From positions 1-31,439 of IMG/VR virus record IMGVR_UViG_3300043447_000134: DNA of 31,439 nt; one strand, given 5' to 3'. Each line of letters opens with the position of its first letter. Positions within the stretch are counted from its first letter, which is position 1. The position numbers and the translations under genes are program-made. Below, one piece after another: positions 1 through 31,439 of this stretch. The notes under the pieces are model-generated. The model was not told the origin of the DNA. It saw nothing but the letters and a program-made list of their open reading frames with translations, and ran no database searches. This stretch comes from a virus. Its lineage: Duplodnaviria > Caudoviricetes.

Positions 1-5
1 AGCGT

Positions 6-239
6 TTGTCACACGATGAATTGCAGCAAAGAGTCAACGATTTATACACGAATGTAAATGAGGAAAATCCGACACGAGCAGAGGAAAGCAAAGCGCATTA
101 TGCCCTTCGTGCGGTAGTGGAATTGCATAAGCCAGATGAAGTGCATTTTGGAGATGTTATTTCGCAGATTGAATGCCTTGAATGCAAAATCAAATACCCC
201 TGCCTAACCATTCAGGCTATTGAGAAGGAGTTGTCGTGA
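6..239 (+). CDS. hypothetical phage protein (ELHKP...CxxC...YPC motif, possible Zn binder)
   Basis: ORF track; stop overlaps next start (GTGA); TTG start at window edge uncertain. Confidence 0.7.
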   Translation: MSHDELQQRVNDLYTNVNEENPTRAEESKAHYALRAVVELHKPDEVHFGDVISQIECLECKIKYPCLTIQAIEKELS

Positions 240-459
240 TTAAATGGAACAAGGATTACAAAACAATAGACATTGGCACAATGTTTTGGATTGAATTTAA
301 TACTTGCCGTACTACTTATAGGTGCGGTATTTCATACACGGGCGATAATTATAGCAACTATGTTGAGTTATCGTTATTTTATCCGACTTTGACTTTAGGG
401 TATTTAAGAAAACGATTGAGAGATTCTTACAAAGAATTAGAGGCTATTGAGAAGGAGTT
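214..459 (+). repeat. 19-bp exact direct repeat AGGCTATTGAGAAGGAGTT (214-232 and 441-459)
   Basis: Read directly; both copies lie at gene 3' ends and contain the AAGGAG of the next gene. Confidence 0.9.
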
Positions 460-472
460 AAATAATGGCTAA
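236..472 (+). CDS. hypothetical protein
   Basis: AAGGAG upstream, GTGA coupling; shares AIEKEL tail with previous gene. Confidence 0.7.
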   Translation: MIKWNKDYKTIDIGTMFWIEFNTCRTTYRCGISYTGDNYSNYVELSLFYPTLTLGYLRKRLRDSYKELEAIEKELNNG

Positions 473-719
473 TTATCCAAATAGACCTGAAAAGAAAGAC
501 TGGCTAAATGATTATGGTTACGCACTCATGATTATTGGAGCACTTGCATTTGTTATGTTTATTGGTTTATTTGTAACAATAACAGATACTCCTAATAAAG
601 ATCCCCGCAATGGTAGGGTTTATATTGATGGTAATATTAATAAAGTTTGCGATGGAACTAATTTAATTATTAATGGTAGAGGTACAGCAGTAATTCAAAA
701 TAGCAAGGAATGTATGTAA
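465..719 (+). CDS. small membrane protein
   Basis: SD upstream; one hydrophobic segment (YALMIIGALAFVMFIGLFVTI). Confidence 0.75.
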   Translation: MANYPNRPEKKDWLNDYGYALMIIGALAFVMFIGLFVTITDTPNKDPRNGRVYIDGNINKVCDGTNLIINGRGTAVIQNSKECM

Positions 720-907
720 TGGCTGGACAGGAAATGATTGTTAAGACTAGTGATGAACTAATAGCAAATCGTGAATCCCTGCTCAAAAAAGCGGGAATGT
801 CATGGAAAGAACTAGAATCTCTAGGTAAATCATATCAACTAGACGACGACAAGTATTACATATATAAAACTATTAAAGCAATTAATTGGGTATTGGAAGG
901 AAAGTAA
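719..907 (+). CDS. hypothetical protein
   Basis: Start moved from 710 to ATG 719 (TAATG coupling). Confidence 0.7.
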   Translation: MAGQEMIVKTSDELIANRESLLKKAGMSWKELESLGKSYQLDDDKYYIYKTIKAINWVLEGK

Positions 908-1125
908 TGGATAGATCAGATCTTTATATCCCGCCTAAAACACACAATAGTGGGGCAGAAACTTGGTGGGCTCAGGTTGATTTTGTAATTAAGTATATTC
1001 AAGAAGATATTGCTAAAAAGATTGAACGCTGGCATATGGCTGGATGTATGGCGGGAACTAAATGCGATCAAGGACGTTGTGATTGTGAAGAGATGATTAA
1101 GATTGCGAGAGGCAAAGATGAGTAA
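907..1125 (+). CDS. hypothetical protein, 'IAxxI...IARGK' family
   Basis: Start moved to ATG 907 (TAATG coupling). Confidence 0.7.
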   Translation: MDRSDLYIPPKTHNSGAETWWAQVDFVIKYIQEDIAKKIERWHMAGCMAGTKCDQGRCDCEEMIKIARGKDE

Positions 1126-1273
1126 AGATAGAAGAGATATCATAGGCTATAAGTACAAGGATGATGAACAAGAGCTTCGTGAGAAGATTGCTCAGGATAT
1201 CCTTGATTGGGCACAAAAATATCATGATAATCCAATAGTTGAAAACTGTGTCCGTATTGCTAGGGGTAAGTAA
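1118..1273 (+). CDS. 51-aa hypothetical protein (MSKDRRDIIG...LREKIAQDI...VRIARGK), not in ORF track
   Basis: Translated by hand; fills the gap exactly, TAATG overlap with next gene, similar to 907..1125. Confidence 0.75.
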   Translation: MSKDRRDIIGYKYKDDEQELREKIAQDILDWAQKYHDNPIVENCVRIARGK

Positions 1274-1641
1274 TGGAAGATGAATGGTTTTTCCCAGAAG
1301 ATTCATACGACTCTCTAGTTGCATCTGCTGGAACTATTATTAAAGACTGGAACATTGGTGATTGGCAGGGTGATTATGTCTACCTGCTCAAAAATGGAGA
1401 TAAGTTTGGGTTTACGGTAGTTGGATACGGATCCTGTTCTTATTGCGATGCCCTGCAAAGTTGCGATAACCAAGAAGAAGTTGATATACTGAAGGAATCA
1501 ATTGTTAAGGATATTTTTTGGGGGACTGCAGAAGAAGTAGAAGCCTATGCTATTAAAGAAGATGCTAATCGTTGGTACTATCATGAGCATGAATGGAAAA
1601 CTATTAAGAGAGAACTAAAAGCGGAATTGAGAAAGGCTTAA
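1273..1641 (+). CDS. hypothetical protein (GYGSCSYCD motif)
   Basis: ORF track, coupled start. Confidence 0.8.
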   Translation: MEDEWFFPEDSYDSLVASAGTIIKDWNIGDWQGDYVYLLKNGDKFGFTVVGYGSCSYCDALQSCDNQEEVDILKESIVKDIFWGTAEEVEAYAIKEDANRWYYHEHEWKTIKRELKAELRKA

Positions 1642-1642
1642 G

Positions 1643-1735
1643 ATGTATACCTATATAACTACAACGACATATCGTCCACGATATAAGTTTCGTGCTAGAA
1701 CATATAATAGAATAAGAATAGGAAACAAGAAATGA
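1643..1735 (+). CDS. possible 30-aa basic peptide
   Basis: Hand-translated MYTYITTTTYRPRYKFRARTYNRIRIGNKK; AAAGG upstream, ATGA overlap with next gene. Confidence 0.4.
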   Translation: MYTYITTTTYRPRYKFRARTYNRIRIGNKK

Positions 1736-2091
1736 ACTCACCAATTATTGTATTTAATCCAAGTGGATTAACAGATGAGCAAGTAAAGCAAGTTAAGCAG
1801 GCATTAGATGATGCTTATCGTGCAGGGTATGAAACTGCTAAAGAGTTTTATCAGTTAAAGATGACTATCCCTACTAATCCAGGTTTTGGTAGCACACTTA
1901 CAGTACCGCCACAGCAGTGGGTTGTAAATGACTGCACCAATGGAGTTGAGCAGGGTACTTATGCAAGTGCTCAGAGTGAATACCCAAATGCTGGTAAGTC
2001 TAATTGTCCTCATATGTATGTGAACAATAAGTACAGAGCACTTGGTGTTTGTGGTCTGTGTGGCATATCATTTGACGAATGGCATGGATAG
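1732..2091 (+). CDS. hypothetical protein, C-terminal CxH...CxxC
   Basis: ORF track. Confidence 0.75.
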   Translation: MNSPIIVFNPSGLTDEQVKQVKQALDDAYRAGYETAKEFYQLKMTIPTNPGFGSTLTVPPQQWVVNDCTNGVEQGTYASAQSEYPNAGKSNCPHMYVNNKYRALGVCGLCGISFDEWHG

Positions 2092-2094
2092 GTC

Positions 2095-2109
2095 TATACT
2101 TATAATATG
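2095..2109 (+). promoter_or_regulatory. -10 box TATACT 6 nt before ATG (leaderless promoter)
   Basis: TATACTTATAATATG; identical 15-mer on minus strand at 18450-18464. Confidence 0.6.
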
Positions 2110-2208
2110 AACTGCCAAAAATGCGGGATGGATAAAGAAGACATTGAGTACTGGGATACTCATCAAACTATGAGTGATTACAGGGTGTGGTGTGCCAAGA
2201 GAAGCTAA
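2107..2208 (+). CDS. 33-aa Cys/His peptide (MNCQKCG...H...C)
   Basis: Hand-translated; leaderless promoter directly upstream. Confidence 0.5.
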   Translation: MNCQKCGMDKEDIEYWDTHQTMSDYRVWCAKRS

Positions 2209-2305
2209 GATTATGTCTATGGACTGGCGTAGCCTTGGCTATTGGCCTGTTTGGAAAGATGGCAAAAAGGTTTGGGTTCCAAAGGACAAAGTAGATGAAG
2301 AATGA
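2192..2305 (+). CDS. 37-aa hypothetical peptide (DWRSLGYWPVWKDGKKVWV)
   Basis: Hand-translated from GTG; fills gap, overlaps neighbours. Confidence 0.5.
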   Translation: MPREAKIMSMDWRSLGYWPVWKDGKKVWVPKDKVDEE

Positions 2306-2537
2306 AGAACTCATAGAGATACTTGATAAGCTTAGAGTAGATTATCTTAAGTATCGTGGCTCTTCATTTGATCAACAGGGTAATCTTTTTTGGGCTAAAG
2401 ATGATGCAATGGCTTATGCTGAAGGTTTAAATACCGCCATTAAAATAATTGCGGAAGATAATAAAGAACTATTAGAAAGGCTAGGTTCTGATTATGATGA
2501 AGAGGGAATACCCTATTGGGATAGATATAATGGATAG
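2295..2537 (+). CDS. hypothetical protein
   Basis: ORF track, AAGGA upstream. Confidence 0.7.
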   Translation: MKNEELIEILDKLRVDYLKYRGSSFDQQGNLFWAKDDAMAYAEGLNTAIKIIAEDNKELLERLGSDYDEEGIPYWDRYNG

Positions 2538-2805
2538 ATTAGTTAATTTTTTATTTAGATGGAGCAGGCTTAGAGATGCCTTAATGGATGAGGTGCATTT
2601 ATATGACATGCTAGATGAAAGATTAAAAGATACAACTCCTGGCTCATTATACTGGAATGAGGGGGATGGATGGCGTTCCTGGACTTATAGTTCAGAACGC
2701 AAGAAGTACTACTTCAATGATATCCCAGAAGACAACCTAGGAGATGCTATGACGTATATATATGAGTCATTAGGTCCTGAATTTGATATGGATGAGGTTT
2801 GGTAA
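2530..2805 (+). CDS. hypothetical protein
   Basis: Likely start ATG 2530 (8-nt overlap with upstream gene). Confidence 0.7.
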   Translation: MDRLVNFLFRWSRLRDALMDEVHLYDMLDERLKDTTPGSLYWNEGDGWRSWTYSSERKKYYFNDIPEDNLGDAMTYIYESLGPEFDMDEVW

Positions 2806-2806
2806 C

Positions 2807-2835
2807 TGGACAAACCAGCTAACCTTTGGTATACT
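2807..2835 (+). promoter_or_regulatory. sigma70/SigA-type promoter TGGACA-N17-TATACT, leaderless
   Basis: Extended -10 (TGG TATACT); ATG 6 nt downstream, no SD. Confidence 0.75.
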
Positions 2836-2841
2836 GAATAC

Positions 2842-3096
2842 ATGAGAGAAACAACAGAAAAAGAGTTTGGAATCCCTGCATGGGATTTATATTCATGTGA
2901 AATTTGTGGAAGCGTATTGCTTTCTCATACCGTTAAGCTTCATGCTGAGTTCCATGGCAATCAGCCTACAAAGGTTGCTGAGGACAAGTACTCACAAAAG
3001 GCTTGCCCAATCTGTAAAGAAGTTATTACTATACCCCTTGATTCAGATGGTGCAATGATTCTTGATATCTACGATGATCATTTAGAGTCACACTAA
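2842..3096 (+). CDS. protein with two CxxC...HxxxH zinc-finger-like motifs
   Basis: CEIC...HAEFH and CPIC...HLESH. Confidence 0.75.
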   Translation: MRETTEKEFGIPAWDLYSCEICGSVLLSHTVKLHAEFHGNQPTKVAEDKYSQKACPICKEVITIPLDSDGAMILDIYDDHLESH

Positions 3097-3103
3097 GATA
3101 ATA

Positions 3104-3232
3104 ATGCTTAAGTTCTTATACGGTATGCTTGCAGGCTATTTAATTTGCAGCTTTGAATTTTCTTTATTTTTATTTAAAAAGGGGTACATGAATGTCAACG
3201 AAATCAAAGACAAATATTCAGAAGATAACTGA
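3104..3232 (+). CDS. possible 42-aa membrane peptide
   Basis: Hand-translated MLKFLYGMLAGYLICSFEFSLFLFKKG... Confidence 0.45.
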   Translation: MLKFLYGMLAGYLICSFEFSLFLFKKGYMNVNEIKDKYSEDN

Positions 3233-3557
3233 ATTAACAAACAAGTGGTACATTTATGTCAATTTAGACCATCATAAAACAAAAGATTGTATTTGGTATA
3301 TTGAGACTGCTTATAAATACGGTGAACCACCAAAGTATATTGCATGTCACTATGGATATATTCTTAGTGATTGGAAAAGCCCTGAATGTGATACCCTTGA
3401 AGATGCAGAACAGTGGCTTATCAATAAGCTTGAAAGAGAACTAGAACAAGCAAAGATTCATATTCAAGAGATTATTGATTTAGATAGAAATGAAGAAGCA
3501 GAGTGGATGGATCCATCAAATAGAGCACCAGAGATACTAAAGGAGTTAATGAAGTGA
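3192..3557 (+). CDS. hypothetical protein
   Basis: ORF track, AAGGGG upstream. Confidence 0.8.
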   Translation: MSTKSKTNIQKITELTNKWYIYVNLDHHKTKDCIWYIETAYKYGEPPKYIACHYGYILSDWKSPECDTLEDAEQWLINKLERELEQAKIHIQEIIDLDRNEEAEWMDPSNRAPEILKELMK

Positions 3558-3772
3558 ATTTAGATAGTTTAACAGAAGAGCAAAAAGAAGATGTTGTCAA
3601 TCTTATTGTTATGACAGTAAAAGAAATTCGTGAACAATTAGACCAAGATATTTTATTTACTCAACAAATTTGGCAACGCAAAGGGTTTTTAAAAAGCCGA
3701 AGAACTCGCAAAGCATTTGAAGCCTGTCGTGCTATCGTTCAGGGCAAGAACGAAGTATTTGACGAGGAATAG
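3554..3772 (+). CDS. hypothetical protein (EIREQ...AIVQGK)
   Basis: AAGGAG upstream, GTGA coupling. Confidence 0.75.
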   Translation: MNLDSLTEEQKEDVVNLIVMTVKEIREQLDQDILFTQQIWQRKGFLKSRRTRKAFEACRAIVQGKNEVFDEE

Positions 3773-3773
3773 C

Positions 3774-3851
3774 ATGGAGTTTTTAATTCTGTTGGCTTTC
3801 TTTTGTGGTTGGGTTGTAGGATATGTTCAAGAACATTATCGTCAAAAATAA
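3774..3851 (+). CDS. 25-aa membrane peptide
   Basis: MEFLILLAFFCGWVVGYVQEHYRQK, GAGGA upstream. Confidence 0.5.
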   Translation: MEFLILLAFFCGWVVGYVQEHYRQK

Positions 3852-3872
3852 AATAGTTATTAGTTTAATATT

Positions 3873-3895
3873 TATTGTGACAGTCATTCACAATA
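3873..3895. promoter_or_regulatory. palindrome TATTGTGA-N7-TCACAATA upstream of thyX (candidate operator)
   Basis: Perfect 8-bp inverted repeat in AT-rich intergenic gap. Confidence 0.45.
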
Positions 3896-3922
3896 TAGTT
3901 ATGTATATGATATGGAGATAAG

Positions 3923-4633
3923 ATGGATAAGTTAATTAATGTTTTGAATAAAGGTTATGTTCGTTTAGTTGATACGCTTGGCAATGATCTCTCAATTGTT
4001 AACGCAGCACGTGTTTCATACGATAAAGAGTCATCCGAGTTTCAGGCTAGAGATGAAAAGCTAATTGAGTTTTTGATTCGTGAAGGACACACATCTCCAT
4101 TACGACATGCAGCAGTTACCTTTGAAGTATATGCCCCACTGGTGGTCGCTAGACAGTGGTGGAAGTACGCTGTAGCATCTACCCATATTGATGATCAAAA
4201 TGGATGGAATGAGTCGTCTCGTCGTTATATTACTGAGCATGAAGAGTTCTACCTTCCAAAAGGAGATGAATGGCGTTCAAAGCCTGAAAATAGTAAGCAA
4301 GGGTCTGGCCCAGTCTTAGATTCAAGTGTAGGAGGATACTTTACAAATAAGCTATTTGATACAATTGAAGCAGGCAACAAGCTTTATCATGAAGCTATGG
4401 AAGCTGGAATTGCACCAGAGCAGGCACGACTATTTCTTCCTGCTTATGGGATGTATGTGAGATGGCGTTGGACTGTTAGCCTTCAAGGAGTAATAACATT
4501 CTTGGATCAAAGATTAGAACATGATGCACAAAAAGAAATTTATGAGTATGCAAAGGCTGTTAAAGAATTGACTGCAAATGAATTTCCTGTTATACTAAAA
4601 ACTATAGAAGAGAGTAAGGGTAAAAATGCTTAG
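3923..4633 (+). CDS. thyX: flavin-dependent thymidylate synthase
   Basis: IVNAARVSY, GHTSP, VARQW, NESSRRY, APEQARLFLP, HDAQKEI motifs. Confidence 0.95.
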   Translation: MDKLINVLNKGYVRLVDTLGNDLSIVNAARVSYDKESSEFQARDEKLIEFLIREGHTSPLRHAAVTFEVYAPLVVARQWWKYAVASTHIDDQNGWNESSRRYITEHEEFYLPKGDEWRSKPENSKQGSGPVLDSSVGGYFTNKLFDTIEAGNKLYHEAMEAGIAPEQARLFLPAYGMYVRWRWTVSLQGVITFLDQRLEHDAQKEIYEYAKAVKELTANEFPVILKTIEESKGKNA

Positions 4634-4913
4634 ACCAATTGAAGACAAGATTATCGTAAAGCCTATTGAAGAAACAGAGAAGACTACTGCTTCTGGGCTT
4701 GTTTTAACAAACATGCAAAATGAAAAACCAACAGAGGCAATTGTTATTGCTGTGGGTCCAGGCATGAAGCTTGCAGATGGAAGTGTAATAGAGATTAACC
4801 TTAAGGTTGGGGATAAGGTTATCTTTTCAAAGTATGGTGGAACAGAGATTGAGCATGAATATGAAAAGCTTGTAATCCTTTCATACCGTGACATTTTTGC
4901 GGTGATAGAGTAA
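4626..4913 (+). CDS. groES: co-chaperonin GroES
   Basis: LRPIEDKIIV, TASGLVL mobile loop, AVGPG, KVGDKVIFSKYGGTE. Confidence 0.95.
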   Translation: MLRPIEDKIIVKPIEETEKTTASGLVLTNMQNEKPTEAIVIAVGPGMKLADGSVIEINLKVGDKVIFSKYGGTEIEHEYEKLVILSYRDIFAVIE

Positions 4914-4919
4914 AAGTTA

Positions 4920-4993
4920 GCACCAGTAGCCAAGTTGGTGAAGGCATCAGTCTTATATACTGAAGATCGTAGGTTCAAGTCCTACCTGGTGTA
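4920..4993 (+). tRNA. tRNA-Ile(UAU)
   Basis: Acceptor GCACCAG/CTGGTGT, anticodon arm TCAGT-CTTATAT-ACTGA, GGTTCAAGTCC; no encoded CCA. Confidence 0.9.
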
Positions 4994-4997
4994 CTAC

Positions 4998-5078
4998 CCG
5001 TGATATGCTCCAAGGTGGGGCAGGGGACTGTAAATCCCCCGTCATTTGACATGGTTGGTTCAATTCCAACATCACGGA
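4998..5078 (+). tRNA. tRNA-Tyr(GUA), C1:G72
   Basis: Acceptor CCGTGAT/ATCACGG, GGGGA-CTGTAAA-TCCCC, long variable arm, GGTTCAATTCC. Confidence 0.85.
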
Positions 5079-5082
5079 CTAA

Positions 5083-5155
5083 ACCCATATAGCCCAGCGG
5101 TAGAGGCAGTAGACTTAAAATCTACAAAGCGTTGGTTCAAATCCAACTATGGGTA
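5083..5155 (+). tRNA. tRNA-Leu(UAA), short variable loop
   Basis: ACCCATA/TATGGGT, GTAGA-CTTAAAA-TCTAC. Confidence 0.9.
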
Positions 5156-5159
5156 CTCA

Positions 5160-5235
5160 GCCTTCGTAGCTCAGGGGATAGAGCGACGGACTTCTAATCC
5201 GCAGGTCGTAGGTTCAATTCCTACCGAGGGCACCA
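5160..5235 (+). tRNA. tRNA-Arg(UCU)
   Basis: GCCTTCG/CGAGGGC, CGGA-CTTCTAA-TCCG, encoded CCA. Confidence 0.92.
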
Positions 5236-5243
5236 AAGTATAG

Positions 5244-5282
5244 TATAATAAGTAAGTTAGTTATAATACGTAAATAACTAGC
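5244..5282 (+). promoter_or_regulatory. -10 TATAAT followed by 9-bp 5'-leader hairpin of dps
   Basis: TATAAT 5244-5249; GTTAGTTAT/ATAACTAGC 5256-5282. Confidence 0.55.
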
Positions 5283-5303
5283 CATACGAGAAAAGGTAAA
5301 ATT

Positions 5304-5810
5304 ATGGAAGAAATGATTCAAACCCTGAAGGTTCTTCAGGCTAGTACAATTGCACTAAAGTTTAAAGCACAAGGGTATCACTGGAATGTTGAAGGTGATG
5401 ACTTTCCACAGTGGCATGATAAGTTTGGTGATATCTATGAGGCACTAGATGGTTCTATTGATCCACTTGCTGAATGGATTCGTATCCTTGGTGACTATGC
5501 ACCATTCAAGCTATCACGTCTTAATGAACTATCAACAATCCCAGAGTCTTTAGTATCTGCAGACCCAGAAGAGATGGCTGCTGATTTACTTAAGGATCAT
5601 ATTGCATCTGCACAAGCATTTGGTGAGGCATCTGCAAAGGCTGCTGCTATGGGTCAAAAGGGACTTGAAAACTTCCTGGCTGACTGCATGACCACACATC
5701 AAAAGTATGTTTGGCAACTTCGTGTTTCAACGATTGAAAACGAGATGGAAACCCCAGAAGCACCAGAGGCTCCTGAAGCACCAGAATCAACTGAGGCATC
5801 ACAGGGATAA
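5304..5810 (+). CDS. dps: Dps/ferritin-like protein with C-terminal (PEA)n tail
   Basis: HWNVEG, H-x-x-F-x-x-x-Y, D-x-LAEWIR ferroxidase-type motifs. Confidence 0.9.
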   Translation: MEEMIQTLKVLQASTIALKFKAQGYHWNVEGDDFPQWHDKFGDIYEALDGSIDPLAEWIRILGDYAPFKLSRLNELSTIPESLVSADPEEMAADLLKDHIASAQAFGEASAKAAAMGQKGLENFLADCMTTHQKYVWQLRVSTIENEMETPEAPEAPEAPESTEASQG

Positions 5811-5813
5811 TAA

Positions 5814-6182
5814 TTGTCTACAATAGTTGACATTGATGATACGCTGCTAAGGAATGGCACACAACCTATTCAACGAGTAATTGATTATGTTAATGCCCTT
5901 CCTGGCAGTGTTATCATTGTCACAGGAAGAAATAAATCACAAAGAAAAGAAACTGTTGCTGCACTTCGCAGAGCAGGTGTAAAGTATTCTAGATTAATTA
6001 TGAATCCTGGATCATCCGCAGAAACTGCTAACTTTAAATATGAAGTTGGAAAGAAGTTGCGTTCGCAAGTTAATTTAGCAATTGACAATAATGCAACAAT
6101 GAGAGCAGCCTATGCAAAGGCTGGTATTCCAACAAAAGATCCAGCAAAACTTCCAGACATGAAAAAGTTCTGGCAACTCTAG
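5814..6182 (+). CDS. HAD-family phosphatase (polynucleotide 3'-phosphatase-like)
   Basis: DIDDT, VTGR, K, IDN motifs resembling the PNKP phosphatase domain. Confidence 0.8.
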   Translation: MSTIVDIDDTLLRNGTQPIQRVIDYVNALPGSVIIVTGRNKSQRKETVAALRRAGVKYSRLIMNPGSSAETANFKYEVGKKLRSQVNLAIDNNATMRAAYAKAGIPTKDPAKLPDMKKFWQL

Positions 6183-6203
6183 TTGTAAGGTATAATATAT
6201 TAC

Positions 6204-6779
6204 ATGGGGTATCCAAATTGGTTTGAACTTGCTGCTATTAACTATTTTAATTTAGTCCTACCAAAAAGATTTGCTGGCAAACCACTAGTAGATTTTTTAC
6301 AGGTTGGTGCATATACTGGAGATGCTTCAGAATGGATGCTAGATAATATACTTACAGATCCTACATCTTGGTTAACAGATGTTGACACTTGGTCTGGTTC
6401 TGAAGAAGAGGCACATAAATCTTTTGACTGGAATGAACTTGAGCATTTCTATGACTCCAGGATGAAGCCGTACAGAAATGTTTGTAAGATAAAGGGTTCT
6501 TCTTGGGACTTTTTGAGAAATGCTGAATCAGAACACTATGATTTTATCTACATAGATGGTGATCACACAGCAAATGGTGTGTACATGGATGCAACTTTAA
6601 GCTGGCACTCTCTTAAACCTAATGGAATTATGGCGTTTGATGACTACCTATGGCAACATGAATCTGGAAAAGATGAACTGAAGCCTAAGCCTGGCATTGA
6701 TCAATTTTTGAAAGAATACAAAAAGGAATTATCTCTAATTATTATGGATGAACAAGTCTGGATATCAAAAAATGGGTAA
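6204..6779 (+). CDS. class I SAM-dependent methyltransferase (Methyltransf_24-like)
   Basis: QVGAYTG, VDTW, YDFIYIDGDH, LKPNGIMAFDDY; TATAAT at 6191-6196 (leaderless). Confidence 0.88.
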   Translation: MGYPNWFELAAINYFNLVLPKRFAGKPLVDFLQVGAYTGDASEWMLDNILTDPTSWLTDVDTWSGSEEEAHKSFDWNELEHFYDSRMKPYRNVCKIKGSSWDFLRNAESEHYDFIYIDGDHTANGVYMDATLSWHSLKPNGIMAFDDYLWQHESGKDELKPKPGIDQFLKEYKKELSLIIMDEQVWISKNG

Positions 6780-8247
6780 GCTAAATAACTTTGGACCAGT
6801 ATATCTAATTAACTTATCTAATCATACACACAGATTAAACAATGCAAAGAAAGAATTTAATAAGTACGGGATTACGAACTACACTGTTATTGAGGCAATA
6901 GATGGCAGAAAGAATGATTTGTCTGGCATTATTGACGGTAAATACCCAAACCTAAAGCCATCTGAAATTGGTTGCATTACTTCACACATCAAGGCGTTAA
7001 AGCATTGGCTAGATACATCTGATAGTGATTATGCCATCATTATGGAAGATGACTTTAGCTTTGATACCGTTGAGCATTGGCCATTTGATTGGGATGATGT
7101 AGTCAACAATATACCCAAAAATGCTGAAATCGTACAGCTTATCATGATCAAGAATGATCCAGTTAAGTTTAGCATTCATAAAAAAGAAAAGTATGAGTGG
7201 AGCAAGCTTATGACCTATTCTTGGTCAACAGCATGCTATCTAATTAAACGAGACTATGCAAAAACATTGGTAAAACTTCACTCAAGTGGAGAAAAGTATA
7301 AGCTGCATAACTATGGTTTTAAGAATCAGGCAGCGGATGTGATTCTGTACAGTCTTGGAGATGCATACTCCTTCCCTATCCTTACTCATATCCTTGATGC
7401 AAAGAACTCAATCAATAACGATCACAGCGATTTCCATACAAGATCAAAGAATAATATAGATACTTGGTGGGAAAAGAATGGCGGGAAATATAGCAAAGAG
7501 CAGTTCTTTGATTTAAAATCTGGACTATCAAAAAAGACCACTAAGCCAAAGACATGTTTTACAATTTTCCACGTTGATGAAGATACAGACCTGATGAATA
7601 AAAGAAATATTCTTGTCAGCAGGGCTACTGAAAAACTTAATGTTGATTTTGATAAGTTTGAAACCCCTACCATCATAATGAAAAATACAAATGATATTAA
7701 AAAGTTCTACAAGGGTGCTAAGATAAAGATTAATCCTCTTGGCTTTGAGGGTACTGGATGGAAACCTGGTGAACTAGGTATCTGGGCTAGCAACCTAACT
7801 GCATGGGAAAACTTTTCTAAGTCAGACTATGATCAAATAATTCTTATGGAAGATGATATTGTTTTGGGTAAAGATTTTAATAAAAAGCTTCTTAACTATA
7901 TAGATGAGCTTCCAGATGACTGGGATGTATTTACAGCCTATATCCCTGAGACTGGCAACGTAAGATATGGGAAGAACAAGAAGAAGCTATTTATAGGCAA
8001 AGATAATGTCTGTAAGGTCTATCAGTCCTGGTCATGCCTTTGCTATGTAGTGAGTAAGTCTGGGGCTAAAAAGCTCTTAAAACAGGTCCAGGAGCCCGTA
8101 AACAGCCCTATAGACCACTACCTATTCTATCATCCAGACCTGAATGTGTATACTATGAAGCTTGAAAAGGGTAATATTTGTGAGATTTATCCTACAGACT
8201 CAACTGTTCAGACTGCTAAAAAGCAAGATATGACGGGAATAGTTTAA
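6772..8247 (+). CDS. tandem double GT25-family glycosyltransferase
   Basis: Two domains, each with E(I/L)GxxxS, MEDD and CY(L/V) motifs; start likely ATG 6772. Confidence 0.85.
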   Translation: MGKLNNFGPVYLINLSNHTHRLNNAKKEFNKYGITNYTVIEAIDGRKNDLSGIIDGKYPNLKPSEIGCITSHIKALKHWLDTSDSDYAIIMEDDFSFDTVEHWPFDWDDVVNNIPKNAEIVQLIMIKNDPVKFSIHKKEKYEWSKLMTYSWSTACYLIKRDYAKTLVKLHSSGEKYKLHNYGFKNQAADVILYSLGDAYSFPILTHILDAKNSINNDHSDFHTRSKNNIDTWWEKNGGKYSKEQFFDLKSGLSKKTTKPKTCFTIFHVDEDTDLMNKRNILVSRATEKLNVDFDKFETPTIIMKNTNDIKKFYKGAKIKINPLGFEGTGWKPGELGIWASNLTAWENFSKSDYDQIILMEDDIVLGKDFNKKLLNYIDELPDDWDVFTAYIPETGNVRYGKNKKKLFIGKDNVCKVYQSWSCLCYVVSKSGAKKLLKQVQEPVNSPIDHYLFYHPDLNVYTMKLEKGNICEIYPTDSTVQTAKKQDMTGIV

Positions 8248-8942
8248 ACAAACTTATTATAAAAGTACTCTATTGCAGAGCCTTTTGGGAGCTTGTTTTT
8301 ATCAATACCTTCTCTGTTAAGAAATTGATTCCAGATCTGAAGAGTGTGTGCATTTTTGCACTTGTCTAAAACTTCTTCTCTGTAGTCTTTGAGCCATATC
8401 TTTTTCCATTGCCAAAAGTGGACTGGATAAAATACTTCTGGTGGCTGAGCATATTTTAAAACCCCAAACCTTTTAGCACCCTTTGTTACTAGCAATGGTC
8501 CTATCTCTGACCAGACTATCTTATTTTTATCATATCTTACGGAGTTGTGGATTAAGAATTCAATAAGATCAGAATCCTGTGGCATTCTTAATATACCGTT
8601 GGCTAAACGCTCATCTTCTTCAAAGCCAAATAGATAATCTCCAAAGTCCCAGTCTGCCCTCAAGCATATTGAGTCTGTATCTGTCCATGTTAGACCAGTC
8701 TTTTGTATCATTGTATATCTAAACATGTCTGCAAATGGTCCATAAGAATCCTGTACCTTGAAAATTTCAGACTCAGGAATGATCTTGTTAGCATCTTCCT
8801 TGATAACACCTTTTGGTACAGCCATATCCATATCATAAACAAACAGGGTAAAAGAGTGTCCATGGTAAATAAAAGATGCAAGGGCAGTCTGCTCAACTTT
8901 ACTTAAAGGATTGCCAATCCACAGTGATCCAAAATTAGCCAT
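8244..8942 (-). CDS. GT32-like DXD glycosyltransferase
   Basis: SLWIG, FADMFRY, WTDTD, WSEIGPLL, FYPVH. Confidence 0.8.
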   Translation of the reverse strand: MANFGSLWIGNPLSKVEQTALASFIYHGHSFTLFVYDMDMAVPKGVIKEDANKIIPESEIFKVQDSYGPFADMFRYTMIQKTGLTWTDTDSICLRADWDFGDYLFGFEEDERLANGILRMPQDSDLIEFLIHNSVRYDKNKIVWSEIGPLLVTKGAKRFGVLKYAQPPEVFYPVHFWQWKKIWLKDYREEVLDKCKNAHTLQIWNQFLNREGIDKNKLPKGSAIEYFYNKFV

Positions 8943-9655
8943 CAGCTCATATTCCTTTTCAATATATATTGGTCACAAAATTCTCTTTTGAGTTCTATGA
9001 TACTTGGAAATGTTGCCTTGTCATCATAGATAAACTGAATTTCTGTATCCAATAGTCTTATCTTGTATTTAGTGTAGCACAATATAAAATAAGATAGCCA
9101 TAGGTCGTCAATAATATAGTACTCTTCTGGAACATCAAAGAATCTTTCATCTAGGAATAAACTTGCTGGACATAAGAGGCCACCACCGCCTGCATAGTTA
9201 CCTTCTTCATTTCCTACTAGTCTAACCTTCTTCCAATAATCATCTTCAAACTTGTGAGCATAGAAAGATTTAACATACCTGTCGTCATACTGATCATAGC
9301 AGTCCTGAATAAAGCTTGGAGATAATACCTGATCATCATCAACAAATATAACTCTTTCATAACCTTGTTCTGCTAACTCTTTTGCGAGGTAAAACCTTGA
9401 AAACATTTTATATTGGTTGTGGTAGTTCTTTATACTAACATTTATTCCAAGACCATTGCCATACTTGTTTAAGTACCCAACTATCTTGGTATCTTTATTT
9501 TCTGCATTATTGGATATATAAAAATCAAAATCTTTGTTGGTTTGACTATTTAGTTTATTTAAAAATTTGGGCATGTTTGTTAGTCTTATGTATGTACACA
9601 AGATTAAGGCAGTCTTAGACTGTGGTTTGATTTGATTCTGATATATGTATGTCAT
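8942..9655 (-). CDS. GT-A fold (GT2-like) glycosyltransferase
   Basis: CTYIR, SQTNKDF, IFVDDD, DDLWLS. Confidence 0.75.
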   Translation of the reverse strand: MTYIYQNQIKPQSKTALILCTYIRLTNMPKFLNKLNSQTNKDFDFYISNNAENKDTKIVGYLNKYGNGLGINVSIKNYHNQYKMFSRFYLAKELAEQGYERVIFVDDDQVLSPSFIQDCYDQYDDRYVKSFYAHKFEDDYWKKVRLVGNEEGNYAGGGGLLCPASLFLDERFFDVPEEYYIIDDLWLSYFILCYTKYKIRLLDTEIQFIYDDKATFPSIIELKREFCDQYILKRNMS

Positions 9656-9661
9656 GATATT

Positions 9662-9703
9662 AAAGAAAGGGAGGGATAAACCGTTTTAGATCTACCCCTC
9701 CCT
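9662..9703 (-). terminator. intrinsic terminator
   Basis: GGGAGGGGUAGAUC-UAAAAC-GGUUUAUCCCUCCC followed by UUUCUUU. Confidence 0.75.
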
Positions 9704-9710
9704 CAAAGAA

Positions 9711-9983
9711 TTACTTCTTCTTTGGAGCAGCCTTCTTTACAGGTGCCTTCTTTACTGGAGCCTTTGCAGTCTTAAGAGCCTTCTCTACGACCTCAACATC
9801 TGGAAGGACTCCGAATGCCTTATCGTTAGGGTTAATTGCTCTTAGTGCTACTGGAGCGATTGCTGCTACTAGTGCTGTCCAGAGATCCTTTGGATCTGTA
9901 ACTCCCGCCATGTATAGCGCAAGTCCTGATGCAAGTACTGAGCGACCATATGACGCTAGTAGTGCCTGTGTCTTCTTATTCAT
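9711..9983 (-). CDS. holin-like membrane protein with basic KAPVKK tail
   Basis: Two short hydrophobic helices, NPNDKAFG motif, AGGAGG SD. Confidence 0.6.
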   Translation of the reverse strand: MNKKTQALLASYGRSVLASGLALYMAGVTDPKDLWTALVAAIAPVALRAINPNDKAFGVLPDVEVVEKALKTAKAPVKKAPVKKAAPKKK

Positions 9984-10001
9984 ATTTCCTCCTAGGATAT
10001 A

Positions 10002-10418
10002 TTATTGTTGTTCTTCTTTTGGAAGTAACTCTTTTAGTTTTTCGTACTCATCAACTATCTTCTTTAGAGAGTAATAATTTGGTGACATAGACATTATGTC
10101 TCCATACTCCTTAAAGTAGTTTATTTCTGGCTCAATTGATGAAACAAAGTTTTGCAAACCCTCTTGAAATTCTTCAATGTAGTCAAAGGCCCAGTCACGT
10201 GACTCTGAGATAAACTTAAGAAAGTTTTCCCTATGCACACTGTCATCACTCTGTAGCTTTGATTCTTCAACATCATTAACTAACTTTTCAAGGATAAGTT
10301 TTTCTACGAACAGATGCTCATACTTTTTACGAAGCTTATCAGCGTTATATGCAAGAGTAAGGTAGGCACAACTCATGGAAAATAGACAAGTTGATACTAT
10401 TATTAATGGTAAACTCAT
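10002..10418 (-). CDS. hypothetical protein with N-terminal TM helix
   Basis: ORF track, ATGA coupling. Confidence 0.75.
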   Translation of the reverse strand: MSLPLIIVSTCLFSMSCAYLTLAYNADKLRKKYEHLFVEKLILEKLVNDVEESKLQSDDSVHRENFLKFISESRDWAFDYIEEFQEGLQNFVSSIEPEINYFKEYGDIMSMSPNYYSLKKIVDEYEKLKELLPKEEQQ

Positions 10419-10648
10419 TTATTCACTGCCTCTCTTGTAACTAAAACAATTGCACCATTTTGTTCTAAGGCATCTTTCAGTCTTACAACATATTGCAACG
10501 CTTCTACTTTTTCAAAATGTGTCATTCTAGCAAACTTCAGTTCATCTAGTTTGATAGTCAGAAAGTGTTCGTTATCAATTATATCAACCCCAAAGCCCTT
10601 TGGAGGTTGCACCGCATGAAAAGCTTTACGCATATCATCTGTATACAT
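10415..10648 (-). CDS. hypothetical protein
   Basis: ORF track, TAATG coupling. Confidence 0.8.
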   Translation of the reverse strand: MYTDDMRKAFHAVQPPKGFGVDIIDNEHFLTIKLDELKFARMTHFEKVEALQYVVRLKDALEQNGAIVLVTREAVNK

Positions 10649-10938
10649 TACTTATCTCCAAGGCTATCCAACATATCGTCTAGCGAACTAAACCCCATGT
10701 CTTCTATTTCTAATGCTTTAAGTAATATGTACCAGGTCTCCTCAACATACCCCTTTGCTACCTCAGTTGGAGTAACAAGTTCGGAGTCAATTAAAAATGC
10801 AAGAGGAAGACCTAAATCATTATAGATAATAAAGTCTTTAAACTTCTCTGCATCCTTATAATCAACCCATAGTTGAGCAAGGATAGCGCAAACATCTTCA
10901 AATGAAGTTAGTTCATCTCCGTTGTCAAAGCTTTCCAT
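10648..10938 (-). CDS. acidic hypothetical protein
   Basis: Start moved to ATG 10938 after GGGGAG. Confidence 0.75.
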   Translation of the reverse strand: MESFDNGDELTSFEDVCAILAQLWVDYKDAEKFKDFIIYNDLGLPLAFLIDSELVTPTEVAKGYVEETWYILLKALEIEDMGFSSLDDMLDSLGDK

Positions 10939-11195
10939 ACTTCTCCCCATTGATCCTTTGTCTTATGCCGATTAAACTCTCTTGAAATTTCTCCACCTTC
11001 TAAGTATACACCACCCCATACACCCCATTCTTTTCCAGATACGCCATTAGCAAAACATATTTTTGCCACTGGACATGAGGCGCAGAAGTTGTCTATATTA
11101 GACCTTAAATCAATATCATCTTCATATTTTTCAAAATAAAGATTAGTGTCTAAACCAAGACACTTGGCTTGATCTTTCCATAAATGCTGCTTCAA
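10908..11195 (-). CDS. whiB: WhiB-family Fe-S transcription factor
   Basis: W-x-x-x-A-x-C, CxxCPV-x-x-x-C, GVWGG turn. Confidence 0.92.
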   Translation of the reverse strand: MKQHLWKDQAKCLGLDTNLYFEKYEDDIDLRSNIDNFCASCPVAKICFANGVSGKEWGVWGGVYLEGGEISREFNRHKTKDQWGEVWKALTTEMN

Positions 11196-11198
11196 GGA

Positions 11199-11408
11199 TT
11201 ACTCCTTATACTTATTTGGAATATCCCAGCCATTACTTCCAACGGTATAAATCTTATGCAAGTACCATTCTCCGTTGACTCTGATTCCCTGCGGAGAAGT
11301 GCGAGCAATGTCTGACCTCTTTAGATCAATAACATTCCAACCATCCCAACGAAGGTTCTTGTTTTTCTTGACAATTGATTCCATGACTTCTAGCTTTTTT
11401 ACAATCAT
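11199..11408 (-). CDS. hypothetical protein
   Basis: ORF track, AAGGA SD. Confidence 0.75.
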   Translation of the reverse strand: MIVKKLEVMESIVKKNKNLRWDGWNVIDLKRSDIARTSPQGIRVNGEWYLHKIYTVGSNGWDIPNKYKE

Positions 11409-11416
11409 TTTTTTCC

Positions 11417-11779
11417 TTAGTATCTAAATAATCCGACTTCAATATTTTTGAGTTCGGCTAATGCAACTAACTTTGATGCTGATTCTTTTGGCTTACTCAA
11501 GAATGCAACATAGTTTACATGATCTATATTTTCTTCAATATATGAAGGCGGAACCTTAAAGAACTTAATCTTCTTACCTCTTGCCTTCATTCCTCTTTCA
11601 GAAAGATTACAGAATTCAGAAACCATTGCATTAATTCTTGCTGGACCAGCAGAATAGATCAAAAGCTCTTTATCTTCATCGTGCATTGCAGACATTGAAA
11701 CGCCCATTGCACGTAGGAAGACTTGATAATCATCAAAACCTTTCGTTCCCTGCACTGCTATTATCATCACTATTTCCAT
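11417..11779 (-). CDS. SLOG/DUF2493-like protein
   Basis: N-terminal IAVQGTKGFDDY resembles the SLOG G-S/T-R-x-F-x-D-Y start. Confidence 0.5.
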   Translation of the reverse strand: MEIVMIIAVQGTKGFDDYQVFLRAMGVSMSAMHDEDKELLIYSAGPARINAMVSEFCNLSERGMKARGKKIKFFKVPPSYIEENIDHVNYVAFLSKPKESASKLVALAELKNIEVGLFRY

Positions 11780-12152
11780 TCTTTAGGTTGTCCAATATGA
11801 ACAACATCTTCTCAATATCTTTTTTTGACATATCGGATGTATCTACAGGGGCTGCTGTTTCTATATCTACCGCATTACCCACAGTACTTGCACAATAAAA
11901 TGTATTATTGCTTACCCAATATGCTTTTTCTCCTATGAAAAATACCTTAACAGAACTTTTCTCTATATGGTTTAAAGCCTGAGAGTTTTGCTTAGGTTTT
12001 TCATAAACTTGTTTAGGCAAAAAGTCCTTTATCATCATATGTATATTGCTTTGACTATATACAAGTTTTGGAAAAGGTTTAGTCTTTCTTCCTTTATAAA
12101 GTATATATGAAGTTACACAGAATGTCAAGCCAGCCACTAAAAGATATTTCAT
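11733..12152 (-). CDS. hypothetical protein with N-terminal hydrophobic anchor
   Basis: ORF track. Confidence 0.7.
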   Translation of the reverse strand: MKYLLVAGLTFCVTSYILYKGRKTKPFPKLVYSQSNIHMMIKDFLPKQVYEKPKQNSQALNHIEKSSVKVFFIGEKAYWVSNNTFYCASTVGNAVDIETAAPVDTSDMSKKDIEKMLFILDNLKNGNSDDNSSAGNERF

Positions 12153-12155
12153 CTT

Positions 12156-13205
12156 TTATTGCTTTCTTAGACTAAATGCACTTCCTGACCAAACAGCCTT
12201 CTTACTTTCACGCTCAACAATGCTACGTGCCCAAGAAAATCCAGCGTCTCCACCCCATGCAAGCCACATAATATAGCCATTAGATGGGTTAGATTGGTTT
12301 GCCCAGTCCTTACCCTTTTTGTCTACTTCATGGCGTGAGAAGTATGAATACATTCTCTTAACAGTACTAAGAGATAATGTTTCTCCTCTTGCTAACTGCC
12401 CCGCTCTTGTCCAACCAACTGAAGTTCCAGCACCATTTGCCTTACCATCTTCTTTAAACTTGATGGCTTTACGTGCTGCTGCTCTTGCCCCCGCTGGTGG
12501 AGAATATCCATCTGCCTTAGATACAGAATCTGATTCATAAACAACAGTGTCATCATCTTCCCAAAGATCATCTGCTTTTCCTGCAGGGACACAGTTAGGA
12601 ACCATCTTTCCACCATCTCCAGGCTTCATTCCACGCTGCACATATCCTTCCCAACATGGTGCCTGCTTTTCAACACCGTCTGGGCAGCAATCTTCTTTTC
12701 CAATTGAATTATCATATGCATCAACAGGATCTGGCTTTGCTGCTTCAAACTCTGCATCTTTACCATCTTCTACATTCTTTGGTGAACATGCAGGACAGTC
12801 TGGACAATCAACATTCATTGCCTTACATGTCTCGCATCCACATCCATCATATCCACCTGTTTCTTCAACAGTTTGTTCTTGAGGAGTTCCACCTGGAACC
12901 TCTTCAACTAATTGTTTAATTACTGATGCTAGTTCTTTAATTTGATCTGCTGCTGAAATTCCCATTCCATCTCCCCCTACAGAACCAACTGCTCCTCCTG
13001 CATTCATTCCAGAATGAGAATCGCCAACCCCACTTCTACGCCTTCCATAACGAATTACGTCTTCTTTAGTGGCATCTGGAACATTGGCATATAAAGCACG
13101 AACCTGTGCTGCTGCTTTGCCCTTTGTAGGGTGTGTTCCAACTGTCTTGCCTTTGTCATCTACAACGGCATATTGAGAACCTGATCGTTCAATGTGGTAC
13201 GGCAT
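12156..13205 (-). CDS. mosaic putative head-associated/internal virion protein
   Basis: Modules MPY...H.TK.KA.AQ.RALYAN, CGCETC...CPDC, CWEGY...VPNCVP, RAGQLA...RMYSYFSRH...WLAWGGD, of the kind found in phage head proteins. Confidence 0.6.
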   Translation of the reverse strand: MPYHIERSGSQYAVVDDKGKTVGTHPTKGKAAAQVRALYANVPDATKEDVIRYGRRRSGVGDSHSGMNAGGAVGSVGGDGMGISAADQIKELASVIKQLVEEVPGGTPQEQTVEETGGYDGCGCETCKAMNVDCPDCPACSPKNVEDGKDAEFEAAKPDPVDAYDNSIGKEDCCPDGVEKQAPCWEGYVQRGMKPGDGGKMVPNCVPAGKADDLWEDDDTVVYESDSVSKADGYSPPAGARAAARKAIKFKEDGKANGAGTSVGWTRAGQLARGETLSLSTVKRMYSYFSRHEVDKKGKDWANQSNPSNGYIMWLAWGGDAGFSWARSIVERESKKAVWSGSAFSLRKQ

Positions 13206-13231
13206 AGTCTTCTCCTAGTTTATATACTATG

Positions 13232-13240
13232 ATTATATCA
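13232..13240 (-). promoter_or_regulatory. extended -10 TGATATAAT
   Basis: Intergenic, followed by AGGAG SD. Confidence 0.6.
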
Positions 13241-13242
13241 GA

Positions 13243-13569
13243 TTACTTAAGAAGAAGTCTCTTAATTTCAAGCAATGCAATCTGCATTTCCTGAGAGAGA
13301 CCCTCAATTTCATCATCATTAAAAGCTTTGTCTGTAAGGGTAACCTGTGGATCATCAGACAAAAGGTCCATATCTACAAACCTTTTTTCCCAAAGAACCA
13401 TCATACTTCGGTTAATCTCAGTGAGGTGCTCCTCATAGAGTTCTGGCATTATATCCTTAATTATGGGGGTAAAGATGTAGGTTGGAAGACCACTAACAGG
13501 GTCTAATCCAGCCTGCTCTATTGCACCCACAGAAATAAGCATATCTATAGTTTCATCAATGGGATCCAT
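13243..13569 (-). CDS. hypothetical protein
   Basis: Start moved to ATG 13569 (MDPIDETID). Confidence 0.7.
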   Translation of the reverse strand: MDPIDETIDMLISVGAIEQAGLDPVSGLPTYIFTPIIKDIMPELYEEHLTEINRSMMVLWEKRFVDMDLLSDDPQVTLTDKAFNDDEIEGLSQEMQIALLEIKRLLLK

Positions 13570-13813
13570 TAATAAATTCTTCCAACTGCTCTTTAGTCTT
13601 TGCTCCGTTAATTCTACGTACTTCATTACCGTCCTCAATTAGGATAAAAGTTGGAATTGCTCTAATCTCAAAGTTCTTGCATAGGTCGGGGTTATCATCA
13701 GCATCAATGATCTGAAACTTAACTAGACCCTCTCTATCAAGCTCTTCTGCAATTGGACGAACTCTTTTGCAAGGGTTACACCACTCTGCTGTAAAATACA
13801 ATACATGCTTCAC
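13556..13813 (-). CDS. thioredoxin
   Basis: FTAEWCNPC, IPTF. Confidence 0.93.
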   Translation of the reverse strand: MKHVLYFTAEWCNPCKRVRPIAEELDREGLVKFQIIDADDNPDLCKNFEIRAIPTFILIEDGNEVRRINGAKTKEQLEEFINGSH

Positions 13814-13953
13814 TTGGAACCCTTTGCTCTCTGGCCTCTAAAGCCTGTCTTCTTTTTATTCATTGATCCAGGCTTCTTAAATCCTCCACCATTTGGAGTA
13901 GCTGCTTGTCGCTGCTCTAGTGCCTTTGCAATCTTGTCATGATGCTTTCCCAT
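13810..13953 (-). CDS. 47-aa basic peptide (MGKHHDKIAKALEQRQ...KKPGSMNKKK...)
   Basis: Hand-translated; coupled on both sides (TAATG and GTGA). Confidence 0.7.
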   Translation of the reverse strand: MGKHHDKIAKALEQRQAATPNGGGFKKPGSMNKKKTGFRGQRAKGSK

Positions 13954-14177
13954 TATTTTTCCAATCTTTCTCTCTCGTCAATTACATCAACCATGAAGTC
14001 CATCATTTTCTTATAGCCTACAGCATCATCCATTATATTGTTATAGTGATGTGCACAAAATATTAGTTCGCCAATATTGCCAATAACCTTTACATACCCT
14101 TGAGCTTGACAACTATCACAACGATCTCTAGCATCTAGTAGCCAAATATCTTCTTGTTCTTCGGTTTTTGTTTTCAT
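13953..14177 (-). CDS. small Zn-binding protein of actinobacterial type (DRCDxC-x-AQ-x-YV...GELxFCxHH)
   Basis: Motif recognised from conserved actinobacterial small proteins. Confidence 0.75.
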   Translation of the reverse strand: MKTKTEEQEDIWLLDARDRCDSCQAQGYVKVIGNIGELIFCAHHYNNIMDDAVGYKKMMDFMVDVIDERERLEK

Positions 14178-14178
14178 G

Positions 14179-14364
14179 TTACTTCTTTCTATTATCTGTG
14201 CTATAGAATCCTGAACCAGTAAACTGAGCCCCTATGGGGGTGTAGTGCCTTTTCATATTAGCACCACACTTCCCACAAGGATAACTCTCTTTGTAGTTTG
14301 CCATGCTAGTGTTAAAAGGAATAATTTCTTCATCACACTCACACTTATATTCGTATATTGGCAT
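14179..14364 (-). CDS. FmdB-family zinc ribbon protein
   Basis: MPIYEYKC...CGKCG...F-x-GSGFYSTD. Confidence 0.88.
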   Translation of the reverse strand: MPIYEYKCECDEEIIPFNTSMANYKESYPCGKCGANMKRHYTPIGAQFTGSGFYSTDNRKK

Positions 14365-14771
14365 TACTTACCGCTCTTCTGCCTTGCTTTTGCAAGAGCA
14401 TCAAAGTCTTTTATCTTAGTTTCTCCCAGATATCCCCAGGCATATCCATCATTGATCATCTTATTATTAAGTGATTCAGATTCACCATTGACATATACCC
14501 AGCCAAGAATGCGACCATACTTTTCAGATGAGTCCATCTTTTCTGTTCTAAGAACTACAGATTTTGCATCCTTCAAATGCTTCTTAAGATATTCTTTAGC
14601 TTCTAAACCAAGAACCTTTTCAGCCTTATCGGATGTACGTGACTCTGGTGTATCAATACCAGCAAGTCTAACACGGGATGCAAATAAAATGTCAAATCCT
14701 AAATCAATAAGAACGTCAATTGTATCTCCGTCTACAACATTCTCTACTTTTCTGACATAGTACTCATACAT
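14364..14771 (-). CDS. thermonuclease (SNase-like)
   Basis: VVDGDT, RVRLAGIDTPE, KYGRILG. Confidence 0.9.
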   Translation of the reverse strand: MYEYYVRKVENVVDGDTIDVLIDLGFDILFASRVRLAGIDTPESRTSDKAEKVLGLEAKEYLKKHLKDAKSVVLRTEKMDSSEKYGRILGWVYVNGESESLNNKMINDGYAWGYLGETKIKDFDALAKARQKSGK

Positions 14772-15562
14772 TACTTAGCACCCTTTAACTTTTCAAGTGT
14801 TTCTGTATCAACAACACCGCTTGGCTTTAGCCCATTCTTTGACTGAAACTTCTTTACTGCTGCTGCGGTACCTGGACCAAACTCACCATCTGCCTTGATT
14901 CCCAAAAGCTCTTGAATTGTCTTAACTCCAGAACCCTTTGCACCGATCTTAATGACCTTTGATGCAGGCTTTTTAGCTACAGGCTTCTTTGCAACTGGCT
15001 TAGCAGTTGGAGCAGGTGCTGCTGTAGACTTTGACAATAGTGGCAAGTTTTCTTCACCAGCGTATACTGGACGACCCCAACCAACTACAGCATTCATCAA
15101 TGTCTTATGCTTAACGTATGCACGAGTCTTCTCTACACACATTCCGCCGTTTCGTTGATCTCCCTTTGCAGTTCCTGAAGTATTTCCTTCAATAACCTGG
15201 ATAGTTCCATCGCCATTGTTCTTAATACAAAGACCTACATGAGAAATTCTATTGACACCATCATCTGGAAAATCAAAGAAGATCCAGTCTCCTGGAGTTG
15301 GATCATCATTACGAGCATCTGCCCAACGATTATTCTTCTTAAAATAGTCTGCTGCTGCTACTGTTGAAGCAGTCTTGGGATACTTCTTTGCATCAAGTCC
15401 TGATGTGAACGCACACCAAGATACAAATGACTGGCACCATGGCTGAAAGTTTACACCAGACCACTTACCATACTTAGTTTCATTATCTTTTGGACCTTCA
15501 ATGGTTCCAATTTCCTTCTTAGCAACCTCAATGATTGCTTCTACTGAGCCCTTTACAGCCAT
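14771..15562 (-). CDS. endolysin: CHAP domain plus C-terminal peptidoglycan-binding domain
   Basis: PWCQSFVSW, HVG, IEGNT; Ala/Pro/Lys linker; ADGEFGPGTAAAVKKFQ...G-x-VD. Confidence 0.88.
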   Translation of the reverse strand: MAVKGSVEAIIEVAKKEIGTIEGPKDNETKYGKWSGVNFQPWCQSFVSWCAFTSGLDAKKYPKTASTVAAADYFKKNNRWADARNDDPTPGDWIFFDFPDDGVNRISHVGLCIKNNGDGTIQVIEGNTSGTAKGDQRNGGMCVEKTRAYVKHKTLMNAVVGWGRPVYAGEENLPLLSKSTAAPAPTAKPVAKKPVAKKPASKVIKIGAKGSGVKTIQELLGIKADGEFGPGTAAAVKKFQSKNGLKPSGVVDTETLEKLKGAK

Positions 15563-15588
15563 ACTTAACCTCCTAAGTTAACCCTTTA

Positions 15589-15618
15589 ATTATAGCACTA
15601 GGCTGTTTTCTTTGTCAA
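15589..15618 (-). promoter_or_regulatory. promoter TTGACA-N18-TATAAT (extended -10) for endolysin operon
   Basis: Consensus hexamers read directly. Confidence 0.8.
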
Positions 15619-15873
15619 CCTATCATGTGTCCTAATTCTGTGACAGTTTGCACACACTACTTCACATTTTGCTATCTCTTTTTTTATTGCTGCCCAAGAA
15701 AAACCATCATGGATCATTCTTGATATATTATATTTTTTATCTTTTAGGTGATCAAAATCTAAAACTATATGATTAGATTCCCCGCAGTCTACACAGCCAC
15801 TCGCCTCTTTGATTTCTCTCAGACGATTCTTGAATTGTTGCTTATTGTATGCGACCAATTCTTTCTCTGACAT
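15598..15873 (-). CDS. HNH-type zinc-binding endonuclease
   Basis: CVDCG, LDFDH, CANCHRIRT; TATAAT 8 nt upstream (leaderless). Confidence 0.8.
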   Translation of the reverse strand: MSEKELVAYNKQQFKNRLREIKEASGCVDCGESNHIVLDFDHLKDKKYNISRMIHDGFSWAAIKKEIAKCEVVCANCHRIRTHDRLTKKTA

Positions 15874-15892
15874 AGAACTTAATTATACACCT

Positions 15893-15986
15893 AAAATAAG
15901 AGCCCCACACAGGTAATCCAGGCACGATGGCCACGGTCATAAGTAAATGGGTAACTAAACCATCTCTAAGGTCCTGTGTGGGGACT
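15893..15986 (-). ncRNA. candidate stand-alone ~90-nt structured RNA
   Basis: Own TATAAT at 15993-15998; 11-bp closing stem CCCCACACAGG/CCUGUGUGGGG; inner stems; U-rich tail. Confidence 0.6.
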
Positions 15987-15998
15987 ATTTATATTATA

Positions 15999-16421
15999 CT
16001 ACTTGATTTTGATTGTCTTAGGCTTCTTCTCTTCTGGAATGTCACGCTTCACCACCACATAAAGCATGCCATCATTAAGATCGGCACTATCAACAAACAT
16101 ATATTCAGCAAGTGTAAAGGTACGTGTAAATTTACGTCCTGCGATACCCTTGTGAACATACTCTTCAACATCTTCTGGACGCTCACCCTTGATAGTAAGT
16201 ACTCCATCATGCTCTGTGATTTCAATAGAATCCTTGTTAAAGCCTGCTACTGCAAGCTCAACTACATAGGTATCCTCATCAACCTTGCGAACATTGTATG
16301 GAGGGAATCCAGACTGTTGATTTGTAGTATTTGTTAATCGGTTGAACATCTTGTCAAATCCGATAAAGAATGGATCATCAAATAGAGATGGTCCTGTTTT
16401 TGTATATGATACATAGTTCAT
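15999..16421 (-). CDS. small heat shock protein Hsp20 (IbpA-like)
   Basis: FPPYNV, ELAVAGF, HKGIAGRKFTRTFTL, DGML, PEEKKPKTIKI. Confidence 0.95.
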   Translation of the reverse strand: MNYVSYTKTGPSLFDDPFFIGFDKMFNRLTNTTNQQSGFPPYNVRKVDEDTYVVELAVAGFNKDSIEITEHDGVLTIKGERPEDVEEYVHKGIAGRKFTRTFTLAEYMFVDSADLNDGMLYVVVKRDIPEEKKPKTIKIK

Positions 16422-16489
16422 TTTTATTGCTCCTTTTCAGCGAGTTAAAGTATGTACCCCCATTTGGCAGGTACATATATATTATACCA
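16422..16489 (-). promoter_or_regulatory. hsp20 promoter and ROSE-like thermometer leader
   Basis: TGGTATAAT; 5' hairpin GUACC...GGUAC; CUCGCU-GAAA-AGGAG pairs the SD with a bulged G. Confidence 0.65.
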
Positions 16490-16494
16490 CTTTG

Positions 16495-16566
16495 CTCTCC
16501 CCCTAGGATTCAAACCTAGATTGCTGGTGCCAAAAACCAGAGTCCTGTCAATTGGACGAAGGGAGA
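16495..16566 (-). tRNA. tRNA-Gln(UUG)
   Basis: TCTCCCT/GGGGAGA, CTGGT-TTTTGGC-ACCAG, T-loop TTTGAAT. Confidence 0.85.
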
Positions 16567-16570
16567 TCAA

Positions 16571-16657
16571 TGAGCAGTTTACCTATTGCTAGGTGCTTCT
16601 TTTCTGCGACTCCCCGATGAAAGGGTGCAAATCCAATGCTGGTCATACTCAGGACCA
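16571..16657 (-). ncRNA. candidate pseudoknotted RNA between tRNA-Ser and tRNA-Gln
   Basis: UGGUC/GACCA stem with loop UGAGUA pairing 3' UGCUCA; ACCUA-GCAA-UAGGU GNRA hairpin. Confidence 0.7.
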
Positions 16658-16659
16658 AG

Positions 16660-16746
16660 CGGAAGAAGTAGGATTTGAACCTACGGTAGATTTTACTCTA
16701 CGGTCAGTTAGCAACCGACTGCAATAGACCACTCTGCCATTCTTCC
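16660..16746 (-). tRNA. tRNA-Ser(GCU)
   Basis: GGAAGAA/TTCTTCC, GTCGG-TTGCTAA-CTGAC, long variable arm, G73. Confidence 0.92.
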
Positions 16747-16748
16747 AA

Positions 16749-16874
16749 TGAGAACTCGGTTTATATTTCACCACTCCGTAAGGTCTGGTGCCAGTGCGTT
16801 CTCAACACTGTGCAGAAGTCTAGCTAGGGCCTTCTACAAATACTTGTTCATCCGTTAAGATAAACAGTGGTATT
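16749..16874 (-). ncRNA. candidate structured RNA between tRNA-Val and tRNA-Ser
   Basis: Two 8-bp hairpins plus CAGUGU/GCACUG stem whose loop UGAGAAC pairs 3' GUUCUCA. Confidence 0.6.
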
Positions 16875-16883
16875 GCCTTCCTG

Positions 16884-16955
16884 TAGGAGTAACAGGGTTT
16901 GAACCTGTGACATTCTGCGTGTAAAGCAGACGCTCTACCACTGAGCTATACTCCT
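16884..16955 (-). tRNA. tRNA-Val(UAC)
   Basis: AGGAGTA/TACTCCT, TCTGC-TTTACAC-GCAGA. Confidence 0.92.
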
Positions 16956-16959
16956 ATTT

Positions 16960-17132
16960 GTAAGCGAGATGTGACTAGCATCCCCTTACTGACTCTACAC
17001 TAAATATCCTACGAGTAGTAGCAACCATAAGCACTCTTGTCTTTGCGGTAAGGTTAGTACCGTATCCACCAAATCGGGTTTCGTTCCTACACCATAATGA
17101 CATATATGGTAACGAGTGTTAGTCACTACACT
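16960..17132 (-). ncRNA. candidate ~170-nt structured RNA between tRNA-Leu and tRNA-Val
   Basis: Terminal hairpins with complementary loops (UGACUA / UAGUCA), internal stems. Confidence 0.6.
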
Positions 17133-17133
17133 G

Positions 17134-17207
17134 TGCTTCTCACAGGACTTGAACCTGTAACACCCAGATCCTAAATCTGGTGCCTCTACCAATTGGGCTA
17201 GAGAAGC
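17134..17207 (-). tRNA. tRNA-Leu(UAG), short variable loop
   Basis: GCTTCTC/GAGAAGC, CCAGA-TTTAGGA-TCTGG. Confidence 0.9.
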
Positions 17208-17209
17208 AT

Positions 17210-17285
17210 TGGAGCGGAAGACGAGACTTGAACTCGCAACAGTCTGCTTGGAAGGCAGAAACTCTACCAATTGAGTTACTTCCGC
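17210..17285 (-). tRNA. tRNA-Gly(UCC)
   Basis: GCGGAAG/CTTCCGC, TCTGC-CTTCCAA-GCAGA, U73, CCA. Confidence 0.93.
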
Positions 17286-17286
17286 A

Positions 17287-17362
17287 TGGCATCTCCAACG
17301 GGGTTTGAACCCGTGTTGCCAGATTGAAAATCTGGAGTCCTAGGCCACTAGACGATGGAGAC
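17287..17362 (-). tRNA. tRNA-Glu(UUC)
   Basis: GTCTCCA/TGGAGAT, CCAGA-TTTTCAA-TCTGG, CCA. Confidence 0.92.
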
Positions 17363-17363
17363 T

Positions 17364-17439
17364 TGGCTGGTCTGGCAGGTCACGATCCTGCGACATTCGC
17401 ATTAACAGTGCGACGCTCTACCAACTGAGCTACAGACCA
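17364..17439 (-). tRNA. tRNA-Asn(GUU)
   Basis: TGGTCTG/CAGACCA, TCGCA-CTGTTAA-TGCGA, T-loop ATCGTGA, CCA. Confidence 0.9.
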
Positions 17440-17450
17440 TTGTGTACTCT

Positions 17451-18248
17451 TTATGGGAGTACTTGAACCACCTTGGTAGGTGTTCCAAAACTTAACGACT
17501 GTGCAGCGACTGCAACAGTAGCAGATGAAGTAGTTTGAGGAATCAAACCAAACACCTTAGACGTATAATTATACACTAGGTATGAAGCAACATAGTCTGT
17601 AGTTGCATCGTAAGCCTTTGATGAGATAATGTTGTTATTAGCATCATATCCTCCTACGCTTACAGATACGGTATCAGTAATACACGCTGGATAATCAATC
17701 TTAGTTCCACGAGTATTTCCTGTTGCTGCAAAGACTGAAATACCCTTTGACTTTAGTGTTGAGATTAATGTACGGATAGTTGTATCTGCAACTGCTACTC
17801 CTCCGTATGCAGCAGTATTTGTAACTGCTGGCGAGCATGGCTTGGTGCCATTAAAATATCGTGAAAATGATACAGCTCCAACCTTTGATGAATTTGCATC
17901 TACCCAACGCAATGCATCAATAAAGTTTCCAGCATTCATTTCTGCTACAGACTTTGCACTTGGAGTTGTTGATCGTAGCAAAATAATTGGCAATGCAGGG
18001 TTTTGCTTCTTTGCAACTTCTGCCATAGCATTTCCATGGTTGATAACGCTTGAAATGTCTGCACTCTTTGTAGCTACAACATCTGTACATGGTACATTTG
18101 CTAGAGTGATACAGGTAATGTTTGCTGCATTAACCTTTGAATCAAAGTATGAGTCAATGATTACCAAAGACTTTGTTTCGGCTGCTTGTGCTGGCTGAAC
18201 CAGTACTGCAAAAATTGCTAACGAAATAATTCCCACTGCTTTTTTCAT
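17451..18248 (-). CDS. secreted subtilisin-like (S8) peptidase homolog
   Basis: Signal peptide (AQA); IIDS, NHGNAM, AATGN, YPAC, TTSSAT. Confidence 0.7.
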   Translation of the reverse strand: MKKAVGIISLAIFAVLVQPAQAAETKSLVIIDSYFDSKVNAANITCITLANVPCTDVVATKSADISSVINHGNAMAEVAKKQNPALPIILLRSTTPSAKSVAEMNAGNFIDALRWVDANSSKVGAVSFSRYFNGTKPCSPAVTNTAAYGGVAVADTTIRTLISTLKSKGISVFAATGNTRGTKIDYPACITDTVSVSVGGYDANNNIISSKAYDATTDYVASYLVYNYTSKVFGLIPQTTSSATVAVAAQSLSFGTPTKVVQVLP

Positions 18249-18251
18249 TTA

Positions 18252-18452
18252 TTAGTTTCCAATCATTAATCGTACTACATGACAACATGGGTCTCCGCCT
18301 TGGTCCCACTCTTCTACTTCTTCTTCACTCATATACTGGTATCCACCATCATGAGTATTACAGTAAGGCTCACTTACCCAGCCTCTATCCATTCCTTCGT
18401 TGATCCACTTATCAAAGTCAGACCATTCTTTATCTACTAACGTTTCGTCCAT
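18252..18452 (-). CDS. small acidic Cys/His protein
   Basis: CNTHDG...DPCCHV; leaderless TATACT-N6-ATG. Confidence 0.75.
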   Translation of the reverse strand: MDETLVDKEWSDFDKWINEGMDRGWVSEPYCNTHDGGYQYMSEEEVEEWDQGGDPCCHVVRLMIGN

Positions 18453-18467
18453 ATTATAAGTATACCC

Positions 18468-18998
18468 TTAAATGCTTACTACGTCAACTGGGCCCATGCA
18501 TGTAGGGCTAAATTTAATTGCAGAGTTTACTGCTCCAACAACACGCTTTCGTGCATCCTTAGTTTTCTGTGTTGCGTCTAGGTGACCCATGGCGTATTCT
18601 GCCCCTGAGCCCATTGCTAAAAATGGCACAGTGTACTTGGATAAAGACATATCTCCAGCACTATGCTCATAGATTTCACCACGAATAGCAATAATCAAAC
18701 CAAAGTCTGCATCCTTACCAGTATCTACCCACCAATCAGTATAAAACTGCTTGAGCTGTTTGATAAACTTGGTTTGCATAAATTTGTCTGTGTCTTTAAT
18801 GTCTGGCACATATGGATTAAAGTTATAGCGAAGACGCTCACCATCCATAGATCCAGCGTATCCGATTAGATAAGGTCCAAGCTTCCACACCTTTGGTGCA
18901 GTTAATGCTAGAATAGTACCATCGTCTGATGCACCACGATCTCCAGCCATATAAATCTTATTGTTTACTTCATCACGAACTACAGCAATGCAAGTCAT
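18468..18998 (-). CDS. HslV/proteasome-beta-like Ntn peptidase
   Basis: True start ATG 18998 (MTCIA..., Thr nucleophile) after GGGAGG; MAGD, K, GYAGS, AMGSGA. Confidence 0.85.
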   Translation of the reverse strand: MTCIAVVRDEVNNKIYMAGDRGASDDGTILALTAPKVWKLGPYLIGYAGSMDGERLRYNFNPYVPDIKDTDKFMQTKFIKQLKQFYTDWWVDTGKDADFGLIIAIRGEIYEHSAGDMSLSKYTVPFLAMGSGAEYAMGHLDATQKTKDARKRVVGAVNSAIKFSPTCMGPVDVVSI

Positions 18999-19029
18999 GC
19001 AGAAACCCCTCCCAAAGTTGATATATTCA

Positions 19030-19058
19030 AGTATACCATCCCTGGAAGGGGCTGTCAA
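19030..19058 (-). promoter_or_regulatory. promoter TTGACA-N17-TATACT (extended -10)
   Basis: Near-perfect consensus. Confidence 0.85.
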
Positions 19059-19079
19059 ATAGGGGTCAAATATGCTTAA

Positions 19080-19379
19080 TTATGCTATCTTTGATCTTTT
19101 TCTGCGTGTCTCTACTGCTGCATCCTGTACTGTTACTGCATTTTTATCTGTGGTAGAAAATGCTGCGTTGATTTCATCTCTTGTAAGTTTTCCATCATCC
19201 ATAAATGCACGAGCCAACTTCTCAACAACTACTGCGACTGCACTGAGTCCAGCAACTGTCATAGCCTTTGCTACTGAAATACCTGCAATTGCTCCTGCTC
19301 CAATTACTGCTAGAGCATTGGCTGCAAATACCGCAACAATACGCATAAGGATATTCCAAATGTTTGTGATACTGTTCAT
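19080..19379 (-). CDS. small membrane protein (holin-like)
   Basis: Two Ala-rich hydrophobic helices, DDGKLT..EI motif, basic tail. Confidence 0.65.
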   Translation of the reverse strand: MNSITNIWNILMRIVAVFAANALAVIGAGAIAGISVAKAMTVAGLSAVAVVVEKLARAFMDDGKLTRDEINAAFSTTDKNAVTVQDAAVETRRKRSKIA

Positions 19380-19381
19380 GT

Positions 19382-19561
19382 TTACTCCTCTCTATTTCTA
19401 ATTGGACTAGTTATAATCCAGATTGCTGTTGTTAGCATGATTCCATAACCAACAACTACCTTTGCGCTACCATCCAATACCACCCAGGCAATAAACATTC
19501 CAAGAAGAGTCCATGCCTGATCTATTAGATCTTTTACTATATTTTTTATTATTCTTACCAT
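19382..19561 (-). CDS. 59-aa two-TM membrane protein, not in ORF track
   Basis: Hand-translated MVRIIK...QAWTLLGMFIAWVVLDGSAK...; GGAGG upstream. Confidence 0.75.
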   Translation of the reverse strand: MVRIIKNIVKDLIDQAWTLLGMFIAWVVLDGSAKVVVGYGIMLTTAIWIITSPIRNREE

Positions 19562-21780
19562 CTTCTACCTCCTCTTGAACCTGGTGAATTGCTTCCTGAG
19601 CCTCCACCAGAACTTCCTCCTCCACCAGTGCCACCACCAGTAGATCCTCCTGTTGCAACTGCTGCAGCATTAATAGCTGCTCCTGCTGCTACAACTGTAG
19701 CTACAACCATATCTGTAGCTTCTTCTCTTTCTGCTTCTGTCATGTCTGCACCAATACTTCCAAGTGCTGCTAATGCTGCTCCTGGATCTGTTAAGGCTGC
19801 TTCTAGTAGTGCCCCTGGGTCTGAGACTAATTCAACTTGTGCTGCAACTTCAGCTGTAATAACAAGTGGATTACCACTTTCATCAGTACGAACCTCAACT
19901 GGTGTTGCTGGTGGTAGATCTGCATAAGAAACTCCAGAGGCCTGTACCTGTGCAGCAGAGATAGATTCTCCTGGCTTTAAGTCAGCAACTAATGACTCTA
20001 CAACTGCTGCCTTCTCTTCTTCAGTTATTTCTTTTCCATTCTTAGCATCTTCAGCAATCTTTGCTAATCTTTCTTTTTCAGCTTTCTTTGCCTCTTCTTC
20101 AGCCTTTAGCTTATCTGCTTCAGCCTTAGCTTTAGCTTCTTCAGCTTCTTTTTGTTCTGCTAACTTCTTAGCCTCTTCTTCTGCCTTAATCTTAGCTTCT
20201 AGTTCTGCTTTTGCTTTCTCTTCTTCAGCAGCCTTAGCCTTTGCTTCTGCTTCTAATCTATCTGCTTCTGCTTTTTCTGCCTCTGCCTTGGCTTTTGCGG
20301 CTTCTGCTTCTGCCTTTAGCCTGTCTTCTTCAGCCTTCTTAGCAGCCTCTTCAGCAGCAATTCTGTCTGCCTCTGCTTTTGCTGCAGCCTCCGCTGCTGC
20401 CCTTGCTTCAGCCTCTGCCTTAATTCTCGCAGCCTCTGCTGCTAATCTAGCCTGCTCTGCTTCATATGCTTGTTGTGCAGCAATACGAGCATTCTCTGCT
20501 GCAATTGCTGCTTGTCTGGCTTGCTCTACTCTGATTGCTTCTTGTCTTGCTGCCTCTTCTTCTGCTAATGTTTGATTAACTAAAGATGCTGCTGCATCCA
20601 CACTTGCTGCCATATTTACAACTGCCTGGTCTACAGCAACTAATGCTGATGTTAAATTATTTTCTGCTTGGGTTAAATTATTTTGTGCCTCAACCAAATC
20701 TTGTTGTGACACATTAAGATCATTTTGTAGTAATGTAAGTGCTTGTTGTGCTACTGCCAATTGATTTTGTGCATCAGAAAGTTCTTGTCTTTGCTCTGGT
20801 GTTGCTCCTGATGTAGAGAATTCTGATCCTGGAATTATTTCCCATTGACCATTTCCAGTATATCTCTGCAAATAAACAACTGCTCCACCACCATTTTCAT
20901 AGTACCAAAGATCAAATTGTTTTGAGACTCCTGCCATAGTCATAACATCAGCAGTAGATCCGCCTCCACCCTTGTCATACCAGTCATCAAGAACTAATAC
21001 TCCATCAAGATATAGCCTAGTTCCATCATCTGCTTGTGCAGAAATATATTGTGTTCCAGTAGTTGTTGGGGTCCATAGGCCAGACCAATGTACCTGAAAA
21101 TCTTCAGGGTATGTACCAGCAGGTCCACCTCCCCCCCAAACCTCATAAATACCATTTGTATCTGTAGTAGTAGAAACAATATATCCTGCACCCATAGGCG
21201 GTCTATTGTTATATCCCAAATCCTGGTAAACAGTCATAGTTAGACCAGGGGTAGTGTTTGCATTTACTACTGCGGTAGCACTATCTACAATGTTTTGATC
21301 AATCGCTACCGTGGCAGTTTGAGAATCTACTGCTATCTGAGCAACAATAACATTTTCTTCAGCCTCTTCAACTAAGACTGTAGCACCATCTACTTGTGCA
21401 AGAGCCACAGTAGCACTATCTACTACTGCTTGAGCCTGTAATATAGAGTCCTGGGCCTGTGTGATAGTGGCTGTAATGGTCTCTGTAGGGCTTGTAATGG
21501 CTGTTGCTTGGGTTTCTATGAGTGCCGTTGCAGATTCAGCCTGAGTTATTGCATTCTGTGCTGCCTCAATGATGGCTGTTGGTTCTAAAATTACTGCAGT
21601 TGCTGTATCGCTTAGTTGAATTGATCCTACAGAAGTTGCTGTAGCTGTATCTACTTGGACAGTCAAGACCTCATCAGCGTGTGCCTTTGTAGCAGGTGCA
21701 AATACCAGCCAAAGCACAATTAAAAATCCCACCAAACTGCTCTTTATTAGAACTCTTTTAATAGGGGGGTCACCTTTCAA
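19555..21780 (-). CDS. secreted, membrane-anchored stalk protein with PA14 domain
   Basis: Signal peptide (AHA), coiled coil, PA14 (F-x-V-x-WSG, ADDGTRLYLDG, YYENGGGA), long A/E/K helix, C-terminal hydrophobic helix, Gly tail. Confidence 0.8.
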   Translation of the reverse strand: MKGDPPIKRVLIKSSLVGFLIVLWLVFAPATKAHADEVLTVQVDTATATSVGSIQLSDTATAVILEPTAIIEAAQNAITQAESATALIETQATAITSPTETITATITQAQDSILQAQAVVDSATVALAQVDGATVLVEEAEENVIVAQIAVDSQTATVAIDQNIVDSATAVVNANTTPGLTMTVYQDLGYNNRPPMGAGYIVSTTTDTNGIYEVWGGGGPAGTYPEDFQVHWSGLWTPTTTGTQYISAQADDGTRLYLDGVLVLDDWYDKGGGGSTADVMTMAGVSKQFDLWYYENGGGAVVYLQRYTGNGQWEIIPGSEFSTSGATPEQRQELSDAQNQLAVAQQALTLLQNDLNVSQQDLVEAQNNLTQAENNLTSALVAVDQAVVNMAASVDAAASLVNQTLAEEEAARQEAIRVEQARQAAIAAENARIAAQQAYEAEQARLAAEAARIKAEAEARAAAEAAAKAEADRIAAEEAAKKAEEDRLKAEAEAAKAKAEAEKAEADRLEAEAKAKAAEEEKAKAELEAKIKAEEEAKKLAEQKEAEEAKAKAEADKLKAEEEAKKAEKERLAKIAEDAKNGKEITEEEKAAVVESLVADLKPGESISAAQVQASGVSYADLPPATPVEVRTDESGNPLVITAEVAAQVELVSDPGALLEAALTDPGAALAALGSIGADMTEAEREEATDMVVATVVAAGAAINAAAVATGGSTGGGTGGGGSSGGGSGSNSPGSRGGRRW

Positions 21781-21797
21781 AGATGTTTGATAGGATT

Positions 21798-21806
21798 ATT
21801 ATATCA
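21798..21806 (-). promoter_or_regulatory. extended -10 TGATATAAT
   Basis: Just downstream of terminator, upstream of PA14 gene. Confidence 0.6.
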
Positions 21807-21817
21807 TTTTATTCCAC

Positions 21818-21848
21818 AAAAAAGAGGGCTAGCACTAGGCTAACCCCC
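21818..21848 (-). terminator. intrinsic terminator
   Basis: GGGGGUUAGC-CUAGU-GCUAGCCCUC followed by U6. Confidence 0.88.
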
Positions 21849-21864
21849 TTTAGTGTTTGGCTAA

Positions 21865-23598
21865 TTAAGCCTTTACCTTCTTCTGAATCTTAATGACCAG
21901 AGCGGTAAGGGATGTAATCTGCTTCTTTAGTGAAGCGATTAGTGTTGCTACTTCTGTAGACAACTTTGTAACTGCATCCACTGCAGCCTGTGCTGTCAGT
22001 GTTGCCTTATCTGCTGCTTCTGCTGCTCCAAGAGCTGCCTTTGTAGCCTCATCTGCTGCCTTTGATGCCTCATTAGCTGCATCAAGAGCTGCCTTCTGTG
22101 CAGAATCTTCAACAACTGCCTCTGCAGAAACTACAACCTGACCTGCTACTGGAAGAGATGATCCACCAGTTGCTGTGATCTTGACTGTATTCTGTACGAG
22201 TGGCATAAAGACCTTGTATGTCTTAACTGTTGCTGTATCTGTTGTTACAGAAACGCTAGTTAGATCTGCACTACCAGCACCAAATGCATATGATGGAACA
22301 ATTCCACCAGTTGCAAATAGGTTTGAGTATGTCTTTGGAGACAATGTTAGACCTGTTGCATCAAGAACCTGAACAGTAATTGTTGCTGCTTCACCTGGAA
22401 GGTACTTAGCCTTATCAAATGAAAGCTTAACAGTTGCTGCTGTACCCTCAACACGAACTGGAACTGGGTTTGAAACAGTACCTACGCTTGCAGGATTGTA
22501 GACAATAATATTTGCTACACCTGTCTTAACACCAGTTGCTGGGAACTTTGCTACACCATTAACAATTGTTGCTGATGTTGCTGAGTTGTTAACTGTTGTA
22601 AGGTCTGCTGAAGTTGCAGCAAGTGTACCTGCTCCAACTGTTACACCCTGTGCATCGTATGCCACTGCAGAAATAACATCTGAGTTAGACCCTGTAGCGA
22701 TTACTGACTTAATTGGTGTTGCAACAATGCGAGCAATGTCACCGTAGAAGGTAACAGACTCTGTAGCAAGAACTACACCAGAAGCAGTTGTAATTGTAAC
22801 TGTACCTACGCCAGCAGTTCCATCAGCAAAGATACCGATGTGTTGACCTGATGCAAGTGTAAGTGCACGGCCCTGTGCAGTAATTGTTGCTGGGTTTGAC
22901 CCTGCCCCAATAAGACCTGGACCGCTAACGATTGCTGTTAGTGATTCTGCAACAGATGTTCCTGCTGCGTTCTTCTGTGTTACAACAACGACTGCTGCAG
23001 CATCTGCTGAAACTGTCTTTGATGCGTAAACTGTTGCATCTGCTGTTGCAGATACTGTCTCTCCTGCGTTGAGGATAGAAGTTGAAGTTGCTGCTGATGC
23101 CTTAACATCTGCTGCTGTAACTACAACTGTCCATACAACTGCTGCAGAGTTAACTGCACCTGTTGATCCAGCCTTAAGTGTTGGGGTGAACTTGAACACA
23201 TATGTTCCAGCGACTGCTGGTGTATCAAGTGTTGCCTTTAGCTTTGCTGTTACATATGTAGCAGCATTAGCAGATGAAGAAACATCTGCAGAATAGTTTC
23301 CTGCTCCCAAAGCAACGATTGCAGAAGTTGTCTCTAGAACCTCTAGAGTAGCAAACTTTGCAACACCTGCAGGAAGACTTGTAACAGATGATGTTACCGT
23401 AATTGTATCGTTGAGACCCTGTGCTAGGAATCCAACAGTAACAACGGCTGTTGCAGATTCTCCAGTACTGATTGCATCCGAAGGTGCATCAATAGCAAGA
23501 GTATCAGCATTAACCGCAGCGTGTGCTGGGATAGCAGAAAGGGTTCCGAATGCCAAGGCTGCAGCCAAAGCAAGCGAGACTTTCTTAAATGAATTCAT
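21865..23598 (-). CDS. secreted S-layer-like/Ig-repeat surface protein with C-terminal coiled coil
   Basis: Signal peptide (AHA), Ala/Thr/Val-rich beta-type sequence, no Cys, tail LIASLKKQITSLTALVIKIQKKVKA; AAGGAG SD. Confidence 0.7.
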   Translation of the reverse strand: MNSFKKVSLALAAALAFGTLSAIPAHAAVNADTLAIDAPSDAISTGESATAVVTVGFLAQGLNDTITVTSSVTSLPAGVAKFATLEVLETTSAIVALGAGNYSADVSSSANAATYVTAKLKATLDTPAVAGTYVFKFTPTLKAGSTGAVNSAAVVWTVVVTAADVKASAATSTSILNAGETVSATADATVYASKTVSADAAAVVVVTQKNAAGTSVAESLTAIVSGPGLIGAGSNPATITAQGRALTLASGQHIGIFADGTAGVGTVTITTASGVVLATESVTFYGDIARIVATPIKSVIATGSNSDVISAVAYDAQGVTVGAGTLAATSADLTTVNNSATSATIVNGVAKFPATGVKTGVANIIVYNPASVGTVSNPVPVRVEGTAATVKLSFDKAKYLPGEAATITVQVLDATGLTLSPKTYSNLFATGGIVPSYAFGAGSADLTSVSVTTDTATVKTYKVFMPLVQNTVKITATGGSSLPVAGQVVVSAEAVVEDSAQKAALDAANEASKAADEATKAALGAAEAADKATLTAQAAVDAVTKLSTEVATLIASLKKQITSLTALVIKIQKKVKA

Positions 23599-23616
23599 TA
23601 TTCTCCTTGTTATTTT

Positions 23617-25404
23617 TTATAGTAAGTTGAAATTACCGAGATAATCCCGTATTTCTTCGGGCATTTCCCGATTATCTAATTCTACCATACGTTGCTCTTT
23701 TTGTGCAACTTTGGCTGAACTAGAAGACCATGTGTGTATATCTATCTCTATATTAGGATTCTTGGGGGTGTGGGATAGGGCTCCAAATACCGCCCCAGTT
23801 ACAGCATCCGCAAGGTCTTTAGACTTTTTGCGAGGGTGGTCAACCTTCTTATCATTAATAATCTTAAGCTCAGACATTTCATCTAGCAATAATGGGATGT
23901 GTGGCATTGCAATACGCTCTTCATAGACCATCATGGCAAGGTCTTCATAGTGCTTCTTTCCTACAGACACCGTATCTGTTCTTATTCCAACAGCCTGAAG
24001 TTCTTGCTGAATATCAAATGACTGCCAACGGTCAAATGAAACCATTCCAAGATTAAACCCTTGTCTACGAAGATTTTGGATCCATTGCTTTACCTCTGAT
24101 AGGTTAACTGGACCCTCAATTCTTGGCTCCCACCAAACAACAGCATCAACAATAATGATGGGGGCTACTTGCTCATAGTCTTTAACTATCTGAAGATTAA
24201 CCCATTTATCTACGTGAGCAATTGCAACAGCACACTTGTCATGCTTTTGTGCAAGGTCAGCGTGGACGTAATAAACCTTGTCTGGATCTGGAGCAAATGA
24301 TGGTTCAAACCTCTTGTTAGAGTCAATTGGATTTCTTAATGTCATACATCTTTCTAGCTTATCCTTTTGCTTAAAGAAAGCATCTGAAGCAAATGTTGGT
24401 ACGCATGCAAAACGCTGCATAGCATCACCCATATCAGTAAAGAATGAGGTTTTAAAGTCTTCAATCTTTCGTGTTGGATTAACAACCCAAGTTGGTCTCT
24501 TTAGTGCAAATACTCCAGGGTATTTATATGCAACAATGGTATCTTCATCCCAGGATATATCTAAAGTATTTCCTTCCATATCCTCTGGAAAGTCTGGATT
24601 CATAATAAACCTATGTGTCTTTGTTACAATCTCTTTTTCCATAATGGCTTCTTCGTACTTTTGTGAGATGAAGTCCCCTGGAAAACGAGGGAATGATAGC
24701 AGTGCTACCTTTCCTAAGTCTGGAAAACGAGAGTCAACTGATGCACGGAATGCCTTATAGATATTGTCAGCAGTCTTACCCTGATCATTTCCAGTTCCTA
24801 CCTCTGTAGCAAAACCAGAAATCTCATCAAGTACTGCAAGAATGAGGTTCAAACCCTCATGTGATTCACGCTCTGAGTGACCAGAATAAACCGTGATACC
24901 TTTATCAAATTCAATAGATTCTGCCTTAGCATTAAACTTTCCTGCAAACCACTCAGACTTCTCAATCTTTGTTTTAAAGCCTTTAAAGAAAACGTTCTTG
25001 GCTTGTTGAGCGTTAATAGCAACGTTAATAATATCAATTGCATCTCCTGATGGCTTTCCAAAATATCTTGCTGGGTCTTTTAGGCATAGTAATTTATATA
25101 CAATGTATGCACATGCTACTGTAGATGTAAAGTCTTTTCCAGAGCCCTTGCCAAGTTGCAGGATGACCTCGTTCTTAGTGTACTTCTTGAAGTATCTATG
25201 CCCCTCTTCTGCCCCCAAAATATCCACAAGATCCTCTTCACGATAAATCTGACTCATGGCCTCAACAATGTCATACTGTACATCAGACAGTGGTGGTTGG
25301 TTTAGGTAACTTTCACCTTCAACAAAAGTCTTAGCATCTACAGGAATTTCTTCAAAGTTATTATTCTTTAAAGCTTCAAAGAAATCATTGAACATTGTGG
25401 ACAA
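23617..25404 (-). CDS. terL: terminase large subunit
   Basis: Walker A LGKGSGKD, Walker B LAVLDE, nuclease HADLA, FDRWQS, DHP...KDLADAV; alternative start ATG 25395. Confidence 0.9.
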   Translation of the reverse strand: MSTMFNDFFEALKNNNFEEIPVDAKTFVEGESYLNQPPLSDVQYDIVEAMSQIYREEDLVDILGAEEGHRYFKKYTKNEVILQLGKGSGKDFTSTVACAYIVYKLLCLKDPARYFGKPSGDAIDIINVAINAQQAKNVFFKGFKTKIEKSEWFAGKFNAKAESIEFDKGITVYSGHSERESHEGLNLILAVLDEISGFATEVGTGNDQGKTADNIYKAFRASVDSRFPDLGKVALLSFPRFPGDFISQKYEEAIMEKEIVTKTHRFIMNPDFPEDMEGNTLDISWDEDTIVAYKYPGVFALKRPTWVVNPTRKIEDFKTSFFTDMGDAMQRFACVPTFASDAFFKQKDKLERCMTLRNPIDSNKRFEPSFAPDPDKVYYVHADLAQKHDKCAVAIAHVDKWVNLQIVKDYEQVAPIIIVDAVVWWEPRIEGPVNLSEVKQWIQNLRRQGFNLGMVSFDRWQSFDIQQELQAVGIRTDTVSVGKKHYEDLAMMVYEERIAMPHIPLLLDEMSELKIINDKKVDHPRKKSKDLADAVTGAVFGALSHTPKNPNIEIDIHTWSSSSAKVAQKEQRMVELDNREMPEEIRDYLGNFNLL

Positions 25405-25921
25405 CTGTAATCACTTCTCCATTCTTAGCAATAGATGAAAGCCTATGCATAATAAGGTCACGGATCTCTGGATGTGTTGATGCAATGTCACGAAGGATGC
25501 CAACAAGAACTTCCTGTCGCTTTTCAATCTCAACCATTTCTTCTGCAAGTTCTTTATTCTCAAGAAGTCCAGCTTTTTGAAGCATATCAATACGCTTTGA
25601 CTCAATGTCCATAACGAGTTTGATAGCAGCAGTCTTTGCACTAAGGTTATTAGTCATAGAAGCTTCATCAATAACCTCATATGACTTAGTAATCAACTTG
25701 CTGTAATGTGTATCAGCACCCACCAAGGCTTCTTTAGCACGAGCACGGATAGCAGCATTATCTGATGCCATAGCCTTCCACTCATTGATTAAAGATACCA
25801 CTCTTGTTCTTGGCATCGCTAGTTCTTTTGAGATTACGGTTGGATCATTACCCTTGAGGTATTCCGATACAACTGTGTTAACCTCGTCTAAATGCTTGAT
25901 TAAGTCTTCTTCAGTTGACAT
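25385..25921 (-). CDS. putative terminase small subunit
   Basis: N-terminal HTH-like segment, helical body, directly upstream of terL. Confidence 0.55.
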   Translation of the reverse strand: MSTEEDLIKHLDEVNTVVSEYLKGNDPTVISKELAMPRTRVVSLINEWKAMASDNAAIRARAKEALVGADTHYSKLITKSYEVIDEASMTNNLSAKTAAIKLVMDIESKRIDMLQKAGLLENKELAEEMVEIEKRQEVLVGILRDIASTHPEIRDLIMHRLSSIAKNGEVITVVHNVQ

Positions 25922-26153
25922 ACTTACCCTCTAATCTATTAATCTCATCCTTGATATAAAAGATAGCCTTCTCAAGGTCTTGAATAGTCTTTGACTCATC
26001 TTTGAGTCCTGCTCTCCAGAGGTACTTAAATGCATTACCGATATTAAAGTTGCGATGACGAGTAATCTGAATGCACTCAACCCCTGATGGATCGCTAGTA
26101 TAGTGTTGAGGATGGTTTACCTGATCCACTGTAATGTTTAGGTTATTACTCAT
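25911..26153 (-). CDS. DUF3310-family protein
   Basis: VNHPQHY, ECI, GNAFKYLWRAGLK, DLEKA. Confidence 0.88.
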   Translation of the reverse strand: MSNNLNITVDQVNHPQHYTSDPSGVECIQITRHRNFNIGNAFKYLWRAGLKDESKTIQDLEKAIFYIKDEINRLEGKYVN

Positions 26154-26334
26154 ATTTCGTTATCTCCACTGCTAGTCTCTTCTTGCATTTTACACAAACT
26201 GTATATGTTCTGCCAGTAAATGGACATGACCCCTTTTGGCTATCATTGTGCTTACAAAATACTCTAAGCACAAAGGCCTTACTCATCTTAAACATATGCT
26301 TAACGATTCTACTCATCTTCATCAATCCAGTCAA
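26146..26334 (-). CDS. small Cys-rich hypothetical protein
   Basis: CKH...CPFTG...CVKC; start uncertain. Confidence 0.6.
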   Translation of the reverse strand: MTGLMKMSRIVKHMFKMSKAFVLRVFCKHNDSQKGSCPFTGRTYTVCVKCKKRLAVEITKYE

Positions 26335-26431
26335 AAACTTCTGGCATTCCCTTTACTATTAATACTGCATAAGTTAATCCTACAGCACCAATTACCGTTA
26401 AAGCGGTTGCGAGCTTGTGAATCTTATTCAT
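26309..26431 (-). CDS. 40-aa membrane peptide, not in ORF track
   Basis: MNKIHKLATALTVIGAVGLTYAVLIVKGMPEVFDWIDEDE; ATGA coupling. Confidence 0.6.
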   Translation of the reverse strand: MNKIHKLATALTVIGAVGLTYAVLIVKGMPEVFDWIDEDE

Positions 26432-26583
26432 CTCTTACTCTTTCTTAATCCAAATTTAGCAAGGTAAACATAGATAGTCTCTACGCTTGCCCCGCATTCC
26501 TTAGCGATATCCTCTGGACTTTTCTTGTCCATTAAATACCTTTTACGTAACCATACTTCACTTGTATACAGTTTAGCAGCCAT
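26428..26583 (-). CDS. small helix-turn-helix protein
   Basis: SPEDIAKECGASVETIYVYL; start moved to ATG 26583. Confidence 0.75.
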   Translation of the reverse strand: MAAKLYTSEVWLRKRYLMDKKSPEDIAKECGASVETIYVYLAKFGLRKSKR

Positions 26584-26598
26584 AATGTTATTTGTCAA
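26570..26598 (-). promoter_or_regulatory. promoter TTGACA-N17-TAAACT (extended -10) upstream of terminase genes
   Basis: Read directly; straddles HTH start codon. Confidence 0.55.
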
Positions 26599-27178
26599 TT
26601 CCAATCGCCTTGTACCAATTACTAACAGACCAATGCCCAATGCCACATGCATCAGCAACATCATTATCTGTTAACTTTTTATCATAGATTGTATTAATAA
26701 ACTTTATTGTTCTTTCTTTTCTAAGATTTCTCTCATAAGACTTATACCATGAAGCAGATTTTCCAGGATTCTTTGATCTTATTGCTAGTTGCTCTTCTTT
26801 GGATATCTTCTTGTTTCCAATATAGTTTTGCCATGTAATTGGTGATACCTTGCCAATAGTACGAATACCTGATTGACCTGCTGCCCCAAGCAGGGCACCC
26901 TGTACCAATGCTAGGTCTGCAGCAGTCTTTGGGCTGTTCATAAATACTGTATGCTCAATAACGATAGCGTCAACATTTACAATGTGCTCAAAAAGACCTT
27001 TTGATTTTTTACCAGCATCAATCACCTTTTCATAGATATCTTTGCCTTCAAAGTTAATCTTTCCACATTCCTTTAGCTGTCCCCCATGAAATGTAGCATA
27101 AGCAAGACTATTGGTGCTAGCGTCAATAGCACAAATTCTTTCTGGAACTACTGGCCCTCCCCATTTAGTCTTGCTCAT
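26588..27178 (-). CDS. RuvC-like Holliday junction resolvase
   Basis: CAIDAS, VIE, W, K, DNDVADA. Confidence 0.8.
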   Translation of the reverse strand: MSKTKWGGPVVPERICAIDASTNSLAYATFHGGQLKECGKINFEGKDIYEKVIDAGKKSKGLFEHIVNVDAIVIEHTVFMNSPKTAADLALVQGALLGAAGQSGIRTIGKVSPITWQNYIGNKKISKEEQLAIRSKNPGKSASWYKSYERNLRKERTIKFINTIYDKKLTDNDVADACGIGHWSVSNWYKAIGIDK

Positions 27179-27455
27179 ACTGTACAAACCCTTTCAGCTC
27201 TTTCATCATTTTATCAACTGCTTTTTTGCTTACATTACAATTGGCACAGAAGCCAGAGTCGTTATAGATTGATAGATCAACTCCACAACCACCTAAGCAT
27301 TTTCTAATCTTGCCGATTCTCTTTTGTCTACGAGTTAACTGATAGCGTTCTGCTATCTTTTCTTTTGTAGCCTCATCTCTACAAGACTCACTACAGTAAA
27401 TCTGATAAGAGACTTTTGGTGTGAAATAGTTATCACATCTACTACAAAGTTTCAC
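27165..27455 (-). CDS. Cys-rich zinc-binding protein
   Basis: CSRC, YCSESC, CLGGC, CANC. Confidence 0.7.
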   Translation of the reverse strand: MKLCSRCDNYFTPKVSYQIYCSESCRDEATKEKIAERYQLTRRQKRIGKIRKCLGGCGVDLSIYNDSGFCANCNVSKKAVDKMMKELKGFVQYEQD

Positions 27456-28275
27456 TCAATTCCTCCAGAGAAGCAATCTTTATTGTTCCATCTCCAGCTT
27501 CAGCACATGCTGCTTTTACTGGACAGGTCTTGCATATCTTTGAGTTTCCACGATAGTTCTTTGTTGGAAGTGTTTGACTCTCCCAAGCCTTGCGAACTTC
27601 ACGCATCCAATCAAAAGCATAATCAATCCATTGGCGATAATTATCGTTTACTTCAACTGGAATAATCATGATCTCATGGTTATTCTTGTTCTCGTAAACT
27701 AGTGCACCCTTTGCCTTGCCAAGTATCTTCATATAGATAAGCAGCTGAATTAGGTGTGCACCCTTTGGTTTGTTTGTTTTCTTGCGATACTCAAAGGCTT
27801 CGCTCATCATTGTTTTAATTTCACCAACGATCTCTTCGCCTTCCCAGTTAAACATAACATCGCCATATCCAAAGATTGGAGGATCGTTACAAACTACCTT
27901 AAACTCTGTTGTTCTTTCATTCTTGTCATTGATATATTCAACTGCTACCCCTGACTTAAGCATTGCATTCTGAATTCTTTCATGGCTCATAGTTCCTGAG
28001 CTCATATTAGCAACGCCATAGGCATCTGTATAGTCATCAAAAATGTTACCGTTAAACGCTAGGAACCAATATCGTGGACACTGACCATGCTGGTAAGCAA
28101 TAGTTGATGGGGCAAATGTTTTCTTTTTGGTCTGCTTTGGACCACGGTCAACTACATAGCCAGAGTTAATCTTGGCAATCATTTGTTCAGCATTGAGTAT
28201 CTCATTCTGCTTTGTAATTGCCTGCTTCTTCTCTGCCTCTTTTAGCATAACCTGCTTTAATAAGCTTTTTGTCAT
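27442..28275 (-). CDS. Cas4-like PD-(D/E)xK exonuclease
   Basis: CPRYW, GTMSH, GYGD...EIKT, QLLIY, C-terminal CKTCPVKAAC. Confidence 0.85.
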   Translation of the reverse strand: MTKSLLKQVMLKEAEKKQAITKQNEILNAEQMIAKINSGYVVDRGPKQTKKKTFAPSTIAYQHGQCPRYWFLAFNGNIFDDYTDAYGVANMSSGTMSHERIQNAMLKSGVAVEYINDKNERTTEFKVVCNDPPIFGYGDVMFNWEGEEIVGEIKTMMSEAFEYRKKTNKPKGAHLIQLLIYMKILGKAKGALVYENKNNHEIMIIPVEVNDNYRQWIDYAFDWMREVRKAWESQTLPTKNYRGNSKICKTCPVKAACAEAGDGTIKIASLEELSETL

Positions 28276-28300
28276 TGTTTTTATTCCCCTTGTTTATATA

Positions 28301-28309
28301 AGTATAGCA
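28301..28309 (-). promoter_or_regulatory. extended -10 TGCTATACT
   Basis: Intergenic, AGGGG SD downstream. Confidence 0.6.
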
Positions 28310-28311
28310 GA

Positions 28312-28629
28312 TTAGCGCATCATATACTTGAGTGCTGATACCAGATTGTTAATAGATTCCGCTGCTGTGTAGTAAATATTCTTCTTTGCACGATCATTTT
28401 TGTCTACATTAGCCATCCATGTAGCTTTAAAAGCCATCTTTGCAGCAATTGCTTGTAGTCTTACTATCTCAATACTTGCCACCTGTGTGGGGATATCTGG
28501 CTTAATGATTACCTTTGCAATAAATGTTAATGCCGTAGTTAGTTCCTCATCCTGCATATAATCTGCAATCTCTGTCAAACCATTGACCATTTCCAGCGTT
28601 GTCTTTCCTGGTTCAAATTGCTCAGCCAT
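28312..28629 (-). CDS. hypothetical helical protein
   Basis: ORF track, GGGAG SD. Confidence 0.8.
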   Translation of the reverse strand: MAEQFEPGKTTLEMVNGLTEIADYMQDEELTTALTFIAKVIIKPDIPTQVASIEIVRLQAIAAKMAFKATWMANVDKNDRAKKNIYYTAAESINNLVSALKYMMR

Positions 28630-28630
28630 C

Positions 28631-28915
28631 TTATTCTCCCTCTGTTAATTGTTCTAGTAATTCTACTTCTATTACTGCAAGTCTTACCTTTGCGTTACCC
28701 TCGCCAAGTATAATAAAAATGGCTGGGTCATTGTGATTTCTCAGGGCATCTGTAACTGCCTTAGCCCAAATGTCTTTATTAATGGTAATGCCCTTTGGGT
28801 ACTCCTTAAAGTCAACCGTAAAGTTTCTCCAAGTGGCATCACCCTTATGTGTTCCTCTGCCAGAGTTCTTGTGCTGTTTAGCACTTATCCTCTTTGACTC
28901 ACTTCTTTCGCTCAT
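28631..28915 (-). CDS. small PD-(D/E)xK nuclease (Hjc-like resolvase)
   Basis: E...NSGRG-x-x-KGD...VDFKE. Confidence 0.65.
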   Translation of the reverse strand: MSERSESKRISAKQHKNSGRGTHKGDATWRNFTVDFKEYPKGITINKDIWAKAVTDALRNHNDPAIFIILGEGNAKVRLAVIEVELLEQLTEGE

Positions 28916-29078
28916 AGTCCTTCTTCGTTAAGATTAGTGGTACCTTTGAGATATGCTTTTTGCTGCACATCCATGTAAGGTTTGCAGTCTCAGACCACAA
29001 ACGGACAGAGTTAACTTCTTCTTTGCACTTTTGGCAGATAAACTGACCGCTAAATGTTTTAAACTTATCGTTATGCAT
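28899..29078 (-). CDS. 59-aa zinc-ribbon-like protein, not in ORF track
   Basis: MHNDKFKTFSGQFICQKC...WMCSKKH... Confidence 0.7.
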   Translation of the reverse strand: MHNDKFKTFSGQFICQKCKEEVNSVRLWSETANLTWMCSKKHISKVPLILTKKDYERKK

Positions 29079-30084
29079 TCATCAACTTATTTCTTAAAGA
29101 CTCTTGCAAATCAAGATCTTCCTTGACACGATTGATAAACCCTTCACGACCTTGTACCTTGGTACCATCTTCAAGCTTATACCAGGCTCCTGTGCGTTCA
29201 ACTAGTCCAGCAAGCTCTGCTGTGTCAACAAGATCACCGATAGTGTCAATGCCAACTTCGTCACCTCTAAAGTAGAAGTCGTATTCTCCAGACTGGAAAC
29301 CAGCTGAGGTCTTTGAGAACTGAAGTTCCCACTTAACCTTGCGACCTATCTTTTCTTCAATAAGCTTGTCTCCTACTTGAATCTTGCCCTTAATCGCTTG
29401 GTTATCGGACTCAGAGGAAAATAACTTAATAACAGTTGAGGAATAAAACTTAGTAGCCTGACCACCAGAAGGCTGCTGGCTAGTATACATAGCACTGATA
29501 TTGTTGCGAGACTGAGAAATAAGAACAAGCAAAGTTGGCTTAACCTTATTGTTTGCATAGTTAAGCATTTTCCACGCATTACTAAAGTCTCTTGACTCTG
29601 CTCCAATTTGCTTTGTATTTTCCAACTGCTTAAGCTCATCTGTATCCTTCTCAAAATAAATAGCAGGTAGTAATGATGTAATACTATCTACAACAATTAT
29701 ATCAACTCCTGCATTCATAAGTCCCGTGCCAACATCAACCATTTCATTGATTGTACGTGCTTGTGAATAAATAAGCTTTGTTGAGTCTACTCCAAGCTTC
29801 TCAGCCCAGGAAGAATCATATGACATTTCTGCATCAATCCATGCACAGATCTTTCCTTCCTTCTGTGCCTGACCAATCATCTGAAGGCATAGAGAGGACT
29901 TTGCAGACGACTTTGAGCCCCAAATGAGTACTTGTCTGCCATAAGGCAAACCACCCTTTAAAGCCCTATTAAGGCCAAAACTAGGTGTTGCTGCATAGTC
30001 AACCTTTTGACCTGTTGCATCACCAAGACGCTTACGAATACGTGGATCTAACTGTGCTAATACTTCTTCCATTGTTACTGACAT
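29071..30084 (-). CDS. recA: RecA/UvsX-like recombinase
   Basis: GGLPYGR, Walker A GSKSSAKS, WIDAE, IIVVDS, SQ-x-R, SGG, GAWY...QG. Confidence 0.92.
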   Translation of the reverse strand: MSVTMEEVLAQLDPRIRKRLGDATGQKVDYAATPSFGLNRALKGGLPYGRQVLIWGSKSSAKSSLCLQMIGQAQKEGKICAWIDAEMSYDSSWAEKLGVDSTKLIYSQARTINEMVDVGTGLMNAGVDIIVVDSITSLLPAIYFEKDTDELKQLENTKQIGAESRDFSNAWKMLNYANNKVKPTLLVLISQSRNNISAMYTSQQPSGGQATKFYSSTVIKLFSSESDNQAIKGKIQVGDKLIEEKIGRKVKWELQFSKTSAGFQSGEYDFYFRGDEVGIDTIGDLVDTAELAGLVERTGAWYKLEDGTKVQGREGFINRVKEDLDLQESLRNKLMNA

Positions 30085-30401
30085 TAAAATCTTACCCCAT
30101 GCTTCTCTGGACGTGTCTTGTTAAAATCTGATTTCTTCTTAAGAATATAATCAAGTGATTCTCTAGTATACCCTGCTTCAACCATTCCTGCATAGAGGTC
30201 TAATGTACGAATGATAATGTCTGCAAACTCTTTGGCAACTTCTTCTCCGCCCTTGTCTTTACGAACTGCTTCCATAACCTCCACAACTTCTGATACGATC
30301 ATCATTAGTTGTTTGGTTACAAAAATATCATCAATCTTATCTGGCCAAAAGCCTTTTTCTACTGCTACCTTGTGCAAATCAATTGCCATCTGATCAAACA
30401 T
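30084..30401 (-). CDS. MazG-like NTP pyrophosphohydrolase
   Basis: SEVVEVMEA...EFADIIIR, RP-x-KHG. Confidence 0.85.
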   Translation of the reverse strand: MFDQMAIDLHKVAVEKGFWPDKIDDIFVTKQLMMIVSEVVEVMEAVRKDKGGEEVAKEFADIIIRTLDLYAGMVEAGYTRESLDYILKKKSDFNKTRPEKHGVRF

Positions 30402-31439
30402 TTACTACATCCTCCAATATAACGGTTCCATCTTTAGTTTTACCCAAAGAAACTTTATAGACATTTCCTTCTTCAATAGTCATGTACGCCTTAGAAAATG
30501 CTGTAGGAAATACAAGAACTGAATGAAGTTCTCTTCCAGCATCTGCAACAACAAGGTTAGCCATCTTTTTTCCAGCCTTAGTCATTCTTGGCTTAAAGGA
30601 AACAACAAACTGCTCACCTTCTTTGTACGGCAACATCTTATAGTTCAAAAACTTAACCAAAGGATCTTTTGATTCTTTAATTTGATCTGCAGGAATTGCA
30701 TTAACAATTCTATTATCGCTAACCAAAATTAGATAAGTTCTTCCTGTTTCAATAGCTGTATTCTCATCATCAAAGATTCCAACGCTTCCAGTCTTATCAA
30801 GAAATTCTACTCTTGACCAACCTTTGCCACGCTTAACAGACTTAATCATTCCAAGCATAACAAAAGATCCAGTCTCTTCATAATCTTCTGACTCTTGTAT
30901 GTATGCGTAATAGTGTTGTGGCACAGGCATATTAAACTCAGGTAGGTTTAGATACTCGTAGAGGTTTTCTTTAATCTCTTGGTCATTTCGTGGGCTGTCT
31001 TCAAATGTTGCTGCACCGATAATTCGTAGTGCTTGAAGAGCACGGCTGTTAACTCCGTTTCCTTTAGTAAAAGTAAACTGCTCAAGTTCAGCGTATGACT
31101 TAAAAGGTCTAGCTGCCATGTATCTTTCAGCAATTTTATCTGAGATAAACTTAATACCTGACAAACCAAATCGTATACCCTTACCCTCAATCTTAAAGTC
31201 AATATCTGACTCATTAACATGAGGTAACTTAATGCTAATGCCCATTCTCTTTGCTTCAATAAGGTACTCAGTACGTGCATCTTTATCCTTTTCATTCTTT
31301 AATAGTGAATACATAAACTCTAGTGGATAGTGGTACTTCAACCATGCTGTCCAGTATGAGAGTGTTGAGTATGCTACTGCGTGTGACTTGTTAAATGAGT
31401 ACCCTGCGTGAGCCTCAAAGTCTTGCCAAAGTTCTAAAG
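30394..31439 (-). CDS. dnaE: DNA polymerase III alpha subunit, 3' portion (runs off window)
   Basis: Frame open to the edge: AGYSFNKSHAVAY, LPHVNES, IRFGLSGIK, RPFKS, C-terminal OB-fold-like regions. Confidence 0.93.
   Translation of the reverse strand, partial: LELWQDFEAHAGYSFNKSHAVAYSTLSYWTAWLKYHYPLEFMYSLLKNEKDKDARTEYLIEAKRMGISIKLPHVNESDIDFKIEGKGIRFGLSGIKFISDKIAERYMAARPFKSYAELEQFTFTKGNGVNSRALQALRIIGAATFEDSPRNDQEIKENLYEYLNLPEFNMPVPQHYYAYIQESEDYEETGSFVMLGMIKSVKRGKGWSRVEFLDKTGSVGIFDDENTAIETGRTYLILVSDNRIVNAIPADQIKESKDPLVKFLNYKMLPYKEGEQFVVSFKPRMTKAGKKMANLVVADAGRELHSVLVFPTAFSKAYMTIEEGNVYKVSLGKTKDGTVILEDVVNV

Follow-up and report, generated by a model that had tools for sequence, protein, structure and literature searches.

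Spacers of a phage tRNA array very probably hold conserved structured RNAs, which come, go and change slots among relatives

The tRNA region of phage T4 gives rise to a pair of small RNAs named RNAC and RNAD, which have been validated by Northern analysis (PMC9697503) and whose role is described as unknown in the available part of PMC3014915. GOLLD and ROOL are phage RNAs that often lie near tRNA islands, again with roles described as unknown in the portion of PMC12286853 at hand; according to the same source, by Kretsch et al., symmetric kissing loops with palindrome switching support the dimer bridges of OLE and GOLLD. Another RNA, manA (RF01745), is regarded as a 5'-UTR riboswitch candidate (PMC2864571). 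In plant and other RNA viruses, coremin variants (xrRNA-C and xrRNA-WCC) resist the exonuclease Xrn1 and combine a GUC/GAC stem, an AAAC linker and a GAG-CUC pseudoknot (PMC10321173, PMC6546385). Insertions are tolerated at the 5' side of the coremin linker, and a downstream hairpin is required within ~1 nt, a 2-nt linker insertion being the only one tested in the available part of PMC6546385.

Within the window, by which we mean the whole stretch that was analysed (31,439 nt, IMG/VR record IMGVR_UViG_3300043447_000134), seven minus-strand tRNA genes are arranged as Asn-1-Glu-1-Gly-2-Leu-177-Val-136-Ser-92-Gln, with gaps given in nucleotides (Table 1). The tight packing of the first four genes and the three long spacers after Leu, Val and Ser are as an earlier note on this DNA had described them. 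We refer to the spacers as RNA A, B and C. Like RNAC and RNAD, they lie in a phage tRNA cluster; unlike in T4, several RNA families here swap between slots. A and B are real, new families in a modular arrangement, and fall within a known kind, the small RNAs of phage tRNA regions.

Table 1. Positions in the window of the tRNA genes, the spacer RNAs and their structural elements.
Feature	Position	Strand	Remark
tRNA-Asn(GUU)	17364..17439	-	CCA encoded
tRNA-Glu(UUC)	17287..17362	-	CCA encoded
tRNA-Gly(UCC)	17210..17285	-	CCA encoded
tRNA-Leu(UAG)	17133..17207	-	CCA not encoded
RNA A, spacer Leu/Val, 177 nt	16956..17132	-	uncatalogued family
A 5' hairpin	17115..17132	-	loop GUGACUA 17120-17126, predicted kiss with 3' hairpin loop
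A internal hairpin loop UAACC	17052..17056	-	predicted pseudoknot with GGUUG 17022-17026
A invariant 16-nt core UGCUACUACUCGUAGG	17008..17023	-	partly search anchor
A 3' terminal hairpin	16960..16989	-	loop UAGUCA 16972-16977; 9/11 pairs with double changes
tRNA-Val(UAC)	16883..16955	-	CCA not encoded
RNA B, spacer Val/Ser, 136 nt	16747..16882	-	uncatalogued family
B palindromic loop CUAGCUAG	16820..16827	-	in hairpin 16811-16838; predicted homodimer kissing site
B 3' pseudoknot	16749..16810	-	loop UGAGAAC 16798-16804 with GUUCUCA 16749-16755
tRNA-Ser(GCU)	16659..16746	-	CCA not encoded
RNA C, spacer Ser/Gln, 92 nt	16567..16658	-	coremin-like pseudoknot and two hairpins in long loop
C pseudoknot	hairpin 16641-16656, partner UGCUCA 16571-16576	-	two hairpins in long loop
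C hairpin module X, conserved	16603..16631	-	starts mRNA leader in L593, L602, L489
C GNRA hairpin	16581..16594	-	GCAA (GUAA in L005), just ahead of AAAC
tRNA-Gln(UUG)	16494..16566	-	CCA not encoded

The 31-kb record encodes a terminase large subunit, a DNA polymerase, a RecA-like recombinase, an endolysin and hsp20. Its terminase is closest to those of Streptomyces phages (53% identity), from which we infer an actinobacterial host. The sigma-70-like site closest upstream of the array lies ~1 kb away (18487-18459), and the promoter-like sites detected are not more numerous than in shuffles. By inspection, a promoter-like TG-TATAAT site for hsp20 lies directly 3' of tRNA-Gln. Neither ARAGORN nor Rfam called a tmRNA in the window.

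How much can be read from a single sequence? Each spacer had been said to contain a hairpin loop complementary to its own 3' end. This applies to B (7 bp) and C (6 bp), where 1000 shuffles reach such a match in 2.6% and 8.3% of cases, respectively, which is modest when taken alone. The best loop-tail match of A is at chance level (76% of shuffles); its ends are instead predicted to meet in a loop-loop kiss, which was equalled in 0 of 1000 dinucleotide shuffles. In the window, the minimum free energy beats shuffled controls for B (z -2.25) and not for A (-0.42) or C (+0.18), the homolog medians being -0.8 (A) and +0.55 (B). The calculation leaves pseudoknots out, which makes this test uninformative here. 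Given the weakness of such single-sequence evidence, the case rests on homologs. Across these, covariation gives good support to the central proposal of the earlier note, that the spacers are conserved structured RNAs with paired-up ends, and we regard their folds as almost certainly real.

The idea of three RNAs locked alike by a loop holds for the paired-up ends and fails as a single common design: A has a kissing loop and multiple pseudoknots, B a palindromic loop and a 3' pseudoknot, and C a coremin-like pseudoknot. Likewise, a UGAG loop and a terminal CUCAUU do occur in both B and C of the window, where the spacers end 0 nt ahead of Ser and 2 nt ahead of Gln. They are not a signal shared across homologs, since a divergent B copy (L569) carries UGUCAGA/UCUGACU and a CAU or CAC lies within the last five bases in 36 of the 53 family spacers, all types counted. 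As to coding capacity, a 91-codon TTG open reading frame (16995-17270) overlaps two tRNAs and spacer A. Over the A core, however, stop-free stretches in the three frames vary among 15 homologs between 19-54, 9-45 and 4-35 codons, so that no long frame is conserved.

RNA A is represented by 15 distinct copies including that of the window, obtained from pattern scans and an hsp20 search (one metagenome scan returned 16 matches, 5 real and 11 due to chance). They are 174-187 nt long, 64-88% identical to the window copy and spread over seven tRNA-pair contexts, and each fills the gap between two tRNAs; without exception, the 5' end lies 0-1 nt behind a tRNA lacking an encoded CCA. In an alignment (A3) scored against a structure of 46 pairs, 92% of cells are paired and 17 of the 46 pairs show double changes. 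This structure was set by hand from these same sequences; none of 500 shuffles scored as high, although that control ignores relatedness, and slid controls paired at 28-49%. One copy (L239) has its 5' stem fully replaced with the loop kept. An anchored count finds the predicted closing contact, in which GUGACUA of the 5' loop pairs with UAGUCA of the 3' hairpin loop, intact in 13 of the 15 copies. Among the 15 copies, neither this kissing helix nor the two core helices show covariation. The internal pseudoknot changes from C-G to U-A in L243 and, read by eye, becomes UACUA/UAGUG in L239. Invariance of the 16-nt core is partly built in, as the core served as a search anchor; it may adopt two alternative folds, since its CUAC has a choice of two GUAG segments as partner. 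The contact between the two ends might act within a single molecule, closing it, or join several. Two internal hairpin loops, of GUGAA/GUCAU and YGAAA types in many copies, look T-loop-like by eye, with the second loop of the window copy deviating from this type.

Ten distinct copies of RNA B, 135-144 nt long, occupy five tRNA contexts. One pattern scan yielded 14 matches, comprising eight tRNA-flanked copies and six chance hits, and a covariance-model search of 147 sources added no further distinct copy. The predicted fold combines two hairpins, one extended and one capped by a palindromic loop, with an 8-nt leader ahead of them and a 3' pseudoknot whose long loop contains a fourth hairpin and UAAAC. 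The palindrome reads CUAGCUAG in seven copies, AUAGCUAG in two and CCUGCAGG in one. The last of these, L569, is 63% identical and was found through a tRNA-Gly scan rather than by B motifs. Its pseudoknot differs from UGAGAAC/GUUCUCA by four compensatory pairs, all kept paired, and its palindrome by two changed pairs, again with pairing kept; the odds of this by chance are 1/81 and 1/9, respectively, for a single lineage. B pairs were counted by anchors, as MAFFT misregisters the L569 pseudoknot loop. In contigs of two runs (X1 and X3), the first stem of the pseudoknot changes from A-U to U-A with the palindrome unchanged.

Might the palindrome serve a second molecule? One of its changed pairs encloses only 2 nt and therefore cannot form in cis. 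Predicted duplex energies of the loop 8-mers are -10.3 kcal/mol for the window, -14.3 for L569 and -2.2 for the mixed pair. Palindrome switching of the kind that backs the OLE and GOLLD bridges occurs in the B loop in one lineage (chance ~1/9). We lean towards the view that B homodimerises through its palindromic loop.

In RNA C, the loop UGAGUA pairs with UGCUCA. Among the loci, the whole RNA is found in the window and in L005 only; a further copy on a contig of run X3 has eight differences, all of which fit the fold: the first stem changes from G-C to A-U, the pseudoknot from U-G to C-G, and the rest are two wobble swaps in an inner hairpin and three linker changes. Our comparison with coremin drew on the available parts of PMC10321173, PMC6546385, PMC10520033 and PMC11702639. 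C has in common with xrRNA-C and xrRNA-WCC a GUC/GAC stem (GGUC/GACC in C) closed by a C-G pair, that is, 5' pyrimidine-3' purine, followed by the AAAC linker and a GAG-CUC pseudoknot. The pseudoknot between loop and linker is backed by covariation of the minimal motif described below and by the U-G to C-G variant. There are also differences. The loop after the 3-bp GUC/GAC core has 8 nt, CUGAGUAU, and fits neither the C-type consensus (YGAD/YGNNAD) nor that of the WCC type, a 4-nt loop starting with G. The second stem of C has 5-6 bp. In place of a ~10-nt linker and a close second hairpin, C has ~55 nt inserted; downstream of its pseudoknot strand there is only tRNA-Gln, 4 nt away, and no local hairpin. 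The setting, a DNA phage, differs as well. C may work like coremin by analogy, yet we do not file it as coremin because its loop size, its insert and the missing downstream hairpin disagree.

The shell of C is a motif of ~27 nt: GUC-CUGAGYAU-GAC, a few bases, AAAC and URCUC. It matches 125 GTDB stretches (~160 estimated), as well as phages of Synechococcus, Paracoccus and others, and no Rfam family matches its copies. When four loop bases are allowed to vary, full pairing is seen in 25 of 93 distinct matches, some of which are related; among the 78 non-consensus matches it is seen in 12, while 5000 shuffles averaged 1.6 and never exceeded 8. A position at transcription starts was considered as a general rule for the motif and rejected, a strict pattern finding it in 4 of 147 copies; a tRNA lies within 15 nt downstream of 1 of the 147. 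The motif is frequent in Saccharibacteria/Patescibacteria bins and in Bacillota (e.g. L398, L400, L416), sometimes with three copies within 2-4 kb (L425-L427, L476). It also stands directly ahead of a twister-P1-like match (L426:251-333, E 3e-6, below the gathering score) and of a DUF2800 RNA (L460:251-437), an arrangement compatible with a role in shielding a 3' end.

Among relatives, these RNAs come and go and turn up in different tRNA slots. The earlier note had pictured the array as a cassette, and its modularity is evident from changes of tRNA context, from gain and loss, and from manA in the same slots. Among 120 tRNA-Gly loci, drawn from ~570 in the collection and scored for nine spacer types that we labelled ourselves, 98 carry none, 17 one, four two and one three; the covariation tests cover types A-C. 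A directly adjoins Ser, Val-B being absent, in L005 as well as in X2 and X15 contigs; in an X2 contig, Ser is followed by Gln with C missing. The X2 and X15 layouts were read by hand at loose match ends. Three different spacer RNAs (E, D and B) follow one another at L569:391-1119, which amounts to the layout of the window with other cargo. Clustering of 88 distinct long spacers revealed more recurring non-coding types. They include types of 129 nt (D), 169 nt (E), 119 nt (G) and 82-131 nt (I), among others, and one of 61 nt (J) with a loop-tail knot and AAAC; the D, E and G loci gave no Rfam match at E<=2. Such spacers, recurring or single, lie at L024:1045-1173, L023:911-1079, L028:657-775, L586:980-1100, L531:1121-1181, L239:1051-1203, L591:907-1100 and L580:990-1100.

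Full-length manA lies exactly between tRNA genes in two relatives (L239:433-621, E 6e-12; L021:1169-1413, E 2e-9). It is a phage-associated structured RNA of ~190 nt in the same kind of slot, unlike the spacers of the window, which have no manA match. The placement suggests that manA, too, may be a released or free RNA rather than only a 5'-UTR element.

The three spacers match no Rfam family at the gathering score or at E<=10, and for homologs of A and B Rfam 15 returned only tRNA, plus manA in other slots. BLAST of A and B against 50,697 phage records gave no significant match, and BLAST of the whole array against cultured phages gave only tRNA or chance matches. A and B were also not found in sets of 3, 5 and 5 Actinobacteria genomes, which are too few to show absence. 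With 135-187 nt, A and B are far smaller than GOLLD (often >800 nt), ROOL and OLE, and differ from these also in having no Rfam match. The literature covered, which includes only a minority of subscription papers, describes neither A and B nor the phage motif; both RNAs could already be listed among the 10,006 candidates of a viral RNA catalogue (PMC10690425), of which parts were available.

How might such RNAs arise and act? RNase P generates the 5' ends of tRNAs, and for tRNAs that do not encode CCA the 3' cut is usually made by an endonuclease, for instance RNase Z. We envision that RNase P would cut at the 5' end of each downstream tRNA and, because the tRNAs ahead of the spacers lack an encoded CCA, that a 3' endonuclease of the RNase Z or RNase E type would cut behind each upstream one. 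Each freed spacer would then begin and end in paired structure or a few bases from it (B keeps an 8-nt 5' leader), and the pseudoknots and the kissing loop would tie up these new ends against 3' exonucleases and RNase J, an enzyme that Actinobacteria possess. Judged by standard tRNA processing, discrete and stable RNA species are probably released. Fifteen sequencing runs, all in the form of contigs, held small shares; contigs from two of the RNA runs reached into C and B at a depth of ~2 and showed no RNA ends, which is evidence neither way on expression.

We favour accessory, trans-acting RNAs because the spacers are dispensable, exchange slots and keep conserved surface loops. The scenario as a whole, a tRNA-punctuated precursor that releases accessory RNAs acting in trans, most likely as decoys binding protein or RNA, we hold to be evenly poised, and for the decoy or binding role itself the chances are even at best and perhaps somewhat lower. 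A bolder version appears doubtful to us, in which freshwater actinophages would maintain nine or more exchangeable RNAs on a plug-in platform of tRNA arrays as an anti-defence arsenal, with B a minimal RNA-only dimer, A closing or polymerising through its terminal kiss and C using a coremin block as the shell of its cargo.

The same structures might instead serve in cis, as stability or processing elements whose knots block RNase J or cap 3' ends, so that the remainder of the precursor is protected until the next tRNA matures and any released RNA is a by-product. We consider this unlikely for the array overall and most likely for C. The core of C shares its stem, linker and pseudoknot pairing with Xrn1-resistant coremin variants (PMC10321173, PMC6546385), its full-length form is confined to two locus copies, and its minimal motif recurs across GTDB, with 42 of 147 copies preceding a Shine-Dalgarno sequence and start codon within 70 nt. 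In L593, L602 and L489, module X begins 5-6 nt past a TATAAT and is followed by a minimal knot and a gene, thus forming a promoter-proximal mRNA leader; in the first two, the start of the leader's gene resembles by eye the nuclease gene of the window. Because relatives use its parts in an mRNA leader, we lean toward a cis stabilising role for C. RNase J scored above the cut-off in four of five motif-carrying genomes, including a 1.3-Mb freshwater Actinobacteria bin, and a small genome of this kind is a plausible host type. Yet a gammaproteobacterial bin carries the motif without RNase J, and the ~55-nt insert and lack of a local downstream hairpin sit poorly with the hairpin that coremin wants within ~1 nt. 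For the array at large, it also speaks against cis elements that 98 of 120 arrays do without any of them, and that A and B retain features irrelevant to nuclease blocking, namely a palindromic loop, an internal pseudoknot and an invariant core.

For A, and possibly B, catalysis or sensing is another option: a new ribozyme, cleaving itself or otherwise processing RNA, that would mature the adjacent tRNA end lacking CCA, or else a ligand-binding aptamer that senses a metabolite. The invariant core of A, its two further knots and its strict start behind a CCA-less tRNA would suit such a role, and theta ribozymes, likewise phage RNAs that start at a tRNA 3' end, provide a precedent (PMC10879173). 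However, part of that invariance stems from the search pattern, CCA-less tRNAs of these arrays mostly have no structured RNA next to them, and no ribozyme family of Rfam matches. The theta geometry (G1 <=5 nt from the tRNA 3' end, 7-bp P1, nested P3) occurs nowhere in B or C and once in A, there without the loop core; an HDV-like YYCHCG-type L3 core, sought with a relaxed descriptor, is absent from A, B and C. We therefore regard a ribozyme or aptamer as improbable. Selfish or vestigial inserts, which would persist since tRNA processing removes them harmlessly, could account for the patchy presence and the free movement between slots. They are a very slim prospect, as compensatory changes at 63-67% identity imply selection on shape and the array is without a mobility gene.

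Whether they act as accessory RNAs in trans or otherwise, the spacers offer short RNAs (92-177 nt) whose folds are backed by covariation and which nature provides in variants that have, lack or swap them, so that release, nuclease resistance and dimerisation become testable in vitro without the host. B, if its dimer is true, would be a natural RNA that self-assembles at very small size, and C allows a direct test of whether coremin-type exonuclease blocks act against bacterial RNase J.

The surroundings of the array hold further elements. A second tRNA cluster on the plus strand (4920-5235; Ile-UAU, Tyr, Leu-UAA, Arg-UCU) directly follows groES and is tightly packed with 3-nt gaps, long spacers being absent. 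A few bases ahead of tRNA-Asn, a small hairpin, GUACUC/GAGUAC (17444-17462, minus strand), spans the stop codon of the upstream 265-aa gene. The 5' leader of hsp20 (16416-16476, minus strand) contains a hairpin with a weak match to the ROSE_3 thermometer (E 0.11, below the gathering score). Behind hsp20 lies a candidate structured RNA of ~85 nt (15900-15990, minus strand) with its own TATAAT, an 11-bp closing stem and z -3.3; an alignment suggested kinship with spacer family I, which we do not claim, as nhmmer found none. An X1 contig runs from this RNA straight into the Gln end of the array, hsp20 being absent (joint 15985-16478).

What the first reader, a model, noticed from the sequence alone, without database searches (positions are those of the whole stretch)
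16571..16657. 87-nt pseudoknotted RNA between tRNA-Ser and tRNA-Gln
Minus strand: UGGUC-[CUGAGUAU]-GACCA, then a stem with UUUGC/GCAGA and CCC/GGG, then ACCUA-GCAA-UAGGU (GNRA tetraloop), then AAAC-UGCUCA. Loop UGAGUA pairs UGCUCA (6 bp), so the pseudoknot clamps both inner hairpins. An A-rich linker before the pseudoknot strand is typical of ligand-binding or catalytic H-type pseudoknots. I cannot assign it to a named family.
Basis: seen in the sequence. Interest (0 to 1): 0.8.

Follow-up and report, generated by a model that had tools for sequence, protein, structure and literature searches.

The report
Pseudoknot-clamped RNA between phage tRNAs
Between two phage tRNA genes sits an optional 89-base cassette in which a tiny RNA knot, found in thousands of phage sequences, has been opened up to enclose a second conserved hairpin, so it likely yields a small RNA whose two ends are predicted to be shielded from nucleases.

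Summary
The structure is real. The 87-nt element is a long-loop version of a ~27-nt H-type pseudoknot (stem, CU-RRR-YA-N loop, AAA, complement). About 6,200 stored viral stretches hold one exact form of it, both stems covary, and Rfam has no match. Relatives of this phage show a compensatory change in stem 1; others lack exactly these 89 nt. The enclosed hairpin is a separate conserved module, which related phages place at a promoter, upstream of the short knot. Short copies start about 5 nt after stop codons. They end just before tRNAs (gene-knot-tRNA 35, tRNA-knot-gene 2) or before ribozyme cut sites (7 downstream, 0 upstream). That points to an RNA-end protector, not an aptamer or ribozyme. 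The closest known fold is the plant-virus coremin xrRNA, but two of its defining features fail. Function, expression and direction of protection are untested. This scan found the short family before on other DNA and read it the same way; I found no note of the clamped long form.

The parts
16569..16657 (-). 89-nt optional cassette filling the tRNA-Ser/tRNA-Gln spacer
   Evidence: Contigs of runs X3 and X6 (one study) join 16568 to 16658 and skip exactly 89 nt, with no letters between
16640..16657 (-). Stem 1 (5 bp) with the 8-nt loop; 5' half of the widespread pseudoknot core
   Evidence: Fold (pair probabilities 0.58-1.0 in tRNA context); compensatory G-C to A-U in relatives; family covariation
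16646..16651 (-). Loop strand of stem 2 (pseudoknot)
   Evidence: Complementary to 16571-16576; predicted unpaired in the secondary structure; family covariation
16603..16631 (-). 'Module A': 5-bp stem, 1x4 internal loop, 4-bp stem, hexaloop, enclosed in loop 3 of the pseudoknot
   Evidence: 22 distinct copies among fetched loci; the six variable pair positions are pairable in 21-22 of 22; 20 of 22 lie just after TATAAT and 19 have the short pseudoknot 26-60 nt downstream
16581..16594 (-). 5-bp hairpin with GNRA-type tetraloop
   Evidence: Fold; GCAA/GUAA in L013; no stem change seen in relatives, so no covariation; pair probability only 0.14-0.19 in the context fold, which cannot form the pseudoknot
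16571..16580 (-). AAAC linker and 3' strand of stem 2; 3' half of the core
   Evidence: AAA kept in 113, 113 and 111 of 113 copies when left free; unchanged in L013 and in the contigs
16659..16746 (-). tRNA-Ser(GCT), no encoded CCA; its 3' processing would make the element's 5' end (inferred)
16494..16566 (-). tRNA-Gln(TTG); RNase P cleavage at its 5' end would make the element's 3' end (inferred)

Best explanation
The element is a long-loop form of a widespread phage pseudoknot that likely acts as a nuclease-resistant end clamp, so that tRNA processing would release a roughly 92-nt RNA with its ends predicted to be tied together and a conserved hairpin (module A) held inside. Shown: the two covarying stems, the conserved loop bases, the module swap, the clean presence or absence of the cassette, and the family's placement after stop codons and before RNA cut sites. 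Inferred: (1) the tRNA array is co-transcribed; RNase P cuts before tRNA-Gln and a 3'-processing nuclease (probably RNase Z, since no CCA is encoded) cuts after tRNA-Ser. (2) The conserved C, U, A and AAA form base triples that make the knot compact. (3) The family's usual job is to stop 3'-to-5' exonucleases at the new 3' end of the upstream RNA. (4) In this copy stem 1 has moved to the 5' end, so the one knot covers both ends of a small RNA that relatives make from a promoter. The target of module A is unknown.
For: Of 603 distinct short copies, 46 abut a tRNA: 35 gene-knot-tRNA, 4 unknown-knot-tRNA, 3 tRNA-knot-tRNA, 2 tRNA-knot-gene, 2 tRNA-knot-unknown. The 35 fall into 6-17 clusters depending on threshold, 12 at the middle one. 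No nearby tRNA is on the opposite strand, and the knot usually ends 3-8 nt before the tRNA. A hammerhead core lies within 110 nt downstream in 6 of 603 (one doubtful) and a twister in 1, with 0 upstream and 0 on the opposite strand. Rfam supports three of these (L657, L634, L149). Stop-to-stem spacing peaks at 5 nt (81 of 436), with only 7 between -3 and +3; this fits a fold that must survive next to a terminating ribosome (inference). Cyanophage S-CRM01 has two short copies in the same tRNA-knot-tRNA position. The knot occurs in genomes without a strong RNase J match (27 of 50 over cut-off) and in a crAss-like, a Vibrio and a Moraxella phage. Module A precedes the short knot in 19 of 22 copies.
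Against: There is no direct evidence of expression or of RNA ends. Only assembled contigs were available, mostly probably DNA, and the one confirmed RNA run laid did not cover the element. Most short copies lie between two protein genes with no visible cut site. One recurring context (minor head gene, knot, scaffold and capsid genes) fits protection of the downstream RNA better. Between two tRNAs a short knot protects nothing but itself. The knot is nearly absent from E. coli (1, 1 and 0 of 5,426 genomes for three variants), although E. coli has 3' exonucleases (recalled). Only two sequences plus one study's contigs carry this exact long form. A local 4-bp pairing of the tail with the third hairpin is a competitor (-3.8 vs -5.0 kcal/mol). 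The module A loci were fetched because they or their contigs hold the knot, so that association is biased.
Confidence: 0.55

Rival explanations
1. The knot is a bacterial counterpart of coremin: it blocks 5'-to-3' decay (RNase J) at stem 1, protecting the downstream RNA or leaving a short stable fragment that acts as a nuclease decoy.
For: Strong likeness to coremin, which stalls Xrn1 one base before its hairpin: 3-5 bp stem with a C-G closing pair, loop starting Y and ending A-D, spacer with AAA then CUAC; 7- and 8-nt loops work (PMC10520033, PMC6546385). Closing pair C-G in 598 of 603 (partly selected by the search patterns) and last loop base not C in 544 of 603. Near absence from E. coli, which gave no RNase J match at 1e-30. 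Here stem 1 starts 2 nt after the tRNA-Ser discriminator base.
Against: Coremin's obligatory second hairpin is not enriched (65 of 600 vs 53.7 in shuffles, largest shuffle 69), and loop position 2 is U in 593 of 603, where coremin needs G. The 35:2 tRNA asymmetry and 7:0 ribozyme asymmetry point the other way. 23 of 50 knot-bearing genomes lacked an over-cut-off RNase J match, though these are mostly incomplete MAGs.
Confidence: 0.2
2. The knot is a mechanical insulator acting on ribosomes or on transcription: it abuts the ribosome's mRNA entrance at termination, blocks scanning or re-initiation, or hinders Rho.
For: Sharp 5-nt spacing after stops and an 18-22 nt peak before SD-led starts. Coremin stalls scanning ribosomes and promotes frameshifting (PMC10520033, PMC10321173).
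Against: It does not explain copies between tRNAs, including this one. No readthrough or frameshift signature: UAA in 132 of 193 close stops, median 8 codons past the stop, slippery heptamer in 7 of 347. A boxA-like ending (sequence recalled) occurs in only 7 of 603.
Confidence: 0.1
3. The RNA binds a conserved host or phage protein, and the 87-mer is a two-site decoy (knot plus module A) released from the tRNA transcript.
For: Invariant unpaired bases across many phyla. Module A has a constant internal loop on covarying stems. The cassette is accessory. This reading is compatible with the best explanation for module A.
Against: No candidate protein was found. The invariant bases are also what base triples would need. 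Placement next to cut sites is not explained.
Confidence: 0.08
4. One reading: a metabolite-binding aptamer or a small self-cleaving ribozyme.
For: H-type topology with an A-rich loop 3, as in preQ1-I aptamers (recalled). An invariant unpaired A at the helix junction. Position at a tRNA 3' end, as for theta ribozymes (PMC10879173).
Against: Flanking genes are unrelated. No expression platform was seen. The core is only about 27 nt. Real ribozymes often follow it directly. No Rfam riboswitch or ribozyme match, even at E 10.
Confidence: 0.07

Closest known systems
Coremin motif (xrRNA_C) and Watson-Crick coremin of eukaryotic RNA viruses (PMC6546385, PMC10520033, PMC10321173)
   Same: Short stem closed by C-G, loop beginning with a pyrimidine and ending A-D, spacer with AAA followed by CU and a purine, H-type loop-spacer contact, location just after stop codons or between genes.
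   Different: Found in DNA phages; 8-nt loop with U at position 2 and a covarying Watson-Crick stem 2; no second hairpin after the spacer; this copy has a 61-nt two-helix insert in the spacer; context suggests 3' rather than 5' protection.
MALAT1/MEN-beta 3'-end module: triple helix followed by tRNA-like mascRNA cut by RNase P (recalled; also named in note e1-9710188)
   Same: A compact A-rich tertiary fold just 5' of an RNase P site, left as the new 3' end of the upstream RNA.
   Different: Bacterial-virus context, ~27-nt pseudoknot instead of a long U-A.U triplex, also precedes ribozymes, no sequence relationship.
Theta (minimal HDV-like) ribozymes of gut phages (PMC10879173)
   Same: Structured RNA beginning at the 3' end of a phage tRNA.
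   Different: No nested double pseudoknot; the family is far more often upstream of tRNAs than downstream; no Rfam ribozyme match.
preQ1-I riboswitch aptamer and other minimal H-type pseudoknots (recalled)
   Same: Topology and A-rich loop 3.
   Different: No Rfam match, no metabolic gene association, loop 3 accepts 40-70 nt inserts.

Membership tests
Coremin (xrRNA_C) | First hairpin of 3-5 bp with pyrimidine-purine (C-G) closing pair | tested here: met
   5 bp with C-G closure here; C-G in 598 of 603 short copies, partly selected by the search patterns; 123 of 140 when left free
Coremin (xrRNA_C) | Loop consensus YGAD / YGNNAD (G at position 2) | tested here: not met
   Loop is C-U-G-A-G-U-A-U. 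Position 2 is U in 593 of 603; in the scan that left it free, none of the pattern-conforming copies had G there. First and last positions do fit.
Coremin (xrRNA_C) | Conserved spacer of about 10 nt with AAA and CUAC | tested here: inconclusive
   AAA-CU-(G/A)-C is present, but this copy's spacer carries a 61-nt insert
Coremin (xrRNA_C) | Second hairpin directly after the spacer | tested here: not met
   65 of 600 vs shuffled mean 53.7; here only AUUGA and then the tRNA follow
Coremin (xrRNA_C) | Stalls a 5'-to-3' exoribonuclease | not testable with these tools
   Needs an in vitro decay assay
Theta / HDV-like ribozymes | Nested double pseudoknot matching an HDV-like model | tested here: not met
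   No Rfam match at E up to 10; predicted fold is a single H-type knot
Theta / HDV-like ribozymes | Located at a tRNA 3' end | tested here: met
   Starts 2 nt after the tRNA-Ser discriminator; true for only 7 of 46 tRNA-adjacent short copies
Self-cleaving ribozymes (any class) | Site-specific self-cleavage | not testable with these tools
   Needs a co-transcriptional cleavage assay
Rfam riboswitches (preQ1, SAM-II/V and others) | Match to the family covariance model | tested here: not met
   no hit over the motif in the window or in the homologous loci scanned
Rfam riboswitches (preQ1, SAM-II/V and others) | Consistent downstream gene class tied to a ligand | tested here: not met
   Downstream are scaffold, helicase, PhoH-like, primase, tRNAs, DUF2800 RNA and ribozymes; most of the 50 flanking ORFs scanned had no PHROG hit

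The most novel reading that the evidence does not exclude
Bacterial viruses of many phyla use a coremin-like, nuclease-resistant pseudoknot as a portable RNA end. This phage lineage has re-permuted it into a 5'-3' clamp around a cargo hairpin, turning a tRNA spacer into an expression cassette for a stable small RNA: a natural, circle-like RNA scaffold matured entirely by host tRNA-processing enzymes.
Probability: 0.4. Interest if true: 0.82.

Novelty: new variant of a known kind. Interest (0 to 1): 0.66.

Why it matters
Exoribonuclease-resistant RNAs are known from eukaryotic RNA viruses, and my literature searches found none described for phages. A 27-nt element at thousands of phage gene junctions, often directly before tRNAs and ribozymes, would help explain how phages that cut their own transcripts keep the pieces. 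The biological role of phage ribozymes is stated to be open (PMC6765202). The long form shows that loop 3 accepts whole domains, which is a testable structural constraint and suggests a compact stabilising scaffold for bacterial RNA work. Its Watson-Crick stem 2 may also help resolve the coremin fold, unsolved in the 2023 papers I read.

Tried and rejected
Rfam: no family over the element or its homologues. Folding energy alone gives no signal. One search used a linker one base too short and caught only the 25-nt form plus chance hits; it was repeated correctly. The metagenome scan for long forms with a terminal GNRA hairpin gave 59 loci, nearly all without stem 1, so mostly chance; they were excluded from all family counts. 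The viral scan for knot plus tRNA-Gln gave 7 loci, of which only L833 (the same contig as L013) is real. Of the 20 long hits, three are tandem short copies. Sequencing runs: nine listed, none holding half the words; six were laid, all as contigs, so there is no information on expression, strand or ends. Gene-orientation tests (convergent vs divergent) were too noisy without a gene caller. RNase J co-occurrence was run on 50 of 119 genome loci and was not decisive. Readthrough, frameshift, boxA, U-tract terminator (51 of 603) and ACCA ending (25 of 603) were rejected. No cultured phage holds the long form or module A. Literature: ten searches found no description of this motif in phages. The alignments of Fremin et al. 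(PMC10690425) could not be searched (3 of 6 held files unsearched, 3 more unreadable), so the short motif may be among their 10,006 candidates. The library lacks most subscription journals.

Full report
Setting. The window is a tailed-phage fragment with terminase, endolysin, DNA polymerase, UvsX-like and Hsp20 genes. The host was not determined. The element fills the spacer between tRNA-Ser (16659-16746) and tRNA-Gln (16494-16566) in a seven-tRNA minus-strand array. Neither flanking tRNA encodes CCA.

Observation. Folding energy is unremarkable (z -0.13), but a 6-bp loop-to-tail match arose in only 1 of 500 shuffles. Rfam has no match over the element, even at E 10.

The core is a widespread short pseudoknot. 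With the gap reduced to 0-30 nt, the pattern hits about 1,200 stored viral stretches. With stem 1 free it hits about 6,200, and about 700 stretches in GTDB genomes of many phyla. These are the tool's estimates from partial scans and count stretches, not genomes. With stem 1 free, its four pairs hold in 130, 130, 132 and 103 of 140 copies. On 58 distinct strand pairs, 0, 0, 0 and 1 of 2,000 column shuffles reach the observed values. When the middle A of stem 2 is forbidden, the three pairs hold in 100, 114 and 115 of 116, and the partner of that position becomes C (G-C) in 109. By shuffling, only the inner of these three is significant (0 of 2,000; the others 64 and 132). The next position is C in 87 and U in 36 of 123, opposite G, as RNA pairing allows. 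The AAA is near-invariant when free (113, 113, 111 of 113). The A after Y is kept while its partner varies, so that contact is probably not a plain pair. Shuffles ignore relatedness.

Long forms exist. One search gave 20 loci; three are tandem short copies, and 17 (nine lineages by eye) carry 40-70 nt inserts that fold into hairpins. Two lineages other than ours end 7-10 nt before a tRNA, and one starts 7-8 nt after a stop, as short copies do. A looser metagenome pattern returned mostly chance hits, so long-gap matches need stem 1 as a filter.

This copy. L013 differs at five positions, none breaking a stem. Contigs from a freshwater study add a compensatory change in stem 1, a U-to-C change opposite G in stem 2, and three pairable states of one inner pair. 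Contigs from a wastewater study join the two tRNAs and skip exactly 89 nt, so the element is an optional cassette. Its inner hairpin (module A) recurs in related Hsp20-bearing phages. Of 22 distinct copies, 20 lie just after TATAAT, 19 have the short knot 26-60 nt downstream, and 2 (window, L013) lie inside loop 3. These loci were selected through the knot, so the association is biased. The simplest reading (inference) is a rearrangement: relatives make promoter - module A - optional hairpins - stem 1 - tail, whereas here stem 1 has moved in front of module A and the tail stays last.

Context of the family. Among 588 short copies with enough flank, 436 follow an open frame. Stop-to-stem distance peaks at 5 nt (81), then 6 (47) and 7 (34), with 10 at 4 nt and 7 between -3 and +3. 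Another 27 frames end at the motif's own UGA, a peak mirrored on the opposite strand and so probably chance. Annotated phages agree. There is no readthrough or frameshift signature. Of 603 copies, 46 abut a tRNA: 35 gene-knot-tRNA against 2 tRNA-knot-gene, in 6-17 clusters. Hammerhead cores follow in 6 (one doubtful) and a twister in 1, never upstream or antisense; Rfam supports three. S-CRM01 has two short copies between tRNAs, as here. RNase J passes its cut-off in 27 of the 50 genomes tested, out of 119 loci. It passes in 0 of 61 genomes of the order holding the Pseudoalteromonas-labelled carrier, and gave no match at 1e-30 in the E. coli and Bacteroides controls. Crass-like, Vibrio and Moraxella phages carry good copies. 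E. coli genomes essentially lack the three variants tried, which remains unexplained.

Mechanism. The best reading is an end-protecting knot, mainly against 3'-to-5' decay, which in this copy clamps both ends of a spacer RNA released by tRNA processing (0.55). The main rival is a coremin-like 5'-to-3' block (0.2); others are a ribosome or transcription insulator (0.1), a protein decoy (0.08), and an aptamer or ribozyme (0.07). No expression or end data were obtainable.

Known systems. Coremin is the closest fold, but position 2 of its loop and its second hairpin fail here, so this is a look-alike and not a member. I reached the 3'-cap reading, before one search showed three earlier notes with the same reading. 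The coremin lead came from notes, and I checked it in the papers. No note matched the long form by sequence or by words. Papers seen: passages of PMC10520033, PMC10321173, PMC6546385, PMC10879173, PMC6765202, PMC3088659, PMC5737381 and 10.64898/2026.09.22.753630; abstract and outline of PMC12397905; passages, section 2.5 and three of six held supplements of PMC10690425. The statement that the motif is not in print rests on the searches and on Rfam 15. The MALAT1, preQ1-I, boxA and ribosome-footprint points are recalled.

Verdict. A real, uncatalogued, accessory structured RNA: a new long, clamped variant of a pan-phage coremin-like pseudoknot. Interest 0.66.

Noticed in passing
window 16749-16810, minus strand (spacer before tRNA-Ser): A second, different pseudoknot: a 5-bp stem (16806-16810 with 16792-16796) whose loop UGAGAAC matches GUUCUCA at 16749-16755, with a hairpin inside loop 3, ending 2 nt before tRNA-Ser. 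One relative contig changes the A16809-U16793 pair to U-A.
   Followed up: partly
window 15880-15995, minus strand: Long hairpin-like RNA after hsp20, behind a TATAAT (fold z -2.9 against mononucleotide shuffles). It occupies the slot where relatives carry module A plus the short knot; similar sequences occur in L836 and L838.
   Followed up: partly
L841, L845, L847-L853, just after hsp20: A further conserved hairpin ('module B', GUCG...CGAC with a bulged AG) between module A and the short knot; no Rfam match.
   Followed up: no
L622 (three copies) and L634 (one copy), directly after the short knot: An unknown hairpin-plus-pseudoknot element sits where hammerheads sit in other copies; no Rfam match. 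Candidate uncatalogued ribozyme or processing site.
   Followed up: no
L727:428-583 and L711:274-393: The short knot directly precedes a DUF2800 RNA (L727) and a tmRNA-like tRNA-like domain below the gathering score (L711); both may be cleavage substrates.
   Followed up: no
L766:11911-11997 (Synechococcus phage S-CRM01): A tRNA-Ser that is missing from the record's annotation lies just before the first short knot; coordinates approximate.
   Followed up: no
window 16416-16476, minus strand: The hsp20 leader gives a weak ROSE_3 thermometer match (21.1 bits, gathering 43, E 0.07), with a similar weak match in L013.
   Followed up: no
E. coli genome collection: The short knot is essentially absent from 5,426 E. 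coli genomes for three variants tried, and no Escherichia or Salmonella phage appeared among the organisms listed in four phage searches.
   Followed up: partly
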